NCBI GenBank assembly: GCA_963422645.2
Contig: CAXXVO010000008.1
Location: forward strand, 480,001 to 544,000
Source of the DNA: Alphaproteobacteria bacterium
Lineage (GTDB): Bacteria; Pseudomonadota; Alphaproteobacteria; UBA828
Direction: 5' to 3'
Length of the DNA stretch: 64,000 bases
Below, piece after piece: positions 1 to 64,000 of the stretch. The number at the start of each line of letters is the position of its first letter. Within the stretch, counting starts at the first letter, position 1. The notes below the pieces were generated by a model. That model saw nothing but the letters and a program-made list of their open reading frames with translations. It was not told the DNA's origin and did not search any database. A program made the position numbers and the translations under genes.

Positions 1-654
1 ATAGCGCGCGATGGCGGCCTCGAGCCCCGAGCGCGGGCTGGTCAAGAGCGGCACCTGGATGTCGGCGCAGCGGGCGAGCGCCGGAGTCATGGAGGCTTGG
101 GCGAGCACGATGGCGTCGGTCGAGGCGGCGGCCTCGTACAGGCCCTCGGCGATGATGCGCTCGTGACCCTCTGCATCGCCCGCCACCAGCCGGGCACGGG
201 CCTCGGCGAAGACGACGGAGCTGATCTCGACCTCCTTGCCGGCCCGGCGCGCGGCGTCGGCGACCAGATCGGCGGTGGGCCCAATGGTGGTGGCGAGCGT
301 CGCGGCAACGGTGATGCGCCGGCCGGCCATCACCGCCGCCTCGGCCATCGGCCGGTCGACCCGGAGGACCGGCACGTCCGCCTGCGCCGCCGCGTCGTCG
401 GCGCCAGGGCCAACGGTTGAACAGGTGCAGAGCACGAGTGCGGCGCCCTCGGTCGCCTCCAGCAGCGCCGCGCAAGTGCGCGCCCTGATCTCGTCGGACA
501 GTCCGCCCGCATCGATCGCGTCCGTCAGCAGTGCTGCCTGAACCACATGGCGCACCGGAACCTCGGGATCGATCTCGGCGCGCAGTTCATCGAACAGGTC
601 AATCAGCCCCGCCACCGTGTGGACCATGACCAACTCGCCAGTTCCGCCGCCCAT
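1..654 (-). CDS. Asp/Glu/hydantoin racemase family protein (3' end outside window)
   Basis: Manual translation from ATG at 654 (not in the ORF track): MGGGTGELVMVHTV...LCTCSTVG...VLRVDRPMA...IVLAQASM...LTSP; open to position 1. Confidence 0.8.
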   Translation of the reverse strand, partial: MGGGTGELVMVHTVAGLIDLFDELRAEIDPEVPVRHVVQAALLTDAIDAGGLSDEIRARTCAALLEATEGAALVLCTCSTVGPGADDAAAQADVPVLRVDRPMAEAAVMAGRRITVAATLATTIGPTADLVADAARRAGKEVEISSVVFAEARARLVAGDAEGHERIIAEGLYEAAASTDAIVLAQASMTPALARCADIQVPLLTSPRSGLEAAIARY

Positions 655-721
655 CGCCCCCTCCTTCGTAGTCCTGCGCCGTCCCTATCAGATGACACGA
701 TGACGGGAAAGCGCGCGGGCC

Positions 722-1522
722 TCACGCCCGCCAGACGACCGGGTACTGCGGGTCTTCGTGGAAGGGCTGGCCGGTGCGGAGCGCGGTGGGATGCTTGGGA
801 AACTCGGCCGGCGGGTCGCGCAGGATGAAGCACACATCGTCGCCGAGCCAACGGTGGGTCAGGGTGCGGCGGCGGGTGTCTTGCGTGGGGTTGTTGCGGC
901 CCTGGTGCACGACTAGCCCCTGGAAGAAGATGCAGTCTCCGGGTTCCAGCTCCCACGAGACGATGTCGTAGTCTTCGCGCGCGGCCTCGATATCCGGGCA
1001 GCGCTCGAACGCGGCGCTGGAATGGCGGGCGCCGTCCAACATGCTGTCGAAGGGCGCGAACCAGCGCCCCCAGAGGTGGGAGCCGCGCACGAACTCCAGC
1101 GTCGTCTCCGGCGTGATCGGGTCGAGCGGGATCCAGTTGGAGCAGAGCTGCTGGCCGTCCACCGCCATGTAGGGCTGGTCCTGGTGCCACTGGGTGAGGC
1201 CTTGGGTGCCCGGCTCCTTCACGAACACCTGGTCGTAGAAGAACGTGATCGTGGCTGCCTCTGAGAGCGCGGCGGCGATCGCGGCTAGCGGGCCTTCGAT
1301 GGCGAACTCCCTGAACACCGGCACGTGGCGCCAGAGATCGAAGTCGTTGAAGAAGAGGCCGGGGTCGGACTCCTCGGTGTAGATCTCGACATTGGGGCCG
1401 GGTGCCGCCATGTCGGCGGCGACGCCCTCGCGCAGGCGCTCAATCCAGTCCTGATCGATCACGCCGCGCAGACACACCGCCCCGTCGGTGCGATAGGCCT
1501 CGATTTCGGCTTGCGTCGGCAT
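722..1522 (-). CDS. Phytanoyl-CoA dioxygenase (PhyH) family 2OG/Fe(II) oxygenase
   Basis: WHQD iron motif, EPGDCIFF, distal His and Arg (VHQG...RR). Confidence 0.9.
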   Translation of the reverse strand: MPTQAEIEAYRTDGAVCLRGVIDQDWIERLREGVAADMAAPGPNVEIYTEESDPGLFFNDFDLWRHVPVFREFAIEGPLAAIAAALSEAATITFFYDQVFVKEPGTQGLTQWHQDQPYMAVDGQQLCSNWIPLDPITPETTLEFVRGSHLWGRWFAPFDSMLDGARHSSAAFERCPDIEAAREDYDIVSWELEPGDCIFFQGLVVHQGRNNPTQDTRRRTLTHRWLGDDVCFILRDPPAEFPKHPTALRTGQPFHEDPQYPVVWRA

Positions 1523-1706
1523 TGTGGCGCGCCCTCCGTCACCGCGGCCGAGTGTACCGCAGCGCGCAGCGCGCAGGCCAATCCTCGCGCCTGCCCTTCA
1601 CGACGCGACTTGAAATACGGCACGCCGCTGCGCACCTATGACGGCAACGCGATTCGTCGGATTCGCGTGCCTGGGCGTGAGCAGACCTGGAACGAGGGAA
1701 CAAGCA

Positions 1707-2342
1707 ATGATCGGCAGTGGAGTGGTGATGAGAATCGGTTCGGTGCGTGGCAGGTTCGGCCGGGTCGGCCTGACCGCCGCGGCACTGCTCGCCGTGGCGG
1801 TGATCGCCGTTGGCTGCGAGGTCCCGCTGCAGAGCCGCGACAGCACTCCCCCCTCCTTCGCGCACTTGCCGCCGCTGGTGTTCGACCTGGAGCGGATCGA
1901 GGTCGTTGAACGCGGGGCCGCGCCGCACCCCTCCGACGTCGACCACCTTTTCCCGATCCCGCCGGCGGTTGGCGCGCGGCTCTGGGTGGAGGACCGGCTG
2001 CGGGCGAGCGGCCACGTCGGCGTCCTGCGTGTGACCATCGAAGAAGCGAGCGCCAGAACGACACCCTTCGCGACCAATAAGGACCTCGAAGGCCTGCTGA
2101 CGGAAGAGCAGGCCGAGCGGATCGACCTTCGGCTGCGCGTGACCATCGAGGCGATAGACGGGAATGGCGAGGTGAACGGCAGCGCCACCGCCGAGGCCGA
2201 GCGCTCCCGCACGCTGCCCGAGGGCATCACTCTCGCAGAGCGCGAACGGCACTACGACGAGATCGTGGGAGCCCTGCTCCACGACTACAACGCGAGCCAG
2301 GAGGGTGCGATCCGGAAGTATCTGGGGCTCTACCTGCGGTAA
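1707..2342 (+). CDS. Putative lipoprotein
   Basis: Hydrophobic signal ending in lipobox AVGC; start codon uncertain (1638/1707/1728). Confidence 0.7.
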   Translation: MIGSGVVMRIGSVRGRFGRVGLTAAALLAVAVIAVGCEVPLQSRDSTPPSFAHLPPLVFDLERIEVVERGAAPHPSDVDHLFPIPPAVGARLWVEDRLRASGHVGVLRVTIEEASARTTPFATNKDLEGLLTEEQAERIDLRLRVTIEAIDGNGEVNGSATAEAERSRTLPEGITLAERERHYDEIVGALLHDYNASQEGAIRKYLGLYLR

Positions 2343-3069
2343 GGCTGTGAGGAGCGGCGGTGCGGGGTGGCAAGAACGCGATTGCGGTGGTGAACAGCAC
2401 CTAACGAATTCGATCTCAGGCCAGAGTGCGCCGGTCTTGCTCGTGGGACTTGGTGACAGCCTGACGCCACGGAAAGGAGCGAGACCCTGAGATGACCTCA
2501 ACTAGCCACGTTCCATCCTCCTTAAGCATCCATGGGGCGCTCTTAAAGGCTACTCCCCGTTGATCGGTAACCCAGGAGATTTCGACTCCGTTGCCAACCA
2601 TGGTGTAGCCTCGTCGCGAGGCATCTCGCATCGGTACGGGAACAGTCAACACAGCATTCCGAGCCTTCGGCGACTCGTCCAGCAGGCGTAACAAGACTGC
2701 AAATTCCTGTTGCTTTCCAGGATCTCTGGCTTGGAGCAAAGCCGTCAGTTTGGAAAGACGGGGCCCGAGGTCGACCATCTGGGTAATCGGGTCGCGGGCA
2801 ACCGCGCAGCGCCAAAGTACCGATAGAAAGAAGAGCTTGAGGTTGTGGTAGTCAAGGGAAGACCTTCGGATTGTGCGCTCATGGGCCCGTGTTTGGACTT
2901 GGTTGAGATTTACCAGAAACCGGGCGGCAACGTGTTCATAATCGGAAAATTTCTCCTCGCACCTTGAACACAGCATGTACTCTTTGAGATGTCCCGGCCG
3001 GGACTTGCCCTCCGAGTAGTCAACACGAATAGGTGTTCCGGGAGCCAGCCGCCCCATCGGTCGATACAT

Positions 3070-5584
3070 TCAGACTTCCTGACCTCGTGATGCTGGCTGT
3101 TCTGGGCAGCGTGCCGGGAACTCCTTGAATTCTGATACATTTCGGTTGTTTCAGGCGGTTTTTCGCTGGGTGTCGCGCCCGAGGTCTGATATTATAATTT
3201 GATACCAATTGCACGGTCTCAACCATGCCCAGTACCCTCCCAATGTGCCCTCCAGAGGCGGTCTCGATCGGCAACAGCTGCTTCGCCGTCCTGATCTCGG
3301 ACGACACCTTCACCTACTTTTCCAACCTCATTCCCTTTGACAGCCACGCCGCCGATGACCGCACGGCCATGCTCTTGCGGATCGGCCGCCTCGCGGCGAT
3401 CAGCGCGGTCTCGCCGCAGGAACTGGCTGACGCTTTCGCTGTCTCGCGCGCGACGGTGCAGCGCGCACGACGGCGCTACCTGGCCGAGGGCGAAGCGGGG
3501 TTCATGAAGCCCCGGCGCGGTCGCGGGCCGTCGGTGTTCACTCCGGAGTTGGCGGAGAAGGCGACGGCGTTGCTGGCATCGGGCCTGAGCGGCTCTGCGG
3601 CGGCCCGGGTTCTCGGCGTGTCAGCGCCATCGGTCAACAAGTGGCGCCGTCAGGGACTGATCGGCAACACGGAGGCGGATGGGGAGCCCGGACGCTCAGC
3701 GCTGGCTGCGCCGCCTGACGCGGGTGCGGCTCCTGAAGGCCGTGTCGATGAAGAGAGTACCGGTGCCCCGGGGCCGGAGACGGCGCCGGGGCTGGAAGCG
3801 CAGCCGCAAACGGATCGCAGCGCGCGCGATCGGCGGGACCGGCAGGCGCCGATGGGGCGTGCGACTTGCGATGTTCCGGCTCGGGTTCTGGCCAGTTGTG
3901 GACAGGCGGGGCCGGTCGAACCGCAGTTCGCCGCCGCCGCCCGCGGTGTCCGCTTCGGCGGCGTGCTCGCCGCCCTGCCGGCCCTGCTGAAGGAAGGTCT
4001 TCTCTCCGAGACCGGTCTCCTGCCATTGCTGCCGAAGGGCTATTACGGCTTGCCTACGATCCTGCTCTTCCTGGCCTTCATGACCTTGGCGCGGGTGCGC
4101 AACCCCGAGAGCCTGCGCTACCAGGCGCCGGGCGAATGGGGCGCCATTCTCGGCCTCGATCGCTGCCCCGAGGTCAAGACGCTGCGCCGCAAGATCGCTC
4201 TCATCGCCGACGACGAGGCCGGCGTGCGGGCGTGGCAGCTCGCCCTTGCCAGGCGCTGGCAGGCGCCGACGAGCCGGAGCTCTGGGCGACGCTGGCCATC
4301 GACGGGCACGTCAAGGTCTACTCCGGCCGCAAGGGGCGCTTGCCCAAGCACTTCGTCTCGCGCGAGAAGCTGTGCCTGCCGGCGAGCGCCAGCTACTGGA
4401 TCAACGCTCTGGGCGGCAAGCCGCTGCTCTGTCTGCACAAGCCGCTGGACCCGAAGATGGTCGCGGCCATCGAAGCCGACGTGGTGCCGGCGCTGCAGGA
4501 GCTTGGGATCGTTGGCGCCGGGGCGCCGGACCTGACCGCCGAGCATCCCGGCCAGCCGGCGCTCACCCTGGTCTTCGACCGCGAGGGCTGGAGCCCGGAT
4601 CTGTTCCGCCGGCTGGCGAGGCGCGGCGTCGCCTGCCTGACCTGGCACAAGAACTTCAGGGGCGAGGACTGGCCGGCCGAGGACTTCGGCGCGATGACCG
4701 TTCCCATTCACGGACCGGCGGCGGACGGCAGCGCCACCATGCGGCTGGCTGAGAAGCCGGTGACGTTGCCGAACGGCTTCAGGGTGCGCCAGATCCGCCG
4801 CCTGCTCGACAACGGCCGTCAGGTGCCGCTGATCACCACCGATCCGCACAAGCCGATGGCTGAGGTTGCGGGCGCCATGTTCTCGCGCTGGTCGCAGGAG
4901 AACTTCTTCAAGTACATGCGTGACGAGTTCAATCTCGACGCCCTGCCGACCCACGAGCTCGAGCCTCTCGATCCCGCCGCCATGGTCGTCAACCCGCTGC
5001 GGCGGGCCTATGACAAGGCAATCCATCGCCTCGACCGCCAGCTTGGCCGCCTGCGCAACCGCATCGCCGACACGGCCCGGAAGAAGCAGCCGACGGCGGA
5101 ACTCAGGAGGGAAGTCAGGGACCTCCAGGATGTCCGCGACATCGTCAGGGCCAGCCGCAGGGAGACGCCCAAGCACTGCCGGGCCGGCGACCTCGACGAA
5201 GCCGAGCAGCTCGATGCCTTGCCCGCGCGCGAGCGCCTCCTCCTCGACGTCATCCGGATGATCGCCTACCGCGCCGAAACCCGCATGATGCTTCCCGTCA
5301 TGCAGGCGCAGGGCCACAAGCCCCATCCCCGGAAACTGCTTCAAGCGCTGCTCACCGCCGATGCCGACATCCTGCCGGATCCTGGCAATGGCCTCCTGCG
5401 GGTCCACATTCTTGGCCTCGCAAACGACGCCTGCGACCGTTGGATCGATGCGGTTCTGAGCGACCTGAACGCCACCGAAACGGTCTTCCCCGGCACCCGT
5501 CTGCGCATAGTCTACGACATCGACGGGGCCTCGGAATCCGCGCGGCTCGTGTCACCTAAAATCAGCAGAGGTCAGGAAGTCTGA
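3070..5584 (+). mobile_element. Insertion sequence of unclassified DDE type; 17-bp TIRs, 3-bp TSD
   Basis: Perfect TIR TCAGACTTCCTGACCTC at both ends; CAT duplicated at 3067-3069 and 5585-5587. Confidence 0.9.
3225..5584 (+). pseudogene. Putative transposase, frameshifted near 4262
   Basis: N-terminal HTH ORF 3225-4535 switches to frame 3866-5584 containing IDGH, VFDREG, RWSQENFFK; the stop TGA forms the last 3 nt of the right TIR. Confidence 0.75.
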
Positions 5585-5795
5585 CATTAGGCGAGGGATG
5601 ACGTGGGAATGAAGGAGCCGGGACGGAACCTGGCAAAGGCGACAGTCCTCGAGAGCAGCTTCAAGATCGCGGGATGTACGGGCCTTCATCTGTCAAATTT
5701 TCTTTCAGTCTAGATACCTCAACCATGTGGCCTGACCTCCCAAGACAAGCGGCGCAACCGTAGGCGCAAAGCGCAGTACTCGGTGTGCGCCTCCC

Positions 5796-6836
5796 CTATC
5801 CGCCGACCACTGCCTCGAGCGCCTCGCCTGCCGCATCGACCGCTGCCGCATCGACATCGAGGTGCGTGACCGCGCGCAACCGATGGCGGTCCATGGCGCC
5901 GATCAGCACGCCCTTGGCCCGTAGCGCGTCCGAAAGATCGGCCGCGCTCAGCCCGGTCTCGGCACAATCGAAGAAGACCAGGTTGCTGTCGACTCGCACT
6001 TGGTCGAGGGTGAGCTGCGGCAGCGCGCGCACCTTGTCGGCGAGGCTGCGGGCGTTGGCGTGATCCTCGGCGAGGCGCGCGACATGGTGGTCGAGCGCAT
6101 AAAGCCCGGCGGCGGCGAGGATGCCGGATTGGCGCATGGAGCCGCCGAGGCGCTGCTTCCACTGCCAGGCTGCCTCGATGAACTCGGCGGAGCCGGCGAG
6201 CACGGCGCCGACCGGGCAGCCAAGCCCCTTGCTGAAGTCCACCCACACGGAATCGAAGGGGGCGGCGTAGTGGGCAGCGTCCACGCCCGATTCGACCACC
6301 GCGTTGAGGAGCCGTGCGCCATCCATGTGGAGCGCGAGCCCGTGTGCCCTGGCGGTCTCGCCCACAGCCTCGATGGTCTCGAGCGGCCAGATCGTGCCGC
6401 CGCCCTGATTCGAGGTCTGCTCGACCACGGCGAGGCGCGAGCGCGGCGCATAGCGGCTCACGGCGCGGACCGCATCGGCAAGCTGTTCCGGCGAGTAGAC
6501 GCCGGCCTCGCCGTCGAGGGGGCGCACCATGGCGCCGGCGAGCGCAGCCGGGCCGCCGCCTTCCGACGTGATGATGTGCGCCGTGTGGTCGCAGATCACC
6601 TCCTCGCCGGGGCGGCAGTGCACCAGCAGCGCGATCTCGTTGCACATGGAGCCGGACGGCAGGAAGACCCCCACCTCCTTGCCCAGCATCGCGGCCACGC
6701 GCGCCTGCAGTGCGTTGACGGTAGGGTCCTCGCCGCGCTGCTCGTCGCCGACCTCGGCCTCGGCCATGGCCTGGCGCATGGCCGCCGTCGGCCGCGTGAC
6801 CGTGTCGCTTCTGAGATCGACGTGATTGCCCGACAT
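5796..6836 (-). CDS. ltaE: Low-specificity L-threonine aldolase
   Basis: DLRSDTVTRPT, HMDGARL, FSKGLGCPVG (PLP Lys). Confidence 0.92.
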   Translation of the reverse strand: MSGNHVDLRSDTVTRPTAAMRQAMAEAEVGDEQRGEDPTVNALQARVAAMLGKEVGVFLPSGSMCNEIALLVHCRPGEEVICDHTAHIITSEGGGPAALAGAMVRPLDGEAGVYSPEQLADAVRAVSRYAPRSRLAVVEQTSNQGGGTIWPLETIEAVGETARAHGLALHMDGARLLNAVVESGVDAAHYAAPFDSVWVDFSKGLGCPVGAVLAGSAEFIEAAWQWKQRLGGSMRQSGILAAAGLYALDHHVARLAEDHANARSLADKVRALPQLTLDQVRVDSNLVFFDCAETGLSAADLSDALRAKGVLIGAMDRHRLRAVTHLDVDAAAVDAAGEALEAVVGG

Positions 6837-6974
6837 GCTGCTCTCCCCATTATCAGCGCGTTTGCGGCGCAATGATGCCACCGAGCCGGCGCCGGCTACA
6901 GCCCCACTTCACCCGCATTGCCTCCCGGGTGCCCTCCTATGCGTTGCGCGCGCCAGTCGCTATGGTCGAGCGCC

Positions 6975-8228
6975 GTGCCGCCCGCCGCTCCCTCACCCTC
7001 TGTGCCGCCCCACCAACATGGCTACCGCTGGGCCATGCTGGGCGGGGTCTGGCTGATCTATTTCGGCTTCGGCCTGCTGTCGCTGGCGATGGCGCCGCTG
7101 GTGGACCCTATCAGCCGCGACCTCGGCCTCAGCTACACGACCATGGGCGCCATCCTGGGCGCCTGGCCGCTTGTCTATATCGTGGCGGCCGCGCCCTGCG
7201 GGGCTTTCGTCGACCGTGTGGGGCTCAAGTGGTCCCTCTTCCTCGCCGCCCTCATCATCACCGCATCGGGCGGATTGCGTGTCGTCGCCTTCGACGCGGT
7301 CTCGATGTTCGTGGCGGTCGGGCTGTTCGGCATCGGCGGGCCGCTCGTCTCGATCGGCGCACCGAAGGCCATCGCACAATGGTTCGAGGGTGCCGAGCGC
7401 GGCTTCGCCCTGGGCGTCTACATCACGGGCCCCTTCCTCGGACACATACTCGCGCTGGTGCTGACCAACAGCGTCCTGATGCCGCTGCTCGACGGGAACT
7501 GGCGTCAGGTCCTGCTGATCTATTCCGGCCTCATGCTCGCCGCCGGCATCGCCTGGTTCCTGCTCGGGAGTCACCCGATCAACCGCGTGGTCGAGCAGGC
7601 CGGGCGCCGCCGCGAGACCATCGCGGGCCAGATTGCCGTCTTCGCTGCGCTGCTACGCCTGCCGAGCATTCAAGTCATCCTGGCGATGAGCATCGGCGCC
7701 TTCTTTCTTCATCATGCGCTCGCCAACTGGCTGCCGGAGATGCTGCGCACGGGCGGCATGGCGCCGGACGAGGCCGGCATATGGTCGGCCCTGCCCACGG
7801 CCGTCGGGATCGTCGGTGCGTTGTTGATCCCCAGGCTCGCGACATCGCCCAGACGCTTCGCGATCCTGATCGCGCTCTCGCTTTGCATCGGCGCAGGCGC
7901 GCTGCTGCTGCTGGCCACAGGCGTGCCGGCGCTGGTGGTGGCGATGGTGCTGCAGGGCATTGGCCGCGGCACGCTGATTGCCGTCCTGATCCTGGTCCTG
8001 ATGGAGACGCGCGGCGTCGACCCGCGCAACACCGGGGCAGCGGTCGGCCTGTTCTTCTCGGCAGCGGAGATCGGCGGCGTGCTGGGGCCGCTCGTGATCG
8101 GCGCGATGTGGGACCTGACAGGCGGATTCGACGCGGGCCTATGGCTCCTTGGCGCCGTGAGCCTCGCTCTCGTCGGGCTGCTCTACCTCCACCGGGGCAT
8201 CGAGCGACGCGATATCGCCGCGGCTTAG
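6975..8228 (+). CDS. MFS transporter
   Basis: About 12 hydrophobic segments, GAFVDRVGLK motif A, WFEGAERG; start uncertain. Confidence 0.88.
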   Translation: MPPAAPSPSVPPHQHGYRWAMLGGVWLIYFGFGLLSLAMAPLVDPISRDLGLSYTTMGAILGAWPLVYIVAAAPCGAFVDRVGLKWSLFLAALIITASGGLRVVAFDAVSMFVAVGLFGIGGPLVSIGAPKAIAQWFEGAERGFALGVYITGPFLGHILALVLTNSVLMPLLDGNWRQVLLIYSGLMLAAGIAWFLLGSHPINRVVEQAGRRRETIAGQIAVFAALLRLPSIQVILAMSIGAFFLHHALANWLPEMLRTGGMAPDEAGIWSALPTAVGIVGALLIPRLATSPRRFAILIALSLCIGAGALLLLATGVPALVVAMVLQGIGRGTLIAVLILVLMETRGVDPRNTGAAVGLFFSAAEIGGVLGPLVIGAMWDLTGGFDAGLWLLGAVSLALVGLLYLHRGIERRDIAAA

Positions 8229-8237
8229 CTCCTAGCC

Positions 8238-9551
8238 TTACTCCGCCGCGGCGGCCACCCGGCGTGCTGCCCCGCGCCGCGGCTGGGGCGGCTTGTGGTA
8301 CGCGCCGTCCTTCATGACCATGAGGATGTTGTTCTTGTCCTGGAAGAGCGTGAGGTCCGCCAGCGGATCGCCGTCGATCATGATGAGATCGGCGAGGTAG
8401 CCTTCCTTGACCTCCCCCATCTCGGGAATGCCACTGCCCTGCGCGTTGGCGAAGGCGTAGAGCTCGCCGCCCAGCTTCGTGGCCGCGTGCAACACCTCGG
8501 CCGGGGTGAAATCGAAGTAGTTCACGAAGTGCTCGAAGTCCCGCGCGTCCGTCCCGTGGGGCACCCAGGCGAAGGCATAGTCGCCGAAGGGCAGCACGCG
8601 GACGCCGCGGGCGTGCAGCTTCTTCACGGTTTCGCTGACGATGGTGAGCTCGTGGTGGTGGCGGAGCGCGATCTCGCTCTCCGGCGGCATGCCGAATTCG
8701 GCGGACTCGTAGGCCGTGTTGTGGGTAATGCCGATCGCCGGCACGACAAAGACCTCGTCCTTGGCTTCAACCAGCATGTCGATGGTCTCGTCGTCGGCAT
8801 AAGTCGCGTGGTGGATGATGTTGATGCCGTACTTCAGGCAGAGCCTGACCGATTCCGCGGTCCGCGCGTGGGCACAGACGCGCCGGTTGCGCTGCTCGGC
8901 GACCTGGCAGACCGCCGCGACCTCCTCTTCCGTCATGACGGTCGTGTCGCCCCTGCCGTAGGGGTAAATGAACTCGTCGCCCGACGGCATGATCTTGAGG
9001 ATGTCGACGCCTTCGCGGCACAGCATCCGCGCGGTCTGGCGGAACTGCTCCTCCCCGTCGCATATGATCGAGAAGGCCCCGTGATGCATGTGGAGCTGGC
9101 GCGCGTCGCCCAGGCCGCCGGTGACCGTGAGCTCCGGCGAGGCCGCGAGGACGCGGGGCCCCTCCATCCTGCCCGCGTTGATTTCGTTGCGGATTACGAT
9201 GTCCATGCGAGTCTTGCCCGTCGCGGCGCAGACCAGGGCCGTGAAGCCGTGGTCGTGGAGGATCTGGGCATGGCGCATCGTGATGAGCGTGTTCTCCTCG
9301 GGCGGGGTATCGCCGAGGGAGTAGAGGGACGTCCCCTCCTCCGAATAGCCGATGTGAGAGTGACCGTTGACGAGGCCCGGCATCAGCGTCGCGCCACCGC
9401 CGTCCACCACCTCCGCGCCGTTCCGCTCGACGCGCTTCTTGCCCTTGACCACCTTCTTGATGCGGTTGCCCTGGACCAGGACCTCGCCCCGGTAGGACTT
9501 CTTGCCGGAGCCGTCGAATATCGAAATGTTGGTGAATAGCGTCTGCGTCAT
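8238..9551 (-). CDS. Metal-dependent amidohydrolase
   Basis: TLMPGLVNGHSH, AHAR, ADLIMIDGDP. Confidence 0.88.
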   Translation of the reverse strand: MTQTLFTNISIFDGSGKKSYRGEVLVQGNRIKKVVKGKKRVERNGAEVVDGGGATLMPGLVNGHSHIGYSEEGTSLYSLGDTPPEENTLITMRHAQILHDHGFTALVCAATGKTRMDIVIRNEINAGRMEGPRVLAASPELTVTGGLGDARQLHMHHGAFSIICDGEEQFRQTARMLCREGVDILKIMPSGDEFIYPYGRGDTTVMTEEEVAAVCQVAEQRNRRVCAHARTAESVRLCLKYGINIIHHATYADDETIDMLVEAKDEVFVVPAIGITHNTAYESAEFGMPPESEIALRHHHELTIVSETVKKLHARGVRVLPFGDYAFAWVPHGTDARDFEHFVNYFDFTPAEVLHAATKLGGELYAFANAQGSGIPEMGEVKEGYLADLIMIDGDPLADLTLFQDKNNILMVMKDGAYHKPPQPRRGAARRVAAAAE

Positions 9552-9779
9552 GGTCGCCCCCTTGCCCACTCGACTGACGGCGTTGGGAGGAGCGCACCGG
9601 GCTCATCTTGTTATTGTTTGCGTCGGCGCTCCGCTGCGCCCGCATCGCCGCTCGTGCGACGAACGCGAGCCCGCACCTGCCAGCCGATCCAACCGACGTC
9701 CATCCAATGCACCCCGGTTGCTCTACTCAGTGTAGCCCCATGCCGAAGCCGCAACAATCGAAAGCCGGGTCGCGCGGCC

Positions 9780-10415
9780 TCAGGCCGGGGCGAGCACGAA
9801 GTCGAAGCGCCCACGCCAGCTATCGTTGGCGCGGTCGAGGCGCATCACGAGGTCGTCCCGGAATATCCGGTCGCCGGCGTTGACCTCTACCAGGTCCGCA
9901 AAGAAGAGCTGGGTGGTGAGCACGCTGGTCGCCTCGCCCTGCACCTTCACATGAATGTGCGGCGTGCGGCCCGGATAGAGCCCCGGCCGGATGGTCTCGA
10001 AGCGGAATGCGCCGGAGGCATCGGTGAACTGATGCCCGCGATAGCCGAAGCCCCGATTGTCGTAGTGGCCCAGCTCATCACAGTGCCAGATGTCGATCAC
10101 GGCACCGGCCAGCGGCCGGCAATCGTGCGCGAGCACCAATCCTTCGAAGACCAGCGGCTCTCCCATCGTATCCGGCTCGCGCAGGGTACCCCGCTGCGGC
10201 GTCTGCGGGGTATAGAAGGGCCCAGCCGTCCGGGTGCGCGTGCCGGGCGTGCATTCCGCAGGCGGCGCGAGCGCGAGCCCGCGCTCGGCGGCCGGGCCCG
10301 AGAATGTATAGCCCAGGGAGGCCCAGCCGGTGCAGGCGGCGAAGGGCGTCGCCGCGGCGCTTCCGGCGGCGGCGAGGGCGGTCAGTGCCAAGCGGCGAGT
10401 GACGAAGCGGTTCAT
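9780..10415 (-). CDS. Intradiol ring-cleavage dioxygenase-like protein with Tat-like signal
   Basis: GPFY, IWHCD..GHY, PGLYPGRTPHIH ligand motifs; TRRLAL N-terminus. Confidence 0.85.
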   Translation of the reverse strand: MNRFVTRRLALTALAAAGSAAATPFAACTGWASLGYTFSGPAAERGLALAPPAECTPGTRTRTAGPFYTPQTPQRGTLREPDTMGEPLVFEGLVLAHDCRPLAGAVIDIWHCDELGHYDNRGFGYRGHQFTDASGAFRFETIRPGLYPGRTPHIHVKVQGEATSVLTTQLFFADLVEVNAGDRIFRDDLVMRLDRANDSWRGRFDFVLAPA

Positions 10416-10524
10416 CGTCCGCACAGGGTAGCCGGTCCTGGTCCGCAATTCTAACCATGGTCGTGGTCTGCGGTGAGACATGCGGGTTAAGCTCTGCGCA
10501 ACGTATCAGGGGGAGACGACCGCA

Positions 10525-11100
10525 ATGCCAGCCATCGATCCGAACAAGGTGCAGTTCACCGGAGAGAATTCCTTCTTGAGGCTCAGGACCGAAGCCGATG
10601 GGCCGGAGACCACCGTCTGCGCCCACTGGCGCACGCTGATCTCGCCGGCCGGCCCCGGCACCTGCCTCTTCCTCCGCTCCGACGCGACCGGCGGCGAGGT
10701 CAAGCTCTATGCCGACAACATCGGTATGGCGCGATGGATTCAGGGCGAGTTCGAGTCGATCCTGAACCCGCCCTTTGCCGACACCGCCACGCCCATCGCC
10801 GAGGCGGCGTTTTCGCACGAGGGCGCTTTCCGCTCCATCTATCGAGAGATCGTCGACTCGGCCGACGGCCGCATCGAGTTGAGCTGGTCGGACATGGACG
10901 AGCCCTTCATGCTGACGCTGCCGCCGGACAACCCCGACACCGGGCCGTGGGCGGTCTACAGCTGCCTCACGCCGTGTCGGACCGCGACGCTGGAGGTCGC
11001 GGGAACGCGTGCCCAGGGCGGAGCTTATGAGAATGTCATGTTCGGGCGCCCGTCGAGCTCCTGCTGCCTGGCCTGGTCCGAAACCTGGCTGCGCGGCTGA
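10525..11100 (+). CDS. Hypothetical protein
   Basis: GGGGAG RBS, strong GC3 bias, 10 nt upstream of the asparaginase. Confidence 0.75.
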   Translation: MPAIDPNKVQFTGENSFLRLRTEADGPETTVCAHWRTLISPAGPGTCLFLRSDATGGEVKLYADNIGMARWIQGEFESILNPPFADTATPIAEAAFSHEGAFRSIYREIVDSADGRIELSWSDMDEPFMLTLPPDNPDTGPWAVYSCLTPCRTATLEVAGTRAQGGAYENVMFGRPSSSCCLAWSETWLRG

Positions 11101-11110
11101 GGCACCCGTC

Positions 11111-12112
11111 ATGCTTCCCAGAGTCGCAATCTTCGCCATGGGCGGGACCATCGCCATGGCCGGGCGCGGCGAGCGCGGCGTCACACCCTCGCTGGGTGCG
11201 GACGCGCTGGTGGAGGCGGTGCCGCAGCTTGCCGAGGTCGCGTCCGTCGAAGCGCAAACCTTCCGCCTGCTGCCGAGCCCGGAAGTCACGATCCCCGATC
11301 TCTTCGCGCTGGCCGACGCCATCGAGCAGGCCGTGGCCGACGGCGCCCACGGCGTGGTGGTCACGCACGGCACCGACACGATGGAGGAGTCGGCCTTCGT
11401 GCTCGACCGCATCCTCGCCGTCGATGCCCCGGTGGTGGTGACCGGCGCGATGCGCAACCCGACGCTCGCCGGGCCGGACGGGCCGGCGAACCTGCTGAAC
11501 GGCGTGCGCCTCGCCGTGCACGAGCCCGCGCGCGGCCTCGGCGTCATGGTGGTCATGAACGACGAGATCCACGCGGCACGCTACGTGCAGAAAGGGGTGA
11601 CCTCGAACCCGGCAGCGTTTCGCTCTGCGCCGGCCGGGCCGCTCGGCTGGTTCGCTGAAGGCGCGGTGCGGCTCGCCGGCCGGGTGGGTGGGCGCCGGAC
11701 GATCCCGGTGGCGCGCGACGCCGAGGTCGTGCCGGTTGCGCTGCTCACCGTGACGCTCGGCGACGATGGCAGGCTGATCGAGTGCGCGCTGGACGCGGGC
11801 TACCGGGGGATCGTGATGGAGTGCACTGGCGGCGGCCATGCCGCCGGCTGGGTCGCCGACAGACTCGCCCAAGCGGCCGAACGCGTGCCGATGGTCATGG
11901 CGTCCCGCACGGGAGCGGGCGAGATGCTGCGCCAGACCTACGACTTCAAGGGCTCGGAGATCGATCTGCTGACGCGCGGGCTGATCAGCGCCGGCTGGCT
12001 GGACGGGCTAAAGGCGCGCCTGCTGCTCACGTTGCTATTGATGCGAGGCGCCGACGACTCGACAATCCGCGAGGCGTTCGGCGCCTGCCTCGATCCTTCG
12101 CCTATACCCTGA
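11111..12112 (+). CDS. L-asparaginase
   Basis: MGGTIA and HGTDTMEE motifs, VVTGAMR. Confidence 0.92.
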   Translation: MLPRVAIFAMGGTIAMAGRGERGVTPSLGADALVEAVPQLAEVASVEAQTFRLLPSPEVTIPDLFALADAIEQAVADGAHGVVVTHGTDTMEESAFVLDRILAVDAPVVVTGAMRNPTLAGPDGPANLLNGVRLAVHEPARGLGVMVVMNDEIHAARYVQKGVTSNPAAFRSAPAGPLGWFAEGAVRLAGRVGGRRTIPVARDAEVVPVALLTVTLGDDGRLIECALDAGYRGIVMECTGGGHAAGWVADRLAQAAERVPMVMASRTGAGEMLRQTYDFKGSEIDLLTRGLISAGWLDGLKARLLLTLLLMRGADDSTIREAFGACLDPSPIP

Positions 12113-12121
12113 AGGGGTTGC

Positions 12122-13534
12122 CTAGAACTTCTTCCACCAGGGGGTGCGGCCGCCGAGGCCAACCATGTCGACGCCGGTCATGAGCGAGACGTCGTAGGTC
12201 AGCGCGCGGAGATCGTTGGGGTCGAGGTCGCTCACCCTATTCTTGCCACAGGCGCGGGCGAAGAGCTGGATCTCCATGGTGAGCGCGTTGAGGTAGTTGG
12301 TCACGCTGTCGGCCGCCTCGTCCACGTCGAGGCGTTCCATCAGCTTCGGCAGCTGGGTGGTGATGCCGACGGGGCAGAGGCCGGTGTGGCAGTGCTGGCA
12401 CTCGTAGGGCGAGGTGCCGAGCCGGGCGTAGTCCTCCAGATAGATCGGCTTGTGACAGCCCATGGCGATGATCGGCGCGGTGCCGAGATAGACCACGTCG
12501 GCGCCAAGCGCGATGCACTTCGCTGCGTCCGCCCCGTTGCGGATACCGCCGCCGACGATGATCTTCATCGTGTCCTTCTTGCCCATGTCGGCGAGCGCTT
12601 CCGAGGCTTCGGCGATGGCGGCAACGGTGGGAATCCCGGCGTGGTCGAGCTGGATCGTGGGCGAGGCCGCGGTACCGCCCTCCATGCCGTCGAAAACGAT
12701 GGCATCGACCCCGGCCTTCGCCGCGATGCGAACGTCGTTGGCGATCCTGGCGGCGCCCACCTTGATGGAGATGGGCACCTTGTATTCGGTGACCTCGCGG
12801 ATCTCCTCGAGCTTCATGTAGAGATCGTCGGCGCCCATCCAATCGGGATGGCGGCAGGGGCTGCGCTGGTCGACTCCCTCGGGCAGGTCGCGCATCTCCG
12901 CCACCTCGTCCGACATCTTGAGCCCCAGCAGCACGCCGCCGGTACCGGGCTTCGCGCCCTGGCCGGCGCCGATCTCGATCATGTCGGCCTTCTTGAGGTC
13001 GTAGGGGTTCATGCCGTAGCGGCTCGGCAGGTACTGCATCACCAGCTTGTCGGAGTAGCGGCGCTCCTCGTGGTGCATGCCGCCCTCGCCGGTGCAGGTG
13101 GAAATGCCGCAGCGGCTCGCCGCCGTGCCGAGCGCGCGCTTGGCGTGAACCGAGAGCGCGCCGAAGCTCATGCCCGCGATCATGATCGGGCGCTCAAGGA
13201 CCAGCGGGTTCTCGCAGTTGCCCTCGCCGATCACCACCCGCGTGTCGCATTTCTCCCGATAACCTTCGAGCGGCATGCGCGAGAGACCAGCCGGCACGAA
13301 CACGAGGTCGTCGAAGGAGGGCAGGCCCTGGCGCTTGGTCGCCTGGCCCCTGATCTGGTAGCGGCCGAGGGCGGCCTTCTCCTGAATCTCCTCGATCACC
13401 TCGGGCGGCCACACCCCGCTGAAGCTGTAGGGCCGCGGATAGGCGCCGCTGGGCGCGGGCGCAGCGTCTTCCACAACCTCGATGGTGGAATCGCCCGCAT
13501 GGGCCTGAGGCGGTGTGCTCGTGGTCTCGCTCAT
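12122..13534 (-). CDS. FMN-binding glutamate synthase family protein (MgsC/GlxD-like)
   Basis: MSFGALS, TGEGG, GQGAKPG.GG, CHTGLCPVGITTQ Fe-S motif. Confidence 0.9.
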   Translation of the reverse strand: MSETTSTPPQAHAGDSTIEVVEDAAPAPSGAYPRPYSFSGVWPPEVIEEIQEKAALGRYQIRGQATKRQGLPSFDDLVFVPAGLSRMPLEGYREKCDTRVVIGEGNCENPLVLERPIMIAGMSFGALSVHAKRALGTAASRCGISTCTGEGGMHHEERRYSDKLVMQYLPSRYGMNPYDLKKADMIEIGAGQGAKPGTGGVLLGLKMSDEVAEMRDLPEGVDQRSPCRHPDWMGADDLYMKLEEIREVTEYKVPISIKVGAARIANDVRIAAKAGVDAIVFDGMEGGTAASPTIQLDHAGIPTVAAIAEASEALADMGKKDTMKIIVGGGIRNGADAAKCIALGADVVYLGTAPIIAMGCHKPIYLEDYARLGTSPYECQHCHTGLCPVGITTQLPKLMERLDVDEAADSVTNYLNALTMEIQLFARACGKNRVSDLDPNDLRALTYDVSLMTGVDMVGLGGRTPWWKKF

Positions 13535-14235
13535 AGCACGTCCTTCCACGCCGCGAAGTCATGCTTGTTGAAGTGCCACAGCTTGCGGTCCGACTGGAGC
13601 TTGCGGAACTTTGCGGGCGCCTCGATTTCGAAGCGGTCGAGCAGTTCCGCCACCTCGTCGAGCTCGCCGTTCTCGGCATCGACCTCCTCGAGCCCGGAGC
13701 CTAGCTCCTTCGCCGTGCCGCCGAGAAAGATCACGCCCTGATACATGGAATCGCCGAGGCCGGTGTCGGCGTCGCCGCAGACGATCATGCGACCGTTCTG
13801 CATCATGAAGCCCGACATGTAGCCGGTGTTGCCGCCGACGATGAGCTCGCCCTTTTTCAGGATCATGCCCGAGCGCGGCCCCGCATCGCCGTGCACGACG
13901 ACACGCCCGCCGCGGATCGAGGGCGCCGCCGAGGTGGCGGCGTTGCCGTGCACGACCACCTCGCCGCTCATCAGGTTGTCGGCCACGCCCCAGCCGCAGG
14001 TGCCGTGGACCTCCGCGGTGATGCCGTCGCAGAGGCCGGCAGTGAAGGAGCCCACGTGGCCGCGGTAGACGACGTGGATGGGCTGCAGAACCGAGACGCC
14101 GAGATTATGCCGCGCCTGTGGGTTCAGGAGCTCGACCTCCGGCACGCCCTCGTTCGCCGCGCGGCGAATCTCCTCGTTGATCGCGCGCGTCGGCCGGCCG
14201 GCGCAGTCGATGGTCAGTGAATTGGAATTCGCCAC
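13531..14235 (-). CDS. GXGXG/GltB-C domain protein (MgsB/GlxC-like)
   Basis: GTG start at 14235; repeated VHGNA/VHGDAG beta-helix; overlaps both neighbours. Confidence 0.85.
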   Translation of the reverse strand: MANSNSLTIDCAGRPTRAINEEIRRAANEGVPEVELLNPQARHNLGVSVLQPIHVVYRGHVGSFTAGLCDGITAEVHGTCGWGVADNLMSGEVVVHGNAATSAAPSIRGGRVVVHGDAGPRSGMILKKGELIVGGNTGYMSGFMMQNGRMIVCGDADTGLGDSMYQGVIFLGGTAKELGSGLEEVDAENGELDEVAELLDRFEIEAPAKFRKLQSDRKLWHFNKHDFAAWKDVL

Positions 14236-15119
14236 GTCACCACCTCGCCGGCCCCCGGCTCCCACACCTCGATGTCCTCGCCGACCCCGTCGCGCAGCGA
14301 CCAGCAGTCGGAGGACACCGCCACCAGGCGGTCGGTCTCGCCCACCACCAGCGGCTTCGCCGCATAGGGGTCCTTGACGACGCCCACCTCGTCCGTGGTC
14401 ACGGCGATATAGGTGAAGCAGCCGTCGAGGATTGTCACCGAGCGTTCCAGCGCCTCGTGGAAGCTTGCGCCCTTGCCCATCTCGTCGATCAACGCCACGG
14501 CGATCACCTCGGAATCGTTGCCGGTGGCGAAGGTGTAGCCCGCACGCTCGTAGTGATAGCGCAGATGGTGGAAGTTCGTGATGTGGCCGTTGTGCATGAT
14601 CGCGAGATCGCGGTGCAGCCTGGCGGAGAGCGGTTGCCCGTGGGTGAAGTCGATGACGCTCTCGGTGGCGAAGCGCGTGAGCCCCATGGCGAGCGGGCCG
14701 TCGTAATCGGTGATGGTGAAGCGCTCCTCCAGGGTCTCCACGCCCCCCAGGTGCTTCACCACTTCGAGCTGACGGCCGATGCTGGCGACGGTATAGCCGG
14801 GACCGAGCGCGTCGATCGCGTCCACCAGCGCCCCATCGTCGCCGTCGTAACGGACCGTGGTGCGGATAAAGCCCTCGCCGTCGGTGGCGCTCTCGATACG
14901 GCCGAGCTCGTCCAGCAGACCCAGCACGCGGCCGCCGCCACCTGCTTCCTCGCAATTGACGCCGACGTAGAGGCGATCCTCGCTGGCCGGCTGGATCAGG
15001 GCGATTCCGGTCGAATCCGGCCCGCGCCGGAAGATGCCGTCCAGCACGTGATAGGCGATCTCGCCGGTGCGGCGATGATGATCCTTAGTCTTGAAGAAGA
15101 CGCCGCCGAGGCCGCACAT
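14214..15119 (-). CDS. Class II glutamine amidotransferase (MgsA/GlxB-like)
   Basis: N-terminal MCG, RGPDSTG, RFATES, HNGHITN, DSEVI. Confidence 0.88.
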   Translation of the reverse strand: MCGLGGVFFKTKDHHRRTGEIAYHVLDGIFRRGPDSTGIALIQPASEDRLYVGVNCEEAGGGGRVLGLLDELGRIESATDGEGFIRTTVRYDGDDGALVDAIDALGPGYTVASIGRQLEVVKHLGGVETLEERFTITDYDGPLAMGLTRFATESVIDFTHGQPLSARLHRDLAIMHNGHITNFHHLRYHYERAGYTFATGNDSEVIAVALIDEMGKGASFHEALERSVTILDGCFTYIAVTTDEVGVVKDPYAAKPLVVGETDRLVAVSSDCWSLRDGVGEDIEVWEPGAGEVVTWRIPIH

Positions 15120-15143
15120 GGGCTTCGCTCCCTTGCGTCGCCG

Positions 15144-15623
15144 TCAGCCGGCGGCCGGCAGCAGCTTGACCCTCTTGTCGAGGTGCGCCCAGGGGATCAT
15201 CGCGTCGATCCAGGCGTTGATGCGGTCAAAAGCGAGCATCGCTGCTTCGCAGACCTGCACCACCTCGCCATGGCTCTTGGCGCCGCCGGCCTCGAAATAG
15301 GCGGCGAGGTCGCGCACGAGCTTGACCGTGTTGGTGAGCTTCCACTTGGCAAGCCGGCCGGCATGGCGGTTGAGCAACGCAGCTGCCATCTGGTTCAACG
15401 CCGCGGGCGGCAGGGCCTCGTCGAGCGCCAGCTGGCGGACGACCTGGATGTTTTCGCCCATCCAGAAGGTGTTGAAGTTGGCGTAGAGCACGGGCGGCAT
15501 GTTGCCCATGGGCGGCAGGCTGTGCGCGCGGAGCCGGGTAATGTCGCCGGGCTCGGAACTCCAGTTGCGTCGGCCGAAGCGCTCCAGCCGGTCGATGATC
15601 GCGCTCGTCTCGGTTGCGGTCAT
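15144..15623 (-). CDS. Helical protein resembling the cucumopine synthase C-terminal domain
   Basis: W..EP..I..LR and DRINAWIDAMIPW resemble that domain (recalled similarity); follows a cyclophilin-like gene. Confidence 0.5.
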   Translation of the reverse strand: MTATETSAIIDRLERFGRRNWSSEPGDITRLRAHSLPPMGNMPPVLYANFNTFWMGENIQVVRQLALDEALPPAALNQMAAALLNRHAGRLAKWKLTNTVKLVRDLAAYFEAGGAKSHGEVVQVCEAAMLAFDRINAWIDAMIPWAHLDKRVKLLPAAG

Positions 15624-15627
15624 GGTC

Positions 15628-16020
15628 CTACGCTCCCTCGACGAGTTCGAGCCGGACCGGCAGCGGCCCCTTGGTGAGGATCTTCTTGCCCGCGGGCTTC
15701 AGATGCTCCAGCCCGTCCACGATCTTCGCGAACACGCTGACCTTCCCGAAGGGCTTGGTATCGCCGTAGAAGATGCAGGCGGTCTGGCGCCCCGGATAGA
15801 AGCCGATGTCGCCGGGCTTGACGTTGAGAATCTCGTTCTCCGCGTTGCAGTAGAAGGGGAGCATCACGATCAACTCCTCGCCCGCGAACTTGGCGTGCAC
15901 CGAGAAGCTATCGCAGGGCAGGCTCTCGGCGAACGCCTTGACGACGTTGGGCGCCTTGCCACCCAGCAGTTCGGCGACGACCGTGCGGCCGTCGATGGTC
16001 ATTGCGAAACGATCCGCCAT
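15628..16020 (-). CDS. DUF3830 / cyclophilin-like fold protein
   Basis: APNVV.AF..SLP, HAKFAGEE, PGDIGFYP, IFYG. Confidence 0.75.
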   Translation of the reverse strand: MADRFAMTIDGRTVVAELLGGKAPNVVKAFAESLPCDSFSVHAKFAGEELIVMLPFYCNAENEILNVKPGDIGFYPGRQTACIFYGDTKPFGKVSVFAKIVDGLEHLKPAGKKILTKGPLPVRLELVEGA

Positions 16021-16159
16021 GATATCCCCTCGCCCTCGCGCCGTTGCCCGCGCCCTCTGCCGCCCATTAGCCGCGGCCTCTCCAGCCGCCGCGCGGTCCT
16101 TGGGCCAAAGTCGATATCATGGCCCGCTCGGCCGGGCAATCGCACCTGACGCAGGGGAG

Positions 16160-18038
16160 GTAACTGCCCAGGTTCTTGCTGTGAAAATTCTCTGGGATTC
16201 GGCACAACGCTACCCACGCGACGCCCGTGTGCTCCTCTGTGGTCGCCGGGTTTCACAGCTCACGATGCCCCTCTTGCGGACTGCGACCGGTAAGCTACCC
16301 CGATGTGGCCCGAAGTCCGCCCGCGCGACGGGCACCGATTTTCATTCTATGGGGTGGTCCAGCACGGCGTCGACCATGATCGTTTATGAGAATGGCTCCG
16401 CTGTTGGAGAACCCGTGCCAGGTGAGCTTACGCGCACTTGACGGTGGCGATGAGCCGATCCGATGGGCTGGTCAGGGCTTCGATGATATTCCAGCCCTGC
16501 TTTCTGGCGGTGGTGATGACGCTGCGCAGGATGGCGAAGTTCTCGGCCCCCTGCGCGGACCGGAAGCCCCCGGAGATCTTCTGGCGCAGCTTCATCATCC
16601 GAAGGTCGCGCTCGGCCTCGTTGTTCGTGAACCCGACCTCGAGGTCGATCAGGAACCGGAGCACCGCGCATTTGTGGTCGCGCAGCCTCAAGGCCAGATT
16701 GTGACCGATCCTTCGCTTCCGGCGCTTCTTCCTCTTGCCAGGCGAGAACGGTGGTTGGCTCTCGTGAAAGGCCAGCGCATCGGCGATGATCTCGTCGTAT
16801 CGGCGCTCGATCAGCGCCACAAGCCTCGCCGGAACGGCGATATCCTTGTCCAGCGCGATGCGGGCGGCGCGATTGGCTCGGCGCAGGAGCTGCTGCATCC
16901 GCCGGGCCCAAGCCTCCCCTTCGATGTCCACCAGCGCCTGCAACTCCCGCAGGTGATGGGCGTTGCACAGGCCGTGCTCCACCCCTTCCATCGCGAAGTA
17001 CGGCTTCCAGTGATCGTGCACGACGATGCCGGAGACACCCGAGAGCAGGGCGCCGCGCTTGCCGCTGACCCGGTACGCCGCCAGCAGCGGCGTGCAGATC
17101 ACATGAAGCCACTGCGTCTGACCGCCGATCCGCAAGCCGGTCTCGTCCATGTGTTTCACCCGCGCCGTGCCCGCCGCCAGGTCCTGTATGTGCAAGGCCG
17201 CGTCCCGCAGCCGCTCGGCCGCCCTCTCGCTCATCGTCGCCAACGTCGCAGCCGTCACCGGCGCGCCGAAGAGCTCGGCCATCACCTGCGACAGCCGATC
17301 CTCCGGCAGGAAGTGAGCGTGCTGAAGGTAGACCGCCACCCCGGCAATGCGCGGGCCGTACTGCACCGGCGCCGACACCCCGTCGGGGAACGCCGCCCGG
17401 GTCACCGTCCCGCAATGCCCGCAGCACTTGGCATGCGCCCGGTGCTCGGTCACCTCCAGGGGGCTCGGCTCGGGCAGATCGAACACCTGGCGGGCGACGG
17501 GCGTTCCCGCCCTGGCCGCGTCCGAAAGCGGCGAACCGCATCCCTTGCAGGAAGCCGGGACGTGATCCTTCACCCGATCCGGGTGATCGGCGCGGCGCAG
17601 CGTCTTGCCCTTGTGGCCGGGCTGGCCACCGGGCTTGCGGCCCGATTTGCCGCGCAGGCTTCGGGTTCGCCGCTTCGAATTCGGCTTCCTCAGCCCATCG
17701 CTCGAAGGCGGCTTGCCGCTGTTGAGGCCGAGACGGCGCTCCAACTCCTCGATGCGCTCGACGAGACGCGCGACTTGCTCTTCCAGCCGCGCGTTCTGCT
17801 GCCGAAGCCAGGCATTTTCCTCCCGAAGCCGGGCGTTCTCCTCCTCCAGGCGGGCGATCTTCTGCGCGGGCGTTTCGGGCGCTGCTCCCGTCGAAGGGCC
17901 GCGCGGCGACTCGGGATTGCTCATGTCGTTGTTGAGTCATTTCCCGAAATTCCCGTCAAGCCCTTTCCACCAACTCCGAACGAGAAACGCCTCAATCCAC
18001 TGGCCCAAAATGACAAATCAGACGACCTGGGCAGTTAC
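16160..18038 (-). mobile_element. Single-ORF IS66-family element, copy A
   Basis: TIR GTAACTGCCCAGGT at both ends; same element as 23637-25515; no TSD. Confidence 0.92.
16428..17924 (-). CDS. IS66 family transposase
   Basis: Leucine zipper, KPPSSD, GGQPGH, Zn finger, DETG, CNAHHLREL, TNNEAERDLR. Confidence 0.93.
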   Translation of the reverse strand: MSNPESPRGPSTGAAPETPAQKIARLEEENARLREENAWLRQQNARLEEQVARLVERIEELERRLGLNSGKPPSSDGLRKPNSKRRTRSLRGKSGRKPGGQPGHKGKTLRRADHPDRVKDHVPASCKGCGSPLSDAARAGTPVARQVFDLPEPSPLEVTEHRAHAKCCGHCGTVTRAAFPDGVSAPVQYGPRIAGVAVYLQHAHFLPEDRLSQVMAELFGAPVTAATLATMSERAAERLRDAALHIQDLAAGTARVKHMDETGLRIGGQTQWLHVICTPLLAAYRVSGKRGALLSGVSGIVVHDHWKPYFAMEGVEHGLCNAHHLRELQALVDIEGEAWARRMQQLLRRANRAARIALDKDIAVPARLVALIERRYDEIIADALAFHESQPPFSPGKRKKRRKRRIGHNLALRLRDHKCAVLRFLIDLEVGFTNNEAERDLRMMKLRQKISGGFRSAQGAENFAILRSVITTARKQGWNIIEALTSPSDRLIATVKCA

Positions 18039-18172
18039 GATTTTTCTTTCCTTTCCTGCCTTCTGCCTCTTGCATCATCGCCACGGATTGTCTCCAATAG
18101 CCCCGCATTTGATGCCGCTCGATTGCGGTTTGATGACTGATATTCGAGCGGATGGAGACCGTGGGAGAGACG

Positions 18173-19201
18173 ATGCCGAAACGCAGCACACTCAAACTGA
18201 CCAAGCGGATTGTCGAGAAGCTGAAAGCCGAGGACAAGGACGCGATTTACTGGGACGGCGAGCTGGCCGGCTTGGGAGTGCGGGTCCACGCCACCGGACG
18301 CAAGCTCTTTATCGTCCAGTCCCGGGGACCGGCCGGCCTGAAGCGGGTGACGCTGGGGCCGGTTGGCGCGGAGACGATCGAGAAGTACCGGAGCGAGGCG
18401 GCGGTTGCGATCGACCGCATCAAGCAGGGTGAGGACCCGAGGCCGCCGAAGCCGGCGCCCGAGCCCACGGTCGCCGATCTGGCGGCCCGCTGCGTGTCCG
18501 TCCGGTTTGGGGTCAGGTGCAAGCCGGCAACGGCGAAGCACTACAAGATGGCTCTCGACCGTCACGTTCTTCCTGTCTTGGGGACGATGCCGCTTTCGGA
18601 GGTCGGGCCGAAAGAAGCCGCCGCGCTGCACCACTGGATGCGCGACATGCCGGCGATGGCGAACCGGGCGGTCTGGGTACTGTCGAGGCTGTTCGTTCTG
18701 GCCGAGACCTGGGAGATGGTGCCGCCCGGCCGTAACCCGTGCCGGCATGTCCGGTACTATCGCGAGAAGTCCCGCGAACGCTTCCTGACGCCCGAGGAGT
18801 TCCGACGCCTCGGGGCGGCGTTGCGAACATTCGAGGCCAGGGGGGCGACGCAGGCGTCGGCAGTCGCCGCGTTGCGTCTGCTGATGCTGACCGGCTGCCG
18901 GATGGGCGAGATCCTGTCCCTGCGGTGGGATGACATGGACCGCACGTCGCGCGTGCTGCGGTTGCGCGACGGCAAGACGGGCCCGCGCATGGTGCCGCTG
19001 ACCGATCCGGTGCTGGCGGTGCTCGACGGCATCGAGCGCGTGGAGGACGTTCCCTGGATGATCCGCAGCAAGTCGGATGGCCGACTGACCGGCCTCTTCT
19101 CGTATTGGCAGCATATCCGGAAGGACGCCGGTCTGGATGACGTGCGGGTGCACGATCTCAGGCTCACTTGTGCATCATCAGACTATCGTCTGGCCGCCTG
19201 A
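18173..19201 (+). pseudogene. Tyrosine integrase with arm-binding domain, C-terminally truncated
   Basis: WDGELAGLGVRV, LTGCR.GEI, KTG, HDLR(L)T, then stop; no LGH...Y catalytic segment. Confidence 0.85.
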
Positions 19202-19346
19202 ACCCCATCAACCCGTTGTTTATAAACGTGTTTTCAGTTCCTTCCGTGCCCTCGTATATTTCCCAAATCGGCTTCCGTAATCATACCGTAACTGGAGTCG
19301 ATCCACTTCTGGACGTGACATGTCACGTCAGTAGCATGATTTCGTC

Positions 19347-19481
19347 GTAACCGTTCGGGTCCCGGGGGACGGAACACGCGCGGTCGCTACCGGAATGGTG
19401 CAGTCCCGAGGGAAGCTGCGACCTTCCTGCCGTTCAGCCCGACTTGGCACCGCGCGCCTCCCCCGAGCGTCGAACGGTTAC
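19347..19481. mobile_element. 135-bp IS66-type MITE
   Basis: Perfect 11-bp TIR GTAACCGTTCG; 8-bp TSD ATTTCGTC at 19339-19346 and 19482-19489. Confidence 0.85.
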
Positions 19482-19526
19482 ATTTCGTCGACCATTCCGA
19501 TTCGCGCGGTTTTCGTTCGGTCACGC

Positions 19527-19673
19527 GTAAGCGTTCCGGTAAACGTTCCGACAACCCGTGCTGGCCCGAACGAACGGACGTGGTCAAAGCCCGCAATGCG
19601 AAGAGATCCGTCGTCTGGCGGCATCGACCGTGTCGGCGGGCCGGTCGGTTCCACGGCTTACCGGAACGGTTAC
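19527..19673. mobile_element. Second IS66-type MITE-like element
   Basis: Ends GTAAGCGTTCCGGTAAAC and (reverse complement) GTAACCGTTCCGGTAAGC, 16/18 match; no TSD. Confidence 0.55.
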
Positions 19674-19762
19674 CGTAACCGTAAACGTTCCGCCAGGCCG
19701 TGGAGAAGGGCATCCTCTGGTTGGCACGGTTGCACGCATGCCCGATCCGTGGGGCTTGGATT

Positions 19763-19950
19763 CTAGCGGTTGAGGGCGCGCCGCCAATCCCTTCTGAGAG
19801 GCCGGAGCCAGACGTCCTTGCGGGGTTTGTCGTAGAGCTTGTCCCGGTCGTAGCGACCGCGCCCCTGAGTGGTCCCGACCCGTATCCAGCCTGATGCCCG
19901 GTAGACGGCGCCGGTGTAGCGCGGGGTCTCGACGAAGGTCTCGATGAGCT
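19763..19950 (-). pseudogene. C-terminal fragment of a DUF4338 (DruA-like) protein, followed by an IS66-like end at 19681
   Basis: ETFVETPRYTGAVYRASGWIRVGTTQGRGR motif; GTAAACGTTCCG at 19681-19692. Confidence 0.7.
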
Positions 19951-20050
19951 CCGCCGCGCCGTCCAGTCCCTGGCGGTGACGAGCCAGTCGTAGCCCAGCA
20001 GGTAGTATCCGTTCATCACCAGGTCCGGCAACGGCTCCTCTGCTCTGGCC

Positions 20051-21167
20051 TGTGTAAAAACACAAAAGTTGTCCTCAACGGACAGAATTAGTGTGTATCG
20101 CCGTCGCGCAGCTTTCGGTCGCCCTCCCTTCTCCTCACCTGCGCTGTCCGCCCTGCGCTCACACTCTCCGCGGCCTGCGGCTCGACACCCTGTCCGGTCG
20201 GCTTCCCCGCCTCGGACGCTCCTGTGTTCTGCCCTCCGGTGGCGCTCACTTCTGGGCTGTCCTTCCCGCGCCCGATCCGGGCCAGCATCCCCTTGAGGCT
20301 CGCTGTCCCCTTCGCGCTGGCCTTGAGTGTGTCGCTTGGTGGTGCCTGCTCCCCGTGTCATCATGTGCATACGGGAGTGGGTGCCCGGCGGAAATCGTGG
20401 CGAAGCGATATAGGAGAGGAGACGCGGATGACACCGACTGATGCGCGCGCCGACCCCATCGTCTATGCAGTCACCATCGATCGAGGCGGTGAACGGCGGT
20501 GGTTCGGAAATATGCAGCCGTGCGCAGGCGGGCTCTGGGGTGCATGGGACGCCGACGACGCCCCGGTTGAAGGGGGGGGCGAAGAGATGTTTGAGGACCT
20601 GACCGCGTTCGTCGGGAAGGTGGGAGGGAGAAACGTCAAGATTTTGGCCGGACCCCGAAGCGCCATGGTGCAAGACCGTCACAGATACGCTTTGGCATGG
20701 GAGGCGTGGACCGCCCCGGTGCAGTGGTGGCGGTGGGGAACCGAAGACCGCGATCAGGCCCAACGGTACTCGAAGGAGGATGGGTGCATCATAAATGGCC
20801 CGAGGGAAGACATGGTGGAGGATTTCCGTCAGTACCTGAAGGACCGGGGGTGCCGTTGGTAGAGGCAGGCTGACCAGGACATCCTCGCTGGGCCGCCAGC
20901 CTACGTTTACAGCTTCTCGCCGTCGCGCGGCTCCACGTCGCCACGCTCTCTTCGTAGCTTCCACGTTACGCTGTTCCGCGTTTCTTCGGTTTTTCCTTAG
21001 CGATCTCCTCCTTGCCCGGAAACCTAGCCGAATTATTGCGGATTCCGTGAAAACGGACAGAACTACCGCGTATGCCTGTCAGCCGCCGGTCGGGCAATCA
21101 ACAACTTGGCGATCCCATCCGGCCGGATTTTCTGCGGAACTGCGGACAGGTTTAGTGCGTTTGCACA
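20051..21167. mobile_element. Non-autonomous TGT...ACA mini-transposon with a cargo gene
   Basis: 26-bp imperfect TIR (19/26), 5-bp TSD TGGCC, repeated CGGACAG-based 18-mers; excision restores the Res frame. Confidence 0.85.
20428..20862 (+). CDS. Hypothetical Trp-rich protein (cargo of the mini-transposon)
   Basis: AGGAGAGGAG RBS before ATG 20428; 144 aa; no recognised motif. Confidence 0.65.
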   Translation: MTPTDARADPIVYAVTIDRGGERRWFGNMQPCAGGLWGAWDADDAPVEGGGEEMFEDLTAFVGKVGGRNVKILAGPRSAMVQDRHRYALAWEAWTAPVQWWRWGTEDRDQAQRYSKEDGCIINGPREDMVEDFRQYLKDRGCRW

Positions 21168-22340
21168 TGGCCGGCCGGTTCAGATCGTCCCTCACCTCGG
21201 GATCATTGTAGATGTGGTAGAGGCGGGATCTGTAGGTTCTGGCGTCGGGCACGGCGTCGTCGCGGATCACCACACGCGGCGTCTTGACGAGGCCGGACTC
21301 GATGGCGTCGTTCAATCCTAAATCACTCACGATCCAGTCGAACAGCGCTTCCTCGGAACTTCTCCCGCCCGACGGCGCGAACGGTGTCGCCGAGAAGTCG
21401 TAGCAGGCGAGAATGCCGCGCGCTCGGTGGATTCGATCCAGCCCGCCGATCCACTTGGTCGCTTCCTCAATGGTGCCCCTGGCGACGCCCCTGACCTTGC
21501 CCCCGGCCGGGACACGCCATGCGTGATGCGCCTCATCGTTGACGACCAGGATGTTCCGGGCGCGCGCCATGTCGCCGAGCACATCGCGGATATAGGCTTC
21601 GACGCTCTTGGCGCCGCGTTTGTTGGCGATCTTCTCGTCCGTCTCCCAATTAAGCGCGTGCCAGTTGCGGATCGCCACCTTGCCTTGACGCAGCTTGTCG
21701 AGCACAGCCGACGGAACGACACGGAAGGCCTCGTAGTAGTTCTCTGGATGAGACGGCACCAGAACGGCCAAGCGGTTTCTTACCGTGAGACCGGGAGCGA
21801 TGACGAGGATGTTCTTGGCGAATCGGGTATCGCGGGGGTTGGCAATCTTGTTCACCACATGCCAGGCGATAACCATGGCTATGACGACGGTTTTGCCGGA
21901 GCCGGTCGCCATCTTGGCGCATAGCCGCTGGAACGCGCCGCCGTCGGACGGGATATCGACCCCCACGCGCTCAGCCGCCGGCGCTTCGGTGAGCCAGATT
22001 AGCGTTTCCGCCGCCTCGACCTGACAGAAGAAGAACCGCCGGGCGAACTCCTCGGGATCGTTCCAGTACTCCAGCAGGCGCTTCGTGACTCCCGTAACTC
22101 CGGGATAGCCAGCGGCACGCCACGCGCGCACGCGTTCTCGAATGCAGTTGACCAGGGGGATTTCGACGAAGACGCCGGGGTCTCCGAAAGCCTTGGAATC
22201 CTGCGACGCGATGACATATCCGGCCGGCCGGCGTCCGTCCCCGAGGTCGAACAGACGCGTCGTCCGATCGTAGCGCCAATGGCGCGCGGGCTCCTCGTAG
22301 AGAGAATTGACGATCAGGCGGTCGATGATGGCGCGGGCCA

Positions 22341-22703
22341 CTACTCCGCCTCCGGCGTCGGGCCGCGCTTAGGCGGGATTGCCGGTTCAAGCAGAGAGAT
22401 CAGTTCCGGCAAGTCACCCTGTACCGTTTTCCAGACGATATCGAGGTTGATGTCGAAATATGCATGCACGAGTCGATTGCGCATCCCGACGATCCGTTCC
22501 CACGGAATCTCCGGCAAACGCTGGCGTGTGGGTTCGGTGACCTGCGTTGCCGCCTCGCCGACAATCTCGACATCCTTGAGCAGCGCAAGGAGCAGTTGGC
22601 GATCCTTGTCGAGGTCGCCGCGCGTCCGTCCTCTAGCGAAGGCGACCGCTTCTCGCGCGGCGTCCAGCATGTGCCGCAAACGGATCTCGTCATCCTTGCG
22701 CAT
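22341..22703 (-). CDS. HEPN (HepT/DUF86) RNase toxin
   Basis: RX4H motif RNRLVH followed by AY; GEAA; IPW. Confidence 0.9.
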   Translation of the reverse strand: MRKDDEIRLRHMLDAAREAVAFARGRTRGDLDKDRQLLLALLKDVEIVGEAATQVTEPTRQRLPEIPWERIVGMRNRLVHAYFDINLDIVWKTVQGDLPELISLLEPAIPPKRGPTPEAE

Positions 22704-22995
22704 ACTGGACTTCCGCCGTGTCGAGGACTTCCTGGCGGAAATAGCGGCTCAGATCCTCCGGGGTTCGCAGGTCGACCTTGCGGCCGCCGAACAGGGTCGA
22801 GAGCTCGATCTCCATGCCAGCCACGCCCAACAGGCCGGGAGTGCGACCTGGCGCGAACTCGACCAGCACGTCGACATCGCTCTCGGGACCGAATTCGCTC
22901 CGCAATGCGGAGCCGAAGATGGCGAGCCGACGGATGCCGTGCGCCTGGCAGAATTCAGTCAGTTCGGACTTCGGGATCGATAGGCGCGGGTTCAT
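22690..22995 (-). CDS. Minimal nucleotidyltransferase (MNT) antitoxin
   Basis: FGSALR...SDVDVLV motif; overlaps the HEPN gene. Confidence 0.9.
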   Translation of the reverse strand: MNPRLSIPKSELTEFCQAHGIRRLAIFGSALRSEFGPESDVDVLVEFAPGRTPGLLGVAGMEIELSTLFGGRKVDLRTPEDLSRYFRQEVLDTAEVQYAQG

Positions 22996-23636
22996 GTCTA
23001 AATCGCCTTGTTGGCGTCGACATCGAAGCCGGCGACCTTCAATTCTTGAACGAGTCTTACCCTCCAGCCGCCCCCATCGTCCAGCTCAGTATAAACCACT
23101 CCGTCGTAGTCCGACGGGGTTTCCACATCGCCTTTGACAAGGGGACAGACACACTCCCGGCCAAGCTTCCCGAGGAAGAAGCCCAGCTCCAGAATGACGT
23201 TCTGCCGAGCGCGAGGCTTGAGGTCGAACTTCTCATCATTCCGCTTACCCACATCGTCCGGGGTCAAGAGGACAACCGCGAAAGGGACATCCGCATGATC
23301 CACGAACTTTTCGATGATCGTGCGGCCCTTGTTCGCCTGTTCGTGTAGGATGATCGGCTGGAGTTCCAGGTTCTGCAGAAATCTCGCAACCGTTTCCCGA
23401 GCGGCTCCGTCGTGCCCGTGGATGACGAAAACTCTATTGCTCTTGTGCACCATATCATCATCGGCATTGGAGCCGTCAGAAGCCCGCCCCGTCTCTGGCC
23501 AGTCCTCCTCAACTTCCTCAATCCAAGAATTTAGCAAGGTTGCGGCTCTATCCACATTGGTGCCGCTATCTTCATGCAGATGAATTATCAAGCTGCGGTC
23601 GAAGTCTCTGGGATAATCACTCTGACTACCGAATAT

Positions 23637-25515
23637 GTAACTGCCCAGGTCGTCTGATTTGTCATTTTGGGCCAGTGGATTGAGGCGTTTCTCGTTCGGA
23701 GTTGGTGGAAAGGGCTTGACGGGAATTTCGGGAAATGACTCAACAACGACATGAGCAATCCCGAGTCGCCGCGCGGCCCTTCGACGGGAGCAGCGCCCGA
23801 AACGCCCGCGCAGAAGATCGCCCGCCTGGAGGAGGAGAACGCCCGGCTTCGGGAGGAAAATGCCTGGCTTCGGCAGCAGAACGCGCGGCTGGAAGAGCAA
23901 GTCGCGCGTCTCGTCGAGCGCATCGAGGAGTTGGAGCGCCGTCTCGGCCTCAACAGCGGCAAGCCGCCTTCGAGCGATGGGCTGAGGAAGCCGAATTCGA
24001 AGCGGCGAACCCGAAGCCTGCGCGGCAAATCGGGCCGCAAGCCCGGTGGCCAGCCCGGCCACAAGGGCAAGACGCTGCGCCGCGCCGATCACCCGGATCG
24101 GGTGAAGGATCACGTCCCGGCTTCCTGCAAGGGATGCGGTTCGCCGCTTTCGGACGCGGCCAGGGCGGGAACGCCCGTCGCCCGCCAGGTGTTCGATCTG
24201 CCCGAGCCGAGCCCCCTGGAGGTGACCGAGCACCGGGCGCATGCCAAGTGCTGCGGGCATTGCGGGACGGTGACCCGGGCGGCGTTCCCCGACGGGGTGT
24301 CGGCGCCGGTGCAGTACGGCCCGCGCATTGCCGGGGTGGCGGTCTACCTTCAGCACGCTCACTTCCTGCCGGAGGATCGGCTGTCGCAGGTGATGGCCGA
24401 GCTCTTCGGCGCGCCGGTGACGGCTGCGACGTTGGCGACGATGAGCGAGAGGGCGGCCGAGCGGCTGCGGGACGCGGCCTTGCACATACAGGACCTGGCG
24501 GCGGGCACGGCGCGGGTGAAACACATGGACGAGACCGGCTTGCGGATCGGCGGTCAGACGCAGTGGCTTCATGTGATCTGCACGCCGCTGCTGGCGGCGT
24601 ACCGGGTCAGCGGCAAGCGCGGCGCCCTGCTCTCGGGTGTCTCCGGCATCGTCGTGCACGATCACTGGAAGCCGTACTTCGCGATGGAAGGGGTGGAGCA
24701 CGGCCTGTGCAACGCCCATCACCTGCGGGAGTTGCAGGCGCTGGTGGACATCGAAGGGGAGGCTTGGGCCCGGCGGATGCAGCAGCTCCTGCGCCGAGCC
24801 AATCGCGCCGCCCGCATCGCGCTGGACAAGGATATCGCCGTTCCGGCGAGGCTTGTGGCGCTGATCGAGCGCCGATACGACGAGATCATCGCCGATGCGC
24901 TGGCCTTTCACGAGAGCCAACCACCGTTCTCGCCTGGCAAGAGGAAGAAGCGCCGGAAGCGAAGGATCGGTCACAATCTGGCCTTGAGGCTGCGCGACCA
25001 CAAATGCGCGGTGCTCCGGTTCCTGATCGACCTCGAGGTCGGGTTCACGAACAACGAGGCCGAGCGCGACCTTCGGATGATGAAGCTGCGCCAGAAGATC
25101 TCCGGGGGCTTCCGGTCCGCGCAGGGGGCCGAGAACTTCGCCATCCTGCGCAGCGTCATCACCACCGCCAGAAAGCAGGGCTGGAATATCATCGAAGCCC
25201 TGACCAGCCCATCGGATCGGCTCATCGCCACCGTCAAGTGCGCGTAAGCTCACCTGGCACGGGTTCTCCAACAGCGGAGCCATTCTCATAAACGATCATG
25301 GTCGACGCCGTGCTGGACCACCCCATAGAATGAAAATCGGTGCCCGTCGCGCGGGCGGACTTCGGGCCACATCGGGGTAGCTTACCGGTCGCAGTCCGCA
25401 AGAGGGGCATCGTGAGCTGTGAAACCCGGCGACCACAGAGGAGCACACGGGCGTCGCGTGGGTAGCGTTGTGCCGAATCCCAGAGAATTTTCACAGCAAG
25501 AACCTGGGCAGTTAC
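23637..25515 (+). mobile_element. Single-ORF IS66-family element, copy B
   Basis: TIR GTAACTGCCCAGGT; 8-bp TSD CCGAATAT. Confidence 0.95.
23751..25247 (+). CDS. IS66 family transposase (protein identical to copy A)
   Basis: Identical 498-aa translation. Confidence 0.93.
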   Translation: MSNPESPRGPSTGAAPETPAQKIARLEEENARLREENAWLRQQNARLEEQVARLVERIEELERRLGLNSGKPPSSDGLRKPNSKRRTRSLRGKSGRKPGGQPGHKGKTLRRADHPDRVKDHVPASCKGCGSPLSDAARAGTPVARQVFDLPEPSPLEVTEHRAHAKCCGHCGTVTRAAFPDGVSAPVQYGPRIAGVAVYLQHAHFLPEDRLSQVMAELFGAPVTAATLATMSERAAERLRDAALHIQDLAAGTARVKHMDETGLRIGGQTQWLHVICTPLLAAYRVSGKRGALLSGVSGIVVHDHWKPYFAMEGVEHGLCNAHHLRELQALVDIEGEAWARRMQQLLRRANRAARIALDKDIAVPARLVALIERRYDEIIADALAFHESQPPFSPGKRKKRRKRRIGHNLALRLRDHKCAVLRFLIDLEVGFTNNEAERDLRMMKLRQKISGGFRSAQGAENFAILRSVITTARKQGWNIIEALTSPSDRLIATVKCA

Positions 25516-25597
25516 CCGAATATTCTCTTTAGGTCTTGACTAGTAGAAGTTTTCCATTTCTGAAAATCCGAATTGCCATGCTTTAGACCCCGTAAAC

Positions 25598-25711
25598 TCA
25601 GACTTCCTGACCTCGTGATGCTGGCTGTTCTGGGCAGCGTGCCGGGAACTCCTTGAATTCTGATACATTTCGGTTGTTTCAGGCGGTTTTTCGCTGGGTG
25701 TCGCGCCCGAG
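25598..25711 (+). mobile_element. Left-end fragment of the IS at 3070
   Basis: Matches 3070-3183; cut by the IS21 end. Confidence 0.9.
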
Positions 25712-25913
25712 TGTCAATCGGCTTTCAATACTGACCCCCGATCGGCGTGCAAAATTGACCCCCCTGAGTGGCACGGCGGAGGTTGTCCCGGTAGCCAATA
25801 GGGGGGACCCGCGCGGCTTCGTGTGGCGCCCTGCGCTACGCGGAGCGAAGCCGCGTGGGGGGTCCCTGTTGGCCCACCGGGGCAACCGGGCCGCAAGGGA
25901 GGCCGGCGGCGGG

Positions 25914-26642
25914 TCAGGAGCGGTTCTTGAAGCGCCAGCTCTCGTTGCCGGTCTCGATGATCTCGCAATGATGGGTGAGGCGATCGAGCAGCGCTGTGGT
26001 CATCTTGGGGTCGCCGAAGACGGATGGCCATTCGCCGAAGGCGAGGTTTGTGGTGATGACGATCGAGGTGCGCTCGTAGAGCCGGCTCATCAGATGGAAG
26101 AGCAGCTGCCCACCGGCCTGGGCGAAGGGCAGGTAGCCGAGCTCGTCGAGGATGACGAAGTCGCGGCGGACGAGCTGGTCTGCAGTGCGGCCCTGGCGTC
26201 CGGCGCGAAGCTCGGCCTCGAGGAGGTTGACCAGGTCGACGACGTTGTAGCACCGGCCGCGCGCGCCCTTGCGGATGCAGGACCGCGCGATGGCGACGGC
26301 GAGATGGGTCTTGCCGGTACCGGTGCCGCCGACCAGCACGATGTTGCGTTTGCCCTCGAGGAAGCCGCCGCCGGCGAGCTCCTGGATCAGGGGCTCGTTG
26401 ACCGGCGAGGCGGCGAAGTCGAAGTCGGCCAGCTCCTTGACCGTCGGCAGCTTGGCGGAGGCCATCTGGTACTTGATCGAGCGGGCCCTCTTGTCGGCGA
26501 TCTCGACCTGCAGCAGCGTACCGATGATCTGTTGCACCGGATGGCGGCGCTTGAGCCCGTCGGCAAGGATGTCGTCGTAAGCGGCGCGCATACCTGCGAG
26601 CTTCAGCTGGGTCATCATCTCCAGCACATCATGACGCTCCAT
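25914..26642 (-). CDS. istB: IS21 ATPase IstB
   Basis: [33 protein letters not shown]. Confidence 0.95.
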
Positions 26643-28143
26643 GACCGGCCTCCCTCAGGCTGTCGTAGCGCTGACAGTCGGCTACCGGCTTGTGGCGAAG
26701 CTGCAGGCCCTCGGGCGTCGGGATGATTGCCGGCGGTGCCGGCTGGCGCTGCCGGGCGAGGATGTTGAGCACCACGTCGGCGCTGCAGGCACCGCAGTCG
26801 AGCGTCTCGGCACAGGCCGCCTCAACCGCCTCCAGTCCGTCCTCCAGCACCGCCGCGAGCACCTTGACGAACTGCCGGTCGCCGTCGTCGTGGCCCGCGA
26901 GCCGGGTTCGCAGGCGGCCGAGCGCGTTGGGCAACTGCCAGTCCTTGAAGGGCGCGCCATTGCGTAGCGCGCCGGGCTTCCGCGTCAGGATCGGCACGTA
27001 ATGCCACGGATCGTAGACGAACCGGCCGCGCCCGAAGCTGCGGGGGTGCTCGGCAACGGTCTCGCCGTCCTGGCGGATGACGATCCGATCGGCATAGGCC
27101 CGCACGTCCACCGGCCGGCCGACGGCGCGGGCCGCGACGCTGTACTGGTTGTTGTCGAAGCGCACCAGACAGGTCTTCGAGACCGACACCTCGCTGGCAT
27201 GGAAGCCGTCGAAGGGGCCGCGATACGCCATCAGGAAGGGCTGCTCCTCCTCGAACACCTGCCACACCGTCTTGCCCGGGATTGTCGGATGCGGATGCTT
27301 CTTGGCGTCCTCGATGCACCGATCCATCAGCCACTCGTTGATCTCGGCGTAGGAGCGGCCCCGCGGGATGGGCACGAACAGGCGGCCGCGAAGGTCACCC
27401 ACCTGCTTCTCGACCTGCCCCTTCTCCCAGCCAGCCCCTGGCGTGCACGCCACAGGCTCCACCAGATGGTGCGAGCACAGCTCCTGGAAGCGGCGGTTGT
27501 AGTCCCGCTTCTTGCCCACGAAGATCGTGCTCACCGCCGTCTTCATGTTGTCGTAGATGCCCCGCCGGCAGACCCCGCCGAAGAAGCGGAAGGCACGCTC
27601 GTGCGCCTCGAAGACCATCTCCTGGCTCTCGCGGGGAAAGATCTGGACCAGATACATCCGGCTGTGGCACAGCCGCATGTGCGCCGCCTTCACCCTGGTC
27701 GTCGCGCCCGACAGACGCGCGTACTCGTGGCTCCAGTCGAACTGGTAGGCCTCGCCGGGATCGAAGATCAGCGGCACATAGGCCTGCGCCGGCGACAACA
27801 GCCGCCACCGGCGCCGCCAGGCCCTGGCATAGCGGCGAACCGCGTCATAGCCGCCCTTGTAGCCCAGCGACACAAGGTCTTCATGAATCCGCAGAAGAGA
27901 CAGCCGATCCTTGCGTGCCTTCTTCTCGTTGGCCTTCAGCTGGCGCTCAAGCTCCTCCACCCACAGCCCAAGCTTCGGCATCGGCTGGATCTTGCGCTCG
28001 TAGCTGTGCGAGGTCGCATCGCCCCGCACCACCTTGCGTATCGTGTTCTTGGAAACCCTCAAATCCCGGGCGAGCTTCTTGATCGGAACGCCCTTCACCA
28101 GATGATCCCGACGGATCTTCGCGATCGTTTCCACAACCAGCAT
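26629..28143 (-). CDS. istA: IS21 transposase IstA
   Basis: [23 protein letters not shown]. Confidence 0.95.
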
Positions 28144-28259
28144 CTCCCCCACCACCCCGTCCGTCCAAACGACGAGGTGTGTTCATGGACACAAATCCAA
28201 GGGGGTCAATTTTGGACGCCGATCACCCCCAATAGGGGGTCACTTTTCCACGCTTAACA

Positions 28260-28748
28260 ACAGTCCTCACCCTCGTGCCACTTCCTGGGGCGCTCGCGCA
28301 CCAGGCCGCGATTGCGCATCGCCCGCGTCAGCGTCGCGTAGGACGGCATCGGGCCGAGCTCGGGATGGGTCGCAACATGAGCCTTGAGGGTCTCGTAGTG
28401 GAGCTGCGCCGCCCACGAGGGATGGACCCGGTACTGCTCGCGCAGCGCCGCGATCAGCCCCGCCGACATGGACCGCTCGCGGCCGACGTCGGTCCGAGGC
28501 TTCCGGCGCAGCGCCTTGACCGGGTCCTGCTCCTCTGCCCGCGCCCGGTAGTACCAGCGCTCGATCGTCGAGGCCGCAAAGCGCACCGGCCCCTTGCCCG
28601 ACGGGTGCTCCCAGTCGCGCTGCGACAGACGCTCGAACTCGGCCCCCAGCTGGCCTGCAGGCGGCGGTGAAGCCAGAAGCGGCCCCACCACCGCAAAGCG
28701 CAGCCGGGCCCACTTCTCGCGCCTGGCGCCTGCGTCGTCCTTGTCCAT
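28260..28748 (-). pseudogene. N-terminal fragment of a DDE integrase/Mu-like transposase, truncated by IS21
   Basis: WARLRFAVVGPLL, STIERWYY HTH, PSYATL.R. Confidence 0.7.
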
Positions 28749-28797
28749 TCCGGCATCCCTCCCTCGCCGCATCGGAGAGATGCCCATGTAGAACGCC

Positions 28798-29415
28798 CTA
28801 TCCGGGCGTGACAGGAACACTTTCTGCGGGCGGCGCCGAGCCATCGCCGAGCCCGCAATAGCCCGTCCACGGCTTGAACCAGATCAGGCTCAGGAACAGA
28901 CGCTCACCGAAGCGTCCGCCCCGCATCTGCCGCAGCACGAAGAGCAGCGGCACCTCCTCGGGTGGCATCACCAGTTCGCCACGCTTCGCTCCCCAGGGCT
29001 CCGTCGCCGGGAACGCCTCCAGCCACCACTTCCGCCAGCGGCGCAGTGTGGCGACCGAGACCCCCCACTTCCGCTTGATCGTCTGCAACCGCACCCCGCC
29101 TCTCAGAACCAGTGCACTCAACAGAACGAACAGGGCGCCCAGATAAAAGCGGCGCCCGAAGAATCGTACCGATGGTGGGGTCGCTCGCAGGCGGCAATCC
29201 GCGCAGCAGAAGCTGAACCGCCGCGTGCCCTCTTCCCTCAACTCGGCTGCCAGACCGTACGGCTTGCGCGGATACGTCGCGCTGTGCAGCTTGCCGGGGC
29301 AGTGTCGGCAGCCCGCCTCGCGGCAGCGCGCCGCCTCGGCCTCATCGACCTCGCGCAGCCAGGCCCAGACCAGGGCGTTGCAAAGCATGGAGTGGCGGAA
29401 AATGTTGTGCGACAT
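28798..29415 (-). CDS. Cys-rich accessory protein of a DDE-integrase element (element end near 29565)
   Basis: CRHC, YPRKP, FSFCCADCR...TPPSVRF, TLRRWR; directly upstream of the DDE fragment. Confidence 0.65.
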   Translation of the reverse strand: MSHNIFRHSMLCNALVWAWLREVDEAEAARCREAGCRHCPGKLHSATYPRKPYGLAAELREEGTRRFSFCCADCRLRATPPSVRFFGRRFYLGALFVLLSALVLRGGVRLQTIKRKWGVSVATLRRWRKWWLEAFPATEPWGAKRGELVMPPEEVPLLFVLRQMRGGRFGERLFLSLIWFKPWTGYCGLGDGSAPPAESVPVTPG

Positions 29416-29565
29416 TGGGGCCGTCTCTGGCGATTGTGACCGTCACCACGAGACAAAGCCCCCCGGCGAACTTCTTGCAAGTTCGCCGAGGGGCACCCGC
29501 CCCAAAACCTCAACAAATCCGAGCGGATCAGGCCCCGATCCCCGCTGAAAGACCGCGCGCGCTCA

Positions 29566-31247
29566 CTGGCCGCGATCATGGCCGTCGAGGCCGACGAGGG
29601 TTCGTGACAGTGTCGCGCTGGCACGAGGACCTCGCTGCCCACGACGAGGCCTTCGCGTGCCTGCAGGACCTTTTCACCCCACAATCCTTCGCAATGACCG
29701 CCGTCAAAGCCATTCGGGAATGGGGCCAGAGGTTGCTGCGCCTGAGCGCGGCCCTGGTCAAGGAGAACGACGCGCTGGAGCGGGAGAACGCCCGCTTGCG
29801 CGAGCGGATCGCCGAACTCGAGCGCAGCGCCGCGCTCGACAGCACCACCAGCTCCAAGCCGCCGGCCAGCGACGGTCTGAAGAAGAAGAGCGGTGACCGG
29901 GAGAAGCGCACCCGGAGCCAGCGCGGCAAGTCCGACAGGCCCAGTGGCGGCCAGCCGGGCCACAAGGGAACTACCCTGGAGCGGACCGCGACGCCCGACC
30001 ATGTCGTCGATCATGATCCGTCCGCCTGTGAGGGCTGCGGCGCGCCGCTGTCGGACGCTGACCGTCACGGAGCCCCCGTCTGCCGGCAGGTCTTCGATGT
30101 GCCCGAGCCGCAGCCCCTCGAGGTCACCGAACATCGCGGCCATCGTTGCCTCTGCGCTGCCTGCGGCACCGTGACGACAGCCGTCTTCCCGAACGGCGTG
30201 AGCGCACCGGTCCAATACGGGCCGCGCATCACCGCGTGGGTGACCTACCTGCTGCACGCTCAGTTCATTCCCGAGAAGCGGGTCGCCGAGGTCATGAGCG
30301 ACCTCTTCGCGGTCAAGCTCTCAACAGCCACCATCGTCGCCATGGGAAGGCGCACCGCCCGGCGCTTCGAGGGCTTCCTCGATCGCCTCGCGGAGATCAT
30401 CCGCACCGCAGCCCCAGTCAAACACCTCGACGAGACCGGCATCCGCATCGCCGCCCGGACCCATTGGCTCCATGTGCTGTGCACCCCGTTGCTCACCATC
30501 CTGCGCGTCGCCACCGGGCGCAGCCACATCGACGAGAAGCTCAACGGCATCGTCATCCATGACGACTACGCCACCTACTTCGCTCTCGAGGGCGTGCGCC
30601 ACGGGGCCTGCAACGCCCATCACCTGCGCGAGCTCCAAGCCCTCATCGAGATCGAGAAGGAAGACTGGGCAACGAGCACGCACCGGCTCCTCATCCGTGC
30701 CAACAGAGCCGCCCGCTTCGCCCACAAGAACGACCGCGACGTGCCCGCCTCACTGGTGGCCCGCATCTCGCGAGCCTGGGACCGCATCCTCGAACGTGCC
30801 ATCGCCTCTCACGAAGAAATGCCACCGCTCCAGACCGGAAAGCGCGGACGACAAAAGCGCCGCATCGGTCACAACCTCGCCCTCCGACTCCAGAAGTACA
30901 AGGAGGGGTGCCTGCGCTTCCTCACCGATCCGCGAACCCCCTTCTCCAACAACGAGGCCGAGCGCGACCTCCGAATGGGCAAGCTGCGCCAGAAAATCTC
31001 AGGCGGCTTCCGCTCGATACAAGGCGCCCGCGACTTCGCAAACCTGCGATCCGTCATCGCCACCGCTCGAAAACAGCGCTGGAATGTCCTCGAAACCCTG
31101 GCGCACCCCGATCCAATCCAGCTGATCCCCTTATTGCGCTTCTGAAATCCTGCGCTGCTCCGGGAAAGCGCCGCCTGACCCCTGGCTGGTCAGAACCATC
31201 AATCCATCACGTCCGAGTGCTCGGCAGAATCAGACCTGGGCAGTTAC
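29566..31247 (+). mobile_element. 5'-truncated IS66 element (C) with a methyltransferase remnant
   Basis: 29566-29607 encodes LAAIMAVEADEGS*, homologous to the MTase end in element D; right TIR ACCTGGGCAGTTAC ends at 31247. Confidence 0.85.
29604..31145 (+). CDS. IS66 family transposase
   Basis: GTG start in a GTGA overlap; DETG, CNAHHLREL, SNNEAERDLR. Confidence 0.92.
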   Translation: MTVSRWHEDLAAHDEAFACLQDLFTPQSFAMTAVKAIREWGQRLLRLSAALVKENDALERENARLRERIAELERSAALDSTTSSKPPASDGLKKKSGDREKRTRSQRGKSDRPSGGQPGHKGTTLERTATPDHVVDHDPSACEGCGAPLSDADRHGAPVCRQVFDVPEPQPLEVTEHRGHRCLCAACGTVTTAVFPNGVSAPVQYGPRITAWVTYLLHAQFIPEKRVAEVMSDLFAVKLSTATIVAMGRRTARRFEGFLDRLAEIIRTAAPVKHLDETGIRIAARTHWLHVLCTPLLTILRVATGRSHIDEKLNGIVIHDDYATYFALEGVRHGACNAHHLRELQALIEIEKEDWATSTHRLLIRANRAARFAHKNDRDVPASLVARISRAWDRILERAIASHEEMPPLQTGKRGRQKRRIGHNLALRLQKYKEGCLRFLTDPRTPFSNNEAERDLRMGKLRQKISGGFRSIQGARDFANLRSVIATARKQRWNVLETLAHPDPIQLIPLLRF

Positions 31248-31432
31248 TGAAAATCGGTGCCCGTCGCGCGGGCGGACTTCGGGCCACATCGGGGTAGCTT
31301 ACCGGTCGCAGTCCGCAAGAGGGGCATCGTGAGCTGTGAAACCCGGCGACCCCAGAGGAGCACACGGGCGTCGCGTGGGTAGCGTTGTGCCGAATCCCAG
31401 AGAATTTTCACAGCAAGAACCTGGGCAGTTAC
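31248..31432 (+). mobile_element. Right-end fragment of the A/B-type IS66
   Basis: Matches 25331-25515 with one substitution seen. Confidence 0.9.
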
Positions 31433-31449
31433 ATAACTTTTGGCGGCCT

Positions 31450-31663
31450 ATTCCGGCTCAAGGCGGCTCAAAGTGGCTCAAAGTGGCCCAAAGTGGTCCA
31501 GGGCGGGCGGCTCAAAGCGGTCCAAGGTGGCGAATTCCGGTTCAAGGTCGCGCACGCGCGCAGCATCGTGCGCGCGAAATCAAGGGTCGCGCGCGCGTCT
31601 CCCGCACCTGAATCGCGCACGCGCGCAGCGTCGTGCGCGCGAAACCAAGAGTCGCGGGCGCGG
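31450..31663. repeat. 10-bp tandem repeats plus two ~50-bp hairpin direct repeats
   Basis: About 8 degenerate GGCTCAAAGT units; TCGCGCACGCGCGCAGCRTCGTGCGCGCGAAA at 31548 and 31613. Confidence 0.8.
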
Positions 31664-31930
31664 CAACAAGGTTCATCCCATCCATCCGTCTTGCTCGCCG
31701 TGAGCCGCTCGCTCTCGCACCGCATGGCGCGATCCTGACGCAGGCATCCCACCCTGTGCACCGCACCATCGTCCGGGTCCCGCGCGCGGAACGAAGTCGC
31801 GCTGGCCTGCCGAAATGCCGATGCCCGAGGACTTCCGCGCGACTGAAGGGCTACGGCGGGTTTGTGCTAGGTTTCGCAAGGTTCAACGGATGCCCGGCAC
31901 CCGTGCGGGCGAGCAGGCGGGGAGCGGACC

Positions 31931-32926
31931 ATGGCTAGAATCGTGCGATTCCACGAGACCGGCGGCCCCGATGTGCTGCGCCTCGACGAGGTGCCGGAGG
32001 TGGACCCCGGGGCTGGCGAGGTCCGGATCAGGGTCGAGGCGATCGGCCTCAATCGGGCCGAGGTCATGCTGCGCGAGGGCATCTACCACGAGCAGCCGGT
32101 CTTCCCCTCCCGCATCGGCTACGAGGCCGCCGGCGTGGTGGAGGCCGTGGGTGCCGGCGTGACGAGGGTCAAGGAAGGCGACCGCATCGCCACGGTCCCG
32201 TCCTTTGCGCTCTCCCAGACCCGCCAAGGCGTCTACGGCGAGAGTGCCACCGTGCCGGCGGAGATCGCCGAGCCTTACCCCGCAGCGCTTTCGCCGGCCG
32301 AGGGCGCGTCTCTCTGGATGGCTTACCTCACGGCCTACGGCGCGCTGGTCCACTACGGCAACCTCGGCCCCGACGACGCCGCGATCGTCACCGCGGCGAG
32401 CAGCAGCGTCGGCCTCGCCGCGATCCAGATCGCCCGCGCCAGCGGCGCCACCGTGATCGCGACCACCCGGACCGCGGCCAAGAAGGAGGCGCTCCTCGGC
32501 CTCGGCGCCGATCACGTCGTGGCGACCGATGAGGAGGACCTGCCCGCCCGGGTCATGGCGATCACCGGCGGGGCCGGAGCCCGCGTGACCTTCGATCCGA
32601 TTGCGGGACCGCTGCTGACCACGCTCTGCGGCGCGGCAGCGCCCTATGGCACCATCTACGAGTACGGCGCCCTCTACCCCGGCGAGACCGCCTATCCGCT
32701 CATGCCAATGCTGGCGAAATCGCTCACCATCGTCGGCTACCAGGTGCTCGACTTCGTGCGCGACGAGGCCCGCTTCGCGGCAGGGCGCGACTACCTCTTC
32801 GAAGGCCTTGAGAGCGGCGCGCTCAAGCCCGTGATCGACCGCGAGTTCCCACTGGAGCAGATCGTGGAAGCCCACCGTCACATGGAATCCAACACCCAAT
32901 GCGGCAAGATTGTCGTCACGGTGTGA
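31931..32926 (+). CDS. MDR-family NADPH:quinone oxidoreductase-like protein
   Basis: IGYEAAG, AASSSVG, GKIVV. Confidence 0.9.
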   Translation: MARIVRFHETGGPDVLRLDEVPEVDPGAGEVRIRVEAIGLNRAEVMLREGIYHEQPVFPSRIGYEAAGVVEAVGAGVTRVKEGDRIATVPSFALSQTRQGVYGESATVPAEIAEPYPAALSPAEGASLWMAYLTAYGALVHYGNLGPDDAAIVTAASSSVGLAAIQIARASGATVIATTRTAAKKEALLGLGADHVVATDEEDLPARVMAITGGAGARVTFDPIAGPLLTTLCGAAAPYGTIYEYGALYPGETAYPLMPMLAKSLTIVGYQVLDFVRDEARFAAGRDYLFEGLESGALKPVIDREFPLEQIVEAHRHMESNTQCGKIVVTV

Positions 32927-32990
32927 CCGCCACCGCCAATTATCGAGCCTCTTTGCCCTTATCGCAATTTTGCTATAATTACGGTGACTG

Positions 32991-33320
32991 ATGGAGTGGT
33001 CCGTCGAGACGCTGAACGAAACCGTAGACCAAGAGCTTCAGTCTTTGCCCGTCGATATGCGGGCGCGGTTCTCTCGCATTTGCCAGTTGGTTGCCGTCGT
33101 TGGCCTGGACCGCATGGGTGCACCGCATGTTCGGCATCTGAGCGGCCCGCTTTGGGAAATGCGTATGAGCGGCAGGGCCGGGATATCCCGTGCTCTCTAC
33201 GTGGCGAACAAAGAGGACAGGCGCGTCGTGGTGGTGCGGGCGTTCGTGAAGAAAACCCGGAAGACGCCCCGCCGGGAAATCGATTTGGCGTTACGTCGTG
33301 CCAAGGAGTTGACCAGATGA
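32991..33320 (+). CDS. RelE/ParE (HigB/Gp49-like) toxin
   Basis: LWEMR, AFVKKTRKTP motifs. Confidence 0.88.
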   Translation: MEWSVETLNETVDQELQSLPVDMRARFSRICQLVAVVGLDRMGAPHVRHLSGPLWEMRMSGRAGISRALYVANKEDRRVVVVRAFVKKTRKTPRREIDLALRRAKELTR

Positions 33321-33595
33321 CCAAGGTAGCCGAGTTGCACGAGAAATGGAGCCGGGAGTCGGATTACCGCGAAGCCTATGATCGGCTCGATCCGGCGTTC
33401 GAATTCTCCCGTTGTCTGATTGAGGCCCGCACTCGTGCCAAGCTCACTCAGGCGGAGCTTGCTGAGCGCATGAAGACGACGCAGTCGGTCATCGCCAGGC
33501 TCGAAAGCGGCCGCAATCGACCGTCGACGAGAACACTGGAGAGGGTCGCGCAAGCAACCGGCACCAGGCTTCGCATCAGCTTTGACCCGGCTTGA
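33317..33595 (+). CDS. XRE-HTH antitoxin (HigA-like)
   Basis: ATGA overlap with the toxin; LTQAELAERMKTTQSVIARLESG. Confidence 0.88.
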   Translation: MTKVAELHEKWSRESDYREAYDRLDPAFEFSRCLIEARTRAKLTQAELAERMKTTQSVIARLESGRNRPSTRTLERVAQATGTRLRISFDPA

Positions 33596-33694
33596 CGATC
33601 AGCCTAGGAGCATCCCGCGTTGACCGGGCTTCCGTGGCGGTGAGACACTAGGCGCGCCTGGGGGCGGCGCGAAGTCCCCGCGGAGGATGACGCG

Positions 33695-35455
33695 ATGACA
33701 AGCAGCACGAACGGACGCAATGGCGGTGGTTTCGAGACCGACGTGGTGACCCGCGAGATCGTGCGCGGCAAGCTGCTGGCGGTGGCGGACGAGATGGGCG
33801 TGGTACTCGCGCGGAGCAGCATGAGCCCGGTGATCTACGAGGTGCTCGACTTCGCCTGCGGCTTTTGCGACGCGGACGGCGAGCTCGTCTCCCAGACCAA
33901 CGGGATCACGGTCTTCACCGGCACCTTCTCGATCCAGATCAACATCATCAAGGAGAAGTTCGCGGGCCGCATCCGGCCGGGCGACATCTACATGCTCAAC
34001 GACCCCTTCCACGGCGGCACCCATTACAACGACGTCGGCGTTGTAAAGCCGGTGTTCGTGGACGGCGAGCTCTTCGCCTTCGCCATCTCGATCTCGCACT
34101 GGACCGACATCGGCGGCAAGGCGCCCGGCTCGCTGCCGGCGGACGCGACCGAGATATTCCAGGAGGGCATCTGCTTCCCCGGCATCCACGTCTACAAGGA
34201 GGGCGAGCGACAGGACGCCATCTTCGAGATGATCGCCGCCAACGTGCGCCTGCCGAAGATGGCGCTCGGCGATCTCAACGCGGCGCTGGCATCGGTGCGC
34301 ATCGCCGAGAATCGCTGCCTCGAGCTTTGTGAGAAGTACGGCAAGCAGGCGGTCGCGGAGACCTTCCGCCATATCCTGGAGACCAGCGAGCGGGTAAGCC
34401 GCGAGGCCGTCGCCGCGCTGCCGGACGGCACCTACGAGGCCGAGGACTGGATCGATGGCGACGGCATCACCGAGGAGCGCTTCCGTACGAAGGTGGCTGT
34501 CACCATCGAGGGCGATGACATCACCGTCGACTACACGGGCTCCTGCGACCAGCTTCAGGGGCCGGTCAACTGCTCGCGCTCGGCCCTCGTCTCGGCGGTG
34601 AAGACGGTCTTCAAGGCGATCGTCGATCCCCAGTCGCCCTCCAACGAAGGTTGGTTCCGGCCGCTGAAGGTCGAGGCGCCGGACGGCACGGTGTTCACCG
34701 CGACCAAGCCCGCACCGGTCGGCTGGTACTACGAGGGCACCGGCCAGGCCTCCGAGCTCGCGTGGAAGGCGCTCGCCCCCATCGCGCCCAAGCGGGTCAG
34801 CATGGGCAGCGCGAACAGCCTCTGCGTGACCGTCCTCGGCGGCCACGACCGCGTCAAGGGCGAGCCCTGGGTGATGATCGAGCCGAGCATGGTCGGCTGG
34901 GGCGCCACCGACGAGCGCGACGGCAACTGCGTGACCAGCGCCATCACCAACGGCGATACCTTCAACTATTCCATCGAGCTCCTGGAGGCGAAGTTCCCGG
35001 TCCGGGTCAACCAGTATGCGCTCAACACGCCGGGCGGCGTCGGCGCCGGCCGCCATCGGGGCGGCTACGGCTCGATCCGCGAATACGAGATTCTGACCGA
35101 CGACGCCGTGCTTTCGGCAAGCTACGGCCGCTCGATCGAGAAGCCGTGGGCGCAGGAGGGCGGCGGCGAGGGCTCCTGCAACTACTTCGAGCTCCATGTC
35201 GGCAACGACGCCCGCCGGGCGGCGCGGGCACCGACCACGATCATGAAGCGGGGCGACATCATCCGCATGTTCACCGGCGGCGGCGGCGGATATGGAGACC
35301 CCTTCCGGCGGCCTGCCGAGGAGGTGCTTGCGGAAGTCCGCGCGGACTACATCTCCGCCGAGCGCGCCCGCGAGGACTACGGCGTGGTCGTCGCGGCGGG
35401 TGGCCGCGCCGTCGACGAGGAAGCGACCGCCAAGCTGCGCGCCGCAGCCGCCTAG
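33695..35455 (+). CDS. Hydantoinase B/oxoprolinase family protein
   Basis: NDPFHGGTH.ND, HWTDIGG, GGGGYGDP. Confidence 0.93.
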   Translation: MTSSTNGRNGGGFETDVVTREIVRGKLLAVADEMGVVLARSSMSPVIYEVLDFACGFCDADGELVSQTNGITVFTGTFSIQINIIKEKFAGRIRPGDIYMLNDPFHGGTHYNDVGVVKPVFVDGELFAFAISISHWTDIGGKAPGSLPADATEIFQEGICFPGIHVYKEGERQDAIFEMIAANVRLPKMALGDLNAALASVRIAENRCLELCEKYGKQAVAETFRHILETSERVSREAVAALPDGTYEAEDWIDGDGITEERFRTKVAVTIEGDDITVDYTGSCDQLQGPVNCSRSALVSAVKTVFKAIVDPQSPSNEGWFRPLKVEAPDGTVFTATKPAPVGWYYEGTGQASELAWKALAPIAPKRVSMGSANSLCVTVLGGHDRVKGEPWVMIEPSMVGWGATDERDGNCVTSAITNGDTFNYSIELLEAKFPVRVNQYALNTPGGVGAGRHRGGYGSIREYEILTDDAVLSASYGRSIEKPWAQEGGGEGSCNYFELHVGNDARRAARAPTTIMKRGDIIRMFTGGGGGYGDPFRRPAEEVLAEVRADYISAERAREDYGVVVAAGGRAVDEEATAKLRAAAA

Positions 35456-35469
35456 CGCGCGGGTCGATC

Positions 35470-37515
35470 ATGGGCCGGCTCGCGTCCGATATCGGCGGCA
35501 CCTTCACCGATCTGGTCTACTTCGACGATGCGCAGGGCTCGCTGCGCACCGCTAAATCCCTCACCACGCCGGGGGACCTGACCCAGGGCGTGATCGATAC
35601 CGTCAAGCTCTCGGACCTCGCGCCCGACGAGGTGGATTTCTTCGTCCACGGCGGTACCACGGTCATCAACGCCATTACCGAGCGCAAGGGCGCCCGGACG
35701 GCGCTGGTCACGACCGCCGGCTTTCGCGACGTGCTGGAGATTCAGCGCGGCAACCGGCCGGACCTCTACAATTTACGCTTCGAGAAGGAGCGCCCCTTCG
35801 TGCCCCGCCTGCTGCGCTTCGAGGTGCGCGAGCGGGTGGATGCGGCAGGCAACGTGCTGCGGCCTCTGGAGAAGTCGGACCTCGGCCTCGTCGTCGCCCG
35901 CTGCCGGGAGGAGAAGGTCGAGGCGATCGCGATCCAATTCCTCCACAGCTACGTGGCACCCCGGCACGAGGCCGAGACCGCCGCCCATCTGCGGGAGCGC
36001 CTGCCGGGCGTGAGCATCACCGCCTCTCACGAGATCACCCGCGAGTGGCGCGAGTACGAGCGCGCCAACACGGCGGTGCTCAACGCCTACGTGCAGCCCA
36101 TCGTTCAGACCTACTTCGGCCAGCTGGAGCAGGCGCTGGGCGGTGCCGACATCCGCTGCGCCTGCGCCGCCATGCAGTCCAACGGCGGCACCACCAGTTT
36201 CTCATGGGCCAAGGAACACCCCATTACCCTCATGGAATCGGGGCCGGCGGCGGGCTGCAACGGCGCCGCCATCGTGGGCAACCTCTGCGACGAGCCCCGG
36301 GTCATCTATCTCGACATCGGCGGCACCACCGCGAAGTGCACCACCATCGAGGACGGCACGCCCAAGGTGACCACCGAGTACCGGCTGGAGTACAGCCGCA
36401 CCCAGTTCGGTTACCCGCTGCGCGTGCCGGTGGTGGATATCGTGGAAATCGGGGCGGGCGGCGGCTCCATCGCCTGGTTCGACAAGGCGGGGCACTTGAA
36501 AGTGGGGCCGGTCTCCGCCGGCGCCGATCCGGGGCCCGCCTGCTACGGGCGGGGCGGCACCGAGCCGACCGTGACCGACGCCAAGCTCATCACCGGCGTC
36601 ATCAATCCCACCAACTTCGCCGGCGGGCAGTTCGACCTCGACGAGGGCAAGGCCCGCGCCGCCTTGGAGAAGATCGCGAGCGGCCTGGGCGTTGACGTGG
36701 TGGAAGCGGCGGTCGCGGTCATCCGCACGGTAGAAGCCAACATGATCAACGCGCTGAAGCTGGTCTCGATCCAGCGCGGCCACGACCCGCGCGACTTCGC
36801 CCTGGTCGTGGGCGGCGGCGGTGGGCCCATGCACGGCGCTCCCTTGGGCCGCGAGCTCGGCGTGAAGGAGATCATCGTGCCGCTCTACCCCGGCCTCTTC
36901 TCCGCCTGGGGCATGCTGGCTACCGAGCCTCGGCGCGATTTCATGCAGACCGTGCTGCGCCGCGACGAGGAGGTGGAGGCGGGCGACGTGCGCGCGGTCT
37001 TCGCCGGCCTCAAGGAGGAGGCGGAGCGCTATTACCAGACCGACGCCCACATGGGGGAGGCGGAGATCGCCTACGAGGGCCGCATCGACCTGCGCTATCT
37101 GGGGCAGGAGCACCCGGTAACCGTGCTCGTGGACATCGAGGCCGCCGAGGTCGACTCAATTCTCGCAGCCTTCCACGACGCGCACGAGAAGACCTACACC
37201 TTCCGCCTCGACGACACCCCGGTCGAGTTCGTGACCTACCGGCTTACCGCGTCCGCCAAGGTCCCGCGGCCGGAGATAACGAGGCTTGCCCCGAACGGGC
37301 GCTCGATCGAGGCGGCAGCGCGGCCCGCGCGCATGGCCGATTTCGCGGAGGACGGGCGCCACGAGGCTGCGGTCTACGAGCGGGACCGGCTGCCGCCCGG
37401 CGCGGAGCTGGCTGGGCCGCTGATCGTGGAAGAGGCCACCGCCACCACGCTCGTGCATCCCGGCCAGACGCTCCAGGTCGACGACTACGGCTTCCTGCGC
37501 ATCACCGACGCCTGA
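35470..37515 (+). CDS. Hydantoinase A/oxoprolinase family protein
   Basis: DIGGTFTD, SGPAAG, DIGGTT, GAGGGSIA, PTVTDA. Confidence 0.93.
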   Translation: MGRLASDIGGTFTDLVYFDDAQGSLRTAKSLTTPGDLTQGVIDTVKLSDLAPDEVDFFVHGGTTVINAITERKGARTALVTTAGFRDVLEIQRGNRPDLYNLRFEKERPFVPRLLRFEVRERVDAAGNVLRPLEKSDLGLVVARCREEKVEAIAIQFLHSYVAPRHEAETAAHLRERLPGVSITASHEITREWREYERANTAVLNAYVQPIVQTYFGQLEQALGGADIRCACAAMQSNGGTTSFSWAKEHPITLMESGPAAGCNGAAIVGNLCDEPRVIYLDIGGTTAKCTTIEDGTPKVTTEYRLEYSRTQFGYPLRVPVVDIVEIGAGGGSIAWFDKAGHLKVGPVSAGADPGPACYGRGGTEPTVTDAKLITGVINPTNFAGGQFDLDEGKARAALEKIASGLGVDVVEAAVAVIRTVEANMINALKLVSIQRGHDPRDFALVVGGGGGPMHGAPLGRELGVKEIIVPLYPGLFSAWGMLATEPRRDFMQTVLRRDEEVEAGDVRAVFAGLKEEAERYYQTDAHMGEAEIAYEGRIDLRYLGQEHPVTVLVDIEAAEVDSILAAFHDAHEKTYTFRLDDTPVEFVTYRLTASAKVPRPEITRLAPNGRSIEAAARPARMADFAEDGRHEAAVYERDRLPPGAELAGPLIVEEATATTLVHPGQTLQVDDYGFLRITDA

Positions 37516-37731
37516 CTAGGATTTCTCACAGGGCTACGACCTGCGTCGCGCGTGACGCAGGCAAGAGATGTTTGCTCGCTATACGCCGAATGGAAGGACG
37601 ATGACCGATGCCGGATAGCACTTCCCTCTTCGAGCGTGCCATTCCCCTGCTCGCCTCGCTGGATATCGGGGCCTCGCTCGACCACTTCAACAAGCTCGGT
37701 TTCGAAGCGCACAACTTCGGCGACAACTACG
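36423..37731 (+). repeat. 1,309-bp direct repeat, copy 1 (left flank of IS1634)
   Basis: Same sequence at 39655-40963 (offset 3232); includes the first 124 nt of the VOC gene (37608-37731). Confidence 0.93.
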
Positions 37732-39654
37732 CCTGACTTCGACGGTTGATTCGCGTAAGTATTTGAAATTGGCCGGTTCTCATTTCCGGCCAGGCACTAC
37801 ATCCGGCGGCGCTGCGAGACCGGGCCGGGTTTCGTCGGCGGTCAGTCGAGCTGGTACGGGGTGATCGTCAGGGGCAGCCCCATGGTCGCATAGATCTGTT
37901 CCGCCGCCGGTGTCGGCTTGGAGGGGATGACGTAGCGGTTGCCTGATTGGCGGCAGCGCAGGACCGAGCATTGGCGGTGGACGAGGGCGGAGCGGATGAC
38001 TTCCGGGGACATCCGCCGCTTCTGGATGGCGACGCGGTAGGCGAGGTGGCGGACGCAGGCGAAGGCCATGAAGGCGATGGCGATGTGGGCGCGGATCCGG
38101 TCCGGGTTCCAGTGCCAGATGGGGCGCACCCGCAGGTCGTGCTTGGTGATCCGGAAGCTCTCCTCGACCTGCCAGAGCCCGTGGTAGTGAGACATCACTT
38201 CGGTGACGCTGGCGTCGCGCAGATTGGTGATGACGCCGGCGAGCCCGTCCCATCGCTCGGCCTCGGCGATCTTCTCCGGGTTCACCGTGAGCCGGGCTTC
38301 GCCCTCGACGGCGATGAAGCGCTTCGCCCCGTGATTGGAGAGCAGCTCCTTCGGATTGTCGCTGCGGGCCAGCCTGTCGAGCAGGCGCTCCACCTGCTTG
38401 CGGCGCTCGTGTGCGTCCGTGCGCGCGCGCACGGGGCAGAAGACGACGATCAGGCGCCGGCCCTTGTGCTCCCATTCGCCGACCCGGCGCTTCTCCGGGC
38501 CCTCCAGCGGGGCATAGGTGCCCGGGTCGAGAATCTGCTTCCGCAGCGCGAGCGGCAGCTTGCGCAGCCGCGCGCCGACGACGTACTCGCCGCCGATCGT
38601 GTCCATGGCGTCGAGGTTGTCGGCGCTCAGCATGCCCCGGTCGGCCACGCACACCGTGCGCTCCACCTGGTGGCGGCGCTGCATGTCCTGCAAGACCGGG
38701 ACCAGGCTGTGCCCCTCGTAGGTGGCGCCGGGAAAGACCTCGTAGCCGATCGGCAGCCCTTCGCGCGTCACCATCAATGCCAGCAGGACCTGCGAGTCCT
38801 TGTGCTTGCCGTCCTTGCTGAAGCCGTGCTGGCGAAGCTCGTCCTCAACCGCGGTCTCGAAGTAGAGCGTGGTGCAATCGAAGAAGAGGAGCGCGACCGG
38901 CTCCGGCAGCAGCGATCGGCTCGCCTCGCCCACCTGCGTGCGCAGACGCTCGATCACGGTCGCGCCGAGTTGGTCCATCATGCGGTAGACCTTCTCAAGG
39001 GGAAGGCTCACGCCGAAGTCCTCCTCGAGCCGGCGCACGCTGCCCCGCTTGCTGTCGGGGTTGGCGATGCGTGCCATCACCACGTGGAACAGCGCGTCGT
39101 GCGAGGCCCGGTAGCGCGATCGCGGCAGCAGCGCATCGAGGCCCAGCAGGCGGTACATCTCGCCGTAGACCTCGTGGACGCCAGTGATCAGGCGCTGCTC
39201 CTCTTCGAGTTGCTTGAGATCGACCGGGAGTTCCTGCTTGCCGTCGCCCTGGCGTCCGACGCGGATCACCTGGTCTGCGATCTTCTCGGGCGCAAACAGC
39301 AAAGGCTGGCGCTGGTCCTCCAGCTTCGCCTTGACGTACTCGCCGAGCTGCCTCAGGCGCTCGATCTCGTCCTCGTCCATGGCCACGCCGATGTGGCGAA
39401 CGATGCGCTGTCGGACCTTGCCGCCGTCGCGCACGGCCTCGACGAGCTGGACCGAGCGTCGCGGGCTGTTGGGCGTGGTCTTGATGCGAACGAACACGGG
39501 GAAAGTGTAGCGCGCGGCGGGGGTATCGACAACCACATATACCTACTAGGCACTACAAAGCGGCTTGACCGCACCGCAACTTCTAAGTCATTGTCTTTGC
39601 AGAAAACTCCAGACGGGAGATCAGCCAAAATCCGGCCCAACCGTCGAAGTCAGG
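37732..39654 (-). mobile_element. IS1634-family element
   Basis: Perfect 17-bp TIR CCTGACTTCGACGGTTG. Confidence 0.93.
37842..39497 (-). CDS. IS1634 family transposase
   Basis: FFDCTTLYFE, GFSKDGK, VADRGM, YHGLWQVEESFRITK..L..RP; GTG start inferred. Confidence 0.92.
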   Translation of the reverse strand: MFVRIKTTPNSPRRSVQLVEAVRDGGKVRQRIVRHIGVAMDEDEIERLRQLGEYVKAKLEDQRQPLLFAPEKIADQVIRVGRQGDGKQELPVDLKQLEEEQRLITGVHEVYGEMYRLLGLDALLPRSRYRASHDALFHVVMARIANPDSKRGSVRRLEEDFGVSLPLEKVYRMMDQLGATVIERLRTQVGEASRSLLPEPVALLFFDCTTLYFETAVEDELRQHGFSKDGKHKDSQVLLALMVTREGLPIGYEVFPGATYEGHSLVPVLQDMQRRHQVERTVCVADRGMLSADNLDAMDTIGGEYVVGARLRKLPLALRKQILDPGTYAPLEGPEKRRVGEWEHKGRRLIVVFCPVRARTDAHERRKQVERLLDRLARSDNPKELLSNHGAKRFIAVEGEARLTVNPEKIAEAERWDGLAGVITNLRDASVTEVMSHYHGLWQVEESFRITKHDLRVRPIWHWNPDRIRAHIAIAFMAFACVRHLAYRVAIQKRRMSPEVIRSALVHRQCSVLRCRQSGNRYVIPSKPTPAAEQIYATMGLPLTITPYQLD

Positions 39655-40963
39655 CGTGCCGGTGGTGGATATCGTGGAAATCGGGGCGGGCGGCGGCTCC
39701 ATCGCCTGGTTCGACAAGGCGGGGCACTTGAAAGTGGGGCCGGTCTCCGCCGGCGCCGATCCGGGGCCCGCCTGCTACGGGCGGGGCGGCACCGAGCCGA
39801 CCGTGACCGACGCCAAGCTCATCACCGGCGTCATCAATCCCACCAACTTCGCCGGCGGGCAGTTCGACCTCGACGAGGGCAAGGCCCGCGCCGCCTTGGA
39901 GAAGATCGCGAGCGGCCTGGGCGTTGACGTGGTGGAAGCGGCGGTCGCGGTCATCCGCACGGTAGAAGCCAACATGATCAACGCGCTGAAGCTGGTCTCG
40001 ATCCAGCGCGGCCACGACCCGCGCGACTTCGCCCTGGTCGTGGGCGGCGGCGGTGGGCCCATGCACGGCGCTCCCTTGGGCCGCGAGCTCGGCGTGAAGG
40101 AGATCATCGTGCCGCTCTACCCCGGCCTCTTCTCCGCCTGGGGCATGCTGGCTACCGAGCCTCGGCGCGATTTCATGCAGACCGTGCTGCGCCGCGACGA
40201 GGAGGTGGAGGCGGGCGACGTGCGCGCGGTCTTCGCCGGCCTCAAGGAGGAGGCGGAGCGCTATTACCAGACCGACGCCCACATGGGGGAGGCGGAGATC
40301 GCCTACGAGGGCCGCATCGACCTGCGCTATCTGGGGCAGGAGCACCCGGTAACCGTGCTCGTGGACATCGAGGCCGCCGAGGTCGACTCAATTCTCGCAG
40401 CCTTCCACGACGCGCACGAGAAGACCTACACCTTCCGCCTCGACGACACCCCGGTCGAGTTCGTGACCTACCGGCTTACCGCGTCCGCCAAGGTCCCGCG
40501 GCCGGAGATAACGAGGCTTGCCCCGAACGGGCGCTCGATCGAGGCGGCAGCGCGGCCCGCGCGCATGGCCGATTTCGCGGAGGACGGGCGCCACGAGGCT
40601 GCGGTCTACGAGCGGGACCGGCTGCCGCCCGGCGCGGAGCTGGCTGGGCCGCTGATCGTGGAAGAGGCCACCGCCACCACGCTCGTGCATCCCGGCCAGA
40701 CGCTCCAGGTCGACGACTACGGCTTCCTGCGCATCACCGACGCCTGACTAGGATTTCTCACAGGGCTACGACCTGCGTCGCGCGTGACGCAGGCAAGAGA
40801 TGTTTGCTCGCTATACGCCGAATGGAAGGACGATGACCGATGCCGGATAGCACTTCCCTCTTCGAGCGTGCCATTCCCCTGCTCGCCTCGCTGGATATCG
40901 GGGCCTCGCTCGACCACTTCAACAAGCTCGGTTTCGAAGCGCACAACTTCGGCGACAACTACG
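39655..40963 (+). repeat. 1,309-bp direct repeat, copy 2 (5'-less hydantoinase A fragment 39655-40747)
   Basis: Duplicate of 36423-37731. Confidence 0.93.
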
Positions 40964-41235
40964 GTATCGCCGTCCGCGAGCACATCGAGATCCACTTCTG
41001 GCTTTGCACGGACAAGAGCGTCGCCGAGAACACCTCCTGCTACGTCCGTGTGAACGACATTCGCGCGCTGCGCGCAGACCTCGCCAGACGCACCGACGTG
41101 GGCGAGGTCGTCGAAACCTCCTGGGGCATGGACGAACTCTATGTGTGGGACCCGACCGGCAGCCTGGTGAAGTTCGGTCAAGTGACGGACAGGCTGATCC
41201 GGGCGGAAGCCGTGAAAGAGGCGCCTTCGGACTAA
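40840..41235 (+). CDS. VOC/bleomycin-resistance family protein
   Basis: AIPLL, LGF, CYVRV, WGMDELYVWDP.G.LVKFGQ. Confidence 0.85.
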   Translation: MPDSTSLFERAIPLLASLDIGASLDHFNKLGFEAHNFGDNYGIAVREHIEIHFWLCTDKSVAENTSCYVRVNDIRALRADLARRTDVGEVVETSWGMDELYVWDPTGSLVKFGQVTDRLIRAEAVKEAPSD

Positions 41236-41350
41236 GGCGCGTCCGTCCTTGACGGATGCGCCACAGGCCGCGACCGCGGCCCGCCGCTAATGCGGCGCGC
41301 CCGCGCAGGCACCGGCCCTAGGCCGGCTGCCGTGAGCGACAAATAGCAAA

Positions 41351-41377
41351 AGCGTTTCCGTATGAATCGGAAACGCT
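41351..41377 (-). terminator. Intrinsic terminator after the groEL-like gene
   Basis: 10-bp stem AGCGTTTCCG/CGGAAACGCT directly after the stop, followed by a T-rich run on the minus strand. Confidence 0.65.
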
Positions 41378-42973
41378 CTAGATCGCGTCCGGACGGCGGG
41401 CGAGCGCGACCGCGCAGCCCGTAGACAAGAGCTGCCCGGCGGTCACCGCCGCATTGGTCAGCGCCGTCGCCGTCACCCGGGTCGCGTCGATCACGCCGGC
41501 CTCGCGATAGGGGCGAAAGGCGCCCTCGCGTGCGTCGAAGCCGATGTCCGCCGACGCTTCCCTCAGCGTTTCGAGGGCGATGGACGGCTCGCACCCGGCG
41601 GCGCCCGCGATGCGGCGGAAGGGCTCCTGCAGGGCACGGGCGAAGGCGCGGCGCTCGGGCTCCGCCGAACCGGCGGCACCGTCTTCGATGGCGAAGGCGA
41701 CGCGCGCGAGCGCCACGCCGCCGCCCGCGACCACACCCTCCGCCGCTGCCGCGCGGGCGGTGTTGAGCGCGTTCTCGCAGGCCTTGTAGCGCGCCTTCCA
41801 GGCGGTCTCGGTGACGCCGCCGACCCGAAGGTTGGCGACGCCCGAGACGAGCCGGGCAAGCCGCGCCTCGAGCTTGCCCCGGTCGTAGCTCTTGCGCTCG
41901 TGCTCGATGGCGTCGCGAATTTGCGCGGCGCGACGCTCCACCGCCGCCGCCTCGCCACCGCTACCAAAGATGGTGGTCGAGACCCCGTCCACGATCGCCC
42001 GCTTGGCGGAGCCGAGCGCGGTGGCGTCGACCTTTTCCGGCAACAGGCCGGTTTCCTCGCCGACCATGCGCCCGCCCGTGAGCACCGCGACGTCGTCGGT
42101 CGCGACATGGCGATAGATGCCGGACTCCGGTCCCTTCGCCGCCGCGCAATGGACCGTCCCCTCGCGGTGGTTGGTCAGCAAGGCTGCGAGCGCCTGGTCG
42201 GAGACATCCTGCGCCAGCACCAGCAGGCTCCGCTTGCCCTCGCGCGCCGCCTCCAGCGCAGGCACGACCTGGGCCGCTTCGGTCAGCTCGCCCTGGCACA
42301 TCAGCAGGAAGGGCTGGTCGAGCTTGACCTCCGTCTCGCCCGCCTTGAGCAGGAAGTTGCGCGAGAGCAGGCCGTGCTCGAAGGCCATGCCGCTCATGTA
42401 GTCGACCGTCGTATCGACGCCCTGGTGGTAGGAGATGCTGACGACGCCCTCGGGCCCTAGGCGCTCCACCGCCTCGGCCACCAGGCCCGCAATCTCATCG
42501 TCGCCGTCGGCGGCGACACCGGCGAGCTGCGCGAGCATCGCGCGGCCTGCGACCGGGCCGCTGTGCGGCTCCAGTGCCGCCAGGGCCTCGCGCGTGAGCC
42601 GCTCGAAGCCGCGCCGCACCGAGGGCGGATCGATTCCCGCCGCCACCAGGCGCAACCCGGCCTCGGCGAAAGCGCCGGCGAGCAGCGCCGTGGTGGTCGA
42701 GCCGTCGCCCACTGCATCGCGGGTCTTCTTGACGCAGGCCTTCAGCAGCTCCGTGCCGAGGGTCGCGAAGCGGTCCTCGTCCTCGAGGTCCCTGATGGCG
42801 GTGAAGCCGTCGCGGGTGAGCTCGGGGTAATCGTCCGCGCGCTCCAGCACGACGCGGCCGCCGTGAGGGCCGAGCGTCAGCCCCGCGAGCCGGGCGGTGT
42901 GCCCGAAACCCGCCATCAACGCCTCGCGGGCGTCGGCTCCGGTCTTGATGTGCTTGGGCCGCTCGAGCGCCAT
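41378..42973 (-). CDS. Divergent GroEL/Cpn60-like chaperonin
   Basis: TLGP.G..V, TRDG, GDGSTTT, EGVVAGGG, GVID; D398-equivalent is Asn; no GGM tail. Confidence 0.88.
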   Translation of the reverse strand: MALERPKHIKTGADAREALMAGFGHTARLAGLTLGPHGGRVVLERADDYPELTRDGFTAIRDLEDEDRFATLGTELLKACVKKTRDAVGDGSTTTALLAGAFAEAGLRLVAAGIDPPSVRRGFERLTREALAALEPHSGPVAGRAMLAQLAGVAADGDDEIAGLVAEAVERLGPEGVVSISYHQGVDTTVDYMSGMAFEHGLLSRNFLLKAGETEVKLDQPFLLMCQGELTEAAQVVPALEAAREGKRSLLVLAQDVSDQALAALLTNHREGTVHCAAAKGPESGIYRHVATDDVAVLTGGRMVGEETGLLPEKVDATALGSAKRAIVDGVSTTIFGSGGEAAAVERRAAQIRDAIEHERKSYDRGKLEARLARLVSGVANLRVGGVTETAWKARYKACENALNTARAAAAEGVVAGGGVALARVAFAIEDGAAGSAEPERRAFARALQEPFRRIAGAAGCEPSIALETLREASADIGFDAREGAFRPYREAGVIDATRVTATALTNAAVTAGQLLSTGCAVALARRPDAI

Positions 42974-43069
42974 GGGACGATCTTCCGCGCTACTGAGCAG
43001 CGGTCAACGGCAACGGCGCGGCCGGGGCGTTCGCCTCGGCCGCGCCGCGCCTAGTCGAAGGGGAGTGGA

Positions 43070-44428
43070 TCAGGCCGCGCTGAAGCGGTTCCACTCCTTG
43101 ATGTAGCTGGTCACGTGCGTGGGCCACACCATCCAGAACGCGATGTTGGACTGGCGCCGGGTCTTCGGGCCGGTATCGCGGTCCTTGCCCATGTACCAGC
43201 GCCGGTAGTCCTCCACGGTCAGGAAATTGAGCACCGGGTCGGGGCAGGGCGAGTAGTAGCCCTGCGGTGCGACCGCCGAGCCCCACCAGCCGTCGAGGCA
43301 CCAGTCCATATAGGCCATGGCGACCTCGGGCTCAGGCGCTTCGCTGGAGAGGCACATGGTGTGGACCCAGGCAGCGGTGCCTTCGAAGACGTCGACGTAC
43401 CAGCACGGGATGCCGCGCTTCTTCACGTCCTCCACCACCGGGTTCCAGCAGTCCATGCCCCACACCTCCTCGGAGGCAAGCAGGTTCACGGCCTCGCCGT
43501 AGTTGTTCCAGATGAGGCGGAACACGCCGTCGTTCTTGGCGGCGATGAGGTAGTCCACCACACCCGCTATCTCGTCGGGCTCCATGTCGGAGTTGCCGAC
43601 CTTGGGCGGGTCCATGATCCCGTTCTTCCAGAGGAAGCTGTAGGCGCGGGGCGGCCCCATCAGCTCGTCGTTCTGAATCGAGGTCTTGCCGGTCGCATCC
43701 ACGTCGCGCCACTTGCCGGTGTAGAGCAACCCTAGCGAGTCGGGAATCGCGAAGTCCGGCTGCGTGGGCGCGAACTTGTGCGGCAGCACGCCGAGCGCGT
43801 CCATGTTGTAGAACTGCGGCACGCCGTAGAAGGAGTCCTTGTTCTCGTCCCAGTAGACGATGTTGGAGGGCCAGCCGGTTACGTCGTCGGCACCGATGTG
43901 GCCGGGCTGGGTGTAGAGCGAATCGGCGAACTCCCAGTTGGTGATCTTCTCCGCCGGGATCGGCACGATCACCTCGGCCTCCCGCAGCGCCGGCTGGCGG
44001 TAGGCGTTGGTCTCGATCATCGAGTAGGTCTTGTTGCCGCCGGTGATGAACTTGGTGATCATCTCGCTCAAGCCGGCCACCGTCCCCGACACGTCGAGGT
44101 TGGTGTCCTCCTTGAACCTGTTGAAGAAACGCTCCTGCACCGAGACCCCGAGGCCGATGGTCTGCATCGGGTCTTCCTGGGTGATGCCGGCGATGCGTTC
44201 CGCAAGGCCCGCACGCGCGCTGCCGGTGCCGAGCACTGTGCCGGCTGCAGCCGCCGTCGCGCCAGCCGCGGCGAGGAAGGTGCGGCGGTCGATTCCTCCG
44301 CCCTCCGACTCCTCCGCCTCGGCATCGCGGAAGCGCTTGATCGCCTTTTCTTCCGCCGCCATCGCGGTATGGAGATCCATCCGGTCGGATAGACTCTCGT
44401 ACTTCTTCTCGAGATGCTTGCTGTCCAT
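43070..44428 (-). CDS. PotD-like ABC substrate-binding protein with Tat signal
   Basis: RBS GGGAGGAG before ATG 44428; DRRTFL twin-arginine motif. Confidence 0.8.
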   Translation of the reverse strand: MDSKHLEKKYESLSDRMDLHTAMAAEEKAIKRFRDAEAEESEGGGIDRRTFLAAAGATAAAAGTVLGTGSARAGLAERIAGITQEDPMQTIGLGVSVQERFFNRFKEDTNLDVSGTVAGLSEMITKFITGGNKTYSMIETNAYRQPALREAEVIVPIPAEKITNWEFADSLYTQPGHIGADDVTGWPSNIVYWDENKDSFYGVPQFYNMDALGVLPHKFAPTQPDFAIPDSLGLLYTGKWRDVDATGKTSIQNDELMGPPRAYSFLWKNGIMDPPKVGNSDMEPDEIAGVVDYLIAAKNDGVFRLIWNNYGEAVNLLASEEVWGMDCWNPVVEDVKKRGIPCWYVDVFEGTAAWVHTMCLSSEAPEPEVAMAYMDWCLDGWWGSAVAPQGYYSPCPDPVLNFLTVEDYRRWYMGKDRDTGPKTRRQSNIAFWMVWPTHVTSYIKEWNRFSAA

Positions 44429-44493
44429 GGTCTCCTCCCTGTGTAGTCTCCGTTGCCTGTTCGGGCCGGTCCGGGCGCCGCCGGGCCGGCATA

Positions 44494-45375
44494 CTAAACC
44501 CGATGCTCCTCCTGCCCCGTGAAGCGAGGCCGGTAACGGCTCGCGGTCATCAGGTAGCCGAAGATCCCGATGACCGCGAACGAGATCAGCGTGATGATGA
44601 CGCCGACCGCGAAGATGCGCGGCGTGATGCGGATCGTGGTCGCGCCCAGCACGTCCAGCGGCAGCGTGTTCTGCGATCCGGACACCAGAACGGTGCGGGC
44701 GAATTCGTCGAACGAGAGTGTGAAGCCGAAGAGCGCGGACGCCATGATACCCGGCTTCATGATCGGCAGCGTGATGTGCCAGAAGGTGCGCCAGCTGTTG
44801 GCGCCAAGGCACATTGCCGCCTCCTCCGTTGAGCGGTCGAAGCGGCTGAACACGGTCAGCATCACGATGAAGCAGAAGGGGAAGGTCCAGAGGATGTGGA
44901 CCGGCAGCGTGGTGCCCAGCCAGTGCTTGTCGATGCCGATGCCCTGCCAGAAGAGCGCGTGGCCCAGCCCCACCGTGACGCCCGGGATCATGATGCCGAC
45001 CAGGTAGAGGTAGAAGATCGGCCCGGCGCCCAGGAAGCGCGCGCGCATCGCCTGCGCCGCCATCGTCGCAAGCACCGTCGAGATGCACATGACGAGGAGT
45101 GCCAGCACCAGCGAGCGCAGGCCGGCATTGCCGAAGTCGCCCACGTATTCGCCGATGTCCCGGGCCGTGCCCGAGGGGTTGAAGAGCCGCTCGTACCAGA
45201 AAGGGCTTGTCCCCTGCATGGGGAAGGTCGGCCCGCCGTCCTCGCCCTGGAAGGAGAGGATCACCATGACGATGAAGGGCCCGTAGAGCATCAGCACGAA
45301 GACCACCACGTAGACCGCGAGGACGATTTTCACCCAGCCGAACTTGGCGACGTGATAGCTGGTGGGCTCAGGCAC
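44494..45375 (-). CDS. ABC permease (PotC-like)
   Basis: EEAA.CLGA EAA motif, FTLSFDEF. Confidence 0.9.
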   Translation of the reverse strand: MPEPTSYHVAKFGWVKIVLAVYVVVFVLMLYGPFIVMVILSFQGEDGGPTFPMQGTSPFWYERLFNPSGTARDIGEYVGDFGNAGLRSLVLALLVMCISTVLATMAAQAMRARFLGAGPIFYLYLVGIMIPGVTVGLGHALFWQGIGIDKHWLGTTLPVHILWTFPFCFIVMLTVFSRFDRSTEEAAMCLGANSWRTFWHITLPIMKPGIMASALFGFTLSFDEFARTVLVSGSQNTLPLDVLGATTIRITPRIFAVGVIITLISFAVIGIFGYLMTASRYRPRFTGQEEHRV

Positions 45376-45378
45376 GGC

Positions 45379-46284
45379 TCAGAGCTCCCGCCGCAGATTG
45401 ACGAACTGGAAGATCAGCACGATCACCGGGATCGAAACCAGCACCATGACCACCGCCACGGCGGACGCCGCGGGCCACTGCAGCAGGCCTTGCTGCTGGA
45501 TCAGCACGTTTGCCAGCATGGTCGTCTTGCCGCCGCCGATGAACTTCTGGATCGCGAACTCGCCCATCATCACGACGAAGACGAAGAGGACTCCTGTCGC
45601 GAGCCCCGGCTTGGTCAGCGGCACGATGATCTTCCAGAAGGTGGTCCAGGCCGAGGCGCCGAGGTCGCGCGCCGCCTCGATCACCTGGCGGTCGATCTTG
45701 GCCATGGAGAAATAGATCGGCCCGATCATGAACACCGACCAGATGATCGCCATGGAGAACACCATGGAGGGTTCGCTGTAGAGCAGGATCTCCGCCGGCT
45801 CGTCGATGATGCCGAGCCCCATGAGGATCTGGTTGATCAGGCCCTTGCGGCCGAGCAGCGGCAGCCACGCCACCATGCGGATCAGCGCGCTGGTCCAGAA
45901 GGGCACGATGCAGAGCAGCAGAATGTAGAGCTTGAGCCGCTCGCTCTTGACGAAGAAGCAGACGTAGTAGGCCACCGGATAGCAGAGCAGCACCATCAGC
46001 GGCAGCACGATGAGCGCGATCAGGAAGGTGAAGCCCAGGGTCTGCAGGTAGGTCGCGGTGGAGAAGAACTCGATGTAGTTGTCGAGCACGAAGCCCGGCT
46101 TCATGCCGTAGGCCCAGGGCTTGTAGAAGCTGAAGACCACCACCGAGACCAGCGGGATGCCGCAGAAGAGCGCCATCAGGAAGGTCGGCGCGGCGACCAG
46201 CAGAAGGGCCTGGCGCGCGCGCTTCTTGGTCAGCGTCATCCCGGACGAAACGGCCGGGACCGGAGCTTGCGCTACGTCCGTCAC
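45379..46284 (-). CDS. ABC permease (PotB-like)
   Basis: PFWTS.LIR, IEAARDLGAS. Confidence 0.9.
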   Translation of the reverse strand: MTDVAQAPVPAVSSGMTLTKKRARQALLLVAAPTFLMALFCGIPLVSVVVFSFYKPWAYGMKPGFVLDNYIEFFSTATYLQTLGFTFLIALIVLPLMVLLCYPVAYYVCFFVKSERLKLYILLLCIVPFWTSALIRMVAWLPLLGRKGLINQILMGLGIIDEPAEILLYSEPSMVFSMAIIWSVFMIGPIYFSMAKIDRQVIEAARDLGASAWTTFWKIIVPLTKPGLATGVLFVFVVMMGEFAIQKFIGGGKTTMLANVLIQQQGLLQWPAASAVAVVMVLVSIPVIVLIFQFVNLRREL

Positions 46285-46344
46285 CTGGCCTTCGCCCCGC
46301 CCGTCATGGCTGCCCGTGCTCCAGTGCCGGTGTGGTCCGGGCGC

Positions 46345-47427
46345 TCACTCGAACACCACCAACGCATCGCCGGTGTTCCAGCCCACCCTCACCTTGTCGC
46401 CGTGGCCGAGCGCGGTGATCACCGCCGGCGGCTCGTGCTCGTCGACGCGGATCGAATCGCCGCTCGGCAGGTCGACGTTGAACTCGATCTGCGAGGTTTC
46501 GAAGATGGAGAACGACACCTCGCCCTCGACCGTGTTTTCGGGCGTCTCGCCGTTGAGCAGCAGGTTGGTCAGGCTCGCCCGCACCACCACGTGGCAGTCC
46601 TTGCGCGCCGGCGCGTCGTCTCCGATCCGCGCGCGGAAGGTGCCGGCCGGCCCGGTGACGGTGGCGATGCCCTTCTCCACGCCGGTGATATCGCCCGCCA
46701 GGATGTTGTTCTTGCCGACGAACTGGGCGACGAAGAGGTTCTTGGGGCGGTGGGTCACGTCCTCCGGCGGGCCGATCTGCTCGATCCGCCCCTGGTTCAT
46801 GATCACCACCCGGTCGGAGACCGCGAAGGCCTCGGTCTGGGTATGGGTGACGTGCACGAAGGCGACGCCGAAGTCGGTGTTGAGGCGGCGCAGCTCTCGC
46901 TGCATCCGCAAGCGCAGATTCGCGTCGAGCGAGCCCAGCGGCTCGTCGAGCAAGAGCACGTCGGGGCGCGTGACCAGCGCTCGCGCGAGGCCTACGCGCT
47001 GCTGCTGGCCGCCTGAGAGTTGCTGGATCGCGCGGTCGGCCAGTTCATCGATATCCACGGCGCGCAGCATCTCCAGCGCGCGCTGGGTCCGCTCCGCCGA
47101 CGAGACATTGCGCATGCGCAGGCCGAACTCGACGTTCTGCGCCACCGACATGTGCGGGAAGAGCGCGAAGTGCTGGAACACCATGGCGGTGTTGCGCTCG
47201 TGCGGCTCCAGGTGCGTGCAGTCGCGCCCGGCGATCAGGATCTGGCCATCCGTCGGTTCCTCGAAGCCGGAGATCATGCGCAGCGTGGTGGTCTTGCCGC
47301 AGCCCGACGGGCCGATGAAGGAGATGTACTCGCCTTGCGCGATGTGGAGCGTCATCTCGTCAACGGCGAGGATATCCCTGCCGAAGCGCTTGGTGACGTT
47401 GATCAGATCGACGGCGATGTCACTCAT
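46345..47427 (-). CDS. ABC ATP-binding protein (PotA-like)
   Basis: GPSGCGKT, LSGGQQQR, LLLDEP. Confidence 0.92.
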   Translation of the reverse strand: MSDIAVDLINVTKRFGRDILAVDEMTLHIAQGEYISFIGPSGCGKTTTLRMISGFEEPTDGQILIAGRDCTHLEPHERNTAMVFQHFALFPHMSVAQNVEFGLRMRNVSSAERTQRALEMLRAVDIDELADRAIQQLSGGQQQRVGLARALVTRPDVLLLDEPLGSLDANLRLRMQRELRRLNTDFGVAFVHVTHTQTEAFAVSDRVVIMNQGRIEQIGPPEDVTHRPKNLFVAQFVGKNNILAGDITGVEKGIATVTGPAGTFRARIGDDAPARKDCHVVVRASLTNLLLNGETPENTVEGEVSFSIFETSQIEFNVDLPSGDSIRVDEHEPPAVITALGHGDKVRVGWNTGDALVVFE

Positions 47428-47739
47428 GCCGCTCCCTACCGTCCCCGTGCCTCCCGGCCGCTGCGCGGCCGTGTCTCGTTGGCCCTGTCGCAAGTCATTG
47501 CTGTTATTACATTCTCACTCGGACCAAGGTTGAGTCTAACTGCCGTCGAAGCGCGCCGTCAACACGAGCGCCCGACCAGCTCCTCACAGGGCCAACGTCA
47601 GCAACAGAAGCGGACGATCAACGTGCTACCAAAATCGGCAGAACACACGTGCCAGGGACAGGCCGCCCGTGGAGGCCGCTTGATCAGGGCCGGAGTCGCA
47701 AGCTAGTGTGCGCCGCTTTACTCAGGGGCGTGGGGCGCC

Positions 47740-48762
47740 ATGACAGCCGTACCGGGTTTCGTCGAACTAATCGGAAACACGCCGCTGGTCCGCCTGCACG
47801 GCCCGTCCGAGGCCACCGGCTGCGAGATCCTCGGCAAGTGCGAGTTCCTGAACCCCGGCGGCTCGGTCAAGGACCGCGCCGCGCTCTTCATCGTGCGCGA
47901 TGCCGAGCGGCGGGGCGTGCTGAAGCCCGGCGGTACCATCGTCGAGGGCACCGCCGGCAACACCGGCATCGGGCTCGCGCTCGTGGGCAACGCACTCGGC
48001 TACCGCTCGGTGATCGTGATCCCCGAGACCCAGAGCCAGGAAAAGAAGGACATGCTGCGGCTCTGCGGCGCGGAGCTGATCCAGGTGCCGGCGGTCCCCT
48101 ATCGCGATCCCAACAACTACGTGAAGTATTCGGGCCGCCTCGCCGACGAGCTCGCCGCCAAGGAGCCGAATGGTGCGGTCTGGGCCAATCAGTTCGACAA
48201 CGTGGCCAATCGCCAGGCCCATTTCGAGACGACGGGGCCCGAGATCTGGGAGCAGACCGGGGGCAAGGTCGACGGCTTCATCTGCGCCGTCGGCACGGGC
48301 GGCACGCTTGCCGGAGTCGGCATGGCACTCAAGGAGCGCAATCAGTCGGTGACGATCGGGATTGCGGACCCGATGGGGGCCGCGCTCTACAATCACTACG
48401 CCCACGGCGAGCTCAAGGCGGAGGGCAGCTCGATCACAGAAGGGATCGGGCAGGGCAGGATCACGGCCAACCTCGAGGGCGCGCCGATCGACGTGCCCTT
48501 CCAGATCCCGGATGCGGAGGCGCTGCCCGTGATCTTCGATCTGGCGCAGAACGAAGGCCACGTCATGGGCGGCTCGACCGGGATCAACGTGGCCGGCGCG
48601 ATCCGGCTGGCCAGGGAACTGGGCCCCGGCCACACCATCGTCACCGTGCTCTGCGACTACGGCACCCGCTATTTCAGCAAGCTCTTCAACCCCGCGTTCC
48701 TGCGCGAGCGCGACCTGCCGGTGCCGCCCTGGCTCGACGACGCTACCGATGCCGCCGACTGA
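47740..48762 (+). CDS. cysK: Cysteine synthase A
   Basis: NPGGSVKDR, GTAGNTG, GTGGT. Confidence 0.92.
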   Translation: MTAVPGFVELIGNTPLVRLHGPSEATGCEILGKCEFLNPGGSVKDRAALFIVRDAERRGVLKPGGTIVEGTAGNTGIGLALVGNALGYRSVIVIPETQSQEKKDMLRLCGAELIQVPAVPYRDPNNYVKYSGRLADELAAKEPNGAVWANQFDNVANRQAHFETTGPEIWEQTGGKVDGFICAVGTGGTLAGVGMALKERNQSVTIGIADPMGAALYNHYAHGELKAEGSSITEGIGQGRITANLEGAPIDVPFQIPDAEALPVIFDLAQNEGHVMGGSTGINVAGAIRLARELGPGHTIVTVLCDYGTRYFSKLFNPAFLRERDLPVPPWLDDATDAAD

Positions 48763-49468
48763 ACTGCTGTTTCGCGCCGAGCCCTACACCCGCACTTGCG
48801 AGGCAAGAGTCAGCGCGGTAGAGGGCGAAGCGGTGCGGCTCGACCGCACGGTCTTCTACCCCGAGGGCGGCGGGCAGCCCGGCGATACCGGGATCCTGCG
48901 GACGGACGACGGCACCGAGATCGCAGTGCGCAACACGCGCAAGGGCAAAGACGCCGATGACGTCCTGCACCTGATCGACCCCGACTCCGCGCCGCCGGCG
49001 CCGGGAAGCCGCGTGGTAGCCGAGTTGGACTGGGAACGCCGCTATCGCCACATGCGCATGCACACCTGCCTGCATCTGCTGAGCGCCGTGATCGACGCGC
49101 CGGTGACCGGCGGGCAGCTTTCGGCAGAAAAGGGCCGCCTCGACTTCGACGTCGACACCAAATTGGATAAAGCCGCGGTCCAGGATGAGCTCAACGCACT
49201 CATCGCGCGGGACTTCCCGGTTGCCGCGCGTTGGATCAGCGACGAGGCGCTCGCGGCGCAGCCGGAGCTGGTGAAGACCATGCGGGTAAGGCCCCCCAGC
49301 GGCCAGGGCCGGGTCAGAGTGATCGACGTCGAGGGGATCGACCTGCAGCCCTGCGGCGGCACCCACGTCGCGCGGACAGGCGAGATCGGCCCGGTCATCG
49401 TCCGCAAGATCGAAAGCAAGGGCCGGCACAACAGGCGCGTCTCGCTCGCGTTCGGAGACCCGGCATGA
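48749..49468 (+). CDS. Alanyl-tRNA editing protein AlaX
   Basis: FYPEGGGQPGD, HTCLH, CGGTH. Confidence 0.92.
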   Translation: MPPTELLFRAEPYTRTCEARVSAVEGEAVRLDRTVFYPEGGGQPGDTGILRTDDGTEIAVRNTRKGKDADDVLHLIDPDSAPPAPGSRVVAELDWERRYRHMRMHTCLHLLSAVIDAPVTGGQLSAEKGRLDFDVDTKLDKAAVQDELNALIARDFPVAARWISDEALAAQPELVKTMRVRPPSGQGRVRVIDVEGIDLQPCGGTHVARTGEIGPVIVRKIESKGRHNRRVSLAFGDPA

Positions 49469-50331
49469 GCGAGGCCGAGATAGCGCTCATCGTGTCTCCG
49501 GCATGGCTGGCCGCAGAAGGCGGCGCGGGCAGTGCGGTGCGGGTGCTGGACGGCTCATGGCACCTGCCGCCCCTGGCGCGCGATGCGGCCGCCGAGTTCC
49601 TGGAGGCGCACATTCCGGGCGCGGCCTTCTTCGATATCGACGGAATCTGCGATCCCGACTCGTCACTGCCGCACATGCTGCCGTCGCCGGAGCTCTTCGG
49701 GCGCAGCGTCTCGGCGCTGAGCGTCGGCAATGACTCACACGTCGTCGTCTACGACACCTTGGGCCTCTACAGCGCGGCGCGCGTGTGGTGGATGTTCCGC
49801 GTTTTCGGGCACGAGCGTGTTTCGATTCTCGCCGGCGGCTTGCCGCGCTGGCGGGCGGAAGACCACTCGGTGGAGAGCGGGGAGCCCTCGATCGCACAGG
49901 GATCGTTCACGGCGCGGGCCCGTGACGACACGCTGGTTCGCTCGTTCGACCAGGTCCGCGCCACGCTCGGCACAGAGAGCGCGCAGATCGTGGACGCACG
50001 CGCTGCCGCCCGCTTCACGGGCGAGGATCCGGGGCCGAGGCCCGACCTGCCGCGCGGTCACATTCCCGGCAGCCGCAACGTCCCCTTCGACGCCGTCCTG
50101 GACGATGACGACGGCGCGCTGGGCAACGCGGCGGCGATTCGACGCGCCTTCGCCGATGCCGGGGTCGATCCCGCCCGGCCGATTATCGCCACCTGCGGGT
50201 CCGGCATCACGGCGTGCACGCTGGCGCTCGCGCTCGCCGCAATCGGCGCCGAGCAGGTCGCCGTCTACGACGGCTCCTGGACCGATTGGGGCAGCCGCTT
50301 GGACGCCCCGGTCGAAAGCGGCCCAGCTTAG
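49465..50331 (+). CDS. sseA: 3-mercaptopyruvate sulfurtransferase
   Basis: HIPGA.FFD, TCGSGITA, YDGSW. Confidence 0.92.
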   Translation: MSEAEIALIVSPAWLAAEGGAGSAVRVLDGSWHLPPLARDAAAEFLEAHIPGAAFFDIDGICDPDSSLPHMLPSPELFGRSVSALSVGNDSHVVVYDTLGLYSAARVWWMFRVFGHERVSILAGGLPRWRAEDHSVESGEPSIAQGSFTARARDDTLVRSFDQVRATLGTESAQIVDARAAARFTGEDPGPRPDLPRGHIPGSRNVPFDAVLDDDDGALGNAAAIRRAFADAGVDPARPIIATCGSGITACTLALALAAIGAEQVAVYDGSWTDWGSRLDAPVESGPA

Positions 50332-50342
50332 AGGGGCGCACG

Positions 50343-51302
50343 ATGCTGCTGAGGAGAAGGGACTTCACCATCGGAGCCGCCATGGTGGCTGCGTTGCCCC
50401 TGGTTTCGGCCGTCAGGGCTGCGACGCTGGAGGCCAAGAGCGAGCCCCGGTCCGGCGACATGATCGGCACGCTCAGGCATATCGTCGCCACCTACGAGGA
50501 CACTCTGCTCGATCTCGCACGCGCCAACGGCCTGGGGTACGTCGAGATGATCGCGGCCAACCGCGGCATCGACCCCTGGGTCCCCGGCGAAGACACGCCG
50601 ATTGTGCTGCCCACCGCTCACATCCTGCCGGACGCCGACCGTGAGGGGCTGGTCGTCAACCTCGCCGAGCATCGCCTCTATTACTTCGGGCCCGAAGGCA
50701 CAGAGCCCACAACCTTCCCGCTCGGAGTGGGAAGAGAGGGTTGGGCGACGCCGCTCGGCACCACCGAGATCGTGCGCAAGAAGGAAGGACCCGCCTGGTA
50801 CCCGCCGGACTCCATCCGTGCCGAGAATCCTAATCTGCCCAAGGTTGTGCCGCCGGGCCCCAACAATCCGCTCGGCAGCCATGCGCTCTACTTCGATTGG
50901 CCCCTCTATCTCATTCACGGCACGAACATGCCGTGGGGCGTCGGGCGGCGGGTAAGCCACGGCTGCATTCGTCTCTATCCTGAGGATATCGCGCAGCTGT
51001 TCGAGCTCGTGCCGGTCGGCACCCCGGTCCAGGTCATAAGCCAGCCGATCAAGATCGGCTGGTATGACGGCGAGCTCTATGTGGAGGCGCACCCCGAGGC
51101 CGAACAGGCGGACGAGCTGGAGAGGACAGGGCAGATCGAGAGCGTCGACGTGCGCTCGCGCGCCGACGCCCTCTACCGAATAAAGGCGCAAGCAAGTGCA
51201 GACCAGGATCGACTGGACTGGCAGCTCATCCGCAGGGCTCTAATGGAACGGTCCGGCGTCCCTGTCCAAGTCACCGTGGACCGGTCTACGACTCCCGGCT
51301 AG
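50343..51302 (+). CDS. L,D-transpeptidase (ErfK/YbiS family)
   Basis: PGPNNPLG, IHGTN, SHGCIRL. Confidence 0.92.
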   Translation: MLLRRRDFTIGAAMVAALPLVSAVRAATLEAKSEPRSGDMIGTLRHIVATYEDTLLDLARANGLGYVEMIAANRGIDPWVPGEDTPIVLPTAHILPDADREGLVVNLAEHRLYYFGPEGTEPTTFPLGVGREGWATPLGTTEIVRKKEGPAWYPPDSIRAENPNLPKVVPPGPNNPLGSHALYFDWPLYLIHGTNMPWGVGRRVSHGCIRLYPEDIAQLFELVPVGTPVQVISQPIKIGWYDGELYVEAHPEAEQADELERTGQIESVDVRSRADALYRIKAQASADQDRLDWQLIRRALMERSGVPVQVTVDRSTTPG

Positions 51303-51339
51303 CCGAGGATGGGCGGCGAGAGTTGGCCGCCCGCCGGCT

Positions 51340-51648
51340 CTACTTGCGCATCCCTTTCTGGAAAATGCGGTCCGCCTTGTCCGCGGCCGCCTGTGCGGCC
51401 TCAGCCGCAGCCTCCGCCGCCGCTGCTGCCGCCTGCGCGCTCTGGCTGGCGCCATCCACAGCGGCTCGCAGCTCGTCTACGGCGACCAAGGCCTGGTTGG
51501 CCGTTTGCATGGCCTCCGCCGCCATCGCTTCGGCGCCCGCAATGGCGGCTGCCGCTTCCTCTTGCTGCGCGGTTGACTGGCACCCCGCAGCGACTGCCAA
51601 CGGAAGCGCGACAATCGCAATCCGCATGGCCCACGATCTCTTGAGCAT
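51340..51648 (-). CDS. Lpp/OprI-like alanine-zipper lipoprotein
   Basis: Lipobox AAGC, Ala-rich coiled coil, C-terminal Lys; convergent with the L,D-transpeptidase. Confidence 0.8.
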   Translation of the reverse strand: MLKRSWAMRIAIVALPLAVAAGCQSTAQQEEAAAAIAGAEAMAAEAMQTANQALVAVDELRAAVDGASQSAQAAAAAAEAAAEAAQAAADKADRIFQKGMRK

Positions 51649-51886
51649 AGCCCCCTCCTGGCTCCAATGGGTCGCTGCGGAGTTGACGGCGATTCGGCCA
51701 ATAGTGTCAAGGTGACTCTCCGTAACTGCCCAGGTACCCCCTCTCTCTTATGGAACAAGCCAGTTCCTTTTGCGTCAACGCCCCCACGCCGCGGGGGTGC
51801 CTACTCTCTTGAGCGCGAGAGGATGATGAACGCCGCGTCGCGAACAAGATGAGAGGACAGCGATACTCAGGATGAGCCGGAGAAGT

Positions 51887-53425
51887 TCAGGAGCGCAGTA
51901 TAGGGATCAGCTGCATCGGTTCCGGGTGCGCCAGGATTTGCAGGATGTTCCAGCCTTGCTTTCGAGCGGTGACGATGACGCTGCGCATTCCGGCGAAGTT
52001 GCAGGCGCCTTGCAGGGAGCGGAAGCCGCCTGAGATCTTCTCATGCACTTTGTTCATACGGATGTCACGCTCCGCCTCGTTATTCGTGAACGGCGTGCGC
52101 AGGTCGGTGAGGAAGCGCAGGCAGCCCTCCTTATGCTTTTGAAGGCGGCGCGCGAGGTTGTGGCCGATGCGGCGTTTCTTTCGCCCTCGCTTTGCGATCT
52201 GGAGCGGCGGTTGGGCCTCATGGAAGGCGATGGCTTCTTCGAGGATACGGTCCCATGCCCTTGAGATGCGGGCCACCAGGGAGGCGGGGACTTGACGGTC
52301 TTTCTCACGGGCGAAGCGGGCGGCCCTGCGCGCGCGCTGAAGCAGGCGGTGCATGCTCGCCGCCCATTCCTCCTTCTCGATGTCGATCAGGGCCTGGAGT
52401 TCGCGCAGGTGATGTGCGTTGCAGGCGCCGTGGCGGACGCCCTTGATGGTGAAGTAGGGGGCGAAGTCGTCGTGGACGAGGATGCCTTTCAGGTTCTTTT
52501 CGACATCGCCGCGTCCCTCGCCGATGCGCAGGACGGTGAGCAACGGGGTGCACAGCACATGGAGCCAGCGGGTACGGGCGGCGATACGCAGGCCGGTCTC
52601 GTCGAGGTGCTTGACCGGCGCCTGCGTGCGGATCAGATCGGCGACATGGTCGAGGAAGCCCTCGAAGCGCTGCGCTGTGCGCCGGCCCATGGCGGCGATC
52701 GTGGCAGTGGAGATGGACACCGCGAAGATGTCGCTCATGAGTTCGGCCAGACGCTTCTCGGGCACGAACTGGGCGTACAGCAGGTAACTCACCCAAGCGG
52801 TGATGCGAGGGCCGTACTGGACCGGGGCGGTGACGCCCGGCGGGAAGGCGGCTCGTGTCAGCGTGCCGCATGCGCCGCAGAGGCAGCGATGGGCGCGGTG
52901 TTCGGTGACCTCGAGAGGCTGCGGCTCGGGTACGTCGAAGACCTGCCGACAGGCGGGCGCGCCTTGCCGGTCGGCGTCCGAGAGCTCGACGCCACAGCCG
53001 GAACAGGTGGAGGGGTGGTGATCGACGACACGGTCCGGGCTGTCGCTCCGCGCGAGGGTGGTTCCCTTGTGGCCGGGCTGGCCGCCACTGGGCCCGCCGG
53101 ACTTTCCGCGCTGGCTTTGGGTGCGCCTCTGGGCTCCGCTTTTCTTCTTGAGCCCGTCGCTGGCGGGGGGCTTGCTGCTTGTGGTGCTGTTGAGGGCCGC
53201 GCTGCGCTCGAGTTCGGCGATGCGCTCGCGCAGGGCCGCGTTCTCCTGCTCGAGTGCGGCATTTTCCCGGGCGAGCGCGGTGGCTGATCGCAGCAGCCCC
53301 TGCCCCCATTCCCGGACGGCAACGACGACAGTGGTTGCGAGGGATGATGGCTCGAGAAGCTCCTTCAGGCAGCAGAAGGCCTCGTTACGGGCGGCGAGGT
53401 CTTCGTGCCAGTGCGACACCGTCAC
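51887..53425 (-). CDS. IS66 family transposase
   Basis: GTG start in a GTGA overlap with the MTase stop; DETG, CNAHHLREL, TNNEAERD. Confidence 0.92.
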   Translation of the reverse strand: MTVSHWHEDLAARNEAFCCLKELLEPSSLATTVVVAVREWGQGLLRSATALARENAALEQENAALRERIAELERSAALNSTTSSKPPASDGLKKKSGAQRRTQSQRGKSGGPSGGQPGHKGTTLARSDSPDRVVDHHPSTCSGCGVELSDADRQGAPACRQVFDVPEPQPLEVTEHRAHRCLCGACGTLTRAAFPPGVTAPVQYGPRITAWVSYLLYAQFVPEKRLAELMSDIFAVSISTATIAAMGRRTAQRFEGFLDHVADLIRTQAPVKHLDETGLRIAARTRWLHVLCTPLLTVLRIGEGRGDVEKNLKGILVHDDFAPYFTIKGVRHGACNAHHLRELQALIDIEKEEWAASMHRLLQRARRAARFAREKDRQVPASLVARISRAWDRILEEAIAFHEAQPPLQIAKRGRKKRRIGHNLARRLQKHKEGCLRFLTDLRTPFTNNEAERDIRMNKVHEKISGGFRSLQGACNFAGMRSVIVTARKQGWNILQILAHPEPMQLIPILRS

Positions 53426-54087
53426 GTGTCTTCGGCCTCGACGGCCATCATGGCGGCGAGCACGGCGAGGCGTTCGCCCGGCGGCAAGGCCTGGTAGCGC
53501 CGGCCCCAGTTGGCTGCCTTGCGCTTGATGCGCTGGCGGTCGGTGAAGTTCCGGCCTGCGTGGCTGGCCCAATGCATCCGGTCGGGGGCGTAGTTGAACC
53601 AGACGACCTCGGTTCGCACCAGACCCTGGGTCGTGACCTGCAGCGCCAGCCGGCGCCATCCCGCCAGCACCTCGTCATAGAGCGCCGACGGATGGCCCGA
53701 GATCATGACCTGGCAGGGCAGAGCCTTGAGCAGCGCGAGAAGCGCGACGTGGCCGGCCTCCTCGTACTCGAAGCGGTAGCGCTGCGCCGAGCGGCGGGTC
53801 GCGTGCAGATAGGGCGGATCGCTGTAAACCAGCTCCGGGCCCAGGAACGGGAACGAGGCCAGGAAGTCATGGGCACAGCCGTGAACCAGATCGACCGGGT
53901 AGTCGCAGACGAAGGCCTCGAGCGCCTGCGCATCGCGGTCGATGCCGATCGAACGCACGGCCGGCGGCTTGCGCTTCATCAGCGCCCCGCCCCCAAGGTG
54001 GCTTTCGATGTAGACGGAGTGCGGCGGCATCAGCGCAATCAGCGCTTGGCACAGACCTGCTGTCGCCTTCGAGCCGAAATACCCCAT
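53422..54087 (-). CDS. Compact Dam-like (D12 class) N6-adenine DNA methyltransferase
   Basis: YFGSK, YIESHLGGG (motif I), VYSDPPY (motif IV), MISG, TEVVWFNY. Confidence 0.88.
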   Translation of the reverse strand: MGYFGSKATAGLCQALIALMPPHSVYIESHLGGGALMKRKPPAVRSIGIDRDAQALEAFVCDYPVDLVHGCAHDFLASFPFLGPELVYSDPPYLHATRRSAQRYRFEYEEAGHVALLALLKALPCQVMISGHPSALYDEVLAGWRRLALQVTTQGLVRTEVVWFNYAPDRMHWASHAGRNFTDRQRIKRKAANWGRRYQALPPGERLAVLAAMMAVEAEDT

Positions 54088-54144
54088 GGACCGCTCCCGT
54101 CACGCGAGAGAGCAGTCCATAGTCCCGCAACTCTATGAGGTCAA
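54086..54144 (-). promoter_or_regulatory. Putative sigma70 promoter and RBS-sequestering hairpin
   Basis: TTGACC-N17-TATGGA; 13-bp stem ATGGACTGCTCTC/GGGAGCGGTCCAT (2 G-U) covers the RBS and start codon. Confidence 0.6.
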
Positions 54145-54228
54145 GAACCAATCGCGGTGGCAGAACCAGGCCGCGGCCGCCGCCATAATCACCGTCCTCA
54201 ACTCAGGATGGGGTACCTGGGTAGTTAC

Positions 54229-54675
54229 ATGTATTCGCTGTGGCATGTCCGCTGTTGTTGGAAGCATCGGTATATAGAGAATCAAGAATTGATAGGAATA
54301 TTGGCGCCCTCAGAAGATTATTGTGAGGACCAAAGAGAATTATTAGAGAAACATCATTTGTCGACGCACGTGTATGAGGGCTGTGGAGCAACTGTTCATA
54401 TTCCCGGCCACCATATAGCCGGATTCTTGGTGCAGAATGATTGGGGGCGTGTCCGGAGTGCTTTGAAGGATTGCCATTGGGAAATGCTGGAAAGCAATTC
54501 TGGAGAGTTCATTGTCCCTGATAACAGTCGAGCTGGTCTTGTTTTGCCGGTTACGCCGACAATGTGGTTAATGGAAGGAAAGGGCCATCGTATTGTTTCA
54601 AAGCGAGAGTTACACCAAATAAATAGGTTGTTGAGACTCAACAGTAAACAGTACTACTTCGAGCGGCCAATTTAG
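54229..54675 (+). pseudogene. Low-GC 5'-truncated gene, DUF4238-like
   Basis: GEFIVPD...PVTPT..L...INR...YYF pattern; begins at an IS end; AT-rich. Confidence 0.5.
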
Positions 54676-54765
54676 TGTTCAGCATATTGGGGATGTAATC
54701 TGTACAGGTCCAGTCAAATAGCGACAACAGGAACTTCTTATATTCAAATGATTACGCGATTTCTC

Positions 54766-55175
54766 GTAACTACCCAGGTACCCCAATCCTGAGTTGAGGA
54801 CGGTGATTATGGCGGCGGCCGCGGCCTGGTTCTGCCACCGCGATTGGTTCTTGACCTCATAGAGTTGCGGGACTATGGACTGCTCTCTCGCGTGACGGGA
54901 GCGGTCCATGGGGTATTTCGGCTCGAAGGCGACAGCAGGTCTGTGCCAAGCGCTGATTGCGCTGATGCCGCCGCACTCCGTCTACATCGAAAGCCACCTT
55001 GGGGGCGGGGCGCTGACGAAGCGCAAGCCGCCGGCCGTGCGTTCGATCGGCATCGACCGCGATGCGCAGGCGCTCGAGGCCTTCGTCTGCGACTACCCGG
55101 TCGATCTGGTTCACGGCCGCGGCCGCCGCCATAATCACCGTCCTCAACTCAGGATTGGGGTACCTGGGTAGTTAC
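54766..55175 (+). mobile_element. 410-bp miniature derivative of element D bounded by two left ends
   Basis: 61-bp perfect inverted repeats; contains the promoter and first ~69 MTase codons (from 54908). Confidence 0.85.
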
Positions 55176-55266
55176 GGTCAAGAACCAATCGCGGTGGCAG
55201 AACCAGACCGCGGCCGCCGCCATAATCACCGTCCTCAACTCAGGATTGGGGTACCTGGGTAGTTAC
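55176..55266 (-). mobile_element. Additional left-end fragment of element D
   Basis: Near-identical to 54139-54228. Confidence 0.85.
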
Positions 55267-55267
55267 G

Positions 55268-55642
55268 ATTCATCTTGATACGAGTTTCCTGATCCGCGGG
55301 TCCCTTTCCGGGTCGACCGAGGACCGTGCACTGCGTGGATGGGTCGGTGCCCGAGAGGCATTGGGCGTCAGTACTGTCGCCTGGGCGGAATTCCTGTGTG
55401 GCCCCTACGAACGGTCGTCATTGGAATTCCTGATCAGCGTCATCGATCGCTACGTCGATTTTGCGTCCGCTCATGCGGAGATAGCGGCGCACCTCTTCAA
55501 TCAATCTGGCCGGCGCCGAGGATCGCAAATGGACTGCATGATCGCGGCCGCTGCCATTGCCGAAAGAGCGCCCATTGCGACCGCCAACGCGCGGGACTTT
55601 CGCCGGTTCGAGAGCGAAGGCCTGACACTCGTACCCGCGTAA
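55268..55642 (+). pseudogene. VapC/PIN-domain toxin lacking its start codon
   Basis: IHLDTSFLI, AWAEFL, DCMIAA, TANARDF; the IS end leaves ACG at the start position. Confidence 0.8.
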
Positions 55643-55660
55643 GCCGTCGCGGCCGCCCGC

Positions 55661-57283
<1,623 letters not shown>

Positions 57284-57293
57284 ATGCCCCCGC

Positions 57294-58322
57294 TCACCGA
57301 CCGACCAGCTTGCGCGGATCGAAGGCGTCGCGCACGGCTTCCCCGATGAAGATGAGTAGGCTCAGCATGAGGGCCAGCACCACGAAGCTCACGATGCCGA
57401 GCCAGGGCGCCTGCAGGTTGGCCTTGCCCTGGCGCAGCAGCTCGCCCAGCGAGGGCTCGCCCGGCGGCAGGCCAAAGCCCAGGAAATCAAGCGAGGTCAA
57501 CGACGTGATCGAGCCCACCAGGATGAAGGGCAGAAAAGTGACGGCGGAAACCATCGCGTTGGGCAAGCCGTGGCGGAAGATGATAGCGATGTTGCCGACG
57601 CCGAGCGCGCGGGCTGCGCGGATATAGTCGAAGTTGCGGACCCGCAGGAACTCAGCGCGCACCACGCCCACCAGGGCCATCCAGCTGAAGAGCAGCAGGA
57701 TCACCAGCAGGACCCAGAAATCGGGCTCGATGATGCTCGACAGGATGATCAGGACGAAGAGCTGCGGCAGCCCCGACCAGACCTCGATGAAGCGTTGGAA
57801 GACGAGGTCGATCCAGCCGCCGAAGAAGCCCTGCACGGCGGCCGCGGCGATGCCGATAATCGAGGCGAACACGGTGAGAATCAGGCCGAACAGGACCGAT
57901 AATCGGAAGCCGTAGATCACGCGGGCGAGCACGTCCCGCCCCTGATCGTCGGTGCCGAGCCAATTGTCGCCTGAGGGGGGTGCGGGCGCTGGCACCGGCA
58001 GGTCGTAGTTGATGGTGCGGTAGCTGTAGGGGATCAGCGGCCACACCATCCAGCCCTTCTCTTCGATCAGCTCGGCGACGAAGGGATCGCGGTAGTCCGC
58101 CTCGGTCTCGAAATCGCCGCCGAACTCGGTCTCCGCATAACTGAAGAACACCGGGAAGTGAAGCGTGCCGTCGTAGCTCAGGACGATGGGCTTGTCGTTG
58201 GCGATGAACTCCGCGAAGAGCGTGACCAGAAGCAGCGCCAGAAAGATCCAGAACGAGATGTAGCCGCGCCGGTTGGCGCGAAAGTTGTAGAAGCGGCGCC
58301 GGGTGATGGGAGAGAGCGCCAC
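57294..58322 (-). CDS. yejE: Peptide ABC permease
   Basis: AEFIANDKP, LGTDDQGRDV, LDFLGFGLP. Confidence 0.9.
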   Translation of the reverse strand: MALSPITRRRFYNFRANRRGYISFWIFLALLLVTLFAEFIANDKPIVLSYDGTLHFPVFFSYAETEFGGDFETEADYRDPFVAELIEEKGWMVWPLIPYSYRTINYDLPVPAPAPPSGDNWLGTDDQGRDVLARVIYGFRLSVLFGLILTVFASIIGIAAAAVQGFFGGWIDLVFQRFIEVWSGLPQLFVLIILSSIIEPDFWVLLVILLLFSWMALVGVVRAEFLRVRNFDYIRAARALGVGNIAIIFRHGLPNAMVSAVTFLPFILVGSITSLTSLDFLGFGLPPGEPSLGELLRQGKANLQAPWLGIVSFVVLALMLSLLIFIGEAVRDAFDPRKLVGR

Positions 58323-58325
58323 CGC

Positions 58326-59435
58326 TCACACCTCCCGCGTCTCGAAGTCGATGCGGGGGTCGATGATCACGTACATGAGGTCGCCGATCAGGTTCACGAC
58401 GAGGCCGAGCAGCGTGAAGAAGAAGAGGGTGCCGAAGATGATCGGGTAGTCCCGCTTGAGCAGGGATTCGAAACCCAAGAGCCCGAGCCCATCGAGCGAG
58501 AAGATGACCTCGATCAGGAGCACGCCGGTGAACAGGATGCCGATGAAGGCGCCGGGGAGGCCTGCGATGATGATCAGCATCGCGTTGCGGAAGACGTGGC
58601 CGTAGAGCACGCGGCGTTCCGTCAAGCCCTTGGCGCGCGCGGTGATGACGTAGTGCTGGCTGATCTGATCGAGGAAGGAGTTCTTGGTCAGCATCGTGGT
58701 GGTGGCGAAGCCGCTCACCGCCATCGCTAGAATCGGCAGCGCCAAGTGCCAGAAATAGTCCTCGATCTGGCCGAGCAGTGAGAGCTCGCCGAAGTCGTTG
58801 GAGACAAGCCCGCGTAGCGGGAACCAGTCCACGTAGCTGCCGCCGGCGAAGAGCACGATTAACAGGATCGCAAAGATGAAGTTGGGGATGGCGTAGCCGA
58901 CGATGATGACCCCGCTGGTCCAGACGTCGAAGCGCTGGCCGTCGCGCACCGCCTTGGCGATGCCGAGCGGGATCGAGATCAGATAGGCGAGCAGCGTGGT
59001 CCAGAGCCCAAGCGAGATCGAGACCGGCAGCTTGTCGAGGACCAGATCGACCACGCGGTCGTCGCGAAAGAAGCTGCTCCCGAAGTCGAAGCGCACGTAC
59101 TGCCCCATCATGTGGAGGAAGCGCTCGAAGGGCGGCTTGTCGAAGCCGTATTCCTTCTCCAGCCGCTCGATCAGCTCGGGGTCGAGGCCGCGGGCGCCGC
59201 GGTACTTGCTCGTATCGGCGCGTTGCGAGATGTCGAACTGCCCGTCCGTCCCGACCTCGCCGGGCCCGGCGCCGGAAATACGCGCCGTGGCGCCTACCGC
59301 GCTGCCGGTGAGCTCCGCGATCGCCTGCTCCACCGGCCCGCCCGGCGCAATCTGGATGATCGCGAAGTTGATCACCATGATCGCGAACAGCGTCGGGATG
59401 ATCAGCAGCAGGCGGCGGACGATGTAGGCGAACAT
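58326..59435 (-). CDS. yejB: Peptide ABC permease
   Basis: [30 protein letters not shown]. Confidence 0.92.
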
Positions 59436-59571
59436 GGCTGTCGCGGCGCGCGGGGGCTAAGCGGTGTGCTCTACTTGCTTCAGCACCCGTCCCCTCTCAG
59501 GATCGGCCGGCAGAGTGGCGAGCACGCCGAAGCCGAAGCCCGGCGCTGTCCCCGGTGGCCCTCTCCGACCC

Positions 59572-61431
59572 TCACGCTCCGCCTTCGCGGTAGGCCCTCA
59601 AGGCGTTGTCCTTCTCCCGATCGACCCACCAGGTGTCGAACACGCCCCGCGCGTAGCGCGGCTTGAGTGCAGGCCGGTCGAACTTGTTCCAGTAGACAAG
59701 GTGGTGCGCTCCCTTATACCACTGCGGGATCATGTAGTGGCCCCAGAGCAGCACGCGATCGAGCGCACGAGCGGCCGCGATGAGACTCGGCCGGTCGGTC
59801 GCGGCAGCGACCTCACCGATCAGCGCATCGACCACAGGGTCCTTGATGCCGGGGATGTTGAACGAGCCGACCTGATCGACGGTGCTGGACGCGAAGTAGG
59901 AGTTGAGCTCGGCGCCGGGCGAGAGGCTGAAGACGAAGCGGATCGTCGTGATGTCGAAGTCGTGGGTCTTGAGCCGCTCTTCGTATTGCGCGCCGTCGAC
60001 AAGGCGAAGGGTCACGTCGACGCCGAGGCGCTCGAGGCTGCGGCCGAAGGCCGCATAGATGCGCTCGAAGGTGGGCTCGAAGTAGAGGAACTCGATGGTC
60101 ATCGGCTCGCCTGTCTCGCCGTTGACCAGCGCGCCCTCCTTCGTCACCCAGCCGGCCTCCTTGAGCAGGGAGCGCGCGGCGCGCAGGTTGCCCCGATTGT
60201 TGCCTGAACCGTCGGTCACGGGCGGCACGAAGACCTTGGTGAAGACGTCTTCGGGCACCGCGCCCCGGTGGGGTTCGAGGAGGGCCAACTCAGCCTCGGA
60301 CGGCAGGTCGCGTGCCGCGAGCTCGGAGTTCTCGAAGTAGCTCGCCATGCGGTCGTAAAGCCCATAGAACTGGTTCTTGTTAAGCCATTCGAAGTCGAAG
60401 GCGTAGGCCAGCGCCTCGCGCACGCGGCGGTCCTGGAACTTGGGCAGCCGCGTGTTGAAGAAGAAGGCCTGCACGCCCGACGGCGTGTTGTCCTTCAGCA
60501 CGTCCTTGAGGAGCCATCCCTCTTCGACCGCGGGGATGTCGTATTGCGTCGCCCAGACCTTGGACGTGTACTCCTCGTGGAAGTCGTATTCGCCCGCCTT
60601 CAACGCCTCCACCAGCACCGTACGATCGCGATAGTAGTCGTAGACGATCGTGTCGAAATTGTAGCGGCCGATATTGAGCGGGAACTGGGCGCCCCAATAG
60701 TCCGGCACGCGCTCGTATGTGACGGAGCGGCCCGGATCGACCTTGGCAACGCGGTAGGGACTGCTACCGAGCGGCGGCTCCATCGTCGTCTCGCCGAACG
60801 CGCGATCCCGGTAATAGGCTTCGGAGACGATGGATAGCCCGCCCACGATCAAGGGCAGCTTGCGGTTGTCGGGATCGGCGAGATGGAAGGTCACCTCGTG
60901 ATCGCCGCTAGTCTCGACCCGGTCGACGCCGGCCAGCTGATTGGCGTAGGCAGGATGGCCCTCGGTGGTGAGGATTTCGTAGGAGAACGCCACATCGCGG
61001 GCCGTAATCGGCGTGCCGTCGTGCCAGCGCGCCTCGGGCCGCAGGTGGAAGCGGACGCTGCGCCGGTCCGGCGCGAGCACGACGCCGGCGGCGAGCAGCC
61101 CGTAGGCCGCATCCGCTTCGTCCGCCGAGCCTTCGAGCAGGCTCTCGAAGGGCAGTCCGGCGCCCGCCGCGCTCACGCCTTTCAACGTGAGGGGATTGAG
61201 AGTGCTGAAGGTGTCGACCGTGGCGAGGTGAAGCAGGCCGCCCTTGGGCGCGTTGGGGTTCACGTAGTCGAAGTGCGCGAAGTCGGGTCCGTACTTGAGG
61301 TCTCCGAAGAGCGAGAGCCCGTGGGCCGCCTCTTGCGCTGCCGCGGGCCCGATCAAGGCCGAGAGTGGCGCCATCGACGATGCAACGGCGACGGCAGAGC
61401 CCTGAACGAAGTGTCTTCTGCTGAGTCTCAT
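59572..61431 (-). CDS. yejA: Peptide ABC substrate-binding protein with Tat signal
   Basis: SRRHF Tat motif; HFDYVNPNAPKGG; AFDFEW.N. Confidence 0.9.
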   Translation of the reverse strand: MRLSRRHFVQGSAVAVASSMAPLSALIGPAAAQEAAHGLSLFGDLKYGPDFAHFDYVNPNAPKGGLLHLATVDTFSTLNPLTLKGVSAAGAGLPFESLLEGSADEADAAYGLLAAGVVLAPDRRSVRFHLRPEARWHDGTPITARDVAFSYEILTTEGHPAYANQLAGVDRVETSGDHEVTFHLADPDNRKLPLIVGGLSIVSEAYYRDRAFGETTMEPPLGSSPYRVAKVDPGRSVTYERVPDYWGAQFPLNIGRYNFDTIVYDYYRDRTVLVEALKAGEYDFHEEYTSKVWATQYDIPAVEEGWLLKDVLKDNTPSGVQAFFFNTRLPKFQDRRVREALAYAFDFEWLNKNQFYGLYDRMASYFENSELAARDLPSEAELALLEPHRGAVPEDVFTKVFVPPVTDGSGNNRGNLRAARSLLKEAGWVTKEGALVNGETGEPMTIEFLYFEPTFERIYAAFGRSLERLGVDVTLRLVDGAQYEERLKTHDFDITTIRFVFSLSPGAELNSYFASSTVDQVGSFNIPGIKDPVVDALIGEVAAATDRPSLIAAARALDRVLLWGHYMIPQWYKGAHHLVYWNKFDRPALKPRYARGVFDTWWVDREKDNALRAYREGGA

Positions 61432-61656
61432 TGGTCCATCTCCCCCTGACGCTGGCGCGCGGTCCCTGTACCTCGCGCGTACCGCCACCCGGCATTCTCA
61501 CGCCAAGCCTACAGGGCATAACATGAGTCGTGCCATCCGGTATCCCCCATCACAACATCGTGTCGCCCGGCCACCGATCGATCGCGACCTTGCGCCGCCA
61601 CGCCCGGTAAGAGGACGGCTGGACTCGCGGCGAGCGCGCGCCTCATACTCGGGCTC

Positions 61657-62223
61657 ATGGGGCGCTATCCGAACAGCGGCGGCCCGATCGTGCGCAAGGT
61701 GCCCGAGGGCGACGATCGGCCGCGCCTGGTCTGCGATGCCTGCGGCTTTATCCGCTACGAAAACCCGAAGATCGTCGTCGGTTCGGTCGCGACCTGGGAG
61801 GGACGCATCCTCCTCTGCCGCAGGTCCATCGAGCCGCAGGCCGGCTTCTGGACCCTGCCGGCGGGATTCCTGGAACTGCACGAGGAGCCCACCGAGGGCG
61901 CCCGGCGCGAGGCGGAGGAGGAAGCCTGCGCCGAGATCGTGATCGGCGCGCTGCTCGCGGTCTATACGATCCCCCGCATCAGCCTGGTGCAGCTCTTCTA
62001 CCGGGCTCACCTCGCGCATCCAGAGATCGCGCCGGGGTTCGAGAGCCTTGAGGTTGGGCTCTTCGAGCCGGACGAGATCCCGTGGGATTCCCTCGCCTTC
62101 CCCTCGGTGACCTGGGCGCTGCGCCACCATGCCGAGGCGCCGAAGAGCGGCGAATTCGCCCCCTTCACCAATCCCATCGGCGACGTCGGCGACTACCGGC
62201 CGGGCATCCCCGCGCGCCGCTAG
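61657..62223 (+). CDS. Zn-ribbon NUDIX hydrolase
   Basis: C..CG..YENPK, WTLPAGFLE..E...GA.REAEEE. Confidence 0.9.
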   Translation: MGRYPNSGGPIVRKVPEGDDRPRLVCDACGFIRYENPKIVVGSVATWEGRILLCRRSIEPQAGFWTLPAGFLELHEEPTEGARREAEEEACAEIVIGALLAVYTIPRISLVQLFYRAHLAHPEIAPGFESLEVGLFEPDEIPWDSLAFPSVTWALRHHAEAPKSGEFAPFTNPIGDVGDYRPGIPARR

Positions 62224-62256
62224 AGCGAGTCGATCAAAGACGGAGGCGCTCCGGCG

Positions 62257-63198
62257 CTATTCGTCGAGGCCCATCAGGGCCGCGGCGAAGGCACGGGCCT
62301 CGAAGGGGCGCAGGTCGTCGATCCCTTCGCCGATGCCGATTGCGACCACCGGCACGCCGAAGCGCCGCGCCAAGGCCACCAGCACACCGCCCTTCGCCGT
62401 GCCGTCGAGTTTGGTCATCACCAAGCCATCGACGGCGATGGCCTCGCGAAAGACATCGACCTGATTGAGCGCGTTCTGGCCGGTGGTGGCGTCGAGCACC
62501 AGAAGGCGGCTGTGCGGCGCGCGGGGATCGAGTTTCTTGAGCACGCGGTCGATCTTCTGCAGCTCGGCCATCAGGTGCGCCTTGTTCTGCAGCCGGCCGG
62601 CGGTATCGATCAGGAGCACGTCGATCCCTTCCGCTCGCGCGCGCTCGAGCGCGTCGAAGGCGAGGCCGGCGGGATCGCCCCCGTCCTGGCGGGCGACGAC
62701 GGGCGCGCCTGCGCGCTCGCCCCAGACCGTGAGCTGCTCCACGGCGGCGGCGCGAAAGGTATCGCCCGCGACCAGCATGACGCGCTTCCCGTCGCGGCTG
62801 AGACGCTGGGCGAGCTTGCCGATTGTGGTCGTCTTGCCCGTGCCGTTGACGCCGGCCACCAGGATCACGTGGGGTTTGGCGTCGTCGTCGATCGTTAGCG
62901 TCCCCTCGACCGGCGCCAGCAGGTCGGCAATCTGGTCGGCGAGCGCCTGGCGCACCTCGGCGGCGGTCACTTCCTTGCCGAAGCGCTGCTGGGCGAGCTC
63001 CGCCGTGAGCTCGGCCGCCGTTGCCGCGCCGAGATCGCCGGCGATGAGCAGCTCTTCGAGCTCTTCGAGCGCGTCGTCGTCGAGCCGGCGGCCGGTGAAG
63101 ATGGCCCCGATGCCGCCGGTGAGGTTGTTCGAGGTTCGCCTGAGGCCAGCCTTGAGGCGCGCGAACAGGCCGCGCCCGCCGCCGTCTTCGCGCGCCAT
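62257..63198 (-). CDS. ftsY: SRP receptor FtsY
   Basis: GVNGTGKTT, DTFRAAA, DTAGR, TKLDGTAKGG. Confidence 0.95.
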   Translation of the reverse strand: MAREDGGGRGLFARLKAGLRRTSNNLTGGIGAIFTGRRLDDDALEELEELLIAGDLGAATAAELTAELAQQRFGKEVTAAEVRQALADQIADLLAPVEGTLTIDDDAKPHVILVAGVNGTGKTTTIGKLAQRLSRDGKRVMLVAGDTFRAAAVEQLTVWGERAGAPVVARQDGGDPAGLAFDALERARAEGIDVLLIDTAGRLQNKAHLMAELQKIDRVLKKLDPRAPHSRLLVLDATTGQNALNQVDVFREAIAVDGLVMTKLDGTAKGGVLVALARRFGVPVVAIGIGEGIDDLRPFEARAFAAALMGLDE

Positions 63199-64000
63199 CA
63201 GGCCGCGGTCCCGATCAGACGATCGCCTGCCACGCCGGTGATGCGCGCCTGCACCAGGGCGCCGGGCTCGCCTGCCGGCCGGCCGAACGCGACCTCGGCG
63301 AAGCACTCGTCGCGTCCGTTCGCGGGCTTTTCAAGCAATACCCGGCTGTCGCGGCCGATGCGCCCTTCCAGGAAGTGCCGGCGCGGGCCTTCCGCAGCCC
63401 GCCGCAGCGCTGCGGCGCGGGCGCGGCGCTCGGGCCCCGGCACCTGCGGCATGCGCGTCGCCGGCGTGCCTGGGCGGGGCGAATAGGGAAAGACGTGGAG
63501 CCAGACCAGCCCCGCGTCTTCGATCAGGCGCCGCGTATTCTCGAACATCGCCGGCGTTTCGGTGGGAAAGCCCGCGATCAGGTCGGCGCCGAAGGCGATC
63601 TCCGGCCGGAGCGCACGCAGCCGCTCACACAGCGTCAGCACGTCAGCACGGCTGTGGCGGCGCTTCATCCGCTTGAGCACCATGTCGTCGCCCGCCTGGA
63701 CGCTGAGGTGCAGGTGCGGCATCAAGCGCGGCTCCTCGGCGAAGAGCCGCTCCAGCGCCGGGTCGACCTCCACCGGGTCTATGGAGGAAAGCCTGAGCCG
63801 CGGCAGCTCCGGCACCGCCTGGAGCAGGCGGCGCACCGCCTCGCCGAGGCGCGGCCGGCCCGGCAGGTCGGCGCCGTAATGGCCGAGATCAACGCCGCTC
63901 AGCACCACCTCGCGGTGGCCGGCCGCAACCAGCGCCCGCACCTCGGCCGCGATGGCGCCCAGCGGCACGCTCCGGCTTGGCCCCCGGGCGAAGGGGATGA
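63198..64000 (-). CDS. mtaB: tRNA methylthiotransferase MtaB (5' part outside window)
   Basis: RLRLSSID, HLHLSVQAG, GFPTET, FPYSPRPGT; adjacent to ftsY. Confidence 0.85.
   Translation of the reverse strand, partial: IPFARGPSRSVPLGAIAAEVRALVAAGHREVVLSGVDLGHYGADLPGRPRLGEAVRRLLQAVPELPRLRLSSIDPVEVDPALERLFAEEPRLMPHLHLSVQAGDDMVLKRMKRRHSRADVLTLCERLRALRPEIAFGADLIAGFPTETPAMFENTRRLIEDAGLVWLHVFPYSPRPGTPATRMPQVPGPERRARAAALRRAAEGPRRHFLEGRIGRDSRVLLEKPANGRDECFAEVAFGRPAGEPGALVQARITGVAGDRLIGTAA

What the first reader, a model, noticed from the sequence alone, without database searches (positions are those of the whole stretch)
36423..40963. IS1634 flanked by a 1,309-bp target duplication that leaves both host genes intact
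Seen: the 1,923-bp IS (17-bp TIRs) directly abuts two copies of 1,309 bp (36423-37731 and 39655-40963), with no differences noticed by eye. The breakpoints fall inside two different genes, yet the hydantoinase A gene stays complete on the left and the VOC gene complete on the right. Known: IS1634 and IS1549 make long variable direct repeats of tens to several hundred bp. Inference: a kilobase-scale TSD implies widely separated strand-transfer events, a near-harmless insertion, precise loss by homologous recombination, and a route to partial gene duplication.
Basis: partly seen in the sequence, partly recalled or inferred. Interest (0 to 1): 0.78.

Follow-up and report, generated by a model that had tools for sequence, protein, structure and literature searches.

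The report
Jumping gene with 1.3-kb target duplication
A 1.9-kb jumping gene of the IS1634 family copied 1,309 bases of host DNA onto both of its sides when it landed, the longest case of a known but unexplained habit of this family, and this left both genes it hit with an intact copy.

Summary
A 1,923-bp IS with perfect 17-bp inverted ends (37732-39654) sits between two identical 1,309-bp copies of host DNA (36423-37731, 39655-40963). Its transposase scores as IS1634 family.

The repeat is a genuine target-site duplication. All 9 copies of the IS in this genome trace to insertions with perfect abutting repeats of 85-1,309 bp. Seven show them directly; two are reciprocal flank swaps. Two related genomes carry the empty site with one copy of the segment. 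Contig depths in two of four sequencing runs are about double over the repeat.

In other genomes, 36 of 54 related elements have repeats of 16-812 bp. The 45 lengths fit one log-normal distribution, and 1,309 bp is its tail. Both IS ends prefer the same short target half-site, YT^C, in inverted orientation. This supports two separate, widely staggered strand transfers.

Long variable repeats were already described for IS1634 and IS1549 (8-514 bp, PMC2266710). This is therefore a new family member with a record length, not a new kind of element. Earlier notes of this scan found 177-304 bp cases on other DNA.

The parts
33695..35455 (+). hyuB (hydantoinase B/oxoprolinase), upstream gene of the operon, untouched
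   Evidence: Pfam Hydantoinase_B, E 5e-162
35470..37515 (+). hyuA (hydantoinase A/oxoprolinase), complete copy; the left joint of the duplicated segment (36422/36423) lies inside it
   Evidence: Pfam Hydant_A_N, Hydantoinase_A and Hydant_A_C; the only in-frame start between 35400 and 35520 is ATG 35470
36423..37731 (.). Left copy of the 1,309-bp target-site duplication
   Evidence: 100% identical to 39655-40963
37608..37736 (+). Remnant of the VOC-like gene: 41 native codons, then one codon and a TGA stop supplied by the IS end
   Evidence: Translation (42 aa before the stop)
37732..39654 (.). IS1634-family insertion sequence, 1,923 bp, one of 9 near-identical copies in the genome
   Evidence: The other 8 copies differ from this one at a single base (window 39365).
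37732..37748 (+). Left terminal inverted repeat CCTGACTTCGACGGTTG
   Evidence: (I10). The core C[CT]TGACTTCGACGG is kept at both ends in 54 of 57 related loci.
39638..39654 (-). Right terminal inverted repeat (perfect complement of the left one)
37842..39536 (-). Transposase, 564 aa, candidate DDE triad D220/D299/E458
   Evidence: NCBIfam NF033559 (IS1634 family), 346 bits against a cut-off of 100; Pfam DDE_Tnp_1; the three acidic residues are invariant in 18 of 18 aligned transposases
39655..40963 (.). Right copy of the 1,309-bp target-site duplication
39656..40747 (+). Truncated second copy of hyuA (C-terminal 363 codons, open frame with a GTG start)
   Evidence: (ORF list)
40840..41235 (+). 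Complete VOC/bleomycin-binding-like gene (131 aa); the right joint (40963/40964) lies in its codon 42
   Evidence: The family matches are weak.

Best explanation
This is a genuine target-site duplication made by the IS's own transposition.

Proposed mechanism: the right IS end joined the top strand inside hyuA (at 36422/36423 of the original site). The left IS end joined the bottom strand 1,309 bp downstream, inside the VOC-like gene. The polarity is the usual 5'-stagger of DDE transposases, but the stagger is enormous. Repair synthesis then copied the 1,309-nt interval on both sides.

Each IS end picks its own short half-site (preferred YT^CWTT, read towards the IS end). The distance between the two half-sites is variable, log-normal with a geometric mean of about 140 bp, and longer in GC-rich DNA. 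The 1,309-bp case is the tail of that distribution.

Shown here:
- the anatomy of the locus;
- long repeats at every copy of the IS;
- the empty sites;
- the half-site preference at both joints;
- the length distribution.

Inferred, not shown:
- that both ends attack one duplex;
- the strand-displacement repair;
- precise loss of the IS by recombination between the repeats.
For: - Family: the transposase matches NF033559 (IS1634 family) at 346 bits against a cut-off of 100. A DDE triad is invariant in 18 of 18 aligned relatives.
- Copies: there are 9 full copies at 99.95-100% identity, all internal to contigs.
- Repeats in this genome: 7 of 9 copies have perfect abutting repeats of 85-1,309 bp. 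The other 2 are reciprocal flank swaps that restore repeats of 187 and 478 bp.
- Empty sites in relatives: L002 (94% identity) and L003 (about 90%) hold the 1,309-bp segment once, with hyuA and the VOC-like gene contiguous and no IS.
- Empty sites in this genome: uninterrupted paralogous copies exist for the targets of the 751-bp and 85-bp events.
- Sequencing runs: in run X16 the flank contigs have depth 41-46, the repeat contigs 75-85, a 57-nt contig across the repeat/IS-left junction 52, and the IS 475. In run X15 the figures are about 11, 28 and 104. In run X1 the repeat is at flank depth, and a contig runs 87 letters past 37731 into non-IS sequence, which fits an empty site.
- Relatives of the IS: 36 of 54 loci with both end motifs have abutting repeats of 16-812 bp, 31 of them perfect. 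A further 4 of the 18 without repeats are two reciprocal swap pairs.
- Lengths: the 45 values fit a log-normal (Shapiro P 0.97). P(>=1,309) is 0.010 per event and 0.37 for at least one such event in 45.
- Half-site: over 90 joints, T at -1 in 61, C or T at -2 in 73, C at +1 in 45. The two ends behave alike, 29 of 45 and 32 of 45.
- Repeat length falls with local AT content: Spearman -0.53, P 1.7e-4.
- Literature: IS1549 and IS1634 make repeats of 8-514 bp and no model has been proposed (PMC2266710, passages read).
Against: - No read or contig spans the whole 4.5-kb structure. The loose-end table was truncated, so the IS-right/repeat-start junction was not seen directly. Contig depths are mean word depths, not copy numbers. 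Run X18 was ambiguous (about 8 against 11.3).
- The C9 joints themselves do not fit the half-site: G at -1 on both sides. In this genome only 8 of 18 joints have T at -1, against 53 of 72 in relatives.
- 13 of 54 related loci have neither a repeat nor a swap partner among the loci fetched.
- Half-site motifs are not depleted inside the repeats (ratio 0.86-1.03), so a simple 'next suitable site' search is not supported.
- The AT correlation is confounded by host and IS lineage. Within single genomes it is not significant.
- Exact length coincidences exceed expectation, 8 pairs against 2.6 (P 0.009). This is unexplained.
- Nothing here shows the chemistry.
Confidence: 0.8

Rival explanations
1. 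The duplication is genuine and transposition-linked, but the two IS ends joined two different sister duplexes behind a replication fork, or a gapped lagging strand, at offset positions. On this view the duplication is a by-product of replication rather than of a wide stagger on one duplex.
For: Repeat lengths reach about 1.3 kb and no further in 45 events, the order of size of bacterial Okazaki fragments (recalled, not tested). Many repeats are shorter than 100 bp (17 of 45), which is hard to explain by passive looping of duplex DNA (inference). Copy positions and orientations on one 3.39-Mb chromosome looked replichore-biased (listing).
Against: IS orientation shows no bias against the local GC skew of the flanks: 28 of 57 loci positive, and 12 of 22 on that same chromosome. 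The model predicts duplications and deletions equally unless constrained, yet 9 of 9 events here are duplications.
Confidence: 0.12
2. Two independent ordinary insertions of the IS, one at each end of the 1,309-bp segment on sister chromosomes, were followed by unequal crossing-over within the IS. This would leave segment-IS-segment.
For: IS-by-IS recombination does occur in this genome: the C12 and C15:323310 copies have swapped flanks. In Mycoplasma mycoides PG1, 13-kb tandem repeats separated by about 1.8 kb and flanked by IS1634 copies were ascribed to IS-mediated duplication and are unstable on passage (PMC1798306, passages read).
Against: It would have to have happened separately at all 9 events here and at 36-40 events elsewhere. 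Progenitor copies with short duplications are almost absent: 0 of 9 here, and 1 of 54 with a 6-bp repeat in relatives. No outer IS copies flank the segment.
Confidence: 0.04
3. An assembly artefact, or a mixed population (for example an empty chromosome plus an extrachromosomal circle of IS plus segment) that the assembler rendered as a duplication.
For: No single read spanning the structure was seen. Run X1 appears to have the segment once.
Against: The same architecture recurs at every copy in this genome and in independent assemblies of other taxa. The repeat contigs have about twice the flank depth in X15 and X16, and in X16 a contig crosses the repeat/IS junction at single-copy depth. Experiments on IS1549 and IS1634 describe the same habit (PMC2266710).
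Confidence: 0.03

Closest known systems
[quoted passage not shown]
   Same: Same transposase family by NCBIfam model. Size class 1.5-2.0 kb. A single DDE transposase gene. Long repeats whose length differs from copy to copy. No mechanism is known (PMC2266710).
   Different: The published range is 8-514 bp (PMC2266710). A 13-bp IS1549 duplication is reported in PMC10066036. Here the range is 85-1,309 bp in one genome and 16-812 bp in relatives. The hosts are GC-rich Alphaproteobacteria and mostly sponge-associated MAGs. I could not compare the sequences directly: the original papers (PMC93511, PMC106989) are not held and no reference sequence was available.
ISPfe2 (Paracoccus ferrooxidans), ISGka5 (Geobacillus kaustophilus) and most other IS1634-family members
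   Same: Same family, similar length (ISPfe2 is 1,884 bp), short terminal inverted repeats.
   Different: These make 5-6-bp duplications, shown experimentally (PMC3281130; PMC8024623; family table in PMC2266710). In my sample of 8 distant plasmid-borne members, the 5 proteobacterial ones had 0-4 bp and the 3 actinobacterial ones 45-58 bp (heuristic end-finding).
IS-bounded tandem duplications, e.g. the 13-kb repeats around IS1634 in M. mycoides PG1
   Same: The arrangement segment-IS-segment. Loss by recombination between the repeats was observed there on passage (PMC1798306).
   Different: Those repeats are flanked by further IS copies and are ascribed to IS-by-IS recombination. Here there are no outer copies, and the repeat abuts both IS ends to the base.

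Membership tests
IS1634 family (ISfinder; formerly IS1549 group of IS4) | Transposase recognised by the family profile | tested here: met
   NF033559 transpos_IS1634, 346 bits against a cut-off of 100, covering profile positions 1-482 of 483. The next best model, IS4, scores 47 bits, below its cut-off. tblastn hits in plasmids are annotated as IS1634 family transposase.
IS1634 family (ISfinder; formerly IS1549 group of IS4) | DDE catalytic triad in a DDE_Tnp_1-type domain | tested here: met
   Pfam PF01609, E 3.8e-14. D220, D299 and E458 are invariant in 18 of 18 aligned transposases, including 8 distant annotated members. Their catalytic role is inferred from conservation.
IS1634 family (ISfinder; formerly IS1549 group of IS4) | Length 1,500-2,000 bp with ends of the form C-----YT (table in PMC2266710) | tested here: met
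   1,923 bp. The end CCTGACTT has C at position 1 and T, T at positions 7-8.
IS1634 family (ISfinder; formerly IS1549 group of IS4) | Incomplete YREK motif downstream of the catalytic E | not tested
   I did not map the motif; no reference alignment was to hand.
Long-repeat subgroup (IS1634 / IS1549 behaviour) | Direct repeats that are long and differ in length between copies of the same element | tested here: met
   9 of 9 events in this genome, 85-1,309 bp. 36 of 54 related loci, 16-812 bp.
Long-repeat subgroup (IS1634 / IS1549 behaviour) | Repeats are created on insertion (empty site has one copy) | tested here: met
   Empty sites in L002 and L003 for the 1,309-bp event. In-genome paralogous empty sites for the 751-bp and 85-bp events. 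De novo transposition was not observed.
Long-repeat subgroup (IS1634 / IS1549 behaviour) | Phylogenetic closeness to IS1634 or IS1549 themselves | not testable with these tools
   No reference sequences could be fetched. The nearest named plasmid relatives are 27-32% identical.

The most novel reading that the evidence does not exclude
In this clade the two IS ends are integrated by two spatially uncoupled single-end strand transfers. Each is aimed at its own YT^C half-site, and their spacing is set by the host DNA (longer where AT-rich sites are scarce), with no hard upper limit below about 1 kb.

The element would then be a natural generator of kilobase segmental duplications. It could land inside operons without destroying genes, and it could be removed without a scar by recombination. 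With 9 near-identical copies in a sequenced isolate, it would be a tractable system for solving the mechanism, open since the late 1990s, behind IS1634/IS1549 long repeats.
Probability: 0.45. Interest if true: 0.68.

Novelty: new member of a known kind. Interest (0 to 1): 0.55.

Why it matters
Long, variable target duplications are a known but unexplained oddity of IS1549 and IS1634. As of the 2008 family review, no model had been proposed (PMC2266710).

This locus extends the reported range about 2.5-fold, to 1.3 kb. The surrounding data add three things that a mechanism must explain:
- One shared half-site preference at both joints, in inverted orientation.
- A single log-normal length distribution across 45 independent events.
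- Longer repeats in GC-richer DNA.

There are biological consequences too. A kilobase duplication can keep both interrupted genes intact, as it does here. It creates partial gene copies (a 363-codon hyuA fragment). It also gives homologous recombination 1.3 kb of perfect substrate for scarless loss of the IS.

For genome annotation it is a warning. 'Segment-IS-segment' structures of this size can be simple insertions rather than recombination products or misassemblies.

Tried and rejected
- Replication-linked orientation bias. Copy positions on one 3.39-Mb MAG chromosome (listing) suggested a replichore pattern. The local GC skew of the flanks gave 28 of 57 positive overall and 12 of 22 on that chromosome. 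Rejected.
- Helical phasing or any other periodicity of repeat length. Rayleigh z was at most 4.3 for periods of 9-12 bp. A scan of 8-320 bp gave a maximum z of 7.75, P 0.27 against the log-normal null. Rejected.
- Scan-to-first-site model. Half-site motifs are not depleted inside the repeats (ratios 0.86-1.03). Not supported.
- Shared ancestry of events with equal lengths. L011 and L072 share only the IS. No target similarity was found among the 45 events.
- Original descriptions of IS1549 and IS1634 (PMC106989, PMC93511). Not held, so the published range is taken from PMC2266710.
- Literature on kilobase duplications by bacterial ISs. The searches 'insertion sequence' + 'long target site duplication', 'IS1634 family' + 'target site', 'IS1634' + 'sponge' and 'variable-length direct repeats' + 'transposase' turned up no report of a duplication above 514 bp for this family. 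Supplements were not seen.
- Notes of this scan for this genome: none.
- Rfam on the 145-bp dispersed repeat next to the locus: no match.
- Run X18: flank about 8 against repeat contig 11.3. Uninformative.
Full report
**Observation**

With an offset of 3,232 nt the window matches itself perfectly over 36422-37731 and 39654-40963. Identity falls to 20-25% immediately outside.

Between the copies lies an element with perfect 17-bp inverted ends, CCTGACTTCGACGGTTG (pair I10). It carries one long ORF on the minus strand, 37842-39536, 564 aa.

All 9 genomic copies of the element end in ...GTCAGG, including copies where the flanking repeat is not preceded by G. The ambiguous G at 39654 is therefore part of the IS.

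**What the parts are**

- The ORF matches NCBIfam NF033559 (IS1634 family transposase) at 346 bits against a cut-off of 100, over nearly the whole profile. It also matches Pfam DDE_Tnp_1.
- In an alignment with 9 relatives from other genomes and 8 distant annotated plasmid copies, D220, D299 and E458 are invariant in 18 of 18 sequences.
- Upstream lie hyuB (33695-35455) and hyuA (ATG 35470 to 37515), with the three hydantoinase-A domains.
- The left joint of the duplicated segment lies inside hyuA. The right joint lies in codon 42 of a 131-aa ORF (40840-41235).
- That ORF has only weak resemblance to bleomycin-binding/glyoxalase-fold (VOC) proteins.
- The left side therefore holds a complete hyuA plus a 42-aa stump of the VOC-like gene, which ends at a TGA inside the IS end.
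- The right side holds a 363-codon hyuA fragment (39656-40747) plus the complete VOC-like gene.

**Is the repeat made by the IS?**

The genome (23 contigs, 5.9 Mb; the window is C9:480001-544000) holds 9 full-length copies, all inside contigs. Eight are identical to each other and differ from the window copy at one base. That base changes transposase codon 58 between Ile and Leu.

Seven copies carry perfect repeats abutting both ends: 1,309, 751, 376, 279, 228, 133 and 85 bp.

The two copies without repeats are reciprocal. The last 187 nt left of the C12 copy equal the first 187 nt right of the C15:323310 copy. The first 478 nt right of C12 equal the last 478 nt left of C15:323310, both at 100%. 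They are two ordinary long-repeat insertions whose flanks were later exchanged by recombination between the IS copies.

All 9 insertion events thus have long repeats.

**Empty sites**

A search of 41 genomes, including this one, found the hyuA segment in most of the genus. I compared 7 fetched loci with the window, leaving out the self-match L001 and the short contigs L004 and L008.

All 7 hold the hyuA part once and have no IS. Two of them cover the entire 1,309-bp segment once and run on through the VOC-like gene into the chaperonin gene: L002 (94% identity) and L003 (about 90%). The other 5 lack the VOC-like gene.

Within this genome, the targets of the 751-bp and 85-bp events are other repeated elements. 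Their uninterrupted paralogous copies carry the duplicated stretch once.

**Sequencing runs**

I laid Logan contigs of four runs labelled with the same organism on 35400-38400.

| Run | Flank contigs | Repeat contigs | IS | Other |
|---|---|---|---|---|
| X16 | 41-46 | 75 and 85 | 475 | 57-nt contig across 37731/37732 at 52 |
| X15 | about 11 | 28 | 104 | |
| X18 | about 8 | 11.3 | 67 | ambiguous |
| X1 (older run) | 7.35 | 5.1-7.5 | 123 | one contig continues 87 letters past 37731 into non-IS sequence |

- In X16 the repeat contigs start at 36422 and end at 37731.
- The X1 pattern is what an empty site would give.
- These are mean word depths of contigs, not copy numbers.
- The loose-end table was truncated, so the IS-right/repeat-start junction was not seen.
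- No record spans the whole structure.

**Relatives of the IS**

A scan of species-representative genomes gave 76 loci. Most are from long-read MAGs, many of them sponge-associated, at 51-96% protein identity.

I analysed 57. The 19 dropped had truncated matches or lay on short contigs: L046, L049, L054, L055, L057, L062, L064, L066, L067, L075-L079 and L081-L085.

- The end core C[CT]TGACTTCGACGG is present at both ends in 54 of 57.
- Of those 54, 36 have abutting repeats of 16-812 bp. Thirty-one are perfect and five are 97-99% identical.
- Of the 18 without a repeat, 4 form two reciprocal swap pairs (334 and 114 bp; 107 and 79 bp).
- One (L017) is complex, one has a 6-bp repeat, and 13 in all remain unexplained.
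- No two of the 45 targets resemble each other.

**Lengths**

The 45 lengths (9 from this genome plus 36) have a median of 135 and a geometric mean of 142 bp. They fit a log-normal (Shapiro on logs, P 0.97).

Under that fit P(>=1,309) is 0.010 per event and 0.37 for at least one such event in 45. The window's case is the tail of one process, not an outlier that needs its own cause.

This genome's repeats are longer than those of relatives (median 279 against 116.5, P 0.012). Length falls with the AT content of the surrounding 6 kb: Spearman -0.53, P 1.7e-4 over events, and -0.57, P 0.04 over 13 genomes. Within single genomes the correlation is not significant.

There is no periodicity. Exact coincidences of length are commoner than expected, 8 pairs against 2.6 (P 0.009). 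I cannot explain that.

**Target choice**

Read towards the IS end, the 90 joints show:

| Position | Bases | Count of 90 | P |
|---|---|---|---|
| -1 | T | 61 | 9e-23 |
| -2 | C or T (G in 4) | 73 | 1.2e-8 |
| +1 | C | 45 | 5.6e-6 |
| +2 | A or T | 63 | 8.8e-6 |
| +3, +4 | T-rich | 37 each | 2e-4, 3.7e-4 |

- The preference is equal at the two ends: T at -1 in 29 of 45 and 32 of 45.
- The flanks of repeat-less copies share it, 28 of 36.
- Each end therefore selects the same half-site, YT^CWTT, on opposite strands with the T-rich tails pointing outward.
- That is the geometry of a conventional 5'-staggered DDE insertion, stretched from a few bp to hundreds.
- The preference is weaker in this GC-rich genome (8 of 18 against 53 of 72) and absent at the C9 joints themselves.
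- Motifs are not depleted inside the repeats, so the second end does not simply take the next site.

**Mechanism (inference)**

Two single-end strand transfers occur on opposite strands of one duplex, far apart. Strand-displacement repair synthesis across the interval follows.

A sister-duplex or replication-fork variant remains possible but gained no support. Unequal crossing-over between two ordinary insertions, and assembly error, are very unlikely given the recurrence at every copy and in independent assemblies.

**Consequences**

In this event both interrupted genes keep an intact copy. That is not general: in 3 of 9 events both joints fall in one high-GC3 frame, so the gene is split (a rough ORF/GC3 criterion).

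The VOC-like gene is now cut off from the hyuBA operon by the IS, so its expression may have changed (inference).

The perfect 1.3-kb repeats are a substrate for scarless loss. Run X1 may show either that state or the ancestral one.

**Comparison with what is known**

The family review (PMC2266710, passages read) gives 5-6-bp AT-rich duplications as the family norm. It singles out IS1549 and IS1634 as making repeats of 8-514 bp, with no model proposed.

ISPfe2 and ISGka5 make 6 bp in experiments (PMC3281130; PMC8024623). A new IS1549 insertion with 13 bp is reported in PMC10066036.

In M. mycoides PG1, 13-kb repeats separated by about 1.8 kb and flanked by IS1634 are unstable on passage and were ascribed to IS-mediated duplication (PMC1798306).

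Among 8 distant plasmid members that I sampled, 3 of 3 actinobacterial copies had repeats of 45-58 bp and 5 proteobacterial copies had 0-4 bp (heuristic end-finding).

Earlier notes of this scan report IS1634-family duplications of 177, 269 and 304 bp on other DNA. None is close to 1.3 kb. My four literature searches found no report above 514 bp for the family. Supplements and the two original papers could not be read.

**Verdict**

This is a new member of a known kind. Its repeat is the longest I could find in the literature I could read. The clade-wide data sharpen an open mechanistic question.

Noticed in passing
window 41237-41381: A dispersed repeat of about 145 bp between the VOC-like gene and the chaperonin gene. 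It ends in a hairpin (AGCGTTTCCG...CGGAAACGCT). Many copies at 82-93% identity occur across genomes of the genus and in this genome (C16, C22, C23, C7). No Rfam match.
   Followed up: partly
genome contigs C12:123700-125622 and C15:323310-325232: Two IS copies whose flanks were exchanged reciprocally (187-bp and 478-bp repeats split between them). This implies an inversion or translocation by IS-by-IS recombination.
   Followed up: partly
genome contigs C15:351869, C5:161196, C5:642746 (flanks): Three of the IS insertions sit inside or beside other multi-copy elements (0.7-1.8 kb repeats at 99-100% identity), a nest of mobile DNA. I did not identify what those elements are.
   Followed up: no
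L015-L086 (loci): This IS clade has expanded strongly in long-read MAGs. At least 25 loci lie on one Ca. Poriferihabitaceae chromosome and 21 on one Ca. Spongiihabitans chromosome. The 14-nt end core is conserved down to 51% protein identity.
   Followed up: partly
45 insertion events: Identical repeat lengths recur at unrelated sites (252 bp three times, 85 bp three times, 187 and 48 bp twice each). That is 8 coincident pairs against 2.6 expected, P 0.009. Unexplained.
   Followed up: partly
window 41378-42973 (-): A Cpn60/TCP-1 family chaperonin gene lies directly downstream (Pfam E 1.9e-47). In 5 of 7 related loci it follows hyuA without the VOC-like gene, so the VOC-like gene is itself a variable insert.
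   Followed up: no
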